Assembly: GCA_965198225.1 (NCBI GenBank)
Contig: CBDAOY010000008.1
Location: forward strand, 544,001-608,000
DNA from: Terriglobia bacterium
GTDB taxonomy: Bacteria > Acidobacteriota > Terriglobia > 20CM-2-55-15
Direction: 5' to 3'
DNA length: 64,000 bases
Shown: positions 1-64,000 of the stretch, one piece after another
Position numbering within the stretch: position 1 is the first letter of the stretch
Layout of the letters: each line of letters opens with the position of its first letter
Position numbers and translations under genes: made by a program
Notes under the pieces: generated by a model
What the model saw: only the letters and a program-made list of their open reading frames with translations
What the model was told of the DNA's origin: nothing
Database searches by the model: none

Positions 1-314
1 CCGTTTACGCCCACGTAGCTCAGGACGCAAGCTACTTCACAGGGGTCGCGGTTATCAATCCCCACAGCCAGCCCGCGGAGGTGGTCGTGTCTGTGTTTGA
101 GAGTTCGGGTGTGCAGGTCGGAGGCGGGACACGCTTGATCCTGGGCAACTCCAGAATCTCGGAGGTGCTCCCGCAGATCGACCCGGAGCTTTCAGCTATG
201 AGTAGCGGCTACTTCACCGTGACGTCGGACCGACCGGTCCTGGGCTTTGCCGTGTTCGGGACGCACTCGCTTTCGGTTCTATCCGCAATCCCCTCGCAAG
301 CCGCCTTGCCTTGA
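1..314 (+). CDS. 3' end of a secreted/surface protein (partial)
   Basis: Frame open from the window start: VYAHVAQDASYFTGVAVINPHSQPAEVVVSVF...; same beta-rich module type as the partial gene at 63475. Confidence 0.75.
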   Translation, partial: VYAHVAQDASYFTGVAVINPHSQPAEVVVSVFESSGVQVGGGTRLILGNSRISEVLPQIDPELSAMSSGYFTVTSDRPVLGFAVFGTHSLSVLSAIPSQAALP

Positions 315-426
315 ATGCGCCAGCTCATCGGTCACTGAATCGAGAACGCATCTTCTCGGCACCGTTTTTCCCTCCCTCTGCGTGAGCCATCGGGCACGGT
401 TCGTTAAGCAGAAACGAACCGCAAAG

Positions 427-485
427 GAGCCACTGTGAGGGGGACAGGGGCCTGGCCCTGTCCCCGGGTGTTTGCTAAGCAGAAA
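427..485. repeat. REP family A (GGGGACAGGG-GCCTGG-CCCTGTCCCC hairpin), copy 1
   Basis: 10-bp perfect stem; near-identical copies at 17343-17394 (inverted) and 21851-21910. Confidence 0.9.
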
Positions 486-552
486 CGTCTGGGAACGATG
501 GGCTCTCGGGTGTTTGCTCAAGCAGAAAACTTCGGGAACGAGGGTCCCGCTT

Positions 553-1695
553 TCAGACGTGGGAATGGGCGTGCATCACGGCGTCGACGATCGTGTCGAC
601 CTGGCTCGGATCGAGCGACGCGTAGAGCGGCAGGGTCAGCTCACGGGCACCAAATTCTTCAGTCAGCGGCAGGCGGACCGCCGGGAAACGCCTCCGTATC
701 GCACTGAGCTGATGGACGGGCCGGTAGTGGATGCTCGTCTGGATCCCCTGATCGCGTAGATCAGTTTCCATCTGGTTTCGTTCGTTCTCGCTCGACAGAA
801 CGATCGGGTAGATGTGGTAGGCAGGGACGCTGTCGGGGTGGGCGGCTTGGAACGGAATCGCCCAGCCCGCGGGGGCGTTTCCGAAGCCCTCGTTATACCG
901 GGAGGCCAGCCCAGCGCGCCTTCGGTTGATGTCGGGGAGCTTCCTCAACTGCGCCAGCCCCAAGGCGGCGCGGATGTCGTCGAATCGAAAGTTGAAGCCG
1001 ATCTCCACGACGTCGTAGTGCGCCGGACGACCCTTGTCGCGATCCCAGCTGTTGGTCGTCATGCCGTGGGATCGGAGAAGACGCAGCAGTTCGGCCAGTT
1101 CCGGATCGTTGGTTGTAACGACCCCTCCTTCGGCGGTGGTGATGTTCTTGTTGCCGAAAAGGCTGAAGCACCCGGCTGCACCGAAGCTGCCGCAGGGGCG
1201 CCCTCCGAAGGAAGCTCCGGGAGCGTGCGCCGCGTCCTCGACGATTCGCAGATTTCTGGAGGAAGCCAGGTCCATCAGGGCACCCATGTCGCACGGAACG
1301 CCGGCGTAGTGAACCGGCAGGATCGCCGCCGTGTTCGGGGTGACCTTTCTGGCCGCATCGGCCGGGTCGATCGTCGGCCGGTCCAGGCTGGTGATGTCGA
1401 CGAACACCGGTATCGCACCGCAGTGGAGAATTGCCGATGCCGTGGCAACGAACGTCAGGGAAGGGCAGAGAACTTCATCGCCGGGCCCGACGCCGATCGC
1501 CTTTAGAGCAAGGATGAGCGCTGCGGTGCCGTTCGACACCGCGACCGCTTCCCGGGTGCCGCAGAGTTCGGCGAAGGCCCGCTCGAACGCCTGTGTTCTC
1601 GGACCGGACGTAATCCAGTTCGACTCGATGGCTTCGATCGCGCCGGCCAGCTCGTCGCCGTCAAACTCTAGTTCCGACAGTCTCGCGTTCCACAT
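553..1695 (-). CDS. DegT/DnrJ/EryC1/StrS PLP-dependent sugar aminotransferase
   Basis: SNGTAAL, IVEDAAHA, FSLFGNKNITTAEGG motifs. Confidence 0.95.
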   Translation of the reverse strand: MWNARLSELEFDGDELAGAIEAIESNWITSGPRTQAFERAFAELCGTREAVAVSNGTAALILALKAIGVGPGDEVLCPSLTFVATASAILHCGAIPVFVDITSLDRPTIDPADAARKVTPNTAAILPVHYAGVPCDMGALMDLASSRNLRIVEDAAHAPGASFGGRPCGSFGAAGCFSLFGNKNITTAEGGVVTTNDPELAELLRLLRSHGMTTNSWDRDKGRPAHYDVVEIGFNFRFDDIRAALGLAQLRKLPDINRRRAGLASRYNEGFGNAPAGWAIPFQAAHPDSVPAYHIYPIVLSSENERNQMETDLRDQGIQTSIHYRPVHQLSAIRRRFPAVRLPLTEEFGARELTLPLYASLDPSQVDTIVDAVMHAHSHV

Positions 1696-2440
1696 CGGGA
1701 TTCAGGAAGGACTGCTCTCGAAGAGGAAAGTCCTCATTGGCCTGTTCGTAGTCCTCGGGGCGTCCGACATCCATCCAATATGAGTCGGCCTCGTACCCCA
1801 CGACATGCGCTCCGTGATCCAGGAGTCGCTGCAGGAGATCGGGAAAGTCGAACCGTGCCGCCTTCGGTATGAAGTCCAGCGCGCGGGGTGCGAACACATA
1901 AATCCCCATGCTTACCAGGTAGTCGCGATCCGGTTTCTCGCGGAATTCGAGGATCTGCCCGTCGGCGCCGGCCTCGATGACTCCGAAGTCCACCGTTTCC
2001 CTCCGGCGGGTCATTCCCACCGTCGCCGTCGCCGTCTTTTCGTAGTGGAAGCGAACGATCTGCCCGAAGTCGACGTCGGTCAACAGGTCGCCGTTGAGGA
2101 CGAGGACACTTCGATCGGTGCGAGGCAGCCGAGCGAGAGGGCCTGCCGTACCCAATGGGGTGGTTTCGTAGGAGTAGCTCAGGTCCAGGCCGAGTTCCTC
2201 GCCGTCCTTGAAATAGGCCTGAATCAGTCCCGACAGATGCCCGACCGCCAGAGTGACATCCCGGAACCCGTAGGCGGCCAGCTGCCGAAGCAGTATCTCC
2301 AGAATGGGGTAATTCCCGACCGGCATGAGTGGTTTCGGAAGCGCGGTGGTGTAGGGCAGCAATCGGGTGCCTCTACCGCCGGCAAGAACCACGACGGGTG
2401 TCTGCTCACAAAGTATGGACATGGAAGATCGATGTTTCAT
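1661..2440 (-). CDS. Sugar-phosphate nucleotidyltransferase
   Basis: LAGGRGTRLLPYT..LPKPL, PLGTAG, LNGD, WMDVG motifs. Confidence 0.93.
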   Translation of the reverse strand: MKHRSSMSILCEQTPVVVLAGGRGTRLLPYTTALPKPLMPVGNYPILEILLRQLAAYGFRDVTLAVGHLSGLIQAYFKDGEELGLDLSYSYETTPLGTAGPLARLPRTDRSVLVLNGDLLTDVDFGQIVRFHYEKTATATVGMTRRRETVDFGVIEAGADGQILEFREKPDRDYLVSMGIYVFAPRALDFIPKAARFDFPDLLQRLLDHGAHVVGYEADSYWMDVGRPEDYEQANEDFPLREQSFLNPDVERETVGTRV

Positions 2441-2625
2441 TGGACCTTATTGCGCACGGGTTTATACGGTTCCAGTGCCAACTTCCGGACATCTATTCAA
2501 ACTATTGGCACCCCAAGACGCCCATCTTCGGCAAGATGAGCGCCGAAATCGCGTGTTACCTACGGCTTGGGTTGCAGGAAAGCGTTCTCTCGCGAACTAC
2601 AGAACCGACTTTCAGTGTGGTCAAG

Positions 2626-2641
2626 GCAACCATCGTGCCAA
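2626..2641 (-). promoter_or_regulatory. sigma54 (-24/-12) promoter for the nucleotidyltransferase-DegT genes
   Basis: Minus strand TTGGCACGATGGTTGC matches the TGGCACG-N4-TTGC consensus exactly. Confidence 0.65.
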
Positions 2642-2830
2642 AGGTCGGGCGGTGTCAGCAGCCAGCGTTCAGCCTTCAGGTACCTCGAAAACGGGACGAT
2701 AGTCCCATCAGATTACGGATTGAGCGGATTAGGTGGATTCAACGGATATTCGAGCGAAATGGAATCTGTCAAATCCGATAAGTCCGGGGCACCCCGATTG
2801 AGCCGATAGCATTGTTACGGTCACTGGCGT

Positions 2831-4492
2831 CTAATTGGATTGTTCCGCCAGCCGGGCTTCGATCAGGCGGCGTATCGCGGTGGCCTGGCGGTTGTACGGA
2901 TGCAGTGCTTGCGCGGTCTCGATCTCGATCAACGCCTCATCCAGTTGGCCTGCGCTAGCGAGGCTCAACCCGAGGCCGACGTGGGGACCGACCTTGTTCG
3001 GACTCAATCGGACCGCGCGCGAGAAGTGTTCCCTCGCGCGCTCCAGATCCGCAGGGTTTCGCCCCTTCTGATACAGCTCCAGAGCGACCTGTCCTGCTTC
3101 GTGCAGGATGCTCGAGTTCCACGGGTTCACTCGGAGTGCCCCTTCCAGGGTGGCTGCAGCCTCTTCGGTCTTCAGTTCTGCGATCTCACTCTGGGCGCGG
3201 TACAGGAGTTCGCCCGAGATGTAGATGAGTGCTGAGGACACGATCACGACGAGGATGATCACGCCGAGTGCCCAGGCGAGTCCTCCCCGCATGCCCGGCG
3301 CCGAAAAGGCCGAACTGCGTCCCGGCGCTTTCGGCGTCCAGACCAGCAACGCCAGCACCGCTACGCCAACCGTGCCGATACTTGCGAAATAGACGTCGAT
3401 GTCGACAAGGTTGTGGACTATCCAGACCAACAGCGCCAGTACGAGATGGGGACGCCGCCCCCACGTCCCGAACAGGGTCTTTCGGTGGCGGGTGATGTAC
3501 AGTCCCAGGGCTATCGCCGCGACGAGGGAAAAGATCCCGAGCTCGGCCAGGAGTTGCACCGGGGTGTTGTGGGCGAACTGCGTTTCGTTGGCTCCCGGTT
3601 GCTGATGTTGCAGGTACAGGACTGCGTACGTGTTCAGACCGCTTCCCAACGGGTGCGAAGCGAAGATCTCCCAGCCGCTCAGCCAGTTTTGCAACCGGAG
3701 CGAGAACGGATTGTAGTTGCCGGGTCGTGCCAGGTAGATTCCACCGCCCAGCAGCCCCGTCAATACGATCGCCACGATGGCCTGCCTCCAGCGTCGCGAT
3801 CCGGAGCGCATGAACATCCAGCCGAGTGCCAGAACCAGCAACCCGAGTGCAGCGCCGTAGGAGCGGGTGAAGACCGTCGCAACCAGAAGCATCCCTACGC
3901 TTCCGACTAACGCCAGGTTCGTGATAGGCCGGCCCGGTCGCCATAGAGCTGCATGCAGGGGCAGGGTGAGAAGAAGGAAGCCCCACAGAGTGCCCGGCAG
4001 GGCGAACGTCGAGTAGACCCGGGCGCTCGCGATCCGTTCGAGCATGGGAACTCGGACGGCGTCTGAGGTGCCCGAGTAGAAGACATAGCTGTACATCTGC
4101 TCCATTCCCCAGAAGAACTGGTAGATCGCGAACGCCGACACGCCCGCCGCGAGCACGACGAGGACCGCGCTCGTCTGCAGTCGGGAATCATAGGGGGAGT
4201 AGACGATGGAGCCGAACAGGCAGTAGTACGCCCAGGCCAGGCCCAGGAACTCCACAGATCGGTAGAAGTCGACAGACATCCAAACCGAATGCCACGAGAG
4301 GAAGGCTGCGCCGGCGAATCCCGCAATCAGGAATCCGGCAGGGACTTCACCCTTGAGCACCAGAATCAGGAACGCAAAACTGGAGGCCAGGATCAGGATC
4401 ATGCGGCCGGAACCGAAAGCTTCCGGCGGCGCCAGGATCACCGCGATCAGAGCCCCGAACACGAGCAGTTGTGCGATTTTCCTGTGATCCAA
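2831..4492 (-). CDS. O-antigen ligase (Wzy_C) family membrane protein with C-terminal TPRs
   Basis: Many TM helices, TRSYG, FAHNTPVQLLAELG conserved His motif, TPR-like C-terminus. Confidence 0.88.
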   Translation of the reverse strand: MDHRKIAQLLVFGALIAVILAPPEAFGSGRMILILASSFAFLILVLKGEVPAGFLIAGFAGAAFLSWHSVWMSVDFYRSVEFLGLAWAYYCLFGSIVYSPYDSRLQTSAVLVVLAAGVSAFAIYQFFWGMEQMYSYVFYSGTSDAVRVPMLERIASARVYSTFALPGTLWGFLLLTLPLHAALWRPGRPITNLALVGSVGMLLVATVFTRSYGAALGLLVLALGWMFMRSGSRRWRQAIVAIVLTGLLGGGIYLARPGNYNPFSLRLQNWLSGWEIFASHPLGSGLNTYAVLYLQHQQPGANETQFAHNTPVQLLAELGIFSLVAAIALGLYITRHRKTLFGTWGRRPHLVLALLVWIVHNLVDIDVYFASIGTVGVAVLALLVWTPKAPGRSSAFSAPGMRGGLAWALGVIILVVIVSSALIYISGELLYRAQSEIAELKTEEAAATLEGALRVNPWNSSILHEAGQVALELYQKGRNPADLERAREHFSRAVRLSPNKVGPHVGLGLSLASAGQLDEALIEIETAQALHPYNRQATAIRRLIEARLAEQSN

Positions 4493-4496
4493 GGGT

Positions 4497-6392
4497 CTAT
4501 TCCTCGACCGGTTGCCTTCCTGCGGGTCGTCCGAGGATCAGAGCCTCGTAGTCGGTCAGGTGTTCGACTCCGCGGTACCGTGCGTCGATTTGTTCGATCT
4601 CATCCAGAAATGACCGACTGAGCTCCAGATTCCCCTCTTCGGCTGCCCAGTCAGCCATTCGTTGGTGAGCGCCGATGTAGTTCGGTTCCAACTCGATGGT
4701 CCGCCTCAGCTCGGCGTAAGCCTCCTCGGCCCTGCCTGTCCGACGAAGCGCCTCCGCGAGGTTCATTCTTGCCTGCGGCAGGAAAGGATCCAGATCCAGA
4801 ACGGCTCGGTTGGCGTCGATCAGTTTGCGGTGGAGGCGCCGCTCCGGCCCGCCCGCTCCGGTTAGCCGGAGGATCAGCGTTTGAGAGATTTCCTGGCGCG
4901 GCGCCAGCCATTGTGGATTGGCCGCCGCGGCCCGATGGAAGAACGTGTCTGCGACGTTCAGAAGGTGCTCGTCGTTGGTATCCCTGAACCGGTCTTTGTA
5001 GACCCTACCCACGTTCGTCAGCAGCACGGAATCGTCGGGCCGCAGGGCGAGGGCGAAGCGGTGGGCTTGTTCGGCGGCATAGAGGTCTCCCTCCGCTCGC
5101 TGCCGATGACCCAGGCTGTCGGAGTAGTAGGCAACACCCGGAACCAGGCTCGACTGGACAAAGAGCACGGCGAGGACGATCCCGGCCAGAACTTTCATCT
5201 CGACTGCATCAGGCCAGCCGATGGCCGTCATCCTCTTCAGGGGACCGCTCGCCAGCGAAACGGTTGCCAGTGCGGCGATGGCGACCGGCGCCTGGAAGTT
5301 ATTGTCGACCGCGGCATGGAGACACAGCCCAGCCATCGTCAACAGCGCCGCGCGCTCGAGAAACATGGCTTCCGGGGGCACGGTCCGAGGGCGGGCGACG
5401 GCGAGGAAGAAATAGGCCAACAGCGCGATCAACACGAGCGTTGCCGGAATGCCGATCTCCGCCGCGTAGTGCAGGTACTCCGAGTGAGCAATCGAGGCCC
5501 TCTTCATAAACCGACCTATCGCGTTTTCGGTCGGGAATCGGTGTCTCCGCGCGGCGTCTTCGTAACGCGACAGCCCTACGCCGAGTACAGGGTTTTCAGT
5601 GATCATCTCGGCCGTACTCATCCAGATGCTGCTGCGCTGGTAATTGTACGGGTCCACCTCGCCCCGATCGGTGAACTTGCCGACCAGACCGGGATTGGAA
5701 ACTGCGACGACAATCAGCCCGGCAGCGATCACCGCGGCACCGACCAGTGCCGACCTGCGGGGGATCACCCAGAGCGCGACGGCTCCGACGCCGACCGCTG
5801 CCAGGGTTGCCCCGCGCGACAACGTTTCCGTGATCCCGTAAAAGAGCAACAGTGCGCTGCCACCGGCCGCCAGGCGCCAGAAGATGTTCTTATGGGAAGC
5901 CGCTATGGCTGCGGCTGCGGCAAGTCCGACCAGGAGATAGGAGGCCAGGTGGTTCTCATTGACGAAACTCCCGCGTAGAGGCCGAGTGCCCGACAGCAGA
6001 GCGAGCGTTAAATGAGCCAGCGTCGCCCCGATAATTACGACGAGCAGCCGGCCCCTCCATGCCGCCGACTGGCGGGCCGCGAATCGCGCCATCGCGAAGA
6101 AGAACAACGCGAAGACGACGTGTTCGTACCAGATCGTGGCTCCGTTGACGTTTCGCCCCGGGCTGGCCCACACCGATATGGCCATCAGGGCCAGTAGCGC
6201 ACCGATCATCAGATAGACCACTCGGGGAAAGTCCGGCGCCACCTCCCGCTTTCGAACGTCCCAGACCGAGAGAGCGACGAGGCCAAACAGGAGAACGCGA
6301 TACAGCAGAAAACTTGCCGGTTCGGTGCCTTCCTGCCCGAGAGGGATGCCGGCAACGAGCAAACCCGCTCCTGCCAGCATCAAGCGATCCAT
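4497..6392 (-). CDS. O-antigen ligase (Wzy_C) family membrane protein with C-terminal TPRs (start uncertain; ORF extends to 6482)
   Basis: GSFVNENHLASYL, TLSRGA, NPVLGVG, IAHSEYLHYAAEIG motifs; TPR-like C-terminus. Confidence 0.88.
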   Translation of the reverse strand: MDRLMLAGAGLLVAGIPLGQEGTEPASFLLYRVLLFGLVALSVWDVRKREVAPDFPRVVYLMIGALLALMAISVWASPGRNVNGATIWYEHVVFALFFFAMARFAARQSAAWRGRLLVVIIGATLAHLTLALLSGTRPLRGSFVNENHLASYLLVGLAAAAAIAASHKNIFWRLAAGGSALLLFYGITETLSRGATLAAVGVGAVALWVIPRRSALVGAAVIAAGLIVVAVSNPGLVGKFTDRGEVDPYNYQRSSIWMSTAEMITENPVLGVGLSRYEDAARRHRFPTENAIGRFMKRASIAHSEYLHYAAEIGIPATLVLIALLAYFFLAVARPRTVPPEAMFLERAALLTMAGLCLHAAVDNNFQAPVAIAALATVSLASGPLKRMTAIGWPDAVEMKVLAGIVLAVLFVQSSLVPGVAYYSDSLGHRQRAEGDLYAAEQAHRFALALRPDDSVLLTNVGRVYKDRFRDTNDEHLLNVADTFFHRAAAANPQWLAPRQEISQTLILRLTGAGGPERRLHRKLIDANRAVLDLDPFLPQARMNLAEALRRTGRAEEAYAELRRTIELEPNYIGAHQRMADWAAEEGNLELSRSFLDEIEQIDARYRGVEHLTDYEALILGRPAGRQPVEE

Positions 6393-6579
6393 GTAAGGAT
6401 CAATATATCTAGCACTTAAAGGCAGTTGTTTCATCTTTTGATCGAAAGTCCTGTCCGTCCGTCGATTCCTGTCTGACGCCAAGTGCTGAGACGCTGCTTG
6501 TCAGCAAAACTGACAAATTCTGTCACTTCAACGCGGCGTCACGGACGACAAATGGTTCGTTCCTCTCGTTTGGGCCATC

Positions 6580-6601
6580 TGGACTCGCAATTGCAATGCC
6601 A
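6580..6601. promoter_or_regulatory. Two overlapping divergent sigma54-like promoters
   Basis: + strand TGGACTCGCAATTGCA (6580-6595) and - strand TGGCATTGCAATTGC (6601-6587); both are GG-N10-GC and share the GCAATTGC palindrome. Confidence 0.55.
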
Positions 6602-6689
6602 CCGAACGGGTTTAATGCAAGGGTATAACCGCGCCATAGCTTCTACCAAGTGGAACCGACGTCGTAACGTCCTATGGGCGCATGAATAG

Positions 6690-6718
6690 TTGACAGTATT
6701 GTGTCGTCTTTGTAGCAT
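6690..6718 (+). promoter_or_regulatory. sigma70-like promoter upstream of pilin 1
   Basis: TTGACA-17 nt-TAGCAT; GGAGG RBS before ATG 6788. Confidence 0.5.
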
Positions 6719-6787
6719 GCATCCAATCGATTGATTTCATTGGTTGATCAACAGGTTGTAGGACGACCTCAGGGAGGATAATTACAG

Positions 6788-7207
6788 ATGAAGAAGAACC
6801 GTGGCTTTTCGCTTTTGGAGCTCTTGATCGTGGTTGCGATCATTCTGATCATCGCGACCATTGCCATACCGAGTTTGCTCCGTTCCAGACAGGCCGCCAA
6901 TGAGTCCGGTGCAGTCGCTAACCTCCGGACGATCAACACCGCGCAGGTGACGTACATGTCCTCCTCCGGCGGGAGCTACGGCAGTATTGCCGGCCTGCTC
7001 GCCGAGGGTCTGCTCGACACCCGCTTCAACGCCACCGTCGGCGGGTACGACTACGCTATCACTCTGTCGCAGAGCAACACGAACTACGATGCGACGGCGA
7101 CTCCGGCATCCACGAACACCGGGAGGTTTGGTTACTACAGCGGTCCCGATGGCGTTGTACGGTTTTCGAGTGGAACGGGCGTGACCGTCGGCGCACCGGT
7201 GCAATAG
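6788..7207 (+). CDS. pilA: Type IVa pilin 1 (probable major pilin)
   Basis: Class III signal MKKNRG|FSLLELLIVVAII with Glu5; strong RBS. Confidence 0.9.
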   Translation: MKKNRGFSLLELLIVVAIILIIATIAIPSLLRSRQAANESGAVANLRTINTAQVTYMSSSGGSYGSIAGLLAEGLLDTRFNATVGGYDYAITLSQSNTNYDATATPASTNTGRFGYYSGPDGVVRFSSGTGVTVGAPVQ

Positions 7208-7320
7208 AAGCTCGAGTCTTTCCAGTTTCCAGGAGCCCCCGCTTCGCCGAGGAGCGAGGGCTCCTCTGACTCCGCGCTCGTACTCTGCGGACGAACTGTA
7301 TCCGGGGCCGGCTGCATCTT

Positions 7321-7767
7321 ATGAGACTCTCTTCGAACACCCCTCGAGGCTTCTCGCTTCTCGAACTGCTGATCGTCGTCGCGATCATCCTCATCATCGC
7401 GACGATCGCCGTTCCGAGCCTGCTGCGTTCGCGACAGGCCGCGAATGAGTCCGCCGCCGCGGCGAACATGAAATCCATCAACATCGCACAGAATGCCTAC
7501 ATGGCGACCTGGCATGTGTTCGCTACCATGACCCAGCTGGTCGGCGACGGATTGCTCGACACCCGCTTCCAGGGCAATCTTTCCGGCTACCAGTTCGGAA
7601 TTGCAGTCACAGGCAACCAGATGGACTACACCGCGACAGCGACTGCGGTAAACACCACAACGGGCCGGTTTGACTATTACTCGGCCACCGATTTCGTCGT
7701 GCGTTACACAACCCTGGCCGGCCGCGCTCCGTCCGGCATGGCGGGTTTGCCCGTTGTCGGGCAATAG
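7321..7767 (+). CDS. Type IVa pilin 2, paralog of pilin 1
   Basis: PRG|FSLLELLIVVAII; shares LLDTRF, ATAT and TGRF.YYS with pilin 1. Confidence 0.9.
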   Translation: MRLSSNTPRGFSLLELLIVVAIILIIATIAVPSLLRSRQAANESAAAANMKSINIAQNAYMATWHVFATMTQLVGDGLLDTRFQGNLSGYQFGIAVTGNQMDYTATATAVNTTTGRFDYYSATDFVVRYTTLAGRAPSGMAGLPVVGQ

Positions 7768-8062
7768 AACCCTCTCGCTCACTCTTTTTCGTTGATTTCT
7801 GCCTACCGACTGCTTGTCGATTCGTCTAAGTTCCTGTTGCGGCATTCCCTTAGCTGAATTTGCAACAATCCGCGCGAACGCGGTTTCTCAAGTGCATCGC
7901 AAATTTGGCTATCAAAGAATCCGCATTGGAGACTGGTTCATTCGAGATTCGACATTGGCGATTGAAGACACAGTGCCGATGGATTGAGCGGGCCATGCTA
8001 ATTTGAAATCTCGAATCTTCGATCTCGAGTTTCGAATTTTTCAGGGGTAGACTGAGATCGCG

Positions 8063-8719
8063 ATGACTCGAATTATTCTATCGATATTGCTGGTCGGCTT
8101 TGCCGTCCCTGGCGCCGTGGCACAGAGGAGCCCGACGGCCGCGCTCATCGACGGCGTGGAACGCAAGCTCGAACGCATGGAAGACCTCTCGGCGGATTTT
8201 GTTCAAATTTATGAAGATCCATTGAACCGAACCTACCGTGAAGAGGGTCATTTATACCTGAGACGGCCGCGAATGATGCGGTGGGAGTACCGGACGCCCG
8301 AAGAGTATCTCTATGTTTCCGACGGCGAAACCGTGTATCTCTACGTCCCGGCCGACGAGCAGGTGAACCGCGACAGGGTCGACGACTCCTTCGACGACCG
8401 AATACCGCTCATGTTCCTGCTCGGCCGGTCGGAGCTCAGCAGGGAATTCGAAAGAATAGAGTTGTTGTCGCTGCCGGCCAGGGTGGCCGGAGCGAGAGTG
8501 CTCCGAATGTACCCCGCACGCGAGAGTGACGTTGAAGAATTGCTGCTCGAAATCGATCCTGTCAGTTTTGACATCCGGCGCCTTCGGATCGCCCACCGAG
8601 ACGGAGCGCGGACGGACTTCCTCTTCGATGGAATCGAGAGCAACACGGGCCTGGAACGCTCGCTTTTCGATTTTGAAGTGCCTCCCGGCGTCGAACTGGT
8701 CGACGGGATCGGCCAGTAG
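8063..8719 (+). CDS. lolA: Outer-membrane lipoprotein carrier LolA
   Basis: Signal peptide, LSADFVQ, RPRMMRWEY..PE, VSDGETVYLY, F.FEVPPGV. Confidence 0.9.
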   Translation: MTRIILSILLVGFAVPGAVAQRSPTAALIDGVERKLERMEDLSADFVQIYEDPLNRTYREEGHLYLRRPRMMRWEYRTPEEYLYVSDGETVYLYVPADEQVNRDRVDDSFDDRIPLMFLLGRSELSREFERIELLSLPARVAGARVLRMYPARESDVEELLLEIDPVSFDIRRLRIAHRDGARTDFLFDGIESNTGLERSLFDFEVPPGVELVDGIGQ

Positions 8720-8781
8720 CGCTCAGCCTCGAACCAGCCTCGGTTTCCTTCCCCGTATCGCTGCGGCATACCTCCGGGATC

Positions 8782-9990
8782 ATGGAATTTAACTGCAAGT
8801 ACGCCAAGCCCAATGGCGAAGTCGTTCGGGCAGTTCATGTTGGCCAGACCGAGGAAGAGGTCCGTGATCACCTTCAGGAGCAGGGGTTTCTGCCGCTTTC
8901 TATCCAGCGGAGAGGATGGTCGTTGCCGTTTGGGAGCCGGCGAAAACAGACTGGGTTTCGACCGGAGGACTTCGTCGTCTTCAACCAGCAGTTTGTCGCC
9001 CTGATCCGCGCTGGTCTTCCGATACTGCGCTCCCTCGATCTGCTGAAGGGAAGGATTCCTAACCCTCAGCTTCAAGCCCACATCGTATCGGTGCGGGAAA
9101 AAGTCGTGTCAGGCACGTCACTGTCGGATGCTCTGGAGGACGAGCATGTGTTTCCGCGGGTGTACACCGCCTCCGTTTTTGCCGGTGAACGAAGCGGAAA
9201 CCTGGAAGAGGTGATCAACCGCTTCATCCAATACGAGAAAACGGTTCTCACGGCCAGCAAGAAATTCCGCAATTCGTTGATCTATCCCGGTTTCCTGATT
9301 GTCTTATCTATAGTGATGGTCGGGGTGATCCTCGGTTACGTCATCCCCCGATTCGGCGAACTCTACGAAGGCCTGAATACCGCATTGCCGTTGCCGACTC
9401 GGATCCTGATCGCCGTGGCGGAGGCCATCCAGAGCAGCCTGGTGCTGACTGTGCCGCTGCTCATCGGAGGCCTGATCGCGTTTCGATTCTGGTCCGGCTC
9501 GGCCGGTGGGCGAAGTCGGATCGATGACCTGAAGCTGCGGCTGCCGGTACTCGGGAACATCTGGTCGATGTTTGCGATCGCGCAGCTGGCACGGACGCTG
9601 TCGACGCTGCTCAAGGGCGGAATTCCTCTCTTGTCGGCCCTGGAAGTCGCGCACGAGGCGTCCGGCAACCGGGTGATCGCGGACGCGATCACAGCGGGGA
9701 CGATCAGCGTGAGGGAAGGGTTGTCTCTGGCGGACGGCCTCGAATCGACAGGTCGGTTTCCCGATCTTGCTCTGGAGATGATTCGGGTCGGGGAACAGAC
9801 CGGGTCTCTGCCGGATATGCTCAATCACGTGGCGGATTTCTACGATGAGGACGTCGACTTGCGCTTGACCGCGCTCCTGAGTTGGGTCGAGCCGATCATC
9901 CTGGTTTTTGTTGCGGTCTTTGTGGCGGTGATCCTGGTGTCCCTGTACCTGCCGATCTTCAGCATCGGGTCCAGGGCCTTGCCGTCGTAG
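8782..9990 (+). CDS. pilC: Type IV pilus platform protein PilC (T2SS F family)
   Basis: Duplicated T2SSF domains (AGLPILRSL/GERSGNL; GGIPLLSAL/GEQTGSL). Confidence 0.93.
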   Translation: MEFNCKYAKPNGEVVRAVHVGQTEEEVRDHLQEQGFLPLSIQRRGWSLPFGSRRKQTGFRPEDFVVFNQQFVALIRAGLPILRSLDLLKGRIPNPQLQAHIVSVREKVVSGTSLSDALEDEHVFPRVYTASVFAGERSGNLEEVINRFIQYEKTVLTASKKFRNSLIYPGFLIVLSIVMVGVILGYVIPRFGELYEGLNTALPLPTRILIAVAEAIQSSLVLTVPLLIGGLIAFRFWSGSAGGRSRIDDLKLRLPVLGNIWSMFAIAQLARTLSTLLKGGIPLLSALEVAHEASGNRVIADAITAGTISVREGLSLADGLESTGRFPDLALEMIRVGEQTGSLPDMLNHVADFYDEDVDLRLTALLSWVEPIILVFVAVFVAVILVSLYLPIFSIGSRALPS

Positions 9991-10001
9991 TTGTCACGAA
10001 A

Positions 10002-11624
10002 ATGATGGACTCAGAATCTCATACAAGCACCGATGCTTCCCGGCCCGACGACAGGGCACAGGCTCGGGGTCTCGCCGAGCGCTACCGGTACGAAATGGTC
10101 GACCTGAGTGACGTGCATCTGGACGTCGACCTGCTGCGATCGACTCCGGTCGACCTCATGTTCCGGTACAACTTCGTGCCGCTTGCAGAGGATGGTGACG
10201 CCTTGGTGATCGCGATGGCCGACCCGAGCGATCTCGTTGAGGTCGACGAAGTCTCGGCGCTGCTGGACCGCCCCCTGATTATCAAGGTTGCGGCCCAGTC
10301 GGAGATCAGCGACCTCCTGAAGAAGTCCGAGTCCTCGCAGCGTGTACTGGACGAAGCCACCGAAGGCTTCAAGCTGGATATCATCCGCGAAGACGAGAGC
10401 GGCGATGAGACGATCACGATCGAAAAGATCACACAGGCGGAATCGAGCCCGATTATCCGCCTGGTCGACACCATCATCTTCACGGCCCTGGGCCGAAGGG
10501 CGAGCGACATCCACATCGAGACGGGCGCGACCGAAGTCGTCGTGAAGTACCGGGTGGACGGGACGTTGGGCCATGCCATGGATCCGATCGCCAAGGAACA
10601 CCACTCGACGATCATCTCTCGCATCAAGGTGATGTCCGAGCTGGACATTTCAGAGAAGAGAGTGCCACAGGACGGCCGCTTCAAGACCCGCTACAAGGGC
10701 CGCGCGATCGACTTTCGTGTCTCCATCATGCCGTCGATTCACGGCGAGGACGCGGTGATCCGGATCCTGGACAAACAGTCGATCAGCGAGAAATTCAGCA
10801 CTCTGAACCTCGACGTCGTCGGTTTTTCAGACAGCGACATCCGGAAGTTTCGCCATTACATCAACGAGCCCTACGGGATGGTCCTGGTCACGGGCCCGAC
10901 GGGAAGCGGAAAGACGACGACTCTTTACGGCGCCTTGATGGAAATCAAGAACGAAGAAGACAAGATCATCACAATCGAAGACCCTGTGGAATACCAGATC
11001 CAGGGAATAACCCAGATACCGGTCAACGAGAAAAAAGGCCTGACGTTCGCGCGAGGCCTCCGCTCGATACTGCGGCACGACCCCGACAAGATCATGGTCG
11101 GGGAGATCCGCGACATCGAAACCGCACAGATCGCCATACAGTCGGCCCTGACCGGGCATCTGGTGTTCACGACCGTCCACGCGAACAACGTCGTCGACGT
11201 CCTGGGGCGGTTCCTGAACATGGGGGTCGATCCGTACAACTTCGTGTCGGCGCTCAACTGCATCCTGGCCCAGCGATTGGTTCGCCTCATCTGTCCGGAC
11301 TGCAAGAGGACGGTCCGCCACACTGCCGAGCTGCTGAGCGAGTCCGGGCTCGATCCCGAGAAGTATGCCGACAACGTATTCTACGAAGGCGAAGGATGTA
11401 TCGAGTGCAATGGGACGGGATACCGGGGCCGGACAGCGATCCAGGAGTTGCTGGATTTGTCCGACCACATCCGGGAGATGATCGTCGACAAGAAGCCCAC
11501 GTCGGAGATCAAGCGCGCCGCCCACTCGGAAGGAATCACTTTCCTAAGGGAATCAGCGATAGCGAAAGTCGTTGAAGGGAAGACGACCCTTTACGAGATC
11601 AACAAGGTGACCTTCATTGAGTAA
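10002..11624 (+). CDS. pilB: Type IV pilus assembly ATPase PilB/GspE
   Basis: ASDIHIE, Walker A GPTGSGKTTT, TIEDPVEY, LRHDPD, CxxC...CxxC zinc motif. Confidence 0.95.
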   Translation: MMDSESHTSTDASRPDDRAQARGLAERYRYEMVDLSDVHLDVDLLRSTPVDLMFRYNFVPLAEDGDALVIAMADPSDLVEVDEVSALLDRPLIIKVAAQSEISDLLKKSESSQRVLDEATEGFKLDIIREDESGDETITIEKITQAESSPIIRLVDTIIFTALGRRASDIHIETGATEVVVKYRVDGTLGHAMDPIAKEHHSTIISRIKVMSELDISEKRVPQDGRFKTRYKGRAIDFRVSIMPSIHGEDAVIRILDKQSISEKFSTLNLDVVGFSDSDIRKFRHYINEPYGMVLVTGPTGSGKTTTLYGALMEIKNEEDKIITIEDPVEYQIQGITQIPVNEKKGLTFARGLRSILRHDPDKIMVGEIRDIETAQIAIQSALTGHLVFTTVHANNVVDVLGRFLNMGVDPYNFVSALNCILAQRLVRLICPDCKRTVRHTAELLSESGLDPEKYADNVFYEGEGCIECNGTGYRGRTAIQELLDLSDHIREMIVDKKPTSEIKRAAHSEGITFLRESAIAKVVEGKTTLYEINKVTFIE

Positions 11625-12492
11625 CTGGTTACTGGACGGTTTCAGGGAATTCTTCGGTCCGGACGTACCGCGCTGGGCCTGCGAGCTGACGCCCGACCGG
11701 GCCGTCGTCGTCGGCACAGGTTCCGACCGTCGGGGCGTCGTGTCCCAGGCCGCGCTCGAACTGCCGCCCGGAGCTATAGCAGGGGATCTTCGACAAGCCG
11801 GTCTCGTCGATGCCGACGGTGTCAAGGCGGTTGTCCGCCGGGCGTTGGACCAGGCGGGTTTTTCGGGATCCGAGATCGTCGCGGTTGTGCCGGACGGGGT
11901 TGCGCGAGTGTCGATCATGAAAGCCGAAACCTTCCCGACGGAGCCGGCACAGCAGCAGTCGTTCATCCGGTGGAAACTCAAGAAGAACGTTCCGTTTGAT
12001 ATCGAAACGGCCGGGCTTGCCTACAAGAAGTTGGCGCAGAACGGTTCAGTCGACATACTCGTCGCTCTGTCTCCCCGGGGCGTGACCGAGCAGTATGAAG
12101 ACCTGTTGGAATCGATCGGCATCCACGCGGGGATCGTAGTCCCTTCGACGATTGCCGCACTCAACCTTCTGGGTGCGAAGCAAGGCGATGTCCTTTTCCT
12201 GAAGGCGAGCCAGGAGGCGGTAACGACCAGTGTCTTCATCGACGGCCGCCTCAGCTTCTACCGCAGAGTGGGGGCCCAGCCGTTGTACGACGCGGTGCAT
12301 CCGACGATCATGTACTACCAGGACAAACTTGGCGGGACCGGGATTCGTGAACTCATCACTTGCGTTCATGACGCCGCGACCGGAGACAGAGCGGCCGAGC
12401 TTGGGACCCGGTTGGGTATTGCGGGGCGAAGCTTGTATACGGCTGATGTCGGCGACGTCTTCAAACCCGCCCTGGGAGCGCTTCAGTTGTGA
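11617..12492 (+). CDS. pilM: PilM-like actin-fold alignment protein
   Basis: Position in the operon; IRWKLKKNVPFD motif. Confidence 0.75.
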   Translation: MSNWLLDGFREFFGPDVPRWACELTPDRAVVVGTGSDRRGVVSQAALELPPGAIAGDLRQAGLVDADGVKAVVRRALDQAGFSGSEIVAVVPDGVARVSIMKAETFPTEPAQQQSFIRWKLKKNVPFDIETAGLAYKKLAQNGSVDILVALSPRGVTEQYEDLLESIGIHAGIVVPSTIAALNLLGAKQGDVLFLKASQEAVTTSVFIDGRLSFYRRVGAQPLYDAVHPTIMYYQDKLGGTGIRELITCVHDAATGDRAAELGTRLGIAGRSLYTADVGDVFKPALGALQL

Positions 12493-13088
12493 CGAACCGG
12501 TACCAGTTGAACCTGGCGACGCGTCCTTTTCCACACTACAGAACCACTAATGTTCTGCTGACCGCGATTCTGTTCCTGATCACCGGGTTCTCGGTGTGGC
12601 AGGTGCTGGGCTTTCTCGACTACACGGAGAGAGTGGCGGCGCTCGGCGGAACGGAGCGGGAGGTCCGCGTTGACTGGGAGTACCTGGGCGGGCGTGTCGA
12701 TGAGCTCCGACAGCAGCTCAATCGTCCAGAAGCCGTAGCCCAGATGCAAGAGATCCGGTTCCTCAACCAGGTTGTCGACCGAAAGTCATTCTCCTGGTCC
12801 AGCTTGCTCAGCGTCATCGAGGATGTCATCCCCCGCGGTGTCTACCTGACGGTCCTGGAACCGGACATCGATGACGGTGGACGGATCCGAATCGAGATGG
12901 AGGCGCGGGGCAGGAGCGTTGCCGAGATCAGCACCTTTATCGCCGGACTCGAGCAGACCCCGGTCTTCAAGGACGTCGCGGTCTCGGTAGAGGAAAGGGA
13001 CTTCGAGGACGGCCTGGCGGAGATACTTGTCTTGATGGATGCGGAGTACCTGCCGCAGAACATCACGGCGCTCGTGGAGGCCCCGTGA
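12489..13088 (+). CDS. pilN: PilN-like protein
   Basis: N-terminal LNLATRPF motif, one TM helix, coiled coil, WSSLL..IE..IP. Confidence 0.8.
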   Translation: MTNRYQLNLATRPFPHYRTTNVLLTAILFLITGFSVWQVLGFLDYTERVAALGGTEREVRVDWEYLGGRVDELRQQLNRPEAVAQMQEIRFLNQVVDRKSFSWSSLLSVIEDVIPRGVYLTVLEPDIDDGGRIRIEMEARGRSVAEISTFIAGLEQTPVFKDVAVSVEERDFEDGLAEILVLMDAEYLPQNITALVEAP

Positions 13089-13651
13089 AGCATCTGTTTC
13101 GGAGGCAGAAACAGCAATACCTGTTCGGGGGTATCATCGGCTCAACGGGTCTCGTTTCGCTCCTGTTTTTCCTGATCCTGTACCTGCCGGCTCGAGCAGA
13201 CTACCTTCGCCTGGAGGCGTCGATCGAACGCCATCGGAGCGAGACCGGGTTTCGGGCACAGGAGCTGGAGAGGTTGCAGGATCTGAATGACCAGCTCGAA
13301 ACCGCACGCACCGATCGTCTCCGCTTCCTGGCGGCGCGCTTCATCCCTCGGCAGGCTGGATTTGCCGCGATGCTTCCCGATCTGGAAGAGCTGGCACAAA
13401 TGGCGGGGATCGATCGGAGCCGGGTCCAGTACAGCGTCGATCAGAACGCGCAGTTTGGAGTCTACTCCGTTAGTATTAACCTGCCGGTTCGTGGGGACTA
13501 TGCTGCAGTAAATCGTTTTATCCGGGCGCTGGAAGATGCGGACACGTTCTTCATTCTGGATTCGATTGGCCTGACCCGTTCTGAATCGGGCGCCGCCGGC
13601 GAGCTGAATCTTTCACTGAGCCTGACGTCTTTTTTTGCTTATGATGGGTAA
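13085..13651 (+). CDS. pilO: PilO-like protein
   Basis: TM helix, coiled coil, LPVRGDYAAVNRFIRALE motif. Confidence 0.8.
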   Translation: MKHLFRRQKQQYLFGGIIGSTGLVSLLFFLILYLPARADYLRLEASIERHRSETGFRAQELERLQDLNDQLETARTDRLRFLAARFIPRQAGFAAMLPDLEELAQMAGIDRSRVQYSVDQNAQFGVYSVSINLPVRGDYAAVNRFIRALEDADTFFILDSIGLTRSESGAAGELNLSLSLTSFFAYDG

Positions 13652-14216
13652 GGACCGCCAACGTCTGAAGATCCTTGCGATACTGCTGGCTGCGCTGGCC
13701 TCGACTCTGTGGATCGGCGAGCAGATCAACCCGACTCCGGGGGCAGCCACAGCTCAGACGCCCGGCTCGGTCCCGACCCCTCCGGTTCCCACGACCGGCC
13801 TGGCCGAGATTGAGGTTGGGGGAAGCTGGATGATTGCCCCTGGGGAAGGCGCAGGGGATCCGGTGCGAAGGAATCCTTTTGAATACGGCCCCGAGCCGCC
13901 GCCCGTCCCGGAAACCCCACTGCCGGGTGAACCCGCCGGGGCTTCCCCTGAGGCCGCGCTATCGCCGGCTCCACCAGCCGAACCCCCGCCCCCGCCTCCT
14001 CCGCCGATTCCGTTCAAGTACAACGGCTATGCCGTCATCGACGGCGAGCAGGGGAAAATTCGCGCGTTCCTTTTTGAGGAAGACAAGTTGTTCTCGGTGT
14101 CGGAAAATGAGGTGCTGATGGGCCGCTACCGTGTCAACCAGGTCACTGAAACCTTCGTCGAGGTCGAGGATCTCGAATTCGGACGCCGTCAACGGCTCCC
14201 GCTCATCGTCCAATGA
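13641..14216 (+). CDS. Proline-rich PilP/GspC-like protein
   Basis: RNPF motif, poly-Pro linker, C-terminal beta domain; operon position. Confidence 0.6.
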   Translation: MMGKDRQRLKILAILLAALASTLWIGEQINPTPGAATAQTPGSVPTPPVPTTGLAEIEVGGSWMIAPGEGAGDPVRRNPFEYGPEPPPVPETPLPGEPAGASPEAALSPAPPAEPPPPPPPPIPFKYNGYAVIDGEQGKIRAFLFEEDKLFSVSENEVLMGRYRVNQVTETFVEVEDLEFGRRQRLPLIVQ

Positions 14217-15415
14217 CGAACGACCGCGGGTTCTCGCTCGCCGCCCTGATGATCTTCATGATGGCCCTGTCCATCTTCATGGCGGCAGCCGTGCCGGCAT
14301 ACCAGATGCAGGCGCAGCGTGAACAGGAAGAAGAGCTGATATTCCGCGGCCAGGAGTATGTGCGTGCAATCCAGAAATACCAGCGGCGCTTCGGCATCTA
14401 TCCCCCGAGTATCGACGCCTTGATGGAGACAAACGGCCTCCGTTTCCTCAGGCGCGAGTACACGGATCCGATCACCGGGGAGGCGTTCCGCCTTTTGACG
14501 ATTAACCCCGATGGCAGCATCAACGGTTCGACTCTCTACCAACAACGCGTCGGTAACGCGCCGCTGTTTCAAGGCGGGACACCGCAAATGTTCGGACAAC
14601 CCGGGTTCGGTCAGGGAGGTGCGGCCGAACAGCAGGGCGGGGGACAACGCGGAGGTCCCGGCCAGGGCTCTCAGGGTCGTGGCGGCGGAGGGCAGGGCTT
14701 AACGGGTGGTTTCGGTGGCGCTCAGCCGGGTCCGGGCGGTCTGGGTGGATTTGGCGGCCAGGCTTTCGGCGGCGGCCGCGGTGGCGGTTCCGGACAACAA
14801 CCGGGGTTCGGTGCGCCCACTCCCCAGGGCACGTTCGAAACAGGATCGTTCACCGGCCGGGGCCAGTCGCAAGGCGTGGGCACCCCAGGTGGTGCCGGAC
14901 AGCAGCAGGGCTTCGGGCCTCCCGGTGGGTTCGGACAACGCGGAGGCGGGAGCAGCCAGGGCAGGGGCCAGCAGGGCCGCGGTGGCCGACAGTCCGGCGG
15001 TGGCCGGCAGGCTCTCGGCGGATCAGGCCAGCAGGGTGTTGCCGGCGGCGCAGGGTTCGGGCAACAGCAGGCTGGTTTCGGGGGAGGGCAGCAGGCAACG
15101 GCGAGTTCTGGAATCGTCGGCGTGGCGCCCGAGAGCGAAGATCCATCGCTGAAGGCCTACAACAATCGGGAGAAGTACAACGAGTGGGAGTTCATCGCGA
15201 TGCCTGGCTTCGGGACCGTTCCTGCACCTCCCACCGGCCAGGGTCAGGGCGCCCCGACAGGTCAACCCAACCAGTTCCAGCAGAATCAGGCATCGCCGTT
15301 TTCAGGTACCCAGCCCAACCCGTTCCCGGGGGGGCCTACGAGGCCACAGCCCCCTGCCGGCACTCGACCCGGTGTACCCAGTCCCGGGCAGACCCGCCCG
15401 CCCGGTCCCTGGTAG
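14213..15415 (+). CDS. Minor pilin/pseudopilin-like protein with a long Gly/Gln/Phe low-complexity insert
   Basis: RG|FSLAALMI class III signal lacking Glu5; EEELIFRGQEY, YTDPITG and YNEWEF conserved blocks flank the insert. Confidence 0.75.
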   Translation: MTNDRGFSLAALMIFMMALSIFMAAAVPAYQMQAQREQEEELIFRGQEYVRAIQKYQRRFGIYPPSIDALMETNGLRFLRREYTDPITGEAFRLLTINPDGSINGSTLYQQRVGNAPLFQGGTPQMFGQPGFGQGGAAEQQGGGQRGGPGQGSQGRGGGGQGLTGGFGGAQPGPGGLGGFGGQAFGGGRGGGSGQQPGFGAPTPQGTFETGSFTGRGQSQGVGTPGGAGQQQGFGPPGGFGQRGGGSSQGRGQQGRGGRQSGGGRQALGGSGQQGVAGGAGFGQQQAGFGGGQQATASSGIVGVAPESEDPSLKAYNNREKYNEWEFIAMPGFGTVPAPPTGQGQGAPTGQPNQFQQNQASPFSGTQPNPFPGGPTRPQPPAGTRPGVPSPGQTRPPGPW

Positions 15416-15487
15416 CTATCAGCCATCAGCTTTCGGCTAAGGGACGATAGTCCCATCCGGTTGGGCCGACAGCTATTAGCTGGAGTC

Positions 15488-16357
15488 TCAACCGACTTTC
15501 ACCGCATTCGTCTTGGGGATAACCTTGTGCCCGTGCCGTTCGGCATAGATGTGGGTGAATTCCCCGCCCAGCAGCAGAATCGAGGTCGAGAAGTAGACCC
15601 AGATCAGGACGACCAGCAGCGACCCTGCCGCTCCGTACACCGACTCGATCGCGCTCGTTCCCAGGTACAGGCTGAAAAGGTATTTTCCACCCGCGAAGAA
15701 GACCGACGTCACGAGTGCGCCGACCCAGACGTCGCTCCAGGCGACTCTTGCGTCGGGAAGAAACTTGTAGACCAGCGCGAACAACACGGTTACCACCGCG
15801 GCGGAGATGGCCAGATCGACGTAGTGCCAGATGAAAGCGACCCCGGGGACCAAACGGTTTACGTAAACGCTGTAGGCCCGGATGAACGTGCTCAAGAGCA
15901 GGGAGGCCAGCAGGATGACGCTGACGACCATGACCATGCTGAAAGGCCAGAAGCGGTCGCGAAGAATTCCGACAATCCCGCGACCAGGCTTCGCCTCGAC
16001 TCTCCACACCTTGTTCATCGCAGCGAGCAACTGCGCAAACACGGCTGAGGCGCCGATCAGCATGGTCGTCATACCGACCACGGTGGCGATGCGGCCCCCT
16101 CCAACGCGCTCGGTCGTGCTCGACAGCGCGCGCGCAATCAGGACCGCCGCATCGTCGCCGACATAGTTGCTGATCTGACTCTGGATCTGGACGGTTGTGT
16201 CGCCGCTGTAGATCAGGCTGATGAGGGCGACCACGATCAGTAGGCCGGGTGCCATTGAGAAAGCCGCGTAGAAGGCGATTGCGGCACTCATCTGGAAGGC
16301 GCCGTCGTCGATCCAGCGGTAGAACGATTCCTTGAGCAGGTCCCAGACGGCGCCCAT
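15488..16357 (-). CDS. YihY/BrkB family membrane protein
   Basis: SAAIAFY, YKFLP, YGAAGSL..VLIWVY..ILLLGGE. Confidence 0.92.
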   Translation of the reverse strand: MGAVWDLLKESFYRWIDDGAFQMSAAIAFYAAFSMAPGLLIVVALISLIYSGDTTVQIQSQISNYVGDDAAVLIARALSSTTERVGGGRIATVVGMTTMLIGASAVFAQLLAAMNKVWRVEAKPGRGIVGILRDRFWPFSMVMVVSVILLASLLLSTFIRAYSVYVNRLVPGVAFIWHYVDLAISAAVVTVLFALVYKFLPDARVAWSDVWVGALVTSVFFAGGKYLFSLYLGTSAIESVYGAAGSLLVVLIWVYFSTSILLLGGEFTHIYAERHGHKVIPKTNAVKVG

Positions 16358-16496
16358 CAGAACCCGTACCCCGATTCGCCCGACAGGAGTCGATAGCCTA
16401 CGCGAAGCAGAGCCAGCATGGCCGTATCTTACTCCAGAACGCGTCTGCGCATTTTCGGTGTTTACACCGTTGACTCATTCTGTTACCAAGACGGCC

Positions 16497-17264
16497 ATGA
16501 CCTTCGAGACGATTAAACTCCAACTCGATTCGCGCACCGCCAGGATCGTTCTGTGCCGACCTCCGCTGAATGTGATTAACATTCCGATGATGGAGGAGAT
16601 CGATCGAGCATGGACTGCCATCGAGGAGAGTCCTGCGAATCTGGTCGTCCTGTCCGGTGCCGGTGGAAAGGGTTTTTCGGCCGGAGTCGACATCGCCGAC
16701 CATGCTCCCGCCCGCGTTCAGGAGATGCTGGAACGCTTCCATCATGTCATCCGAAGGATCTACTATTCGGCTCGCATCAGCATCGCGGCCATCCACGGGC
16801 ACACGCTGGGCGGGGCCGCCGAGCTGGCGATGGCCTGTGATTTCGTTGTCGCTGCCGCCGACCTCCATCTCGCATGTCCGGAAATCGACGTCGGTTGCTA
16901 TCCGCCCGTAGCCGCGACCGTGCTGCCCGAAATCGTCGGGATGCACCGCGCGTCTGAGTTCGTACTGCTCGGCCGAGCGGCGTCCGCTGAAGAAGCGAAG
17001 GCGATGGGGCTCGTCAACCTCGTAGCGCCGGCAAGTGAGCTCAACACTGCCGTCGATGAGTGGTTGAGCCTTCTCCTGAAAAAGAGCGCGGCTGTCCTGG
17101 GTATAGCGAAAGCGGCCCTACGCGAGGGTGGGGGCGCGGACTTCGACCTGCGTTTGAAACGGATCGAGGACTTGTACCTGCAGAAGCTCGCCGAGACAGC
17201 CGACATGGCGGAGGGCATCGAGGCCTTTTTGGAGAAGCGGCCTCCGGAGTGGAAGCACCGGTAG
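16497..17264 (+). CDS. Enoyl-CoA hydratase/isomerase (dienoyl-CoA hydratase-like)
   Basis: RPPLNVI, FSAGVDIADH, PEIDVGCYPP, EGIEAFLEKR. Confidence 0.88.
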   Translation: MTFETIKLQLDSRTARIVLCRPPLNVINIPMMEEIDRAWTAIEESPANLVVLSGAGGKGFSAGVDIADHAPARVQEMLERFHHVIRRIYYSARISIAAIHGHTLGGAAELAMACDFVVAAADLHLACPEIDVGCYPPVAATVLPEIVGMHRASEFVLLGRAASAEEAKAMGLVNLVAPASELNTAVDEWLSLLLKKSAAVLGIAKAALREGGGADFDLRLKRIEDLYLQKLAETADMAEGIEAFLEKRPPEWKHR

Positions 17265-17342
17265 TTTGTTAGTGACGAGTGACGAGCCGGAGGTTGCGTC
17301 AGGCCTCTAGGGGGGATGATAAGAGTCCGGTCGGTGGTCGAC

Positions 17343-17394
17343 TTTTCTGCTTAGTCAACACCCGGGGACAGGGCCAGGCCCCTGTCCCCCTCAC
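17343..17394. repeat. REP family A, copy 2 (inverted)
   Basis: Reverse complement of the 427-485 element; lies between convergent genes. Confidence 0.9.
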
Positions 17395-17433
17395 GTTGCT
17401 CTCTCGCGGAACGTTTAGCTGTACGAACAGGTA

Positions 17434-17895
17434 CTACAGCGCTTCCAGGACCTCTTCGAAGTGGCCGTCTACCTTGACGTTGGGAAAGATTTTAGAGATC
17501 TTGCCGTCTTCGTCGATGATGAAAGTGGAGCGTGCGATCCCGAGCCTTTTCTTTCCGTACACGTTCTTTTCCCGGAGTGCGCCGTACTTGTCGATAATCT
17601 TCTTTTCCGGGTCTGACAACAGCGGAAAATTCAGTTCGTACTTCTCTTTGAATCTCTCGTGAGACGCGACGCTGTCACCGCTCATACCGAACACGACCGC
17701 ACCGCGCTTCGTGAGCTTTTGCATTCCGTCCCGGAACGCGATCGCCTCTCGAGTTCAGCCGGGTGTGCTGTCTTTCGGGTAGAAGAACAGCACGACCTTC
17801 TTGCCTTTGAGATCCGACAGCCTGACGTTTTCTCCGCCATCGGCTTCGACTGTGAAATCCGGCGCCATCTGTCCAACCTTCAGCTCGTTTGCCAT
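17434..17895 (-). CDS. bcp: Selenocysteine-containing peroxiredoxin (BCP/PrxQ), 153 aa, Sec47
   Basis: ATG 17895 with GGAGG RBS gives [14 protein letters not shown]...[12 protein letters not shown](17757-17755)-TREAIAFRD..., in frame with the 17724-17434 ORF; TGA is at the peroxidatic Cys position. Confidence 0.9.
17721..17739 (-). promoter_or_regulatory. Bacterial SECIS-like hairpin
   Basis: GCGUUCCG-GGA-CGGAAUGC stem-loop starting 16 nt 3' of the UGA. Confidence 0.65.
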
Positions 17896-18014
17896 GAGCG
17901 AATCCTCCAGGAGACCCATACCACAGAATCAAGGCAGAGATTATATAATCAACCGCCCGGACCAGGACTTCCTGTCCGACGCAATCATCAGACGTCTTAA
18001 AAGAGGAATCAAGA

Positions 18015-18788
18015 ATGGACTACCGGAACGTCAAGTTCGAAGCCGAGGGCATCGCGTTTCTCACCATCAATCGGCCCGAGAAGCGAAACGCCTTGAATCA
18101 GGCGACACGCGACGAAATCCTCCACGTCCTCGACAACATCCAGGAGTCCGCAGCACGGGTTCTGATCATCACCGGCGAGGGTGAGAAAGCGTTCATCGCG
18201 GGCGCCGACATCAGCGAATTCGAGGGAAGAACGGCATTGGATCAGCGCGACGTGATGAAGCAGCGCCGTATCTTCGACGCGATCGAAGAGTGTCCGTTGC
18301 CTGTGATCGCCATGATCAACGGTTTCTGTCTCGGCGGCGGCATGGAAGTCGCGCTGGCGTGTGACATCCGCATCGCGAGCTCTAACGCAAGACTCGGCCA
18401 ACCCGAAATCAATCTCGGGATCATCCCTGGCGGCGGTGGGACCCAACGCCTGACGCGACTCGTCGGGGAAGGCAAGAGCATGGAGCTGATCCTGACCGGC
18501 GACATCATCGACGCTGGAATAGCCTACGACCTCGGTCTGGTAAACCATGTCGTTCCGCAAGAAGAACTCCACGACTTCACGTTCGGGCTGGCGAGTCGCA
18601 TGGCCGACAAGAGCCCCGTGGCGCTGGGCCTGGCCAAGGAATCGATCAAGAATGCTGGACGGATGGGAGTCCGTGAGGCGATGGAACGGGAGACGGACCT
18701 GTTCTGTCTGGCGTTTACGAGCGACGACAAACGGGAAGGCGTTTCCGCATTCATGGACAAGCGGAAGGCCGACTTCAAGGGGCGCTAG
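18015..18788 (+). CDS. Enoyl-CoA hydratase (crotonase)
   Basis: NRPEKRNALN, AFIAGADI, GGGMEVALACD, QPEINLGIIPGGGGTQRL. Confidence 0.95.
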   Translation: MDYRNVKFEAEGIAFLTINRPEKRNALNQATRDEILHVLDNIQESAARVLIITGEGEKAFIAGADISEFEGRTALDQRDVMKQRRIFDAIEECPLPVIAMINGFCLGGGMEVALACDIRIASSNARLGQPEINLGIIPGGGGTQRLTRLVGEGKSMELILTGDIIDAGIAYDLGLVNHVVPQEELHDFTFGLASRMADKSPVALGLAKESIKNAGRMGVREAMERETDLFCLAFTSDDKREGVSAFMDKRKADFKGR

Positions 18789-18914
18789 AATTCCAACGCG
18801 ACGCACCGGATCTACCGACCGTGACAAGTGACGAGTGAACAGTGACAAGTTACGTTTTGTCTTCTCTCGTCACTGATCACTCGTCACAGAAGTGGACACT
18901 CCCCCTCCCGCCCC

Positions 18915-19943
18915 TCATGGCACCAGTATCAGCTTTCCGAACACCTTTCGCTGCTCGAGCAGTTCGTGCGCTTCGCGCGCATCCGCGAGCGGCATGACGC
19001 GGTCGATCACCGGCTTGAGCTGGCCCCGGAAGACACACGTCATCGCGTCCTGGAAGTCCTTCGGGCTCCCCATCGTCGATCCTATGATCCGGAGTTGGCG
19101 GAAGAAGATGTGGCGCAGGTCCGTCTGTGGTGTCGGGCCGGTCGTCGCTCCGCATGTCAGGATCCGCCCACCGCGGCGCGCCGCCTTCAAGCTCCGGATC
19201 CACGTGTCGGCACCGATGTAGTCGACGACGACGTCGACGCCCCTCTTTCCGGTCAGCTTCCGGACGGCGCGGTCGAACGGCTCCTCCTCGTAGTTGATCA
19301 GGATATCCGCTCCCAGCTCCCGGGCCCGCTCGAGTTTTTCGTCCGAACTCGCCGTCGCGAACACCCGGCAGCCGGCCATCTTGGCGATCTGGATGGCCGC
19401 GGTGCCAACACCGGCTCCTGCCCCGAGGATCAGGACGTCCTCCCCCGGGCGAAGCCTTCCCTTCGTGATCATCATGCTCCACGCCGTCATGAACACAAGG
19501 GGGGCTGCTGCAGCATCCTCGAACGAGATCCCGTCGGGTATGGGAAGGACGTTATGGCAGGAGATCTTCAGCAGTTCCGCGTAGCTTCCCTGGATCGTCT
19601 CCCCGACCATGTGGTAGGTCAGGCACAGGCTGCCCAACCCTGAGGCGCAGAACTCGCAGCGGCCACAGCTGATGCCGGGGTTGATCGTCACCCGCTGCCC
19701 GACCTCCAACCCCTGCACATCGGGTCCGATCTCTCGCACCACACCCGCTGCGTCGCCCCCCGGGATGTGAGGCAAGGGGAGCTTGATGCCCGGCAAGCCG
19801 CGCCGGACGAAAATGTCGAGGTGGTTGACCGAAGCGGCGCGGACTTCGATCAGGACCTCTTGGCCGGACGGCGTCGGATCCGATGCGTCCTCGAACCGAA
19901 GGACCTCCGGACCGCCGTGTTCGTGAAAAAGGACGGCCTTCAT
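18915..19943 (-). CDS. Zinc-binding (MDR) dehydrogenase / quinone oxidoreductase
   Basis: CGRCEFC..C structural Zn motif, GAGAGVG. Confidence 0.92.
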   Translation of the reverse strand: MKAVLFHEHGGPEVLRFEDASDPTPSGQEVLIEVRAASVNHLDIFVRRGLPGIKLPLPHIPGGDAAGVVREIGPDVQGLEVGQRVTINPGISCGRCEFCASGLGSLCLTYHMVGETIQGSYAELLKISCHNVLPIPDGISFEDAAAAPLVFMTAWSMMITKGRLRPGEDVLILGAGAGVGTAAIQIAKMAGCRVFATASSDEKLERARELGADILINYEEEPFDRAVRKLTGKRGVDVVVDYIGADTWIRSLKAARRGGRILTCGATTGPTPQTDLRHIFFRQLRIIGSTMGSPKDFQDAMTCVFRGQLKPVIDRVMPLADAREAHELLEQRKVFGKLILVP

Positions 19944-20014
19944 GATTCGCGTAGTGTATGTGCTAAATTTGCTCTTTTCAATCTGACGCAGAGCTCGGGG
20001 ACGGAGGGATTCCT

Positions 20015-20872
20015 ATGAATGTGAAAACGATTGCTGTTATCGGTGCGGGAATCATGGGGCGGGGGATCGCACATGTAGCAGCTCTCGGCGGCTTCGATCC
20101 AATTCTGAACGATGTCTCCGCCGAGCTTCTTGAATCGGCCCGGAGCCGAATCGGACGGGACATGCAGAAGGGCGTCGATCGGGGCAAATTGGGGGCGGAA
20201 GCCATGCGCGCGGGTCTGGATCGCTTGAGGACCTCGACCGACTTGGCGGAATCAGCCGCGGAAGCCGACCTCGTTATCGAAGCTGTTCCGGAAAAGATCG
20301 ACCTGAAGATGGATCTCTTCGGGCGCCTCGACAAGGCCGCCCCGGACCACGCCGTCCTCGCTACGAACACTTCCGGTTTGAGCATCACGGAAATGGCGGC
20401 AGCGACCGAGCGTCCGGAGAGAGTCATCGGCATGCACTTCTTCAACCCTGTTCATAAGATGAAACTCGTCGAAATCATACGGGGCCTGGAAACCGATGAC
20501 GACACCCTCACGACCGTCGAAGCCGTGTCGAGAAAGATGGGTAAGGAAACGGTCGAGATCAACGAATCGCCTGGGTTTGTGACATCGCGAATCAACGCCT
20601 TGATCGGGAACGAAGCGTTCTACATGCTACAGGCTGGCGTCGGCAGCGCTCGCGACATCGACAAGGCATTGAAGCTGGGCCTGAATCACCCGATGGGACC
20701 GTTTGAGATGATCGACCTGGTCGGATTGGACACGCGCTTGAGCATACTGAATTTCCTACACCAGACGCTGGGCGAGAAGTATCGTCCCTGCCCGTTGCTT
20801 GTGAAGTACGTAAAGGCCGGCCGCTTCGGACGGAAGGTCGGCAAGGGCGTCTACGAGTATCCGGACGACTGA
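20015..20872 (+). CDS. 3-hydroxyacyl(butyryl)-CoA dehydrogenase
   Basis: GAGIMGRGIA, EAVPE, GMHFFNP, HPMGP. Confidence 0.95.
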   Translation: MNVKTIAVIGAGIMGRGIAHVAALGGFDPILNDVSAELLESARSRIGRDMQKGVDRGKLGAEAMRAGLDRLRTSTDLAESAAEADLVIEAVPEKIDLKMDLFGRLDKAAPDHAVLATNTSGLSITEMAAATERPERVIGMHFFNPVHKMKLVEIIRGLETDDDTLTTVEAVSRKMGKETVEINESPGFVTSRINALIGNEAFYMLQAGVGSARDIDKALKLGLNHPMGPFEMIDLVGLDTRLSILNFLHQTLGEKYRPCPLLVKYVKAGRFGRKVGKGVYEYPDD

Positions 20873-20886
20873 CTTCGGAGCTTAGG

Positions 20887-21618
20887 GTGCAGATCGAAGG
20901 ATCCATATTCCTGGTTACAGGTTCGGCTCGGAGGGTCGGTCGCGCGATTGCGCTCGAGCTGGCCCGGCTGGGTGGCCGGCTGGCCGTGCATTACCGCACC
21001 TCCCGGGATGACGCGGCGGACACCCTGCGACGGATCAAAGATCTCGGCGCGGACGGCGAACTGTTCCAGGCCGACCTGGTAGACGATCGGGCGCGGGAGC
21101 GGATGATCGACGACATCAGGTCCCGCCTGGGATCGATTCGAATCCTCGTCAATAACGCCTCGGTGTTTTCGCCGGGTACCCTTGATGACAGCAGCCCCGA
21201 AATGTGGGACGAGCAGCTGGATACCAATGCCAAGGTGCCGTTCTTCCTCGCGCAGGCGTGCGGTCGCGAGATGCTGGAGGCCGGGGCCGGCAAGATCATC
21301 AACATCGCCGATCCCGCCGGTGAGATGATCTGGACGAGGTACTTTCCCTACAGCGTTTCCAAGGCGGCGCTGCTGGCCGTCACACGCGGCCTGGCTCGAT
21401 CGCTCGCCCCGGCGGTTCAGGTCAACGCGATTGCTCCAGGCCCGGTGCACTTCCCCGAAAGTTACACGGACGACCAAAAGCAGCGAGCGATCGAACAGAC
21501 CCTCCTCAAACGAGCCGGCAGTATAGACGACATCGTCCGCGCGGTCGTCTTCATAATCGAGAACGACTACATTACCGGCGAAGTCCTGCACGTCGACGGC
21601 GGGCGACACCTTTTGTAA
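20887..21618 (+). CDS. SDR, pteridine reductase/FolM-like
   Basis: TGSARRVG, NNASVF, YSVSK. Confidence 0.88.
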   Translation: MQIEGSIFLVTGSARRVGRAIALELARLGGRLAVHYRTSRDDAADTLRRIKDLGADGELFQADLVDDRARERMIDDIRSRLGSIRILVNNASVFSPGTLDDSSPEMWDEQLDTNAKVPFFLAQACGREMLEAGAGKIINIADPAGEMIWTRYFPYSVSKAALLAVTRGLARSLAPAVQVNAIAPGPVHFPESYTDDQKQRAIEQTLLKRAGSIDDIVRAVVFIIENDYITGEVLHVDGGRHLL

Positions 21619-21621
21619 TTA

Positions 21622-21815
21622 GATTTCCGACAATGAGAAATCGAGCAATCTCCAACCTGCAACTTCCAATGCGGATTCGTGCATTAGTAAATCTGCGATA
21701 GACGGACTCTTCTGTCCCATTGCAAATTGCGATATTTGAAAGAATCCACATTGTAGGTTGCTCATTGGAGATTGCTTCATTTCAGATTTCCGACGAAGGA
21801 AAAATCGAGCAAATT
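21622..21815. repeat. AT-rich intergenic repeat family B
   Basis: GATATTTGAAAGAATCC.CATTG...ATTTCAGATTTCC...AAATCGAGCAA shared with 33017-33124; weaker copy near 7899-7950. Confidence 0.75.
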
Positions 21816-21850
21816 TGCAGCTGTTCGTGTCGCGAAACCGTGCCGCGAGA

Positions 21851-21910
21851 GAGCCACTGTGAGGGGGACAGGGGCCTGGCCCTGTCCCCGGGTGTTTGTT
21901 GAGCAGAAAA
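21851..21910. repeat. REP family A, copy 3
   Basis: GAGCCACTGTGAGGGGGACAGGGGCCTGGCCCTGTCCCCGGGTGTTTG identical to copy 1. Confidence 0.9.
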
Positions 21911-21987
21911 GTTTCGCGGATCTCCCCGGGTGTTCGTTAAAGCACAAAAGTCTAGGGGGTGACAGATGCGTCTCGCTAAGCGGACAG

Positions 21988-22986
21988 CTACAACGCGTTG
22001 ATGATAGCGTCGGTGAATTCCGGTGTGGTCGCGGTGCCGCCCAGGTCGCGGGTCCGGATCTCACCCTTCTCCATGACGGTGTGCAGGGCTTTCCGGATTC
22101 GGCGGCCCGCTTCCTTCTCGCCGATGTGGTCCATCATCAGGCATGCCGAAAGCAGCAGCGCCGTGGGGTTGGCGATGTTCTTGCCCGCGATGTCCGGCGC
22201 ACTTCCGTGCACGGCTTCGAACACGGCAGCGTCGAGCCCGATGTTTGCGCCCGGCACAACGCCGAGACCTCCCACGAGACCGGCAGCAAGGTCAGAAACG
22301 ATATCGCCGTACAGGTTCTCCATCAGGAGCACATCGAACTGGTAGGGATCCAGGACAAGCTGCATGCAGGTGTTGTCGACAATCTTTTCATCGCACTCGA
22401 TGTCGGGATAGTCGACAGCCACTTTCCGAAAACAGTCCAGGAAGAGCCCGTCGCTCTTCTTCATGATGTTCGCCTTGTGCACGGCCGTCACTCGTCTGCG
22501 GCCCGCCGAGCGGGCGTGGTCGAAAGCGAAGCGGGAAATGCGCGTGCAGGCGCGCTCAGTCATGATCTTCAACGACTCGACGACGCCGGGAATGATTTCG
22601 TGTTCGAGGCCGGAATAGAGGCCCTCCGTGTTCTCGCGTACGATAATGAGGTCGACATCGCCAAAACGGGAATCCAGGCCCGGCAGGTTCTTGACCGGGC
22701 GGAGGTTGGCGTAGAGGTCCAGCTGTTTGCGGAGGCGGACATTGACGCTTTCGAATCCCGTTCCGATCGGGGTCGTCACAGGCCCTTTCAGTGCCACTCT
22801 GTTCGTCCGGACCGATTCCAATGCTTCTTCGGGCAGAGTGGAGCCGGTGCGTTCGACGGCTTCGGAACCCACGGTTTGGCGGTCCCATTCCACTTCGACA
22901 CCGGCGCTCTCGAGCACGCGCAGGACAGCCGCCGACACTTCTCGACCGATGCCGTCACCCGGCAGCAACGTGATCCTGTGACTCAT
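21988..22986 (-). CDS. NAD-dependent isocitrate (isocitrate/isopropylmalate family) dehydrogenase
   Basis: PGDGIG, RENTEGLY, HKANIMK, NLYGDIVSD, EAVHGSAPDIAG. Confidence 0.93.
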   Translation of the reverse strand: MSHRITLLPGDGIGREVSAAVLRVLESAGVEVEWDRQTVGSEAVERTGSTLPEEALESVRTNRVALKGPVTTPIGTGFESVNVRLRKQLDLYANLRPVKNLPGLDSRFGDVDLIIVRENTEGLYSGLEHEIIPGVVESLKIMTERACTRISRFAFDHARSAGRRRVTAVHKANIMKKSDGLFLDCFRKVAVDYPDIECDEKIVDNTCMQLVLDPYQFDVLLMENLYGDIVSDLAAGLVGGLGVVPGANIGLDAAVFEAVHGSAPDIAGKNIANPTALLLSACLMMDHIGEKEAGRRIRKALHTVMEKGEIRTRDLGGTATTPEFTDAIINAL

Positions 22987-23219
22987 ACTCTCCAAATCTA
23001 ACACGCGAGCGGTCCCTTCGGTAGTTTGGATGCAAGGGGCGTGTCGCCGGGTTTCACCTTCAGGCCGTTCGTCCGGAATACCCCGCCAATTCAGCGTTTG
23101 AGGTCATTTCGACAGCGGCTCACGACTCCCGTCTAGTTCTTGACTTGACTCATACCCTATGGTAAAAACCGCGACCATGCGGCAGAAAGACACGGTCTTG
23201 ATCAGACGAGGAGGCAGCT

Positions 23220-23501
23220 ATGAATAAGGGCGAGTTGGTCGAACGCATCGCGAAAGATGCGAAACTCTCGAAAACGCAGGCCACCAATGCACTGAACTCG
23301 GCGCTTGGGGCCGTCCAGGGAACTCTCAAGAAAGGCGGCAAGGTGACCCTGGTCGGATTCGGGACCTTCTCGGTGTCGAAACGAAAGGCACGGACCGGAC
23401 GGAATCCACAGACGGGAGCGAAACTGAAGATTGCGGCACGTCGCGTTGCCCGGTTCTCACCGGGGGCGGACCTGAAGAAGGCGGTCAACAGGGGGAAATA
23501 G
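23220..23501 (+). CDS. hup: HU nucleoid protein
   Basis: MNKGELV, GFGTF, RTGRNPQTG. Confidence 0.97.
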   Translation: MNKGELVERIAKDAKLSKTQATNALNSALGAVQGTLKKGGKVTLVGFGTFSVSKRKARTGRNPQTGAKLKIAARRVARFSPGADLKKAVNRGK

Positions 23502-23765
23502 ATCCCGGTGCGTCGCTCGGCCGGAGGCCATCGCTACCTCCGCATTCCACTGAGGGATCTGCTCGATTTGAGCAGGGCGAAAGAGTTATGTACCTGAGGC
23601 GGTGAAGTTTATTAGAATAGTGGACTTTGGGAGTGCCGGTCTGGTGAATTTGCCCAGGGTCTGACGACACACAATCGAGGGACGCCGGCAGCCATATGGC
23701 TGAACTTTTACTTACTGCCTAAAGGACAGGTAGCCGAAATCCAACGAATTCAGAAGGGGGAGTTA

Positions 23766-24482
23766 ATGCGTAGTTCAAATCGACGATTCCCGAACTTGGG
23801 AGTTTTCATCCTGATCGGAGCCGTTTCGCTTTCCGGGTGCGCCACGAAGAATTTCGTGCTTGAGGAGATCGCTCCGATCGAGGCGCGGGTTTCCGAACTG
23901 GAATCGACCGACACGGAGCACGCTGAAAGGATCGACGCCGTCGATCAGCGGGCTCAGGAAGGCATCAGTCAGGCGAACACGGCGAACACAGCGGCAGCGG
24001 CGGCTGATAGCAAAGCTGAGTCCGCCGGCGAGGATGCGGCAACTGCCGATCGTAAGGCAGAAGCGGCTCAGCAGAGCGCGGACCAGGCGATGAACCGGCT
24101 TGGTACCGTCGAGAACCGCCTGGGTACGCTCTACGACTATTCGGTCACCCAGACTGTGACGGTCACGTTCGGCCTCGAGAGCGCCGCGCTGTCGGATGAA
24201 GCCAACGGCACGCTGGACGGTATTGCGGGTCAAGTGCAGGACGGCGACTTCGTTGAAGTCCAGGGCTACACCGACTCCACCGGTGAGGACGGTTACAACA
24301 TCGCCCTCAGCGACCGGCGGGCGCAGGCCGTCAAACGGTACCTGGTTTCGAAGGAGGTGCCGTTGTTCCGGATCGAGGTCGTGGGCCTGGGAGAAATGGA
24401 TCCTGCCGCGTCGAATGACGATCGTGCCGGGCGCGAGCAGAACCGACGAGTTGAAGTCCGAATTCTGCGGGCAGGCTCGTAA
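23766..24482 (+). CDS. OmpA/Pal-family lipoprotein
   Basis: LSGC lipobox, coiled coil, GYTDSTG..YN..LS.RRA, NRRVE. Confidence 0.92.
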   Translation: MRSSNRRFPNLGVFILIGAVSLSGCATKNFVLEEIAPIEARVSELESTDTEHAERIDAVDQRAQEGISQANTANTAAAAADSKAESAGEDAATADRKAEAAQQSADQAMNRLGTVENRLGTLYDYSVTQTVTVTFGLESAALSDEANGTLDGIAGQVQDGDFVEVQGYTDSTGEDGYNIALSDRRAQAVKRYLVSKEVPLFRIEVVGLGEMDPAASNDDRAGREQNRRVEVRILRAGS

Positions 24483-24502
24483 TAATTCGTCTCTGAATAG
24501 CG

Positions 24503-24531
24503 AAAAGGGGCGAGTGATCTCGCCCCTTTTT
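24503..24531. terminator. Bidirectional intrinsic terminator
   Basis: AAAAGGGGCGAG-TGAT-CTCGCCCCTTTTT between convergent genes. Confidence 0.85.
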
Positions 24532-24548
24532 GCTCGGACCAGTGGGCC

Positions 24549-25586
24549 TTACTGGGCGTAGTAGCCTGCCCGAGACTGACGGACCTGATAGGCTCCACTT
24601 CCTACCTTAACAACGATCCTCCGCAGTCCTTCATCGGGTTCCGCCGGCGGCGGAACGTAGCCCAGGCTGTAAGCACTCCCGAGTTCCTGGCCTATCGCCT
24701 CATACAGCGGAATCACATCATCTATCGTCTGAGGAAACAACACCCGGCCTCCGGAAATCTCTGCAAGGTTTTCCATTCGCAGCCGGACCTGTTTCAAGTA
24801 CTGATCCGGAATCGAAGAATCTTTGTAGATGATCTTCAAGTTCCGGTACTCGTCGGCACCCCGGGTGTTGCCCTCGAGGTTGCGATCCGTGTTGATGGCG
24901 ATGAAGTGGACGGGAATGCCGTTCTCTTCCGCCGTGTTGCGCAGGCCGCGGTACCGGCGATCCTGCTCCGGTGTCATCACACGGTTGCGCCGGACGATGT
25001 CGCGGTACAAGGACGTATCACGACCGTCAGTCAGAACGATCACTGCCCGGCGCTCGCGAATGCGGTTGAACGAGCGGTCCAACACCCGTTCCAGTGCTCT
25101 GTAGAATTCCGTCGTCCCGCCGGATTCACGATCCTCCGTCAGCGGATCCAGCGCCCGCAGGGCCTCATCGCGGGGAGAATCCCAGTCAGCGAGCGTCTGC
25201 AGGCCTTCATCGAATAATCCGATCGAGATGCGATCCTGCGGCTTGATGTAGCCCGCGAAACCCGCGACGGCGCGGCGCATGAAGTCCCACTTATGACGCG
25301 TACTGCCGGAACTGTCGAAGAGCAGGTAGACGTGATACGGCGCCGTGCTGGAGCCAAAATAGCGAAGCTCCTGGAGTTTCCCGTTCTCGTATATCTCGAA
25401 GTCTTCGGCGCCGAGACCGTCCACGGGTTGTCCCGTCGCGTCGGTGACTGACACGTCCAGACTGACGACCGGCACGTCGACCCGGAGCGTGAAGTCCTGT
25501 TCCTGCCCGAAAAGCGTGGCGGATGAAACCAAACACCAGAGCATCGGTCTAAGTACTCGTAGCATGGTTGTGTGGTATCGTAGCAT
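24549..25586 (-). CDS. Secreted VWA-domain protein (acidobacterial type)
   Basis: MIDAS DSSGS, LTDGRD, SGGR, YSLGY, terminal RAGYYA. Confidence 0.9.
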   Translation of the reverse strand: MLRYHTTMLRVLRPMLWCLVSSATLFGQEQDFTLRVDVPVVSLDVSVTDATGQPVDGLGAEDFEIYENGKLQELRYFGSSTAPYHVYLLFDSSGSTRHKWDFMRRAVAGFAGYIKPQDRISIGLFDEGLQTLADWDSPRDEALRALDPLTEDRESGGTTEFYRALERVLDRSFNRIRERRAVIVLTDGRDTSLYRDIVRRNRVMTPEQDRRYRGLRNTAEENGIPVHFIAINTDRNLEGNTRGADEYRNLKIIYKDSSIPDQYLKQVRLRMENLAEISGGRVLFPQTIDDVIPLYEAIGQELGSAYSLGYVPPPAEPDEGLRRIVVKVGSGAYQVRQSRAGYYAQ

Positions 25587-25662
25587 GAGAAACCGACACG
25601 CTCACTCGAGGCCGATTCTGAGAGTCCGGAGCCGCTCGACGGATTCCTGAAGGAGGCTTATC

Positions 25663-25878
25663 TTGAAGAAACTATTGCTATTAGCGTCGATGATCGGGGC
25701 CGTGGCCATTGTACTGGCGCCACAGGCCGGAGGGACGCCCGAGTTTGCCAAGAAGGAAAAGAAGAGCTGTCTCACCTGTCACACCGCGATGGGAAAGCCC
25801 GATCTGAATGGGGCCGGAAAGTACTACAAGGAACACCAAACCCTCAAGGGCTACAAGAAGCCCCCTCCCGGCGAATAG
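25663..25878 (+). CDS. Small monoheme c-type cytochrome
   Basis: AGGAGG RBS, signal peptide, CLTCH. Confidence 0.8.
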   Translation: MKKLLLLASMIGAVAIVLAPQAGGTPEFAKKEKKSCLTCHTAMGKPDLNGAGKYYKEHQTLKGYKKPPPGE

Positions 25879-25971
25879 CAGCGGCAGTCTAGTTCCGATA
25901 CCAGTCCTGCCGGCGTTCCCATTCGAAGGCCTCCCGAAAGTACCTCTTCAGCAGCGAAACAGCGGGCCCGG

Positions 25972-26850
25972 TTACTTCATCGCCGTCTGGATTGCCTCTT
26001 CCAAGACTTCCGCTTCCTGGAAGTTGACGAAGTGTTTCACCACGACGCCGTTGGCGTCCACGAAAAACATCGTGGGGAACACGTTAACGCCGCCGTAGGC
26101 ATTCTGCATCTGCTGGTTCAAGTAGGCTGTCGTGAACTCGATGCCCAGATTCTGGACATACTCGGCCCGCATCGTGTCGTCGTAGGGGAGTTCCAGGACG
26201 CGATCCGCGTTGGCGGCGACGATCTCGAACCCGGAGCCGGCGTACTTGGCATGCAATTCGACAAGAAGTGGTGAGGTCTTGACACAGGGCGGGCAGTTGG
26301 TGAACCAGATGTAGACCAAGTGAGGCTTTCCGGCTACGTCCTGGGATGTCACCGCGCTGCCGTCGTAGTGTTCGATCGAGAACTGCGGAATCGGGTTGCC
26401 TTCCCATCCGGCAATCGTCCTCTCGATCAACCGCCCGAACTGCGGGTGTGCGCGAACCGGCTCTACGTCGATGCTCGTGATTTCACCGGTCGCGGGGTCG
26501 CGCTCGAAGAAGCGGGGGACCCTGGGATCCGACTCCATGATCCGCAGGATCACGTCCGCTTCGCCTTCAACGTTGAAATTGAACTGCTCGGAGATTTCCT
26601 GCAGCGTCGGGATTTCGCCGGTACTCGTGTTGTATTGCACGAGGAACAGCGGGATCTTGAAGAAAGTATTGTAGAGAGCGCTGAGCACCTGCTGCTCTTC
26701 CGGCGTCGTGAAGACCTCGTTCGCCAGGTCGGAGACGACCACAGGCTGCCCCGGTTGCACGTTTTCCCGGAGGTATTCAATGATTCGGGTCTCGGTGTTC
26801 GGCTGTTGGAACAACAGGGCCATCAAGGCCGCTCCTAGCCATGTTTTCAT
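25972..26850 (-). CDS. TlpA-like redoxin with an N-terminal extra domain
   Basis: WFTNCPPC, FPTMFFVD. Confidence 0.85.
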   Translation of the reverse strand: MKTWLGAALMALLFQQPNTETRIIEYLRENVQPGQPVVVSDLANEVFTTPEEQQVLSALYNTFFKIPLFLVQYNTSTGEIPTLQEISEQFNFNVEGEADVILRIMESDPRVPRFFERDPATGEITSIDVEPVRAHPQFGRLIERTIAGWEGNPIPQFSIEHYDGSAVTSQDVAGKPHLVYIWFTNCPPCVKTSPLLVELHAKYAGSGFEIVAANADRVLELPYDDTMRAEYVQNLGIEFTTAYLNQQMQNAYGGVNVFPTMFFVDANGVVVKHFVNFQEAEVLEEAIQTAMK

Positions 26851-27060
26851 CGGGAAATCCTCCTGTCTGGTTCGATTAAAACTACTATTTCCATATGTTT
26901 GTGTCCAGTTGTTTGTATGCCCTGAAACGGGTCAAAAGGTTCTTGGACGGACCGCGGAGTCAGTCGTGAGTAGTTGGTTTTCGGTCATGCCGAGAAGAAG
27001 TGACGAGTGACAAGTGGCGAGTGACGAGTCGGAGGGCTTCCCTTGAGAATAGTTCCTAGC

Positions 27061-27307
27061 GCCAACGGCCTACGAAACCAAGGTGCGGCCACCCCTCGCC
27101 AGTCACGCATGCAAACTTCGGTAAGCGACCCCACAACGGCCAACGGCCTACGAAACCAGGGTGCAACCATCCCTCGCCAGTCACCCACGAAACTTCGGTA
27201 AGCAACCCGACAACGGGCAACGGCCAACGGCCTACGAAACCAAGGTGCGACCATCCCTCGCCAGTCACCCACGAAAACTTCGGTAAGCGACCCCCCAACG
27301 GCCTACG
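27061..27307. repeat. Three tandem ~78-85 bp repeats
   Basis: Units start at 27061, 27139 and 27223 with GCCAACGGCCTACGAAACCA.GGTGC...CCCTCGCCAGTCAC...AACTTCGGTAAGC. Confidence 0.9.
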
Positions 27308-27316
27308 CCCCGACCC

Positions 27317-29356
27317 CTACCGATTCCGCGTCAGCCGAATCGGTCGGTTCTGTCCCATCAGGTTGTTCTCGAACAGAGCATTGGTGGCTTCCAACGCAAC
27401 GCGCATCGAAGAGGGGCGCCAGCGGTGCCAACCGTGCGGCTCGCCGTCGAAGACACGGTAGTCAAACCACTTGCCCTGGGCCTCGGCCTGGACGGCGAAC
27501 TGTTCGATTTGCTGGAACGGAGCCGTCGGATCGCTACCTCCGTAGAGGAAGATGATCGGCGTTCTCAATGTGTCGACGAAGTTCGTCAAAGAACGTTCGT
27601 AGAAAGGGAGGGGGGCTACGATCGGCGTCGAGCCGATCATGTAACGGGTCCAGGCGGCCATTGTGGGGTAGGAGGAAGCCGTCACGAGATCGATCACGCC
27701 CTGAAGGGAGACTGCCGCGACGAACCGGCTCTCGTCGCGGATGAGAGCCGCGCTCACGAGAAAACCACCGGTTCCCGAACCGAAGATCGCAACCCGCTCA
27801 GAATCGATCAGCCCTTCGCCCGCCAGCCGGTCCAGGCCAATGAAAGCGTCGCGTACGTCCATTTCTCCGCCTTTACCGAAGATGGCCTGTCGATAGTCTT
27901 TGCCCCGTCCACTCGAACCCCGCACGTTGGGCGAGAAGACCAGGTATCCCTCGCTCACGAGGGACTGGACGAACGGGTTCCATGCGACAGCGCTCTGGCC
28001 TTCGAGTGTGTCCCTGAAGACCAGGATCGCAGGATGCCGCGTGTTTGCGGTTGCACCTCTTGGCCGGTAGACCAGCGCAGAAATCTCCTCGCCGTCGAAG
28101 GTTGGGTACACGAATTCCTCAGGAGTTACGAATCGAGACTCTCTTTGGAGTTCGAGCGGCATCGAGTTTGTCAGTGGGCTGGATCGACCTCCGGTCGCGT
28201 TGGCGACCCAGACATCGGATGCTTTCGTGGGACTCGAGTGGGTAAAAGTGATCAACCGGCCGTCGGGTGACCACGCCAAGTGGCCGTGCGGGCTGGAATC
28301 TTTCCGGTCAAAACCGCCGTTGGTCCCCGGTCTGTCTGAAACCCGGACCGGGCTGCCGCCACCAGACGGGACCCGCCAGATCTGAAACTCGAGCCCGTCA
28401 TTCTGCACGTAGGCGATCGTCGATCCGTCGGGGGACCACTGGGGGGTCAACTGATCGACCTCGATATCGCTCAACGGCGTCCGCCCTCCGCTTTCGACAT
28501 CGATTACGTAGAGGTTGCTGTAACCGTTCTGTTCAGACGCGATCGCCAGCTTCGAAGAATCCGGAGACCAGGACGGCGCGTAGTCACGGTAGCGTTGCGT
28601 CCCTGGTGTCAGCAGTCGCGCCGGACCGCCCGACGTCGAAACGACGAAAATGTCCTCGTTGTCGCGACGGTTGTCGTTCGGTAGCGGATCGGACACGAAC
28701 GCGAGCCACGCACCATCAGGGGACCATTGTGGATCCGAGGCCGGCGTTTCGGTCGGGCGTTCGACCAGGCCCGAGTCGATGTCCACGACCGCCAGTTGGG
28801 CCAGTCCCGCAGAGTCGGAGGTGAAAGCGAGTCGTCTGCCGTCGGGAGACCACCGCGGTTCGCGTTCGTCGCTCGGTGAACGGGCAAACACCGCCGATTC
28901 CCCGCCCGCCGGTCTCACGCCGTAAATGTCTCCCCTGCCCCCCGGCAGTTCGGCAACGTAGGCAATCCACTCCCCGTCGGGAGACCACTGCGGGTCGGAC
29001 TTTGGCAGGGTGTCGGAGGTGATCCGCCTGGGCGCGCTGGCGTCTGAATCGACGATCCATATTTCCGACGCGCCGCCCTGTGCGGAAACGAAGGCGAGTT
29101 CCGACACGTCTGGAGACCAGGTAAATTCATAGACGCCTGTCGCCCTGGACAGGGCCTCTGGACTCAGGGGGATGCGAGCTTCCTGTGTGAGTAGCATGCT
29201 GACCCCGAAAGAAGCTGCAAAGATGATGGCGATAAAGACAAGACGAGGCAGGAAGTCCCCCTTCAAGCCTCCGATTCTGAAGTTCTCAGCCACAACCGGG
29301 TCCCCTCCGAAACATTCTACTCGAATCTGCGCGTCGTCCACCCCCTCCCCTCCCAC
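27317..29356 (-). CDS. S9 peptidase-like protein with a PD40/TolB beta-propeller; nucleophile motif degenerate (start uncertain)
   Basis: Multiple WSPDG repeats, PNVRGSSGRG, FGSGTGG in place of GxSxGG, GEPHG. Confidence 0.85.
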   Translation of the reverse strand: MGGEGVDDAQIRVECFGGDPVVAENFRIGGLKGDFLPRLVFIAIIFAASFGVSMLLTQEARIPLSPEALSRATGVYEFTWSPDVSELAFVSAQGGASEIWIVDSDASAPRRITSDTLPKSDPQWSPDGEWIAYVAELPGGRGDIYGVRPAGGESAVFARSPSDEREPRWSPDGRRLAFTSDSAGLAQLAVVDIDSGLVERPTETPASDPQWSPDGAWLAFVSDPLPNDNRRDNEDIFVVSTSGGPARLLTPGTQRYRDYAPSWSPDSSKLAIASEQNGYSNLYVIDVESGGRTPLSDIEVDQLTPQWSPDGSTIAYVQNDGLEFQIWRVPSGGGSPVRVSDRPGTNGGFDRKDSSPHGHLAWSPDGRLITFTHSSPTKASDVWVANATGGRSSPLTNSMPLELQRESRFVTPEEFVYPTFDGEEISALVYRPRGATANTRHPAILVFRDTLEGQSAVAWNPFVQSLVSEGYLVFSPNVRGSSGRGKDYRQAIFGKGGEMDVRDAFIGLDRLAGEGLIDSERVAIFGSGTGGFLVSAALIRDESRFVAAVSLQGVIDLVTASSYPTMAAWTRYMIGSTPIVAPLPFYERSLTNFVDTLRTPIIFLYGGSDPTAPFQQIEQFAVQAEAQGKWFDYRVFDGEPHGWHRWRPSSMRVALEATNALFENNLMGQNRPIRLTRNR

Positions 29357-29495
29357 TGCATACCACGGATTTCCTTCCGTTTCGCCCCGATTCCCTCCGC
29401 GAAACGATGGCGGGGCGGAAAACCCTCTTGCAACTGTGAATCGTTGAGGTTAGCCTACGCGGCGCGATCATAAGTGTCATGAATAAGGAGGCTGA

Positions 29496-29843
29496 ATGAG
29501 TCTAACGATAAAAACCCGCAAGGTGGACGGTATCACGGTTGTGGACATGTCGGGCCGGCTGACGATCGGGGAGCCCGTGCTGCAACTCCGTGACAACATT
29601 CGCGGGTTCATCGACGATGGAGACCTGCGTTTCATCCTCAACCTGGGTGACGTGTCCTACATCGACAGCTCCGGGCTGGGCGAGCTCGTTTCCACCTACA
29701 GGACCGTCCGGAACCGCGAGGGTGACGTCAAACTGCTGAATCTGACCTCGAAAGCAAAGGATCTTCTGCAGATGACCAAGCTGCTGACGGTTTTCGATAC
29801 CTACGAGGACGAGTCCAAGGCAGTAGAAGCCGTGAAGGGCTGA
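29496..29843 (+). CDS. STAS anti-sigma factor antagonist
   Basis: VSYIDSSGLGELV; AAGGAGG RBS. Confidence 0.95.
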   Translation: MSLTIKTRKVDGITVVDMSGRLTIGEPVLQLRDNIRGFIDDGDLRFILNLGDVSYIDSSGLGELVSTYRTVRNREGDVKLLNLTSKAKDLLQMTKLLTVFDTYEDESKAVEAVKG

Positions 29844-29866
29844 CGCGGTTTGCCGGGTCGGGGGAG

Positions 29867-29964
29867 TGGCGGAAGTGCGTGGGAGTCGAACCCACCGAAC
29901 GCCGGTTCCCCGACGTCCCACTGGCTTTGAAGGCCAGGAGAGTCACCGGACCCTACTCACTCCC
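29867..29964 (-). tRNA. selC: tRNA-Sec (anticodon UCA)
   Basis: 98 nt; 6-bp D stem with 4-nt loop, CTGGC-CTTCAAA-GCCAG anticodon arm, long variable arm, GTGGG-TTCGACT-CCCAC T arm, G discriminator plus CCA; TATAAT just upstream. Confidence 0.95.
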
Positions 29965-30191
29965 GCAACCGATTATAGACGAGCGATACCCGATGAGGGC
30001 GACATTATAGCCCGAATCAGCGCGCCGTGGCGGCTATCGCGGTAACGTCGAAAAGGCTGTCCTCCAGAACATTCTTTTCCCTATAATCACGTCACTTCAG
30101 AGAACGAACGCTGTAGAAATGGACCTTGGGTTCCCGGGGACCGGCTGGCCGGGTCCCGGAAGCCGGCATTGGATTTGCCAAAGGAGTGCTT

Positions 30192-31253
30192 ATGAGCGAC
30201 TTGAACCGACGCGGCTTCATTAAGTCCGCGATGGCCGCCTCGGTGGCGGGGACGCTGGGCCCGTTCGATGCGGCCGCCCAATCCTTGTCGGAAGCACGTC
30301 CGCCGAGGCCGATCGCCATCTCGAGCGCAAACGGTACGCGAGCCATCGACCGGGCCATGGAAATGATGCGCCAGGGGGAAGACACTCTGGACGCCGTGGT
30401 GGCGGGCGTGAACATCGTCGAGGACGATCCCAACGATCGAAGTGTTGGCTACGGAGGCTTACCCAACGAGGACGGTGTCGTCGAACTCGACTCCTGCGTC
30501 ATGCATGGGCCATCGAATGGCGCCGGCGCCGTGGCATCCATCCGGAACATCAAGAATCCGTCCTCGGTCGCCAAGGTCGTGATGGAGCGCACCGACCATG
30601 TCCTGCTCGTCGGTGAAGGGGCACTGCGGTTCGCCAGAGCTCACGGGTTCGAGGAAGTGAACCTGCTCACTGATGAGTCCCGGGAGCGCTGGCTCCGGTG
30701 GAAGGAAAACCTGAGCGACCGTGACGATTGGATTCCCCCATCGGAAGGTTCCGGCAACGCCTTGATGTACGACTCCGAACGCGTCTACGGCACGATCAAC
30801 TGCAACGCAGTCAACGAGCGGGGTGAAGTCTCCGGCGTCACGACCACGAGCGGGCTGTCGTTCAAGATACCCGGTCGTGTCGGCGATTCCCCCATCTTCG
30901 GCGCAGGTCTGTACGTCGATGGAGCGGTCGGAGCATGCGGATCGACGGGCCGGGGCGAAGCGAACCTGACCACGTGCGCTAGCTTCCTTGCAGTCGACAG
31001 CATGCGTCGGGGAATGTCCCCCGAGCAAGCCGGGCTGGAAGCATGCAAGCGGATTGCGGAGAAGACAACGAGTCCGCGCCTCCTCAACGATGACGGGCAT
31101 CCGAATTTCAACGTCAACTTCTATGTCGTCAACAAGCGGGGGGAGTACGCGGGCGCGTCGATCTGGAGCGGCAGCCGGTTCGCGGTGCACGACGGCAACG
31201 AGTCTTCCATCAAGCAGTGCGCCTATCTGTTTGAAAGGCCCCCGCGAGGCTGA
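30192..31253 (+). CDS. N4-(beta-N-acetylglucosaminyl)-L-asparaginase family Ntn hydrolase, Tat-exported
   Basis: NRRGFIK Tat signal, SVGYGGLP, G|TIN nucleophile, GRVGDSP. Confidence 0.92.
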   Translation: MSDLNRRGFIKSAMAASVAGTLGPFDAAAQSLSEARPPRPIAISSANGTRAIDRAMEMMRQGEDTLDAVVAGVNIVEDDPNDRSVGYGGLPNEDGVVELDSCVMHGPSNGAGAVASIRNIKNPSSVAKVVMERTDHVLLVGEGALRFARAHGFEEVNLLTDESRERWLRWKENLSDRDDWIPPSEGSGNALMYDSERVYGTINCNAVNERGEVSGVTTTSGLSFKIPGRVGDSPIFGAGLYVDGAVGACGSTGRGEANLTTCASFLAVDSMRRGMSPEQAGLEACKRIAEKTTSPRLLNDDGHPNFNVNFYVVNKRGEYAGASIWSGSRFAVHDGNESSIKQCAYLFERPPRG

Positions 31254-31284
31254 CGGATTCAATGAGGCGCCCCCCGGTGCCGGT

Positions 31285-31464
31285 GTAGGTGCGGTCTGTG
31301 ACCGCACATCGTCCTGGTTAAGGAGGGCGTGGGGGGACCGGACCAACTGTCTTTCTCCGCGAACCGACGCACCGCAATTCGGTCCGTGAACGTTCAGTCT
31401 TTCGTCGTGAGGGGGACGGTGGGCCCGACGCTAATAGATGGTTCCGCTCATAGAGCGCACCTAC
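31285..31464. repeat. GTAG-type REP doublet (REPIN), family C
   Basis: GTAGGTGCGGTCTGTGACCGCAC ... CGCTCATAGAGCGCACCTAC inverted pair. Confidence 0.8.
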
Positions 31465-31556
31465 ACTTGAGGATCACGGTTTCCTCGTTCGTTTCACACC
31501 TTCTCAGCGATCCGCACTCAGCCGTCAGCCATTGGAACTATTAAGAACGTGCACCA

Positions 31557-32975
31557 ATGACCTACGAAGAGGCGTTCTCGGCCCTGAAGGCCGGCGAGTA
31601 CGAGCGAGCGGCGAAGCTGTTCGAACCCGCTGCACGGGAGATGGGCTACGGGTCCGACATCATCAACAACGCCTACACGCTGGCCCTGCACCTGGCCGGA
31701 GACCAGTCCCGATTGGCCGACGTGGCATTTCGTGTCGGAAACATGATCCTGCCCGATGATCCGGCTTCCGCACTGGACTATTTTCAGCGTGCCCTGTTTG
31801 CCGGCCTGGAAGGGAACCGCACCCGACAGATCGGTGAGGTGTTCGAACAGTGGTCCGAAGCCGTGCGTGAAGGAGATGAGGGAGGGAAGCCCTCGGCTCC
31901 CTTCCGGCACGTGGCTCATGTCGTCGGTTGCCTGCTGCCCGGACACGCGCCCAGCATCTATCTGCAGAGTCTGACGCGAAGCCTGACCTCCCATGGCATC
32001 GCATCGACGGTCTTTACGACCGAGTGGGCCTCTTCCTGGTTCTTCAACCCGAAGGACATCGGGCAGTCGCAGCAGCTGGACATCGATGCCGATGTGCGGG
32101 TCGCATCCGTCGAAGGCGATTTCTTCGAACGCGCGGAGCGCGTCGCTAGCGCCGTCCGTCAGTCGGGTTGCGGCGCCGCCTTCTATCACGCAAGCCTGAC
32201 CGAGCAGATTACCGCACGTGTCGCCGCGCTTCATCCCGCGCCTGTCCAGGTGAACGTCAACCACGGCGGGGAGATGGCAGCGGATCTGTTTGACGCATCG
32301 GTCCACCTGTTCCAGAATGCGTTAGAGAGAACGCAGTTCCCGGATCGGCAGAACACATGGATCCCCCTGGCTTCCGACATCGAGGCGCGTCTCGAGACCG
32401 CGCCTCCGGCCGACCGTCGCCAGCTGGGCCTGGCAGCGTCAGGAACGGTTTCGGCGACGTTCGGCAACCTGTACAAGATCTCCGGCGAGGATTACCTGCG
32501 CACATTGACGGAGGTCCTCCGTCGTTTTCCTGCCCACATCCATCTCTTTGCCGGATCCGGAGACGTTCGACAGGCCAGAAGCTACTTGCATCGTGCCGGG
32601 GTGCTCGGACAGGTGCGCTTCCTCGGACATCAGAGTGATGTCGCCCACCTGCTGCCATTGATCGATGTGTACATTGCGTCATTCCCTCACTCCGGAGGGC
32701 ACTCTGTGCTGGAAGCGATGGGTTCCGGCAAGCCAGTCGTCGTCCTCGGATACCCCTCGGATTCACACTACAACTCGGGCGCTGAGCTCGTCGGCCTGGA
32801 TGAACTGGTCGCCGCCGGGCATGAAGCCTTCGTTGAGATCGCGGATCGATTGATCCGGGACGCCGATTACCGGGACGCCGTCTCACAGGCCGTCCAGGAA
32901 CGCTTTCGCAGGGAGTTCCGGCCCGAGCATCTCGGGCGGCGATATAAGGAGTTTCTCGACGAGTTAGTCGGCTGA
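31557..32975 (+). CDS. GT-B glycosyltransferase with an N-terminal TPR-like region
   Basis: VRFLGHQSDV, SFPHSGGHSVLEAMGSGKPVV. Confidence 0.85.
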   Translation: MTYEEAFSALKAGEYERAAKLFEPAAREMGYGSDIINNAYTLALHLAGDQSRLADVAFRVGNMILPDDPASALDYFQRALFAGLEGNRTRQIGEVFEQWSEAVREGDEGGKPSAPFRHVAHVVGCLLPGHAPSIYLQSLTRSLTSHGIASTVFTTEWASSWFFNPKDIGQSQQLDIDADVRVASVEGDFFERAERVASAVRQSGCGAAFYHASLTEQITARVAALHPAPVQVNVNHGGEMAADLFDASVHLFQNALERTQFPDRQNTWIPLASDIEARLETAPPADRRQLGLAASGTVSATFGNLYKISGEDYLRTLTEVLRRFPAHIHLFAGSGDVRQARSYLHRAGVLGQVRFLGHQSDVAHLLPLIDVYIASFPHSGGHSVLEAMGSGKPVVVLGYPSDSHYNSGAELVGLDELVAAGHEAFVEIADRLIRDADYRDAVSQAVQERFRREFRPEHLGRRYKEFLDELVG

Positions 32976-33016
32976 GCGGTAATGACCGATGTGGGACAGA
33001 TGGATCTTTCGGACTA

Positions 33017-33124
33017 TCGCAAATCGCGATATTTGAAAGAATCCGCATTGCAGGTTGTAAATTGGAAATTGTTTTATTTCAGATTTCCGGCCAATAAGAA
33101 ATCGAGCAATCTCCAATTCCCAAT
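33017..33124. repeat. AT-rich repeat family B copy
   Basis: Similar to 21622-21815. Confidence 0.7.
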
Positions 33125-33126
33125 AG

Positions 33127-34293
33127 TTAGCTCCCGCCCCTGTCATTCAGCAGATCGATGTACCAGCCGGTCATCTTCCTGGCGAATTCCGGCGTCACCT
33201 TGGGGCAAGAAATCGCAGTGTTGGAAAGGGCCCCCAGTGCGCGGGTGCAATCGAAGCGGGGTTCGCTCCTCAGGTACTGGTAGTAGAAAGCCATCTGGCG
33301 CTGGAAGAGGGCTTCGATCTTCGTCATCGGGGCATCTTCGAAGGCCGCTTCTTCCACGAGATGGATCCCCTCGACGCGAAGCTGGTCGCAGACGATGTCC
33401 ATCCAGACCTTGTTCTCGGTCGCTGTTGGGTTGGCAAGGTGGTAGATCGAGCCTGCACTCGAACTCTGACCGGCGATAGCTACCATGGCCTCTGTCACGT
33501 AATCGACAGGGACGAAATTGAGGGTCGAGGTTTCCGATCCGAGCACCCTGAGGGGCAATAGAACGATGTCGGTGCCTTTCTGTCGCCGCCTCAGGCGCTG
33601 GATCACCGTCCAGAGGCCACGGATGAATGCGTAGACACCGTGGAAATGTGTGGCGTATCCGGTTTCCGATTCGCCGATGACGATACTGGGCCGGTAGGTC
33701 GATGCCGAGATCCTGCCGCCGCGGTGCGCGGTATCGATCAGGACTTCCGACTGGCACTTCGAATCCTCGTACGGGTTCTTGAATTCCTGACCGACATCAA
33801 TTTCGTCTTCACGCACGGTGCCGGTCCGGTTGCCCGCGACATAAGCAGTGCTGACATGGTGCAGGCGTCCGCTGGCCGTTCCGGATGTCCACTCGATGAT
33901 GTTCCGCGTGCCTTCCAGGTTCATCTGGAAGATGCTTTTCCGGTCTTCTTCCAGGAACGACAGCGACGCCGCACAATGCCATACCTCATCCGTCGTGGCC
34001 GTCAGGCGTTCGTGGTCCGCCGGGGCGATACCGAGGCCGGGGGCGGAGATGTCGCCTTCGACGACCTTGAGGCGGTCCAAGCGGCCTTCCAGACCCTCGT
34101 CGGCCCGAGCAACCCGGCCGAGGGTTGCGGTGACACGCTCATGAGCCGTCTCGGTTCTCGAAGCACGGGCGAGCGTCGTGACGTGATGGCCGTTCTTGAT
34201 TAACGCTTCGCAGAGATGACTTCCGAGAAACCCGGTTGCCCCAGTCAAGAAAATGCTCCTAGGAGTCTGCGCGGTAGAACGATTTTGGGTCAT
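33127..34293 (-). CDS. Extended SDR / fatty acyl-CoA reductase-like (NAD_binding_4)
   Basis: FLTGATGFLG, HCAA, HVSTAYVAG, YEDSK, YRPSIVIG. Confidence 0.88.
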   Translation of the reverse strand: MTQNRSTAQTPRSIFLTGATGFLGSHLCEALIKNGHHVTTLARASRTETAHERVTATLGRVARADEGLEGRLDRLKVVEGDISAPGLGIAPADHERLTATTDEVWHCAASLSFLEEDRKSIFQMNLEGTRNIIEWTSGTASGRLHHVSTAYVAGNRTGTVREDEIDVGQEFKNPYEDSKCQSEVLIDTAHRGGRISASTYRPSIVIGESETGYATHFHGVYAFIRGLWTVIQRLRRRQKGTDIVLLPLRVLGSETSTLNFVPVDYVTEAMVAIAGQSSSAGSIYHLANPTATENKVWMDIVCDQLRVEGIHLVEEAAFEDAPMTKIEALFQRQMAFYYQYLRSEPRFDCTRALGALSNTAISCPKVTPEFARKMTGWYIDLLNDRGGS

Positions 34294-34482
34294 TGTGACC
34301 ACAGCATAGTGTGTGTGCGCAGCACTTAGCATCGACATGTAGTACCGGGTTTCTTCTGCCGCGCAGACTCCTAGCCCCCATTTCTCTCCGGAGGTTCGCC
34401 GGTACCGGCCTCGATTTCCCCGACAACAGGGCGTGGCGTCGGTGAGAAGTGTGGGTGCCCGAACTTTCGTGAGAAGTTCGAG

Positions 34483-35589
34483 CTAACTTGGCGTTCCGGC
34501 ATGAAACGGCTGGATCCTTTCGATTATGTCGCCGGATGAGGCGGGCTGGTAGAAGCGGATGATCGCTCCACGTTTCTTCCGCCATTCGTCCGCCCCCATC
34601 GCAAGGACGTTTCGCAACTCTTCCAGGGTTCGCACCGCAAACCCGAACCCCTGACGGGAGGCAGCTTCGAAGAGGCCGGACTCCTGGGGCATCAGTCCGC
34701 CGATCCCCGTCAGCACGGCGGGAACGAGGGAGGCCAGACTCTCGTAAGTGGATAGTGCTCCCGGTTTTGTGATCACGAGGTCGGATGCGCCCACGAGTCG
34801 ATGGATTTCGTACACGTATCCGTAGGTGCGGATTCTCTCGTCCTCCAACCGGGCCAGGCGGCGGCGGAGTCGGGCGTTACGCCCGCACACGACCAGCACG
34901 GTCGCCCCCGGCGCCGCCTCGCGCACGGCGCGGACGAGGCGGAACAGTGGGCCGCCGCCCCGTGCGCCTCCGTTCACGAGCACCGTTTCACCCTCCTGCA
35001 AGCCCAGGGCCTCGCGCAACTGGGCCACCTCGTCGGCTGAGTGCGGCCGAAACCCGTCGCGCAGCGGCATGCCGACCCGTCTTATCTTGCGGCGGTCGAT
35101 CCCGTTTGCGGCGAGTGCAGCGGCCGCTTCCGCGGTCGTGACGAAGTAGCCCTGCACGTATGGCGAGGCCCATCCTCTCCAGAAGGGAGGGAAGGGGTCC
35201 GTGATGAACGTGTAGCAAGGAATCCGAAAGCCCTGTTCCTGTATCCACCGTTGGATCATGTGGTTAAGCATCGGGTGGACCGACAGGATGACGTCCGGGT
35301 GCTCCGCCTCGATAAAGCGCCGGATATAGCGCCGGACCAGCCGGTAGAAGATGTTGCCTTCGTATGGTTTCAGGACATCGATCACGCGGAAAAAAAAGCC
35401 CATCCAGGCCGGTCGGTGAGTGAGAAGAAGGTTATAAAGACTTGCCAATGAACGATTTACAATAGCGGATTCTTCCAGCGGTTTTCTCAGTGAGACCTCG
35501 ATCCCGGCTTTGGTGCCTGCGGCGGCCAGGGCGCGAGCAGCGGAGTTGTGTCCTTCACCTGTGTCGGAGGAGAGTATCAGTAGTCGCAT
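34483..35589 (-). CDS. MGDG synthase/UgtP-like GT28 glycosyltransferase
   Basis: TGEGHNSAA, SVHPM, ITD, GMPLR, ITKPG, PQE. Confidence 0.88.
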   Translation of the reverse strand: MRLLILSSDTGEGHNSAARALAAAGTKAGIEVSLRKPLEESAIVNRSLASLYNLLLTHRPAWMGFFFRVIDVLKPYEGNIFYRLVRRYIRRFIEAEHPDVILSVHPMLNHMIQRWIQEQGFRIPCYTFITDPFPPFWRGWASPYVQGYFVTTAEAAAALAANGIDRRKIRRVGMPLRDGFRPHSADEVAQLREALGLQEGETVLVNGGARGGGPLFRLVRAVREAAPGATVLVVCGRNARLRRRLARLEDERIRTYGYVYEIHRLVGASDLVITKPGALSTYESLASLVPAVLTGIGGLMPQESGLFEAASRQGFGFAVRTLEELRNVLAMGADEWRKKRGAIIRFYQPASSGDIIERIQPFHAGTPS

Positions 35590-35774
35590 CCCCCCGGCAC
35601 GATAGCATATTTTCTCTACACCACCCGCGCGTAACAGCCGATGAGATAAGGGAAAGCGGACTGTGAGGGGAACGGCGGAGAGTGGATAGCTGACGGGAAA
35701 TTTCGATCCGGCCAGGCAAGCCAGGTTTCCCGACTTCGCACGGTTCGCGAGTCTGTCCCGGTCAGGAGACACCA

Positions 35775-36335
35775 ATGGACGCAGGGGATCGCAGGGTGGC
35801 GCTAGTCTGGATCTACCTCGGACGCAACCCTTCGGAAAGACTGGAAACGGTAGGTTCCATCGATGGTGGAAGGATGGAACTCGTCGCGGTCGGAAACGTC
35901 GAGGTGCAGAAGGCTGCCGAGCTGTTCACCTTCTCGCGCCCGGAAGTCTCGGTGCGAACCGTGGATTCCGTTTCGATGGATGCGATCTGGCAGGCTGTCC
36001 CGACCGATGTCGGCGCGGTCGTTTTCTGGATGGACGACGAGAAGCTGGTTCACCGGGAGTTTCCCGTCGAGATGGCGGCGCCGATCTTTGCCGACAACGG
36101 GGCGGCTGAACAGCAGCTCCACTACTGGGACGGCAACGCGATGGCAATCTCACGTTCGGCGGGCGAGGCGCTTTCTATACAGGATCTCACCCTACGTGGT
36201 GACACTCTTCTGACCCTGATGTCGGACGTCGTCAATCGCGGCACGCGCCTGCAGAGCGATCGGATGAGGATCGTCTTTTCGCCGATGGAGCGGTTTGCGG
36301 CCATTGCGAACGAACCTGTCGGGGCAGTGTCGTAA
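35775..36335 (+). CDS. Hypothetical protein
   Basis: AGGAG RBS, plausible composition; no recognised domain. Confidence 0.65.
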   Translation: MDAGDRRVALVWIYLGRNPSERLETVGSIDGGRMELVAVGNVEVQKAAELFTFSRPEVSVRTVDSVSMDAIWQAVPTDVGAVVFWMDDEKLVHREFPVEMAAPIFADNGAAEQQLHYWDGNAMAISRSAGEALSIQDLTLRGDTLLTLMSDVVNRGTRLQSDRMRIVFSPMERFAAIANEPVGAVS

Positions 36336-36369
36336 GAATCGTAGGCCGTAGGCCGTTGCCCGTTGAAGA

Positions 36370-36424
36370 ACCACCCCGTCTGCACCTTCGGTGCAGCCAC
36401 CCCTCCTTGGTCAAGGAGGGGAGT
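36370..36424. repeat. Repeat family D (CCCCGTC...CAGCCACCCCTCCT-N6-AGGAGGGGAG)
   Basis: Second copy at 41322-41371. Confidence 0.75.
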
Positions 36425-36441
36425 CGTTTCCACACACAGTC

Positions 36442-37449
36442 TTACTGATTTTCCGATAACGCCCGGTACGTTCCCCCGATACATCCTTGTTTCAGGAAAC
36501 TGTAGAACGGAAGTTCTGCAAACTCGCCCAGGTCCCGGTCGATCGAGGCCATGGTTTGTTCCAACGAGTTCCCCCGTTCGACGTGCTTCAATACCTCGTC
36601 GTGGATTGCCTTCACGTTGTCATAGTAGCGCTCCGCGCCCTGACGGAGACCGGCAGCATCGTAGCCGTCGATATATCCGTGTCCCGGGATGAACCACTCC
36701 GCATCGAGTTCCAGCGCCTGCCGCAGAGTGTCCAGATGCTGGGCGGCATATCCTTCGCCGAGTGACGCCGCGATGCCGTTGAAGTAGAGCTCGGTCAGGA
36801 ATGCCACGCCGTCATCCGGCAGGTACACGACCGTATCGCCCCGGGTATGGCCGAAACCGAAGTGGTGGAGTTCGATCCTTTTTCCGCCGACGTGGAGGAC
36901 CATTTCGTCGTCGAACGTGATATCGGGCAACGTCGGTCGCGGGGCGTCGCCAGTGGCTCTCTCGAGAGCGGTCGCTACCGCCTCCCGCGCGTTGCGGTGT
37001 GCGATTATGAGGGCGTCGCCGAACACCTCGTTGCTGTTGACGTGGTCCCCGTGGGGAGAAGCGTTAATCAGGTGGCTGATGGGCTTGTCGGTCACCTCGC
37101 GGATCGCCTCGATCATGCGACGTCCCTCTTCCGGGTTGTCCTGGCCGTCGGCAACGACCACCCCGTCGTCGGTCACGATCACGAGTGAATTCGTACGGAC
37201 GATCTCCTCTTCATTGGGAAGCTCCAGTGGACCCTCATAGGCGTAAACGCCTTCTACGATCGGGATGAGCTTCGGCGTGAAGTCCACCCCGAGCCGTCCC
37301 TGACCGAGGACGACGCTCGGAGCCAATACGAACACGAGACATAACGTCGTCAGTTGCGTGTAGGCGCGCTCTACGAGCGCACGTTGTCTCGGTGCGAGGA
37401 ATGTGCGGTCATAGACCGCACCTACATCTCGTTCTCTGGAACGATTCAT
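36442..37449 (-). CDS. Secreted MBL-fold metallohydrolase (cyclase-like)
   Basis: SPHGDH, GHTRGD, IPGHG; AAGGAG RBS before ATG 37449. Confidence 0.85.
   Translation of the reverse strand: MNRSRERDVGAVYDRTFLAPRQRALVERAYTQLTTLCLVFVLAPSVVLGQGRLGVDFTPKLIPIVEGVYAYEGPLELPNEEEIVRTNSLVIVTDDGVVVADGQDNPEEGRRMIEAIREVTDKPISHLINASPHGDHVNSNEVFGDALIIAHRNAREAVATALERATGDAPRPTLPDITFDDEMVLHVGGKRIELHHFGFGHTRGDTVVYLPDDGVAFLTELYFNGIAASLGEGYAAQHLDTLRQALELDAEWFIPGHGYIDGYDAAGLRQGAERYYDNVKAIHDEVLKHVERGNSLEQTMASIDRDLGEFAELPFYSFLKQGCIGGTYRALSENQ
37360..37425. repeat. GTAG-type REPIN (family C) inside the MBL gene 5' end
   Basis: GTAGGCGCGCTCTACGAGCGC...GTGCGGTCATAGACCGCACCTAC, 66 bp. Confidence 0.8.
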
Positions 37450-37550
37450 CGAATGACTCCTTTCATGGAAGAAGTGACAAGTGACGAGTGACAAGTGACA
37501 AGTCCGAAGAGCCCAACTGACTACCGACTACTGATTACTGACTACTTCCC

Positions 37551-38783
37551 TTATATATTCAGCTCACTGGTGATTTCCATCGTCCATGTCACCGCTTTCA
37601 GGTACGCCGACCGGATGGTCGCCGGGTCGAGTCTCAGCTGTGTGGTCAGCTCGGCGAGCCGATCCCACTCGCTCCGCTCGTATGCGAGGGTGAAGTCCAG
37701 GATCTTTCCAAGAAGGCCCTCGTGGTTGAGGAGCGCGGCCGTGGTCTCCTCCGACAGCGGCAGTTTCTCCAACACGTCTGCCATCAGGCAGTCCAGCATG
37801 GCGTCCAGCACCGAGAACAGACCGACGGTGAAGAACTGTTCGGCATTGCGGACGTGTTGTGCCTCGGCCAGTTGCTCGCACATTTTGGCCCGGATAATCG
37901 CCGTCACCATCAACTCCCTGGGTTTGTCGTCCATCGAGGCAAGCATCAGCAGGCTGGCCCAGGTCCGGATTCGTGCCGTCCCGATCAACATCGCGGCATG
38001 ACCGATGGAATCGACCTCGCGGGGAAGGGCGCAGTAAGCCGAATTGACGAACAAAAGCAGCTTGTAGCTGAGCGCGGCATCCTGCTTGATGGTTTCTTCG
38101 AGTTCCTCGCCCTTGATGTTCGGGTCCTGCAGTTTCGCCACGAGACGCGTCGCGGCCAGCCGGTTCATCGGGATCTGCCTGCCCTGGATCAACTTGGGCT
38201 TACAGAAGAAGAACCCCTGGAAATACTCGAAACCGAGTCCCTCGCAGAATTCGAATTCTTCCAGTGTTTCGACTTTTTCCGCGACCAGCCTAACTTTGAA
38301 GTCCTTGAGCGCAGATACATGCCGCTCCAGCGCGTTTCTGTCGACACCCAGGATATCGACCTTGATGATATTGGCCAGCTCAACCAGAGGGCGCAGGCTC
38401 TCTTCGTAGACAAAGTCGTCCAGTGCAATAACGTAACCTTGCCGGGACAGCTGCTGGAGAGACTGGATGATTGCCGAATCCGCGGTGACGTCTTTCAGTA
38501 CTTCCAGTACCACGCGATCCTTTGGCAGCGAAGCGCAGTGGCCGTCGAGGATGAAATTGCGTGTGAGATTGATGAAGGCGAGGTCGGGCCCGACGATCCG
38601 CTCGAGGCCGATTTCGATGAAATTCAGGATGACCTGAGCCGTCGCCCGATCGCCATCGACGATGACTGCCCTATCCGCCGCGCCGCTGTCCCGAAACAAC
38701 AGCTCATAACCGTAGACATCCATCTTGCTGCGGTAGATGGGCTGGCGGCTGACGTAGGCTTCGGTGACACTCTCTGTCGACAT
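37551..38783 (-). CDS. EAL + HDOD domain protein (YuxH/PdeH-like)
   Basis: RQPI, YELLFR, ALDDF, AEKVET, FQGFFF, then HDOD (GLFSVLDA). Confidence 0.92.
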   Translation of the reverse strand: MSTESVTEAYVSRQPIYRSKMDVYGYELLFRDSGAADRAVIVDGDRATAQVILNFIEIGLERIVGPDLAFINLTRNFILDGHCASLPKDRVVLEVLKDVTADSAIIQSLQQLSRQGYVIALDDFVYEESLRPLVELANIIKVDILGVDRNALERHVSALKDFKVRLVAEKVETLEEFEFCEGLGFEYFQGFFFCKPKLIQGRQIPMNRLAATRLVAKLQDPNIKGEELEETIKQDAALSYKLLLFVNSAYCALPREVDSIGHAAMLIGTARIRTWASLLMLASMDDKPRELMVTAIIRAKMCEQLAEAQHVRNAEQFFTVGLFSVLDAMLDCLMADVLEKLPLSEETTAALLNHEGLLGKILDFTLAYERSEWDRLAELTTQLRLDPATIRSAYLKAVTWTMEITSELNI

Positions 38784-38943
38784 GCTGAATCGCTACAAGG
38801 GAGGGATCATCGTAGCACGAACGAGTAGTCAGTAGTCAGTAGCCAGTTGTCAGTGCAGAGCAACGTGGTCTCCTCCCGGCAACTGACTACCGACTACTGA
38901 CAACTGATTACTCGTCCTGTTGTACTATCAACGTTTCAGACAC

Positions 38944-40122
38944 ATGAACCCCATCTACAAGAGCGAGATCAATCGGGACGTGCCTCCGGCCGGGGACGGC
39001 GAGTTCGCGCCGCTCGGCCTCGGCCCGATGTCGATCTGGCCCCCTGTCGTACTGGCTCCGATGGCCGGTGTGACGAACTATCCGTTTCGGGCAATCTGCC
39101 GTAGCTTCGGTGCCGGCCTCTATGTCAGCGAGATGATCGGCGCCCGGCCGCTCGCCGATCGACGGGAGAAAACGTTGAAGCTGGCGGATTTCGGGCCGGG
39201 GGAAACACCTCGCAGTCTCCAGCTCTATGGCGCCGATCCGCGCTACGTCTCCGAGGCCGTCAAGAGGCTGGTCGGGGAGGGCCGCATTGATCACCTTGAC
39301 ATGAACTTCGGGTGTCCGGTGCGCAAGGTCACGCGGAAAGGAGGTGGGGCAGCCATCCCGTTGAAGCCCAGGCTGTTTCGCGACATCGTCCGGGCGGCGG
39401 TCGCGTCCGCCGGCGACGTTCCGGTTACGATCAAATTTCGGCTGGGGATCGACGAGAGGCACCTCACCTACATGGACTCGGGTCGCCTCGCCGAGGACGA
39501 AGGCTGCGCCGGTGTCGGACTGCATGCTCGCACCGCGGCCGACCTGTACAACGGGGAAGCTCGCTGGGAAGCAATTGCTGATCTGAAGGCATCGGTCACG
39601 ATACCCGTACTGGGAAACGGCGATATCTGGGAGGGTGGAGACGCGTTGCGCCTGATGCGGCAGACCGGATGCGACGGGGTCATCGTCGGTCGGGGGTGTC
39701 TCGGCCGGCCCTGGTTGTTCCGGGATCTGGCCGATGTCTTCCGGGGAGCCGAACCATCCGATCCTCCGGCGTTCGCCGAAGTCCTCGATGTCATGTTTCG
39801 TCACGCCAGACACCTGCTCGATTGGTTCGGTCCACCCACCGGGATCAGGGCTTTCCGCCGCCATGTCTCCTGGTACACGAAGGGCTTCCGGCTGCCTTCA
39901 GAAGTCCGGGCGGAGATGATGAGAGCGGGGAGCCTCGAAGAACTTGAAGCCTTGTTCGGGACTGTCGATTGGGACCAGCCATTCCCTCCGACCGCGATGC
40001 GTGTCAAGCGTGGAAAGCATGGCGGTACGCAGAAGGTCGTCCTGCCTGAAGGGTACCTGGACGATCCGGAGGACGCGGGCCCCCCCGGCGTCGAAGCGGA
40101 AGGTGTGGTCTCGGGTGGGTAA
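38944..40122 (+). CDS. dusB: tRNA-dihydrouridine synthase
   Basis: LAPMAGVT, NFGCPVRKV, LHART, GNGDI. Confidence 0.92.
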   Translation: MNPIYKSEINRDVPPAGDGEFAPLGLGPMSIWPPVVLAPMAGVTNYPFRAICRSFGAGLYVSEMIGARPLADRREKTLKLADFGPGETPRSLQLYGADPRYVSEAVKRLVGEGRIDHLDMNFGCPVRKVTRKGGGAAIPLKPRLFRDIVRAAVASAGDVPVTIKFRLGIDERHLTYMDSGRLAEDEGCAGVGLHARTAADLYNGEARWEAIADLKASVTIPVLGNGDIWEGGDALRLMRQTGCDGVIVGRGCLGRPWLFRDLADVFRGAEPSDPPAFAEVLDVMFRHARHLLDWFGPPTGIRAFRRHVSWYTKGFRLPSEVRAEMMRAGSLEELEALFGTVDWDQPFPPTAMRVKRGKHGGTQKVVLPEGYLDDPEDAGPPGVEAEGVVSGG

Positions 40123-41377
40123 GTCGCCGTCGTCCCAGTCGGCTCAGTTCCGAAGCCTGTCCGTCCTGATCGCGGTGGCCTTCGTCGACATGCTCGGCTT
40201 CGCGATGATATTCCCTCTCCTGCCGTTCTACGCGCTCGAGTTGAACATCTCGCCGCAGTTCATCGGCGTCATCATCGCGTCCTTTTCCGTCGCACAGTTG
40301 TTGTCGGCACCCGTCTGGGGCCGGGTTTCGGACCGTTACGGGCGGCGACCGGCGCTCCTCATCGGGCTGACCGCATCAGCCATCTCCTTCATCGTGTTCG
40401 GTTTCGCCAACTCGTTCTGGCTCTTGCTCACATCCCGGGTCATACAGGGAGCCGGCGGCGGCACCACGGGCGTTCTTCACGCATACGTCGCCGATACGGT
40501 CCCGCCCGACGATCGCGCCCGTTCCCTGGGATGGATCTCAGCAGCCACTTCGGCCGGGACGATGATCGGGCCCGTGATCGGTTCCACTGCGGCCTACTGG
40601 GGCCAAGCCGCACCGGGCCTGGTCGCCGCCGGACTCTGTTTCGCGAACATCGTATTCGCATGCATTCGGCTGGAGGAATCGTCCGGCGTGGACGAAAAGG
40701 CCCGCACCCGAAAGCGAAAACCGGTCTGGCACACGGCGTGGACTGTTCTGCGGCACCCTGGAGGGACCGTGCCCCGTCTGGTCTGGATTTACGCTCTCGG
40801 GATGCTGTCGTTTTCGACCTTTACGTCGATCATCACGCTCTTCCTGGGTATGGACTTCAACGTGACGGAGCGCAACATCGGCTACGTCTTCCTGTATGTC
40901 GGTTTTCTGTCCGTCGTCATGCGAACCCTGATTCTCGGGCCTGTCGTCGACCGTTTCGGCGAGGCCTGGACGATGCGACTCGGTGCCGTCAGCCTGATTT
41001 TCGGCCTGGCGTCCTACCCGTTCGCGACAGGGTTCTGGACGCTGGCGGCCACGATGCCGTTGATGCCGATCGGCACCGCGTTGCTGTTTCCATCTACAAC
41101 CGCATTGACTTCCAAGTGGGCGGAAGAAGCGGAGCTGGGGACGACGATGGGCACCGCCCAGACATTCGCCGGCTTGTCCAGGGTCGTCGCGCCCCTGATC
41201 GCGACCGCCCTGTTCCAGGAGCTTGGCCACGGCATCCCGTTCTTCGTGGGGGCTGGCTACATGTTTTTTGTCCTGCTGCTGTCGTTCGGCATTGGAGACG
41301 CCGTGGAGTCACGCGGAACGGCCCCGTCGGTGCGTTCGGCACAGCCACCCCTCCTCAGAAAGGAGGGGAGTTCTTGA
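40115..41377 (+). CDS. MFS transporter (TetA/DHA1-like)
   Basis: Motif A GRVSDRYGRRP, about 12 TM helices. Confidence 0.92.
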   Translation: MGKSPSSQSAQFRSLSVLIAVAFVDMLGFAMIFPLLPFYALELNISPQFIGVIIASFSVAQLLSAPVWGRVSDRYGRRPALLIGLTASAISFIVFGFANSFWLLLTSRVIQGAGGGTTGVLHAYVADTVPPDDRARSLGWISAATSAGTMIGPVIGSTAAYWGQAAPGLVAAGLCFANIVFACIRLEESSGVDEKARTRKRKPVWHTAWTVLRHPGGTVPRLVWIYALGMLSFSTFTSIITLFLGMDFNVTERNIGYVFLYVGFLSVVMRTLILGPVVDRFGEAWTMRLGAVSLIFGLASYPFATGFWTLAATMPLMPIGTALLFPSTTALTSKWAEEAELGTTMGTAQTFAGLSRVVAPLIATALFQELGHGIPFFVGAGYMFFVLLLSFGIGDAVESRGTAPSVRSAQPPLLRKEGSS

Positions 41378-41438
41378 GGCCAACCCGTCTGAGGGCTGCG
41401 ACTCGGGAACCGGCTGGACGCCGGGACCAGATCGAAGT

Positions 41439-42347
41439 ATGAAGGAAGAAACCACATTCGCGAGGTCCGCGTGGAACCCGGCTCCGAGGCTGGGGCGGGG
41501 TTCGAACCTTCCGACCGTCTGGACGAATTGTCTGGCCGGTACCCTGCTTGCCGGAGGCGGTTTCGATGTTATCGTTTTTGCCCCCGCGGTGGTGGCGACG
41601 TCGGTGTTCTACGCCGCGGGCATGCTTCTCCGCGATGCATTTGGTCGGGGGTTTGATTCGGAGTACCGGCCGGAGGGCACCACTTCCCGAGCCGATGCCG
41701 CACCGCGCCAGGGTTTAGTCACCGGTTTTGGACTCATGGCCGTTGGAGTCCTATTGCTGCACCTGCCCTCCTGGTTCCTGGGGGGGAGAATCCACGGAGA
41801 AGTCGTGTTCTGGAGCCTCCTGCTGGCGCTGCTCATCGTCTACGACAGCTACAGGATCAGGCCTCACCCCCTGAGTCCCCTGGTTCCGGTGTTGTGTCGT
41901 GCGATGGTTTATCTTGTCGCGGCCGCACTCGCCTCCAGTGCCTTCCAGGCGCCCGTGCTCGTCGGGGCCGCGCTACTCTCGGCGTACTTGATTGGGGTCG
42001 TCTACGGCGCGAAACAAGAGACGAACCGAACTCGCGATTCCTGGCCGCTGTTGTTTCTTGCCGTTCCGTTCATCTATCACGCGCAGGAACTCCCGAGCCT
42101 CTCTTTCGCCGGTCTCGTATGGGCGGCCTTTCTCTGTTGGGTTCTGTTTACGCTGGGTTTTTTCTACCGTAAGAGGGCCGGCAACATGCCGCGCACGGTC
42201 ATCGGCCTGATTGCCGGTATTTCGCTCCTGGACGCCCTGGCGATCGCCTCGATGGGTGGAGAACCCGGAGTCGTTGCAGCTGCGGTTGCCTGTTTCCTTT
42301 TGGTACTCGCCTTCCAACGATACTTCCCCGGCGTCCACGGCACCTAG
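41439..42347 (+). CDS. UbiA-family prenyltransferase-like (EboC-like), first Asp-rich motif degenerate
   Basis: LGRGSNLPTVWTNCLAG N-terminus, multiple TM helices, LLDA. Confidence 0.7.
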   Translation: MKEETTFARSAWNPAPRLGRGSNLPTVWTNCLAGTLLAGGGFDVIVFAPAVVATSVFYAAGMLLRDAFGRGFDSEYRPEGTTSRADAAPRQGLVTGFGLMAVGVLLLHLPSWFLGGRIHGEVVFWSLLLALLIVYDSYRIRPHPLSPLVPVLCRAMVYLVAAALASSAFQAPVLVGAALLSAYLIGVVYGAKQETNRTRDSWPLLFLAVPFIYHAQELPSLSFAGLVWAAFLCWVLFTLGFFYRKRAGNMPRTVIGLIAGISLLDALAIASMGGEPGVVAAAVACFLLVLAFQRYFPGVHGT

Positions 42348-42487
42348 TTACGTTTATTTTTCAACACGCAGTAACGAAGGCAACGAAGATCGGAAAAGAT
42401 ATTGCTATCTTCGTCTCGCTTCGTGCCCTTCGTTACTTCGTGTTAAAAGAGAACGTTTGTCTTAGCGCAATGATCGGGTCAGGGCTT

Positions 42488-43540
42488 TCACTCGGGGCCC
42501 AGCAGCAGCTTTCGGTCGAGGTCGGCGACATTCCCGGCGCCCACTAGAAACATGGCGGTCCTCATTTCCCGGAACAACCGTTCGCCCGCCGCCACGACAG
42601 CGTCGGCCGATTCCCTGGCGGCGAGCAGAAACGGTCGGGCGACGGCCACGTAGTCAGCACCGAGCGCCAGCGCTTTGATGGCCTGGATCCCGTTCCGAAT
42701 GCCTCCGCTGGCGACGATCCTTGCCGATCCTGTTCGGTCGGGATCGATCCTTTCCAGGATCCATCGCGTTGGCAGGCCGAAGTCGCTGAACATCTCACCG
42801 AAGGATGGATCCTGGCTCAGTCGGGCCTCGACCGCGGCCCAACTCGTTCCGTCGTTGCCTGAGACGTCGATGTAGCCGACACCAAGGCCGGCAATGGTTT
42901 CGACCAGTTCGGGGGCGATTCCACCGCCGCATTCCTTCACGTAGACCGGTAGTGGACAGCGTTGGACAAAGTCGTCCAGGTGTGATGTGAGGTTTCTGAA
43001 GTCGGTGTCCCCACCCTCCTGGATCGATTCCTGAAGCGCGTTGAGGTGGAGTCCGAAAACATCAGGTCGGATGCGTTCGATGATCTGCGCGGCCTGGTCC
43101 CAGGCCAGACCGTAGTTGAAACTGACCAGTCCCAGGTTCGCAATCAAGGGGACCGACGGGGCAAGGTCGCGCACTTCGAAGCTGGGCACGGCCGCATCGT
43201 CCTTGACCATCACCTTCATCGATCCCAGGCCGAGAGGTACCTGTAGCCGTTCTGCCCCTGCGGCCAGGTTCGAGTTGAGCCGTTTGAACTCCTCTCCGAC
43301 ACCCCCGGTCATCGACGAGATGATCAACGGCGCCGCGATCGCTCGTCCGGCGAATCGGGTCTCTGTTGAAACTTCCGACAGAGCGAGTTCCGGCAGGGCG
43401 TTGTAGCGTAGCTTGAGGTCTGCAAAACTGTCGCGTCGCAGGTCCACCGACGGGTCCAGACACACTTCGATGTGGCCCTGCTTACGTCTGTTCAGCGACT
43501 CGTTCAGGTCGGCGTTGGCCTCGCCCCCGGGGTCCGGCAT
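42488..43540 (-). CDS. fni: Type 2 isopentenyl-diphosphate isomerase (FMN)
   Basis: RKQGHI, SSMTGG, HLNALQE, VKECGGG, GTSW, SGGIRNG. Confidence 0.93.
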   Translation of the reverse strand: MPDPGGEANADLNESLNRRKQGHIEVCLDPSVDLRRDSFADLKLRYNALPELALSEVSTETRFAGRAIAAPLIISSMTGGVGEEFKRLNSNLAAGAERLQVPLGLGSMKVMVKDDAAVPSFEVRDLAPSVPLIANLGLVSFNYGLAWDQAAQIIERIRPDVFGLHLNALQESIQEGGDTDFRNLTSHLDDFVQRCPLPVYVKECGGGIAPELVETIAGLGVGYIDVSGNDGTSWAAVEARLSQDPSFGEMFSDFGLPTRWILERIDPDRTGSARIVASGGIRNGIQAIKALALGADYVAVARPFLLAARESADAVVAAGERLFREMRTAMFLVGAGNVADLDRKLLLGPE

Positions 43541-43711
43541 GGGCGGTCATTCTAACACCCCATTCGAGAGACTTCCCCGGCCCCGCGTTCGGCGCCCTTG
43601 CGGTTCGACCTCCGGCCTCTTTGGAGGCGAGGGGTCAGTTGTGGCGGATGCTGTGCTGCCTCTGCGGTAGAATTCAGGCTCCAGTCCGCCGGTAGAAGTC
43701 GAGGAGTCTTG

Positions 43712-44458
43712 ATGACTGAGAGTAACGACAGGGTATCGCCGGGTGGGGGTTCGAGCGGTATCCCTGATCGGAAACACTCCGAAGAAAAGGCCCCGTCGAG
43801 CTATCTGATCCAGGTTTCGCCACGCTTTCTCGTGACACTACTCGCGATCCTGGCGCTCACCCTCCTGCTCTGTCACGCCGCGTTGACGATTTACCACTAC
43901 CAGGTCGATGAGTTGCCCGGGCTTCCCTGGCGCCAGCTCTTCGACGTCGACGAAGAGAATAATCTGCCGACATGGTTTTCGGAGTTGCTGCTCCTTACCG
44001 CGACGGTGCTGCTGTGGTTATGCGCCGGTAAGAAGCGCCGTGATGAGGACCCGTCCTTCGGCTGGTACGTGCTGACCATCGGGTTTTTCCTGCTTGCGAT
44101 CGACGAGGTCGCGGGAATCCACGAGACAATCAACAGCTTGATCGATACGACCTGGGCGATCGGTGGCGGTTTGCTTGCTCTTGGAATTGGCCTGGGCTTC
44201 ATACCGTTCCTGTGGCGGCTGCCCAGGCTAACGGCAATTCTGTTCGCCCTCGCCGGGGCAATCTATGTCGGCGGTGCGGTGGGTGTGGAGATCATCGGGG
44301 AACCACTCGACAGCGACTCGCTCCAGTACAACCTCTTAACCGTCCTGGAGGAGGGCATGGAGATGTTCGGTGTCATCTTCTTCATACACGTGCTGCTCGG
44401 CTACATGCGGGAACCTCGGGCGAACATCCTGCAGGGAGCTGTTGAGTTGACAGGGTAG
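43712..44458 (+). CDS. Hypothetical multi-pass membrane protein
   Basis: RBS, about 6 TM helices, ENNLPTWFS, IDE...IHE, EEGMEMFG. Confidence 0.75.
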   Translation: MTESNDRVSPGGGSSGIPDRKHSEEKAPSSYLIQVSPRFLVTLLAILALTLLLCHAALTIYHYQVDELPGLPWRQLFDVDEENNLPTWFSELLLLTATVLLWLCAGKKRRDEDPSFGWYVLTIGFFLLAIDEVAGIHETINSLIDTTWAIGGGLLALGIGLGFIPFLWRLPRLTAILFALAGAIYVGGAVGVEIIGEPLDSDSLQYNLLTVLEEGMEMFGVIFFIHVLLGYMREPRANILQGAVELTG

Positions 44459-44515
44459 CGGATCCCGACGATCGCTTCGTTGACTTCCAGGCGTGCCCAA
44501 GCTAGCCTCTCGGTC

Positions 44516-46099
44516 ATGACACGACCATCCGCTTTGACCGCCGTTATTCTGCTCTTGTCAGGGTGTAGCGGCCCTCCCCCGGATTCCGCCGCGATTCCTG
44601 ACATCGACGGCGATGCGATCTCGGGCCACATCCAGGCCCTGGCGTCGGACGACATGGAAGGCCGCGCTCCCGGCAGCGCCGGGGAGGGGCTGGCGACCAC
44701 GTACATCGCCGACTATTTTCGATCGATCGGCCTGGATACGTCTTTCCAGAACGTGCCCCTGGTCGGGACGACCGCAACGCCGACATCGCTGACCCTGCGC
44801 AAAGGCGGCGAAACCCGGACGCTCGCCTACCGCGATGAGTTTATGGCATGGACGACTCGGGAGGTTGAATCGATCGCCCTGGACCCGGCCGAGATGGTCT
44901 TCGTCGGTTACGGCACGGTTGCTCCGGAGTATGACTGGGACGACTACGCGGGCGTCGATGTCGAAGGCAAGGTGCTCCTGATGCTGGTCGGAGATCCACC
45001 GCTCGAAGACGAAAGCATGTTTGGTGGACAGGCGATGACCTACTACGGACGCTGGACCTACAAGTACGAGGAGGCCGCACGCCAGGGCGCCCGTGGTGCC
45101 TTCATCGTCCACGAGAACGCACCGGCCGGCTATCCCTGGGAGGTCGTCAGCGGATCCTGGTCGGGCGAACAGTTCGACATGGTCAAGGCCGACAGAGGGG
45201 CGTCCGAGACCGGAATCCAGGGCTGGATCACGCTGGAGATGGCCCTGCAGCTGGCCGAGTGGGCCGGGCATTCGTTCGATGAGCTGAAGCAGCAGGCGTT
45301 GAGTCCGGAGTTCAATCCGATACCGCTGGGCGTCGATGCGTCAGTCGAGATCGAAAACACGTTGAGGCATGTGGATTCGAAGAACGTCGTTGGCGTGCTC
45401 GCCGGCGAGACTGATGAGTACGTCGTCTTTTCCTCGCACTGGGACCACATCGGAAGAGATGGCTCGATTGAGGGAGACCAGATCTACAACGGCGCCGTCG
45501 ACAATGCATCCGGGATTGCCACGATGCTTGAAATCGCCCGTGCCTTCACCGCGCTGCCGGACAGGACGCGTCGGACATTGGTGTTCCTCGCCGTGACCGC
45601 CGAGGAGCAGGGTCTGCTGGGGTCGAAGTACTACGCCGAGAACCCGCTGTTCCCGCTGGAGCGGACCGTCGCCAACATCAATATTGATGGCGCGAACGTC
45701 TATGGCGCGACCGACAAGATCATCGTGATCGGCTACGGCTACACGTCGCTGGAGGACCACCTGAGGCGGATCGCGTCCGAGCAGGGGAGGGCGGTCGTTC
45801 CGGATCCGGAATCAGAAAAGGGTTTCTACTACCGTTCGGACCAGTTCAATTTCGCCAAGAAAGGCGTTCCCGCTCTCTATATTGACAGCACCAACCTTGA
45901 GGACAGCAACCGCTACACCGCCGAGCGTTATCACAAGCCCTCGGATGAATTCGATCCCACCTGGAATTTCGACGGAGCCGTTGCGGACGCTGTGGCCCTG
46001 TTTAGTGTGGCCCTGGAGGTCGCCGATGCGGACGACTGGCCGGAATGGATGCCGGGCACCGAATTCAAAGCGGTTCGAGACGAAATGCTCAACCGGTGA
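44516..46099 (+). CDS. M28 family peptidase with PA domain, lipoprotein
   Basis: LSGC lipobox, SHWDHIG, GAVDNASG, TAEEQGLLGS, YHKPSD. Confidence 0.93.
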   Translation: MTRPSALTAVILLLSGCSGPPPDSAAIPDIDGDAISGHIQALASDDMEGRAPGSAGEGLATTYIADYFRSIGLDTSFQNVPLVGTTATPTSLTLRKGGETRTLAYRDEFMAWTTREVESIALDPAEMVFVGYGTVAPEYDWDDYAGVDVEGKVLLMLVGDPPLEDESMFGGQAMTYYGRWTYKYEEAARQGARGAFIVHENAPAGYPWEVVSGSWSGEQFDMVKADRGASETGIQGWITLEMALQLAEWAGHSFDELKQQALSPEFNPIPLGVDASVEIENTLRHVDSKNVVGVLAGETDEYVVFSSHWDHIGRDGSIEGDQIYNGAVDNASGIATMLEIARAFTALPDRTRRTLVFLAVTAEEQGLLGSKYYAENPLFPLERTVANINIDGANVYGATDKIIVIGYGYTSLEDHLRRIASEQGRAVVPDPESEKGFYYRSDQFNFAKKGVPALYIDSTNLEDSNRYTAERYHKPSDEFDPTWNFDGAVADAVALFSVALEVADADDWPEWMPGTEFKAVRDEMLNR

Positions 46100-46113
46100 C
46101 ACGTGAGGTAGGC

Positions 46114-46996
46114 ATGCCACACAGGCTCCTCCCGATAGTTCTTGCTCTGGTTCTCCCCACGTTTCTCTGCGCACAGGACGGGCCGAAGAAGATCTTCATT
46201 TCTGTCGACATGGAGGGCATCACCGGCGTCGTCAGTTCCCAGCAAAGCGGATCAAGCGGGCGCGACTACCCCACGTTCCGCCGGATCATGACTGAGGAGG
46301 TGAATGCCGCCATCGGAGCCGCGCTACGGATGGGAGCGGAAACGATCCTTGTTTGCGACGCTCATGGCAACAAGCAGAACATCCTGCCGGAGTTGCTCCA
46401 TCCCGCGGCCCGCCTCGTCCGGGGAGATCCCCGGCCCCTGGGCATGATGCAGGGCCTGGATGAAACGTTCGATGCCGCGATGTTCATCGGGTACCACGCT
46501 TGGGCCGGAACGTCCGATGCCGTCCTCGATCACACGATGAACGGTCGAATCCACGATCTGAGGCTGGATGGCAACCAGATGTCGGAAGGCACGTTCAACG
46601 CAGCTCTCGCCGGGTCACTTGGAGTGCCCGTGATTTTCGTTTCCGGCGACCGTGCGGCGGTGGAACAGATTCGGGAGTTTGTCGGGGATGTCGAGTCGGC
46701 CATCGTCAAAGAGGGCGTCGAACAGGCGACGATTTCCGTGTCTCCCCGCAGAGCGCTCGAGATGATCGACGAGTCGGTCGAAAGGGGCCATGCGCCGCTA
46801 TTCGGATTTCAGACCCTATTCTGCCAGCACTCCTCACAGCGTCGAAATCGATTTCTCGACGGAAGCCCAGGCCGGGATGGCGTCATGGGTTCCGTCGGTA
46901 AGCCGCGTGAATCCGCGCTCGATCCGGTTCACCGCAGACGACATGCTGGATGCGATGAGGATGACACGGCTGCTGGCGATCTACGTGAGCCCCTGA
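46114..46996 (+). pseudogene. M55 D-aminopeptidase (DppA-like), +1 frameshift near 46785
   Basis: ISVDMEG, DAHG, IGYHA, DHT; the C-terminal domain continues in the +1 frame (MRRYSDF...FTADDM) after GAAAGGGGCC. Confidence 0.8.
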
Positions 46997-47031
46997 GCGC
47001 GGGGAGAGCGCGGTCATAGACGCACGATTGT

Positions 47032-48156
47032 CTATTCCCTCGGGTTGTGCGTGTACACCAACGACATGATCCGCCATTCTCCGTCCTTCTTCACCAGGTG
47101 GAAAGCATCGACGCCGTCGGCGACGTAGTCGCCGACCGTCACGGTGTAGCGGGTCCAGACCGCGGCGATGTTGTCGTCGATCTGGATCATCGGGTTCGAC
47201 ATCTCTTCGTTGATCCGGCCTTCGCCGTCGGCCAGGCCCTCGGCCCACTCCTCGACCAGGATGAAGTCCTGGTTGCGGCCGTCGTCCCCCTCCCGGTCGG
47301 AAACCAGCATGGCGCCGGGCCAGAACAGGGTCTTCATGCCCTCGCCGTCACGTTCGGCCAGGTAATCGAAGACACCTTGGACGACGTCGAGTACCTGTTC
47401 GCGGTCGGTCCGGGTGTCGGCCACCTCGGTTCCCAGAACGTTCTCCGAGAAGAACGCATACTCCCTGCGCATTTTGTCGAGTTGATGCCGGGGCTCGCGG
47501 AGCCCGTGCGGTTCCCTGGGATACCAGACCATTTGTACCGGCACGTCGTTCTTTTTCAGCCCCATGTAGAGCTCCTGAGCCTGGCTCTTGGGCACGCGTT
47601 GGTCCTGCTCACCGTGCATGATCAGTGTCGGTGTCTTCGCCTGTTTGATGAAGGTCATTGCCGAGGCCTTTCGGTACTCCGCCTCATCATCGAACGGCGT
47701 GTCCCCAAAATAGCCTTCCAGTAACCGCTGCAGGTCGTTCGTCGAGTACATGCTGAACATGTTCGTCAGGCCGGCGCCGACCATCACGGCCTTGAATCGG
47801 TCGGTCTGCGTCAGCGTCCAGGCTGTCATGTAGCCACCGTAGCTCCACCCGGTCTGGCCCATGCGGTCGGAATCGACGACACCTCGCCGGATCAGTTCAT
47901 CCAGCCCGGACTGTACATCTTCGTAGTCCCCACCACCCCAGTCCTTGAGGTTTGACATCTGGAACTCTTCACCGTAGCTGGAACTGCCGCGTGGATTCGG
48001 CAGCAGCGTGACCCAGTCGTTGCCTGCCCACACATGAGCGTAGTTGCCCCAACGCCCTGGGAAGCTCTGGGTCCACACGCCGGACGGGCCGCCGTGAACG
48101 TTCATCAATACGGGGTATGTCTTTTCCGGATCGTAGTCGACGGGGTAGATGATTAC
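47032..48156 (-). pseudogene. 5'-truncated S9 peptidase fused to a C-terminal NTF2/SnoaL-like domain
   Basis: IIYPVDYDPEKTYP, HGGP, GWSYGG, HGEQD, EPHG; homology stops at the IS end. Confidence 0.85.
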
Positions 48157-49260
48157 GACCTTGTTGCATGGATCATCCCGAAGGATGTCTTATCATTGTG
48201 TTTTTCAACACCGGGGATAACTTAGATGCCACATAAGTTCAACGCAGCCCGACGGCACAAGTTTGATAAGGCGCAGTACCGGGTGATCAACTGGGCGGAA
48301 TATAACGAGAGCCTGCGCCAGCGGGGTGATCTGACGATTTGGGTCAGTGATGAGGCTCAAAGTGTGTGGCGCGCGCCGCGCCGCACGTCACGGGGTGGCC
48401 AGCGGAGATACTCGGATCTGGCTATCGAGACATGCCTGACGCTGCGCACGGCGTATCGGCTTGGGTTGCGACAAACGCAGGGGCTGATGGGTTCCATCGG
48501 CACGCTCATGGGGCTGGATATACGGGTGCCGGAATTCTCCACACTGTCGCGTCGCGCAAACGGCTTGAGCATCGCGCAGGTGATGAGGCAAGCCGGGTCT
48601 GTGCCTGTCCATCTGGTGGTGGACAGTACCGGCCTCAAGATCTTCGGCGAAGGGGAATGGCTCGCGCAGAAACATAAAACCAGGGGAATACGCCGCCGCT
48701 GGCGCAAACTCCACCTCGGACTGGACCTCCATAGCGGTGCGATTGTTTGCGCCAATCTGACTCACGATGACGTTGGAGACAGCACCGCCTTGCCCGGGCT
48801 CCTGGATCAACTCGATGCCCCTGTCACGGGCTTTCTGGCGGACGGCGCCTATGATGGAGCGTCCACACGGGATCTGCTGAGGGAACGGTATGGGGAGACC
48901 CTGGATGTGGTTATACCGCCGCCAAAGAACGCAGTGATCCGACCGCAATCGGCGCGGGATCCAACCGTTCGGGATCGCCATATTGCCCAGATCCGCAGCA
49001 ACGGCCGCATGGCCTGGCAAGTGGCCACAGGGTACAACCAGCGCAGCCGGATAGAAACGCAGATCGGCCGGTGGAAGAGTGTCATCGGCCCCAAGCTCAA
49101 ATCTCGCAGCTTCTCCAGGCAAATCACGGAGATCCAGGTCGGCCAGAAAGTCCTGAACACAATGACCGCACTCGGACGGCCTGTGTTCGAACGTATCGCC
49201 TGACGCTACCGCTTTGGAAAGGGCGAATTCCATCTCCGCCCCGATCCATGCAACAACGCT
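48157..49260 (+). mobile_element. IS5 family (IS903 group) insertion sequence
   Basis: Imperfect 18-bp terminal inverted repeats GACCTTGTTGCATGGATC / GATCCATGCAACAACGCT; no flanking direct repeat. Confidence 0.9.
48226..49203 (+). CDS. IS5/IS903 DDE transposase
   Basis: NWAEYNESLRQRG, VDSTGLK, WRKLH, ADGAYD, Y..RSRIET. Confidence 0.95.
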   Translation: MPHKFNAARRHKFDKAQYRVINWAEYNESLRQRGDLTIWVSDEAQSVWRAPRRTSRGGQRRYSDLAIETCLTLRTAYRLGLRQTQGLMGSIGTLMGLDIRVPEFSTLSRRANGLSIAQVMRQAGSVPVHLVVDSTGLKIFGEGEWLAQKHKTRGIRRRWRKLHLGLDLHSGAIVCANLTHDDVGDSTALPGLLDQLDAPVTGFLADGAYDGASTRDLLRERYGETLDVVIPPPKNAVIRPQSARDPTVRDRHIAQIRSNGRMAWQVATGYNQRSRIETQIGRWKSVIGPKLKSRSFSRQITEIQVGQKVLNTMTALGRPVFERIA

Positions 49261-49432
49261 CGTCCAACCGAAGTTATTCGGATTTACCGAACACACTGCC
49301 GGGGGGCGTTCGGCACCAACTTGCACACCCATGATTCTAACCCGCATTTTTTGAGGCGATTCCGAAAATCCAAACCGGCGTGGGGATCGTATTGATTTTC
49401 GAAGCCGGAAAAAAAGGAGGGCGAAGAGAATC

Positions 49433-50822
49433 GTGGCAATCAAGACTGTCTATGCCGAGCGGAGGGTGGCTCTGTCGGAAGCGGCGGCCTCCGTTCAGAT
49501 GCCCTGGATACTGCTCATCATGGCGGGGTTCCTGCTTCTCGCCGGTTGCCAAACCGGGAGTGAGGCGGAGTTCACGAGGGATGGTTTCCCCGACCCCTGC
49601 GCCGTTGTGCTCGTCCCACACAAAGGAAGCGAGGCGCTCGACCTCGACATCGCGGAACTTCAGGATGAGATCGGGGAGGCTCGCCGACCTGAAAGCAGGC
49701 TCGAACGGCTTGGTTGGCTGTTTGTTGCGAAGGCCCGAGCAAGCAACGATTCGGGCTATTACAGCCTGGCCGAACAGAGCGCGTGGTGTCTGGAATCCAA
49801 ACAACCCGACGTCCCCGCAGCGCTGTTGCTCCGCGGGCATATCTTGCATCAGCTGCATCGTTTCGGTGAGGCGGAGGCCCTGGCCCGTCGGCTGGTCGAG
49901 GTGCGTCGGGCGCCATTCGACTACGGTCTGTTGGGCGATGTCCTGCTTGAGCAGGGTAATCTGACCGAAGCCGCCGAGGCGTACCAGAACATGGTGGATC
50001 TCAAACCCGGGCTTCAAGTCATACAGCCGGGCGGCTCACGTTCGTTGGCTGAAGGGAGATCTTAGCGGCGCCATCGATCTCATGCGGATGGCCGCAAGGT
50101 CGAGCAGCCCACGCGATCCCGAAGCCGCGGCGTGGGTGCGTTCCCGTCTGGCTCTCTACGAGTTGCAGGACGGCTCGGTCGAGAATGCACTTCACGAGTC
50201 GGAGTCGGCGCTCCGATCCCAGGACGATCATGCGGGGGCACTTCTCTCGCGTGGCCGGATTCTGCTGGGCAGCGGGAACGGGGCGGCTGCGGTCGAAGCG
50301 CTCTTTGAAGTGGTCGACTCCGCTCCGATGCCCGAGGGCCAGTGGGTTCTCGCTGAAGCCCTGCGTGAGGTTGGTCGCGAAGCCGAAGCGCTCGATCTCG
50401 AAGCCGAACTAGTCGAGAGAGGGGCGGCACTGGACCCGCGGACGGTATCACTCTATCTCGCCACCCGGAACGAGCGAACCGACGTTGCGCTGGAGCTGGC
50501 GGAACGGGAACTCCAATCCCGCCGCGACGTCTTCACGCTGGACACCCACGCCTGGGCCCTGAAGGCTGCCGGGAGGATCCAGGAAGCGAACGTCACCATG
50601 GGCGCGGCGCTGGCGGAAGGCACCGCGGATGCCCGGCTGTTCTACCACGCCGGCGTAATTGCGGGGATGGTCGGAGAGAAGGAAGAGGGCTGCCGCTGGC
50701 TCGGCCAGGCATCTCTCATCAAACAAATGTTACTGCCTTCGGAAAGAAAGGACGTAGCCGAGCGATTCGCGGAATGTTCCGAAGGCCAAACTGCCAATCT
50801 ATGGAGGAAACGAGACTCATGA
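49433..50822 (+). pseudogene. TPR lipoprotein, +1 frameshift near 50016
   Basis: LLAGC lipobox; removing one base from CTTCAAGTCA gives the continuous LKPGLQSYSRAAHVRWLKGD...MRMAA. Confidence 0.8.
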
Positions 50823-52270
50823 GAACAAGAGGATTCCGACTGGTCATTCCGCTGGCGCTGATGATGCTGGCGGCGACGCCGGTGCTGGCGTCCAGCCATA
50901 TGGATGCGCCTTTGATTACACTCGACGATGCGGCAAACACCACCGACGTGTACGCTTTCGTTTCTGACACCGGTGGGGTCAAGTATCTGACGACCGCTCT
51001 GGCGGTGTTTCCGTTCGAGGAACCGGGCATAGGACCCAACGCATATCGGTTCGATGAGGAGGTTCGCTACGAGATCCAGGTTGCCACGGGTGCCGACGTG
51101 GCCGCGGGGAAGACCACCTTCAGCTATTGGTTCCGATTCGCGAGCCAGCGCAAGAACACGAACACGATCCTGCAGTCGTACCTGGGCGTGATCGACAATG
51201 TTGACGATGCGTCCCAGAACTTCACTCAAACCTACACCGTCACCAGGGTCGATCAGTTCGGGGTTCAGAGCAGCCTCGGTACGGGGACTGTGCCGCCGAA
51301 CAACCAGGGAAAGGTGACCCCGCAGTACAACCAGCTCCTGGACGGAGATATGAAGGCCAGAGAGGGCGTGGCGAGTGAAGGATCCCTCGATCTTTACACC
51401 CAACAGGCCATCGCGAATCTCAGCAACGGCTATCGTGCCTTCGCCGGACAGCGCGACGACGGGTTCTACGCCGACATCCAGTCCATCTTCGACCTGGATT
51501 TCACGTTTGGGGGACCGAACAAACCTTTCGACAGCCAGGGCGGGTTCAACGTCCACACGATCGTCCTCCAGATCCCGGTCAGCGAGCTGGGAGGGGACGC
51601 TCAGGTCGTCGGAGTTTACGGGAGCACAAGCCGGCGTCGGATCACGGTATTGAGCCCGCAAATCCCACCGGCATTCCTCGGTGACAAACTGGACATCCAT
51701 GCTGGTGATTGGGTTCAGGTGGCCCGGCAGGGGAACCCCCTGTTCAACGAGGCGCTTGTCGCCAACGAGGACAAGGATCGGTACAACCGAAGCAGCCCGA
51801 CGATCGATTCGGCGATGTTCGCGAAATACGCCAGCTCGCCGGAACTGGCGGTGGTGTTGGGAGCTGCGGCGAACCTCCAGACCGACCGGACCGATCATGT
51901 CGGGATCTTCATTCCCGACATGATCCGTGTGGACCTGTCGACGGCCGCAGCCCGTCTCGCGGGGAACCCTCATGACGACGGTTTCCATCGGCTGGGTATC
52001 TTCGGCGGCGACACGCTCCTCAGTACCGTCCAGGAAGGTTTCGGCGCCGGTGCGGTTCCGGGCGGCTGGCCCAACGGCCGGCGATTCGGGGACGACGTCC
52101 TCGACATCGCGATCATCGCGGTGCTCAGCGACCTGCGAACGAGCCCTATCGTGATCTTTGGCGATGCATCGGTCGACATCGATCGCGTGACGGCCAACGA
52201 CATTACCTACAACAAGGTCATGCCGTATGCGGCGACGCCCTTGAACGGACGAAACCACGGACACCACTAA
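50819..52270 (+). CDS. DUF4331 family secreted protein
   Basis: SSHMDAP, TDVYAF, FAGQRDDGF, GWPNGRRFGDDVLD. Confidence 0.9.
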   Translation: MRTRGFRLVIPLALMMLAATPVLASSHMDAPLITLDDAANTTDVYAFVSDTGGVKYLTTALAVFPFEEPGIGPNAYRFDEEVRYEIQVATGADVAAGKTTFSYWFRFASQRKNTNTILQSYLGVIDNVDDASQNFTQTYTVTRVDQFGVQSSLGTGTVPPNNQGKVTPQYNQLLDGDMKAREGVASEGSLDLYTQQAIANLSNGYRAFAGQRDDGFYADIQSIFDLDFTFGGPNKPFDSQGGFNVHTIVLQIPVSELGGDAQVVGVYGSTSRRRITVLSPQIPPAFLGDKLDIHAGDWVQVARQGNPLFNEALVANEDKDRYNRSSPTIDSAMFAKYASSPELAVVLGAAANLQTDRTDHVGIFIPDMIRVDLSTAAARLAGNPHDDGFHRLGIFGGDTLLSTVQEGFGAGAVPGGWPNGRRFGDDVLDIAIIAVLSDLRTSPIVIFGDASVDIDRVTANDITYNKVMPYAATPLNGRNHGHH

Positions 52271-52354
52271 ATGCGATGAGTGACATGTGGTGTGGGGCGC
52301 CTTCCGGCATCGTGGCCGACTCTGTTTTCGGCCACGATGCCGGTCTTCGGTCTT

Positions 52355-53037
52355 GAGATCGGGGACGGAGACCGAATTGACGTCGTGCGTGAGATTAGGG
52401 ACGGAGACCGATTTCAGTTCCTCGGTACCATCAGCTCCGGAATCCTTCGAGAGGACCCTCCGTCGGGCTCATTCGACCTATGCCCGCCTATTTAACAAGA
52501 AGCACGGCTTTTCCGGCTATCTCTGGCAGGATCGGTTTTTTTCCTGTCCTCTCGATGAAGCGCACACGTGGGCGGCCCTACGCTACGTCGAGCAGAATCC
52601 GGTGCGAGCTGGAATGATCGACAAAGCCGAGGACTATCCATGGTCGAGCGCTGCCGCTCGTTGTCGCGGAGAACGCAATCCTTTATTGAGTTCGATTTTG
52701 GCAGAAACTCGTGCACCGTCTGAGTGGCTAAGTTGGCTTGCGATCGCTAGCGATACTTCCTTTGAGGAGCAGATCCGCGCCAGTACGGCGTCGGGCATCC
52801 CTTGCGGGGGTGAGGACTTCGTCCGCGGCATCGAGGATCAGGTGGGGCGGGTTCTCCGTCTGCAAAAGCCCGGTCCAAAACCCGAAATATAACTCCTGTA
52901 GTGCATTTGATTCTGTAGCCTGCAGCAGGATGGCGGTGCGTCCGCGGGAGATCGGTCTCCGTCCTCGAACTACCTTGGCGGGCGAGATCGGTCTCCGTCC
53001 CCGAACTGCCTTGGCGGGCGAGATCGGTCTCCGTCCC
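52355..53037. mobile_element. RAYT fragment flanked by inverted 36-bp-period repeats
   Basis: GGACGGAGACCGA twice on the left (52363, 52399); its reverse complement three times on the right (GAGATCGGTCTCCGTCC at 52948, 52984, 53020). Confidence 0.7.
52420..52892 (+). pseudogene. REP-associated tyrosine transposase (Y1/RAYT) lacking the N-terminal HUH part
   Basis: GYLWQDRFFS, RYVEQNPVRAG, YPWSS; no HxH motif upstream. Confidence 0.8.
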
Positions 53038-53933
53038 GGTGGAGGCGTGCACGCATCCGTCGCCGGGTCGTTGGGATCGGGCGCGTCGCCCTCCATCGCG
53101 CCGAGCATGATCGCTGCGTCCGCTACGGTCCGCGCCATCGGCCCGGCCGTGTCGTGATCGAGGGTCACTGGCGCGATGCCCCAGCGGCTGATCCGACCCA
53201 GTGTGGGCCGTATGCCGACCAGCATGTTCCGGTTGGATGGACTGATGACCGAGCCGCCCGTGTCGGTGCCGACATTTGCCGTCCAGAAACTTGCGGCCGT
53301 GCCCACGCCCGAGCTGGAACCACCCGTACCGAGAACCGATCGGCCGTCAAAGAACCCTCCGCGGGGATCGCGTCGTGGGTCGTAGGGATTGAAGGCGAAT
53401 CCGGTCAGGGAGTTGTAGTTGCCCGGCATCGGTGTGGGCGCGCCCCCCATCCAGTTCGCAAACTCCGTCAGTCCGGCTTTGGCAATGATGATCGCCCCTG
53501 CCGCGCGAAGATTCGCGGTAAGCGTGGCCTCGTAGGGAGGTACGTATCCTGCGAAAGCGAGAGCGCCCCCGGTCGTTGGCAGGTGCGTCGTCTGAATGTT
53601 GTCCTTCAGGGCAACGGGGATACCGTGCAGAGGTCCACGCACGCGGCCTTCGGCGCGCTCGCGGTCGAGCTCTTCGGCTTCCTTCAGCGCATTAGGATTG
53701 ATCGAGACCGCGGCGTTCAGACGATCTTCGTACAGTGCGATCCGCGTAAGGTATTGGGCGACCAGTTCCCGCGAGGTAGCAGCTCCGCCCTCCATCGCGG
53801 CCTGGAGCTCGGGAATGCCGGCCTCGACCACGGAGATGGTCGGGAGTTGGGGCTCTTCGGCCACGCACGAGCCAAGCAGCGTGCCGAGCAGGACGACCAA
53901 AACGAATCTGGAATATCTCAGCAGGAAACGCAC
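53036..53933 (-). pseudogene. Amidase-signature family protein, 3'-truncated
   Basis: GPLHGIPVALKDNI, GGSSSG, GTDTGGS; reading frame runs into the repeat array after PPPG. Confidence 0.85.
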
Positions 53934-55648
53934 TTGTAGCTGTTCTTGCCCCCCAACATTTCCAGCAGAGCGACGGTCTCGGGATAAGGCTGAACCCGCT
54001 GTCTGTAGCCGTTCGCCATGTCGACGATCGTCGTGCCGTTCTTGGAAACCGCATCGAGACGGGCGCCCTTGGACACGAGGTAGAGGATCATCTCGTTGTC
54101 CCCGCGTGCGGCGGCATTGTGGAGTGCGGTGAAGCCGCCCGAGGACCTCCGGCGTCGGTCGGGATCCGCATCCGGATCCGGCGGCGGCTCGTGGTCGGCC
54201 TCGTCCACATCGGCACCCAGCTCTTCGATCAGGTACTTGACGGCCGGCAGCCGGCCTAGCGGCGTGGTCACCTCGTCGTTCCCGTGGTAACCGGCTCCCG
54301 CGGCGGTCAGTAGAGGAGTGATTCCTGAGATGCTCGCGAGCGACGGATCGGCCCCGTGTTCCACCAGTAACCGCATCCCGTCCACGTCGCCCACCGCAGC
54401 GGCCTTCCAGAACGCAGTAATTGCCGACGCGTTGGTCCTCTCCTTCTGGGCACCGCCGGGGGCGATGTACCACAGATCCTTCTTCAGCCGGGCGTTCGGG
54501 TTAGCGCCTTTGTCCAGGATGAGTTTCATCAGGTCGAGGTAGTGCGTCTTCTCGAACTTCGTCGTTGGCTGCGGATGGAAGGTCAGTCGCGCCCACTGGA
54601 TGTTCACGACCGCGAACAGAGCCGTTGCGCCGTCCATGCTGGCAAGGTTCACGTCGGCTCCGTTCTCGACGAGGTACTTCGCGATATCGAATTGGCCGTT
54701 GATGGCCGCCAGGAGCAGCGCTGTGCTCTGGTCGGCACTGAGGGCGTCCAGGTCTGCCCCACCCTCGACCAGGACGCGGACGGCGTCGACCTTGCCGTCC
54801 CGGGCCGCGTACATCAGGGGCGTCAGCTCGCCTTTCGGGTTTCCTCCTTTGGTCGTGACGAATTCGGGCTCCTTCTTTTCCTTGTCGTTCTCGGGCTCAT
54901 CGACAGCCGGCTCGACGTTTGTCGCCGCCAGCGGCGATTGGTTGGTCGTTGCCAACGGGGGCTGGGCCTGGCTCTGGCCGGATTGGCCGCCACGGGCTCC
55001 CCGACCGCCCCCCCGCGCCTGTTGCTGCTGGTTTTGCGGGCGCCGGCGTGGCAGCGGCTTGAGGAACTTGCTTTTCTGATTGATGTCGGCACCGTGTTCG
55101 AGCAATACGGGAATCGCGTCCGGGCGGTCGAAGGCCGCCGCGAAGATCAACGGGGTCTGGCCGCGCCCCGTCTCGGCCGCGTTCACGTCCGCCCCGGCTT
55201 CGACGAGCAGCGTGACCGATTCGGCGTCACCCGAGCTTGCCGCCATCATGAGGGAAGTAACCCCACCGCTCGCGGCCTGCTTCGGATCCGCCCCCGCCTT
55301 CAGCAGGACGTCGACGACACGAGCGTGCCCGCTCCTGCTGGCCAGAAACAAGGGAGTGTAACCGCCGAGTCGGGTCGTGGCCCCCGTGTTGGCACCGGCA
55401 TAGAGCAGAAGCTGGGCCAGTTCGGCATCATCGTTCAACGCCGCCCAATGCAGCGCCGTCATGCCGTCGCCCTGGGCGGAGTTGACGTCGACGGCTTCTC
55501 TCAGCAGGGAACGCACCATCTCCGAGTCGCCCGTCATCGCGGCGTCCGCTACGCGCGTGTCCGCCTGGGCCCCGACGACGATGAGCGTCGTGGCAAACAG
55601 AGGGAGCAATGCCGCCGAAGCCGTTCCGATGAAGTTCTTGCGCAACAT
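53918..55648 (-). CDS. Secreted ankyrin-repeat protein ending in CVSC
   Basis: Signal peptide; many TALHWAA/TPL..AA repeats. Confidence 0.92.
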   Translation of the reverse strand: MLRKNFIGTASAALLPLFATTLIVVGAQADTRVADAAMTGDSEMVRSLLREAVDVNSAQGDGMTALHWAALNDDAELAQLLLYAGANTGATTRLGGYTPLFLASRSGHARVVDVLLKAGADPKQAASGGVTSLMMAASSGDAESVTLLVEAGADVNAAETGRGQTPLIFAAAFDRPDAIPVLLEHGADINQKSKFLKPLPRRRPQNQQQQARGGGRGARGGQSGQSQAQPPLATTNQSPLAATNVEPAVDEPENDKEKKEPEFVTTKGGNPKGELTPLMYAARDGKVDAVRVLVEGGADLDALSADQSTALLLAAINGQFDIAKYLVENGADVNLASMDGATALFAVVNIQWARLTFHPQPTTKFEKTHYLDLMKLILDKGANPNARLKKDLWYIAPGGAQKERTNASAITAFWKAAAVGDVDGMRLLVEHGADPSLASISGITPLLTAAGAGYHGNDEVTTPLGRLPAVKYLIEELGADVDEADHEPPPDPDADPDRRRRSSGGFTALHNAAARGDNEMILYLVSKGARLDAVSKNGTTIVDMANGYRQRVQPYPETVALLEMLGGKNSYKCVSC

Positions 55649-55663
55649 AGATCGTTCCTCCAG

Positions 55664-57046
55664 CTAGAGGTCCAGTTCTCCGGTGCTGTCGGCAAAGCTG
55701 GCCAAATCGTCGAATCCGAGCCTGTGCAGCAGGGTGAGGTACATGTTTGCCGATGGTGTTGCGTCGGGCGGGACGACGTTGAGGCCGCCTTTCAACCGGC
55801 CTCCCGCATGTCCCACCAGTATCAACGGCACCCTCTTGTGGTTGTGCAGGTTCCCATTCCCCATCGGGGACCCATAGAGGATCAGCGCGTTGTCGAGGAG
55901 CGTGCCTTCTCCGTCGGGCGTGTTCTGGAGCTTGTCGGCGAAGTAGGCGAGCACGCTGATGTGGTAGGTGTTGATCTTGCCGAACGTCGTGATGCGCTGC
56001 GGGTTCTCGCCGTGGTGAGAAGCACCGTGGAACGAACCGTCAAACCCGCTTTCCGGGAAGGTCCGCCCGGTGGCGTCGCGGCTCAGTTTGAAGGCAGTCA
56101 CACGTGTGGTATCGCTGGCGAATGCCAGAACCTGCAGGTCGAACATCAGCTTAACGTGTTCATCGAAGGAGTCAGGTACGCCGATCGGGGCGGTGGGCAG
56201 CTCCCGGGTTTCGCCGCTGGCGTTCTTGTCTTCGATCCGAGCGATCCGGCGCTCGATCTCTCGGACGCTTTCGAGATGCTGGTCCAACCGGCTGCGATCG
56301 ACCGGGCTCAGTTGCGTCTTCAGTTCCGCCACCCGATGCGTGACCCAGTCGAGAATGCTGCGGTCGGTCTTCCGGCGGGTCGCACGCGCCTCGGGAGAAC
56401 CTCCCACGCCGAACATCTGGTCGAAGACCATGCGCGGGTCGCGCAGCATCGGGAGCGGCTTCGTTGGCGTCGCCCAACTGATCGAATCGGTATACACGCA
56501 GGAGTAGCCGTACTCGCAACCACCCGCCTGGTCGACGCTCTCGATCGCCATCTGAACGGACGGTATGGGAGTCTCCTGGCCGAACCGCTGGGCGTAGAGC
56601 TGATCGAACGACACACCGGCCCGCACGTCCGAGCTCTGCGTTTGCCGTGGATGAGCCTGCGTGAGGAACACGGAGCTCGACCGGAAATGGTCGCCGCCGA
56701 TTTCCTTGACCTCCCACGCCTCGGCGCCGCGCATGTCCGTATTGCTGACGATCGTGAGGTAATCCCTCCAGGGCTCGAGCGGGAGCAGGCTGCTCGGGGT
56801 GAGATCGAAGTCGCGGCCGGCTTTGGCCGGAGACCAGAGGTTCTGCGACGCTCCCCATCGGGTGGCGCCGGCGGAGCCATGAACCATTTCCATGCACGCC
56901 AGCCGAACGGGCGCGCCGCCCGCCGCCGTGTCCTGCTTCGGCGCCGCCATCGCGGGAGTCATCGATTCCAGGTACGGCAGGGCGAGAGCGGCGCCTATGC
57001 CCCGGAGCATCGTGCGGCGAGAAATGTGTCTCTTGGTGATGAACAT
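55664..57046 (-). CDS. DUF1552 protein, Tat-exported
   Basis: SRRTMLRG..LALPYLESM, HGASHH, GNLHNH. Confidence 0.9.
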   Translation of the reverse strand: MFITKRHISRRTMLRGIGAALALPYLESMTPAMAAPKQDTAAGGAPVRLACMEMVHGSAGATRWGASQNLWSPAKAGRDFDLTPSSLLPLEPWRDYLTIVSNTDMRGAEAWEVKEIGGDHFRSSSVFLTQAHPRQTQSSDVRAGVSFDQLYAQRFGQETPIPSVQMAIESVDQAGGCEYGYSCVYTDSISWATPTKPLPMLRDPRMVFDQMFGVGGSPEARATRRKTDRSILDWVTHRVAELKTQLSPVDRSRLDQHLESVREIERRIARIEDKNASGETRELPTAPIGVPDSFDEHVKLMFDLQVLAFASDTTRVTAFKLSRDATGRTFPESGFDGSFHGASHHGENPQRITTFGKINTYHISVLAYFADKLQNTPDGEGTLLDNALILYGSPMGNGNLHNHKRVPLILVGHAGGRLKGGLNVVPPDATPSANMYLTLLHRLGFDDLASFADSTGELDL

Positions 57047-57105
57047 CCTTCTTCCCCTTCGTGAATATCGATACGACGATTCCTTACGAAAGTAACTCGA
57101 ATTGC

Positions 57106-57284
57106 TAGCCCGGATTATTCGTGGTTGTCGTCGCGAAGCGGTGGAGACGCCGCAGAGACAAGGCGCGCGACCGAGGCCCCCGGAGGCGTATATGACAATA
57201 CGTCGAGGAGGCCGACCGAGCGCAACGCCGTATCTGCGAGTGTATCCGCCGCTGCAGTAGACAATCCATGAATAATCCGGGCTA
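57106..57284. mobile_element. MITE-like element
   Basis: 15-bp terminal inverted repeats TAGCCCGGATTATTC / GAATAATCCGGGCTA; 179 bp; no ORF. Confidence 0.75.
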
Positions 57285-59762
57285 TTGCTTCTCGTTTGCC
57301 TCGGAGATGGGCTCCTGCGCCCGGCTCATCCGGAATGCCGGACTCTTCGCGATGCCCAGTATCAGCGAAGAAAAGCGGTTGTCGTTCGCCTTCGCCTCAC
57401 GGGCGATTGCCCGAATCGTCGGCATATCGAAGTACTCCACTCTGCGTCCGATCGCGAAGGCCAGCAGGTTCTCGGTCAGGGTGTTGATAAACGCGTCGGA
57501 ATACTTGAGGACGGCCTGACGCAGGCTGGCTGGTCCATCCAGAGGCGTTCCGTCATAGAGCTCGGTTGTCGGATCGATCGGGATGCCGCCGGTATGGATA
57601 CGCACCCCGCCGTCGCTGATCGTGTAGGTCTTATCCAGGACTCGCCACTCGCCCGTCACGTCGAAGTTCTCGAGCGCCAGACCCAGCGGATCGATCATCC
57701 GGTGACACGAGTTGCACGCCGGGTTTGCCCGATGCATCTCCATGCGGTCGCGAACCGGCAGAACCTTGCCCGAGGTGACCGCTTGGGTGTCGTCCAGACT
57801 GGGCACCGCCGGTGGCGGCGCAGGCGGCGGGGTGCCGAGTAGTACGCCCATGATCCACTTACCGCGGAGCACCGGCGAGGTTCTCTCGGCGTTGGATGTC
57901 AGCGCCAGTATTGCGGCTTTCCCGAGCAGGCCGCGCCGGTAGTCCTCCGCCAGCGTGACCTTGCGGAATCGCTGTCCGCGAACGTTCGGAACTCCATAGT
58001 GCATCGCCACACGCTCGTTGACGAACGTGTCTTCGGCTGTAATCAGGTCCAGGACGCTACGGTCTTCACGCACGATACTGTCGAAGAACAGCTCCGCTTC
58101 ACGCGTGAGCGCCAGGGCCAGCGTGTGGTCGAACTGCGGGTAGTAGTAGGGTTCGGGGTGGAAGTTCTCGAGATCGGGAAGATGGAGCCACAGGTTCGCG
58201 AACTTTGTCGACAGCCACAGGGAACTGGGATCGGCCAGCATGCGCCGCAGCTGGTCCTCGAGGACATTCTGATCTCCGAGTCGTCCCTGATCTGCAAGAT
58301 CGATCAACTCGTCGTCGGGAGGCTTTCCCCAGAGGAAGTACGAGAGTCGCGACGCCAGAGCCAGGTCGCCGATGTAGTAGTCCTGACCCGTTTCTGTCCC
58401 TTCGGGGAAACGTTCGAACTTGAACACGAAATCCGGACTCGTGAGCATCGCCTGTAGCGCCTCTCGGATGCCTGATTCGAAATCGCCGCCCGTTTCCCGG
58501 CCCTGGTCGTAGAAGAGCATGAGCCCTTCCATGTCTTCGTCGGTCACCGGCCGTCGGTAAGCCTTTCGCGCCAGTCGGCGGACGATCCGGGTGGCGCACG
58601 GGACCTCTTCGTCCGGGCCCAGGGGGCGGCACGTGAACACCCTTCGGCGCGGGGCCGAGTCCGACACACCCGACACACTGCGGGGGCCGCTGATCTCAAA
58701 CTCCCGGACATGAGCGTAAACGGTCAGCTCCCGGCCGTCGCCGGAATCGGTATCGATCAACGTATGCTGAATCTCCGCCATGTCATCCGGAACGATGAGG
58801 GTCTGCTTCTTGAGAAAAGCGGCCGAGACGCGGTGCGGACCCGTCTTCACGAAGATCGGACCCGTCGCGACGTTCAGGCCGCTGATCGAAGACGATTCCG
58901 ACAGTTCCGGATCGATAGGCAAGAGCGCGACACGCACTCCGTCGATCGACACCTCGATCTCTTCGTCGGGCGTGTTTCCGAACAGCTGACCGGTGGGAGT
59001 GCCATGCAGCATCGCACGGAAGTCGTACTCGCCATCCGCCGGGAAGTTGTATACGAGAGAGGTTCCGCCCCGCGTTCCGAACGGCGCGCCCGGCACCCTC
59101 ATCAACTGCGAACCCGTGCGGTTGACTTGGAAAACGGTGGACGAGGCTTCCGCCATCGGATCGCCCAGCGCCTCACGCATGATCTGGCCAGCGGCTCGCA
59201 TGTAGCCTTCCATCAGGGCGGCGGAGAACGTCTGCGAGTCGGCAATGTTGTCCAATCCCTCGCTCAGCGAATCGGCCGGTAGAAACTTGGCGACGTCGAC
59301 ATCGACTCCCAACAGGTCCCGTACCGAGTTGGCATATTCGTCGCTCGTGAGCCGCTGGAAAGGCCGGCTCCCCGGATTCGGACGGAGGGCCGCAGCCTGG
59401 TCGATCTGTAGTGCCAACGAAGCGGCCAAGGCTTCGGCGTCGCGGCCACTGGGCCGGACCTCGCCTGCCGGTGGCATCAGACCCGTCTTCAATTTGCGGA
59501 TCACTCTCTCGGCGAGCTCGGCGTTCTGCTCCGGATGTTCCAGGTCCAGACTTGTCAGCGTCATCTCTCCAAACCGGTCGCTCTCGTTGTGGCACCCGGA
59601 ACAATAGTCTGCGATGAAGGCGCGCTGCGCGGCGAGCGGCAGGATGGCGGCTTGGCTGGATCGACCCGACTGAGGTTGTGGACCTCCAGCCAGATCGCTG
59701 GCGCCCGTTGTGAGCAGACACACAACCGCGCTGCCCAGCATGACAAACGTGAATCGGGTCAT
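57282..59762 (-). CDS. Planctomycete-type cytochrome c with DUF1587/1592/1595/1588/1585
   Basis: CSGCH and CNSCH heme motifs, MPP, RLT..EY.NSVRDLLG, LASRLSYFLW, TSPVLRGKW. Confidence 0.9.
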   Translation of the reverse strand: MTRFTFVMLGSAVVCLLTTGASDLAGGPQPQSGRSSQAAILPLAAQRAFIADYCSGCHNESDRFGEMTLTSLDLEHPEQNAELAERVIRKLKTGLMPPAGEVRPSGRDAEALAASLALQIDQAAALRPNPGSRPFQRLTSDEYANSVRDLLGVDVDVAKFLPADSLSEGLDNIADSQTFSAALMEGYMRAAGQIMREALGDPMAEASSTVFQVNRTGSQLMRVPGAPFGTRGGTSLVYNFPADGEYDFRAMLHGTPTGQLFGNTPDEEIEVSIDGVRVALLPIDPELSESSSISGLNVATGPIFVKTGPHRVSAAFLKKQTLIVPDDMAEIQHTLIDTDSGDGRELTVYAHVREFEISGPRSVSGVSDSAPRRRVFTCRPLGPDEEVPCATRIVRRLARKAYRRPVTDEDMEGLMLFYDQGRETGGDFESGIREALQAMLTSPDFVFKFERFPEGTETGQDYYIGDLALASRLSYFLWGKPPDDELIDLADQGRLGDQNVLEDQLRRMLADPSSLWLSTKFANLWLHLPDLENFHPEPYYYPQFDHTLALALTREAELFFDSIVREDRSVLDLITAEDTFVNERVAMHYGVPNVRGQRFRKVTLAEDYRRGLLGKAAILALTSNAERTSPVLRGKWIMGVLLGTPPPAPPPAVPSLDDTQAVTSGKVLPVRDRMEMHRANPACNSCHRMIDPLGLALENFDVTGEWRVLDKTYTISDGGVRIHTGGIPIDPTTELYDGTPLDGPASLRQAVLKYSDAFINTLTENLLAFAIGRRVEYFDMPTIRAIAREAKANDNRFSSLILGIAKSPAFRMSRAQEPISEANEKQ

Positions 59763-60094
59763 GAGGCCCTGTTCTCCTCGCTCAACTTCCGGTCGAATAC
59801 AATCTGAATGCACACTCCGACGGATCGAATTGCTACCTTATTACCACTTGACAAGTGCAATAGCAAGAAAGGTTTGAGTCCCTCGTCACACACTGGCGGC
59901 CGGCCTGATGCCAGCTATCGCGCCAGCCGGCTCGATGATCCGAAACGGGTCCCCCTACAGAGAGAAAACTCCGTTGCTCCCAGCTCGGTGCGTCCCGATC
60001 CCTCGCTTGGTTTCTGCGATGCGTCCCCCCAGTTTGTGGCGGGACGTCCCCTTATTTAGTTGACCCGTTTGTGGAACAGGCCTATTTAATAACG

Positions 60095-60916
60095 ATGCTC
60101 AGCTTTCTCCTCGCATTTGCTCTGGGTCTGCCCGTCCAGATCCCGGACCGGACCCAGATTCAACCTCCGGGCGCGCGGCGGAGCCTCGAAGCCGGATTCA
60201 ATGTGATCGGGCAGCTCAGCTTTGAAAACGGCGCCGAGGCGACGATCGTCGAAATTCAACTCCGGGAGCCGGCCGGGTTGACCACAATCGACCGCACGAC
60301 CGCCACGATGGACGGGCGGTTCCAGTTCAACGGCGTCAGGCTGGGCCGTTACTGGGTCATCATCGAGAACGACCACTACCAGTGGATCAAGCACCAATTG
60401 GATGTCGACACTCGAAGCTTCGCCATGGTCAACCTGGACCTATCCCTCTACCCGAAGGCCACGCTGGGGGACGGAACCCCGGTGGTGAGTATCGAGGAGC
60501 TCAGGCGCGATATTCGGGACGATGCGGTGAAGAAACTGGACGAAGCCTTTCGAGAATTCCGGGATGACGATGCCGACAAAGGAATCGAGCGTCTGGCCGT
60601 CGAGGCGTTGCTGCGGCGGTTGGAACTGGCCAATCCGAGCGCCGAGGATCACTTCGTCCTCGGATCGTCCTACTACAGACTTGCGAGGCCTGCCGAAGCC
60701 GAGCAGAACCTGCTTCGGGCTGCCTCCCTGGCTCCGGAGGAAGCGGCGGGGGCTCGTCTCCAACTTTTCAACGTCTACATGCGGACGCGCCGGCCCGTCC
60801 AGGCGCTCGAGCAGGCGAACGCGTATCTCGAGGCGTTTCCGGATCACCCGAATCACGCGGCCATGAAGGAACGGGCCGACAAGATTCGGAAGGCGCTCCA
60901 GAACAATCGGAACTAG
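60095..60916 (+). CDS. Secreted carboxypeptidase-regulatory-like domain + TPR protein
   Basis: DGRFQFNGVRLGRY, VVSIEEL, TPR-like helices. Confidence 0.75.
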   Translation: MLSFLLAFALGLPVQIPDRTQIQPPGARRSLEAGFNVIGQLSFENGAEATIVEIQLREPAGLTTIDRTTATMDGRFQFNGVRLGRYWVIIENDHYQWIKHQLDVDTRSFAMVNLDLSLYPKATLGDGTPVVSIEELRRDIRDDAVKKLDEAFREFRDDDADKGIERLAVEALLRRLELANPSAEDHFVLGSSYYRLARPAEAEQNLLRAASLAPEEAAGARLQLFNVYMRTRRPVQALEQANAYLEAFPDHPNHAAMKERADKIRKALQNNRN

Positions 60917-60927
60917 GTCCGACGCGA

Positions 60928-63186
60928 GTGCCGATGCGAGGTCTCCTCTATCGATCGGTGGCCGGCCGACCACCGATGTCCCTATGGTTGACACTGCTTT
61001 GTCTTGCCTTTTTTCCCGCTTCGACGTTTGCGCAGCAGGGTGCCGACCCTTCCCGCATCGACTACGAAACCATACGAGCGGAGAGGGTGGTATCTGCGGT
61101 TCGAATCGATGAAGAAATCATCCTGGACGGCAGGTTGGATGAACCCGCCTGGAATCGTGCGACCCCGGCGGGGGACTTCATCCAGTGGCAGCCGAACCCC
61201 GGTGCGCCGGAAACCGAGCAGACCGAGGTACGTTTTCTTTACGACGACAACAATCTCTACGTCGGTGCATTCTGCTACGACTCGGAGCCCGACCGTTTGC
61301 TCGTCAACGAACTGAAGGAAGACTTCCAGGGCCAGGAGAGCGACGGGATGCTCCTGGTTTTCGACACGCTCCACGATCAGCGTTCCGGGTTCGTGTTCAC
61401 CACCAATCCGGCCGGTGCGAAGAGAGATTTTCAGGCCGCCAACGACGGTGAGTCGATGAACATCAACTGGGACGGCGAGTGGGAGGTCGAAACTACGGTA
61501 AACGGACGGGGCTGGATAGCGGAGTTCGTCATTCCATTCAAGACGGTGCGTTTCTCCGACGCAAAGCGACAGGTTTGGGGACTGAACATGGTTCGGCGGA
61601 TTCGGAGGAAGAACGAGGATTCCTACTGGGTGCCTGTTCCGTGGCCGTACCGCGGGAACAAGATCTCGATGGCCGGAACTCTTGACGGTCTGGAAGACAT
61701 CCAGCCGGGTCGCAACCTCAAGGTGAAGCCATTCGCGATCGCCGGTGTCCGGCAGACACGGTCGGAAGATGAGTTTCCCTCAGACACAGACTTCGACGGG
61801 GGACTGGATGTCAAGTACGGCATCACGTCGCAGCTGACGCTCGACCTGACCTACCGCACCGACTTCGCTCAGGTCGAAGTCGACCAGCAGCAGCTGAACC
61901 TGACCCGGTTCAACCTTTTTTTTCCGGAGAAGCGCGAGTTCTTCCTGGAGAACTCCGCAACCTTCAGTTTTGGGCAACCCATTGCCCTGTTCAGCGCCCG
62001 CGGCGCGGGTGGCCGGCGGCCCAACAACCTGATTCCGTTTTTCAGCCGTCGGATCGGACTGGCTTCGGACGGATCACCGATCCCGATCGTCGGCGGTGCC
62101 AGGATGTCGGGCACCGTCGGCAGCTACGATGTGGGACTGTTGACGATGAAGACCGAGAGTCGGAACGAAACCCCTTCGAACACCTTCACGGTCGGCCGGG
62201 TCAAGAAAAACCTGCTCCGAAACTCCTGGGTCGGCGCCCTGATTACGAACCGGGACTCGTCGGGACGGGATGACTACAACCGCGTTTACGGCGTCGACGC
62301 CCGGTTCCGGTTGTTCGAGAAGCTCGAAGTGGGCTCCTACCTGATGCGGAGCGACACTCCCGGCCTGTCCGGCGACGATCAGGCGCGGCAGGTCCAGGGT
62401 GGCTGGCGCGGTGAGACGTTCTCGGCCGGCGGGCTGTACCATCACGTGCAGAAGAACTTCAACCCCGAAGCGGGTTTCATCCGGCGCAGGGATACGACTC
62501 TCTATTCGGGCAGCGCGTCGTGGCGGCCGCGGCTGTCCTCAGCTCCCCAGGTTCGGAACCTTGGCTTGGGTATATCGCACGATTACTACTCCGACGGGGG
62601 TGGTGGAATCGCGACGAGAGAGGAGACGCTGAACGCCGGCGTGTTCTTCCACAACAGCTCGGCCATAAGCTTCGAGGCGTCGCGGAGGTTCGAGCGCCTG
62701 GCCGACGCCTTCCGCATCAGCGGAGACTTGTCAATTCCGGTCGGCGACTACCACTTTCGGAGTTACTCGGCGTCGTTCAATTCCAACAGAAGTCGGGCTG
62801 TCTCGGGAAACCTGAGCTTCGACTGGGGGGGATTCTGGAACGGAAATCGTAAATCGTTGAGCGGCGGCATGGCCCTTCGACCGAACTATCATCTGAACAT
62901 CGATCTGAACTACACGCGCAACAACGTTACGTTACCGAACGGGTCCTTTGCATCGAACCTGATCGGTACCCGATTCCTGTACGCATTGACGAGTAAGATG
63001 TTCTTCAACGCGTTCCTCCAGTACAACACCGACACCGACCGCTTCAGCTCGAACATCCGCTTCAACATCATCCACCACCCACTGAGCGACCTCTTCGTCG
63101 TCTACACCGACACCCGCGACACCATCTCAGGACGGCTCTTGGATCGAGCGTTCGTCGTCAAGTTCACGCAGTTACTCAGCTTCTAG
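60928..63186 (+). CDS. CBM9-like/DUF5916 outer-membrane protein
   Basis: LDGRLDEPAW, W.AEFVIPF, DFAQVEVD, FFPEKREFFLE, C-terminal Phe. Confidence 0.9.
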   Translation: MPMRGLLYRSVAGRPPMSLWLTLLCLAFFPASTFAQQGADPSRIDYETIRAERVVSAVRIDEEIILDGRLDEPAWNRATPAGDFIQWQPNPGAPETEQTEVRFLYDDNNLYVGAFCYDSEPDRLLVNELKEDFQGQESDGMLLVFDTLHDQRSGFVFTTNPAGAKRDFQAANDGESMNINWDGEWEVETTVNGRGWIAEFVIPFKTVRFSDAKRQVWGLNMVRRIRRKNEDSYWVPVPWPYRGNKISMAGTLDGLEDIQPGRNLKVKPFAIAGVRQTRSEDEFPSDTDFDGGLDVKYGITSQLTLDLTYRTDFAQVEVDQQQLNLTRFNLFFPEKREFFLENSATFSFGQPIALFSARGAGGRRPNNLIPFFSRRIGLASDGSPIPIVGGARMSGTVGSYDVGLLTMKTESRNETPSNTFTVGRVKKNLLRNSWVGALITNRDSSGRDDYNRVYGVDARFRLFEKLEVGSYLMRSDTPGLSGDDQARQVQGGWRGETFSAGGLYHHVQKNFNPEAGFIRRRDTTLYSGSASWRPRLSSAPQVRNLGLGISHDYYSDGGGGIATREETLNAGVFFHNSSAISFEASRRFERLADAFRISGDLSIPVGDYHFRSYSASFNSNRSRAVSGNLSFDWGGFWNGNRKSLSGGMALRPNYHLNIDLNYTRNNVTLPNGSFASNLIGTRFLYALTSKMFFNAFLQYNTDTDRFSSNIRFNIIHHPLSDLFVVYTDTRDTISGRLLDRAFVVKFTQLLSF

Positions 63187-63474
63187 CTGCCAAGTGCCAG
63201 TTGATTCTTTCTTGTCCTGGCCGCAATCTTGGACCTGAGATGAGGTTCAGCCGGGACCCGAAGTCCAATCCGGGAAACCACCGCCTGGCTCGGGCGATGA
63301 GTTCGGGGGAGCGTTTGTCGGGGACGGGTCTGTCCCTGGCCGACCCGCTGCAGTATCATACGCTTACACCAGTTTCACCGGGAATTTGCCTGCGCGTCCC
63401 GACAATGTCGACGATCGTTCGGCCGGATCCACCGGGCTTGACGCGCACGACGGTGGAACCTGCCGGTCGTAAAG

Positions 63475-64000
63475 ATGAAGTTTAGGCTGCTCGCCCTCTG
63501 TGCGCTCTTGTCCGGGTCTCTGCCCGCGAACTCCCAGACGATCCAGGTCGGCTACACGCTGGTGACAGCCACTGGAGGCACCGGAGTACCGGCCAGTTCC
63601 GCACTGTTCACGTTCGAAAACAGCGGCGTGCTGGTGAGCCAGGCCGGCGTGCCCGCGACCGCCCCCATGCTCTCGGGCCGGATCGTGGTGGACGAAGTTG
63701 TCACTCAGACCGCGCTGGCTCTGGTCAATCCATCGATCGCCTCGGCGAGCATCCAGTTCACGCTTCGCGACGCCGCGGGGAATCAGGTGGGGACGGAGAC
63801 TCGGAGTCTCGGGCCAGGACAGCACCTGGCCCTTTTCGTGTCGGAACTCTTTGCCAACATGCCTGCAGGTCTGCTCGGCAGCTTGACTTTTACCAGCGAT
63901 CAGGCTCTGGCACCCCTGACCTTGCGTCAGAGTATCAACAGCCGTGGAGAGCCCCTGTATGCGACCCTCCCGGTTGTCGATCTGACGACGGCAGCCGGAG
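63475..64000 (+). CDS. Secreted surface protein, 5' part (partial; missed by the ORF track)
   Basis: ATG 63475 is open to the window end: MKFRLLALCALL...VLVSQAGVPA...TALALVNP...GQHLALFVSELF...LYATLPV. Confidence 0.85.
   Translation, partial: MKFRLLALCALLSGSLPANSQTIQVGYTLVTATGGTGVPASSALFTFENSGVLVSQAGVPATAPMLSGRIVVDEVVTQTALALVNPSIASASIQFTLRDAAGNQVGTETRSLGPGQHLALFVSELFANMPAGLLGSLTFTSDQALAPLTLRQSINSRGEPLYATLPVVDLTTAAG

Follow-up and report, generated by a model that had tools for sequence, protein, structure and literature searches.

A probable selenocysteine-containing, cysteine-free peroxiredoxin of the PrxQ/BCP type encoded across an in-frame TGA in a Terriglobia bacterium

The region analysed here (hereafter, the window) is a stretch of 64,000 nucleotides from a Terriglobia bacterium. 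Its minus strand carries a gene for a putative selenocysteine (Sec) peroxiredoxin, which is isolated on its strand, with a crotonase-family gene to either side. The reading frame runs from an ATG at 17893-17895 to a TAG at 17434-17436 and contains a single in-frame TGA, at codon 47. When this codon is translated as Sec (U), the product comprises 153 residues, of which U is number 47 (surrounding sequence: [14 protein letters not shown]), and presents no Cys apart from the placeholder written for U. The elements of the locus are the following:

17434..17895, minus strand: predicted Sec-BCP (PrxQ/BCP peroxiredoxin) gene; 153 codons followed by TAG, translated with TGA as U
17755..17757, minus strand: predicted peroxidatic Sec codon (in-frame TGA, codon 47), aligned with the Cys of homologs and with TGA in other BCP genes
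17740..17742, minus strand: codon 52, ATC (Ile), at the usual resolving-Cys position (+5)
17764..17778, minus strand: Pro40 to Thr44 of the PxxxTxxU active-site motif, invariant in the alignment
17530..17532, minus strand: codon for Arg122, the conserved active-site arginine; an invariant column, aligned with solved BCPs
17904..17908, minus strand: GGAGG ribosome-binding site, visible in the sequence itself 8 nt ahead of the start codon
17721..17739, minus strand: SECIS-like hairpin found by folding; 8-bp stem (one G-U pair) and 3-nt GGA loop
29867..29964, minus strand: tRNA-Sec gene (selC), anticodon TCA, from ARAGORN and Rfam RF01852

Under the standard genetic code, the list of open reading frames contains only two pieces of this gene, a 96-aa tail (17434..17724, minus strand) and a 54-aa head (17755..17919, minus strand); the sequence-only reading had reported the tail alone. 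Its proposal that translation from the ATG at 17895, behind a GGAGG ribosome-binding site, yields a full 153-aa BCP was borne out by the location of that site and by a Pfam match extending across the TGA, and the alignment with homologs favoured this start over an in-frame ATG at 17919. Since TGA acts as an ordinary stop in 11 of the 33 family-supported ORFs of the window, a genome-wide reassignment of this codon is excluded. The search for other TGA-bridged ORFs with redox-like contexts in the window returned 264 candidates, mostly noise, among which the BCP gene alone stood out. A scan for promoters and terminators near the gene detected nothing convincing on the minus strand, the matches being one weak -35/-10 pair inside the gene and two terminator-like sites on the plus strand. 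By eye, a GC-rich stem-loop (10-bp stem, 6-nt loop) lacking a T-run can be seen about 45 nt past the BCP stop codon (17364-17389, minus strand); it is absent from the output of the terminator scan.

The predicted protein belongs to a well-defined peroxiredoxin subfamily. The Pfam AhpC-TSA domain (PF00578) matched residues 7-135 without a break at the TGA (E 1.8e-43), and the NCBIfam Bcp equivalog model NF006960 was matched with 149.1 bits, against a cut-off of 140, together with NF053650 (161 bits). Two other candidate families were rejected, with scores far below their cut-offs: PrxU (NF040737; 63.6 bits against 270) and Prx-SUH (NF045827; 33.8 bits against 298). Pro40 and Thr44 are present in all of the 120 nearest homologs and, like the Arg122 column, are invariant in the multiple alignment, where Arg122 matches the arginine of the solved structures 5enu and 5iph (Xanthomonas BCP). 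These residues correspond to the peroxiredoxin active-site motif and arginine described in PMC5302317 and PMC8945050. The AlphaFold model, for which 12 sequences were aligned (pLDDT 92, pTM 0.87), places residue 47 at the start of a helix spanning residues 45-63, and superposes on solved BCPs with TM scores of 0.91-0.94, among them 9a4d_B, 5enu and Xanthomonas PrxQ. The best solved relative by sequence is 5enu, from Burkholderia ambifaria (E 5.8e-43, 48% identity, TM 0.93). The protein hence combines a Pxxx(T/S)xxC-type motif (P40, T44, U47), a distant arginine (R122) and a BCP-type fold, and both the sequence matches and the model identify it as a PrxQ/BCP-type peroxiredoxin. Residue 107 (codon 17575-17577) is Leu in the window protein versus Trp in all 11 aligned homologs, a point against a functional enzyme.

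The TGA had been said to fall exactly at the peroxidatic position, and the alignment bears this out, with Cys occupying column 47 in 120 of the 120 nearest database proteins (59-70% identity). The counterpart of this Cys/Sec pairing was sought at the DNA level in a GTDB set containing one genome per species, scanning for sequences encoding F-Y-P-x-D-x-T-P-G-TGA-T. At least 121 matches in at least 118 loci were obtained, which, after removal of two duplicates arising from the overlapping loci L042 and L043, represent at least 119 distinct BCP genes; fewer than one match would be expected by chance, according to a back-of-envelope estimate. Among the matches listed, 113 of 119 genes continue without a stop for 90 codons or more past the TGA or, for L081-L118, as far as the 300-nt flank reaches. 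The six exceptions among these matches are L014 and L112, which sit at contig ends, L034, L046, L066 and L033, the last of which is not BCP-like and is probably a chance match. Judging by record titles, the listed matches are spread over Acidobacteriota, Binatia, Geobacter, Syntrophobacter and other deltaproteobacteria, Chloroflexota, Eremiobacterota/Vulcanimicrobiota, Gemmatimonadota, Planctomycetota, Actinomycetota, Bacillota, Myxococcota, Poribacteria and others.

Two kinds of arrangement were observed within this set. On some contigs from deltaproteobacteria and Binatia, such as L003 (at 5001 and 9083) and L042/L043, two Sec-BCP paralogs lie roughly 4 kb from each other, and each has TGA as its peroxidatic codon. 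In the Planctomycetota loci L019 and L037, the frame remains open for 637-646 codons past the TGA, for total reads of 726 and 778 aa, which points to fusion of the Sec-BCP domain with an extended C-terminal region.

The Sec forms closest to the window protein among the matches listed come from L051 (Terriglobia; 67% identity) and from L080 and L085 (Acidobacteria; 63-64%). The flanks of L051 and L080 match those of the window, sharing a secretion/pilus block, YihY, a quinone oxidoreductase, an SDR and a small conserved ORF, and sequence comparison identifies their BCP genes as positional orthologs of the window gene with the same TGA and hairpin. Three genes close to the window BCP, namely the two flanking crotonase-family genes and a nearby 3-hydroxyacyl-CoA dehydrogenase (16332-17264, 18015-18788 and 20015-20872), have no tblastx counterpart in syntenic L051 and L080 (E up to 1e-8), and may constitute an insertion of fatty-acid oxidation genes into the conserved block. 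The type II secretion/pilus block ends with a 400-aa ORF (14213-15415, plus strand) that matches no family; its N-terminus is hydrophobic, and a very long low-complexity stretch rich in Gly, Gln and Pro comes next.

These comparisons bear directly on the possibility that codon 47 arose by nonsense mutation of a normal Cys-BCP gene, or results from an error made in sequencing or assembly, in which case no full-length protein would be produced. A single base change suffices to turn TGC or TGT into TGA, gene callers output the gene only as fragments, and the nearest database protein (P0002, 70% identity) pairs a peroxidatic Cys, its single Cys overall, with Ile at +5, all of which would be in line with such an origin. 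The sequence-only reading had itself named, among the observations that would speak against a selenoprotein, a loss of conservation downstream of the TGA and orthologs that never carry TGA at this codon. Instead, the frame past the TGA is intact, the domain match is continuous and all conserved residues, including R122, are kept, and TGA occupies the equivalent codon in the syntenic genes of L051 and L080 and in at least 119 genes elsewhere.

The SECIS-like hairpin provides further evidence on this question. It had been reported to begin 16 nt downstream of the TGA, and folding located its 8-bp stem at that position (17721-17739), with 15 nt between the TGA and the stem and 23 nt between the TGA and the loop. 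In a 71-nt fold the region is no better than its shuffles (z 0.32; 123 of 200 shuffles fold as well), a lack of significance compatible with a mutated or erroneous codon, and the 42-nt segment from +6 to +48 after the UGA reaches -14.2 kcal/mol (z -1.65). Taken alone, the hairpin is weak evidence. Across 120 genes (the window gene and the at least 119 listed), the +6..+48 segment shows a mean z of -1.26, versus -0.49, -0.03 and -0.40 for three control segments of the same genes. We also set rough criteria in the manner of bSECISearch, requiring a stem of at least 4 bp, a loop of 3-14 nt with G in its first two bases and a loop located 16-37 nt from the UGA. Among the matches listed plus the window gene, 84 of 120 genes, the window's included, passed these criteria and 36 failed; the criteria are permissive, since 13-35% of control sites also pass (24/119, 15/119 and 41/118 at the control offsets).

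The loop of the window hairpin lies farther from the UGA (23 nt) than in most genes listed (16, 17 or 21 nt), in a register common to the window, L051, L080 and L085. In that same register, Armatimonas L058 can form eight of the eight pairs with an entirely different sequence; this is an ungapped count, the MAFFT alignment having gapped L058 out of register. At positions encoding the same residue as the window gene, codons under the hairpin are identical in 6/6 cases for L051, 5/6 for L080 and 5/6 for L085, against 46/96, 50/91 and 49/88, respectively, outside the hairpin. This conservation of synonymous sites, and the presence of the hairpin with the same TGA in syntenic L051 and L080, argue against a mutation or error in an ordinary Cys-BCP gene. 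An Rfam E-value scan of positions 17650-17800 returned only chance-level matches to unrelated families (E up to 10). Upstream of the UGA, the 42 nt from -48 to -6 (17763-17805, minus strand) fold at -15.7 kcal/mol (z -4.3 against 30 shuffles), and the corresponding region is mildly structured across the at least 119 genes (mean z -0.49).

The decoding of UGA as Sec requires a dedicated tRNA, and the selC gene that the sequence-only reading had placed 12 kb away was recovered at 29867-29964 (minus strand) by both ARAGORN, with anticodon TCA, and Rfam, where RF01852 scored 72.9 bits (gathering score 47; E 5.2e-13). It lies 11,972 nt from the BCP start codon and is the sole match at gathering level in the whole window. 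With a tRNA-Sec gene added to the intact frame, the recurrent TGA and the synonymous-site conservation at the hairpin, we consider a mutation or error at codon 47 to be highly improbable. The tRNA-Sec gene stands by itself between a TolB-like/S9 peptidase ORF (27317-29356) and an isoaspartyl-peptidase-like ORF (30126-31253), and an ORF for a TlpA/ResA-like thiol-disulfide oxidoreductase (25972-26850, minus strand) is found 3 kb from it.

The surroundings of the tRNA gene also raise the possibility of a relic, in which the lineage once decoded Sec and is now devoid of a working SelA/SelB/SelD set, leaving the BCP gene silent or truncated. None of selA, selB and selD was found among the 53 ORFs of the 64-kb window, and the tRNA-Sec gene is isolated between unrelated genes; sel genes are often dispersed in genomes, which counts against reading their absence here as a loss. 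The tRNA-Sec score is far above the Rfam cut-off and no decay is apparent in the BCP gene, both of which argue against a relic. Losses of selenoproteins and of the Sec trait are frequent in bacteria (PMC1794560), but Sec-using Acidobacteriota are on record (PMC12013277), and a relic appears most unlikely. Overall, the sequence data and the structural model indicate that this is very likely a functional selenoprotein gene, encoding a PrxQ/BCP with a peroxidatic Sec that would be reset by an external reductant. The original proposal of a Sec-containing, cysteine-free BCP is thus supported by the Cys/Sec pairing, the syntenic orthologs with TGA, the tRNA-Sec gene, a SECIS-like hairpin of fitting type and location and the BCP fold.

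The predicted protein also lacks a resolving cysteine. As had been claimed, the usual resolving position is occupied by Ile (Ile52, ATC), and the only C in the translated protein stands in for U. Cys is found at +5 in 117 of the 120 nearest Cys forms, the nearest of all (P0002) having Ile, as noted above. Among the Sec forms listed, the +5 residue is Cys in 54 of 119 and another residue in 65, including Ser in 23, Arg in 16, Lys in six and Ile in two (L080 and L085). The domain is wholly devoid of Cys in 35 of the 119 listed Sec forms, so the cysteine-free state is common in Sec-BCPs. The window protein has a resolving Cys neither at +5 nor in alpha3, the feature that defines atypical 2-Cys BCPs, and Ile52 together with the absence of any Cys therefore groups it with the 1-Cys-type BCPs. 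In a tree of 58 sequences, it falls within an 18-member clade (support 96/87) that mixes forms with C..C, C..I, C..M, U..C and U..I at the two positions, a pattern that fits the repeated Cys-to-Sec conversions reported for peroxiredoxins (PMC1794560).

On this basis, and by homology with characterized BCPs and the known bacterial Sec pathway, a catalytic cycle can be proposed. SelB carrying Sec-tRNA(Sec) would bind the hairpin 15-33 nt behind UGA47, leading to the reading of UGA as Sec. The Sec47 selenolate, located at the start of alpha2 and presumably activated by Thr44 and Arg122, would then attack the hydroperoxide and be converted to a selenenic acid. With Ile at +5 and no Cys in the protein, no internal selenenylsulfide can form, and an outside reductant would have to act on the oxidised selenium directly; that an external thiol or selenol does the recycling, as the sequence-only reading had it, thus follows logically from the cysteine-free sequence, as an inference.

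Candidate reductants are thioredoxin, or a low-molecular-weight thiol together with a glutaredoxin-like protein, as in 1-Cys BCPs. Many BCPs lack a resolving Cys, and the sulfenic acid of the Burkholderia 1-Cys BCP, as described for B. cenocepacia, is reportedly reduced by Trx or, more efficiently, by GSH/Grx (PMC8945050, citing Clarke et al. 2009, 2010). Engineered Sec forms of MsrB2 and MsrB3 without a resolving Cys are not reducible by thioredoxin (PMC1278935), so direct reduction of a Cys-free Sec enzyme by Trx is not assured. In glutathione peroxidases (GPx), Sec forms use a small thiol and Cys forms with a resolving Cys use thioredoxin (PMC10298544). Because of the MsrB and GPx precedents, we favour, with low confidence and by analogy, a small thiol as the reductant, with or without a glutaredoxin-like protein.

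The neighbourhood of the gene was searched for a dedicated partner. No redoxin gene linked to the BCP gene was found in the window, and none is recurrent in 79 related loci; likewise, Pfam searches with nine cluster representatives of the neighbours in these loci detected no thioredoxin or glutaredoxin. No neighbour family recurs beyond lineage synteny in the 79 loci, the largest real family being present in seven. The largest neighbour cluster (45 loci) was rejected as an artefact, consisting of an antisense shadow ORF of the BCP gene. In seven of the 79 loci (L026:2609-3985 and six others), a protein combining DinB_2 and FGE-sulfatase domains, an architecture like that of EgtB/OvoA, is encoded some 1.4 kb away from the Sec-BCP gene and in the same orientation; in all seven loci the Sec-BCP is of the type with Cys at +5. 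This association could point to involvement of a cofactor of the thiol- or selenol-histidine kind, or simply reflect synteny.

The same data speak to a different role for a genuine selenoprotein, acting mainly as a peroxide sensor or redox relay that passes the Se-OH oxidation to the thiol of a target protein. Since the enzyme has no residue of its own to resolve it, the selenenic acid has to react with a second molecule, and relay roles for peroxiredoxins are discussed in PMC8113037 and PMC10298544. Against such a role, the window shows no linked gene for a partner or regulator of the BCP, none recurs in the 79 related loci, and the active site is of the standard BCP peroxidase type. We regard a primary function in sensing or relay as very unlikely, and favour the interpretation of the protein as a peroxidase reset by an external reductant.

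The predicted protein can be placed among several known systems. Sec-peroxiredoxins were listed in 2006 as a family (PF00578, TxxU) with 12 members and five Cys-to-Sec events, in a survey that already counted Acidobacteria among Sec users (PMC1794560); the family, as TxxU/PxxxTxxU, also appears in a table and the text of a 2026 review (PMC13188914), and a Sec-using Acidobacteriota genome was included in a 2025 benchmark (PMC12013277). The window BCP shares the Pfam family, the TxxU motif and the peroxidatic Sec with these proteins and, as far as the family is described there, presents no essential difference, being an Acidobacteriota-like member without the +5 Cys. The Burkholderia 1-Cys BCP (5enu, B. 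ambifaria) likewise lacks a resolving Cys in alpha2, with Leu at +5 in place of Ile, but it employs a peroxidatic Cys without UGA recoding, whereas the window BCP would have Sec inserted via UGA. The atypical 2-Cys BCP/PrxQ proteins (E. coli BCP, Xanthomonas PrxQ and Deinococcus PrxQ) share its fold and active site, with a TM score of 0.91 between the window model and Xanthomonas PrxQ, but form an internal disulfide with a resolving Cys (at +5 in alpha2, or in alpha3) that the window protein does not possess. PrxU of Eubacterium acidaminophilum, a Sec peroxiredoxin reportedly backed by experimental evidence from Sohling et al. in 2001 (cited in PMC13188914), belongs to a different subfamily, as reflected in the score of the window protein against its model (63.6 bits versus 270).

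The frequencies at the +5 position raise the question of whether peroxidatic selenium is associated with loss of the resolving Cys. Cys occupies +5 in 54 of the 119 Sec forms listed, compared with 96 of 115 cluster representatives of motif-matched Cys forms (Fisher p 1e-9), a comparison in which the Cys-form set is biased towards relatives of the query and the rows of both sets are non-independent events. Once the listed Sec set is limited to the similarity range of the Cys set, the contrast is reduced to 22/32 versus 96/115 (p 0.08), and it should be viewed as a lead, not a result. Selenium GPx enzymes, which lack a resolving Cys and use a small thiol, offer an analogy only, being a different protein family; the listed Sec-BCPs lean similarly, a leaning that is not significant (p 0.08) once the sets are matched for similarity to the query. 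We accordingly entertain, as a speculative and rather improbable proposition, that in BCPs peroxidatic Se may accompany the loss of the resolving Cys, with Sec-BCPs then tending towards a GPx-like one-residue cycle and, as part of the same proposition, towards a small-molecule or dedicated reductant instead of a thioredoxin-disulfide cycle. If true, the Acidobacteriota clade of the window protein would show this transition in progress. In the openly accessible literature covered, we found no discussion of the resolving Cys in Sec-peroxiredoxins and no paper linking Sec with its loss, which is weak evidence of absence.

Both the Sec-BCP kind and the 1-Cys BCP mechanism are already present in the literature and the cysteine-free form is common; the two points that follow will come as no surprise to specialists. 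The relevance of the protein lies in part in its detection: standard gene callers split or truncate the window gene and many of its relatives, and a widespread antioxidant selenoenzyme is consequently under-counted in soil and sediment phyla. In addition, a naturally cysteine-free Sec-peroxiredoxin would provide a clean system in which to ask what reduces protein selenenic acid in bacteria, and would be equally suited to the question of whether selenium makes the resolving cysteine dispensable.
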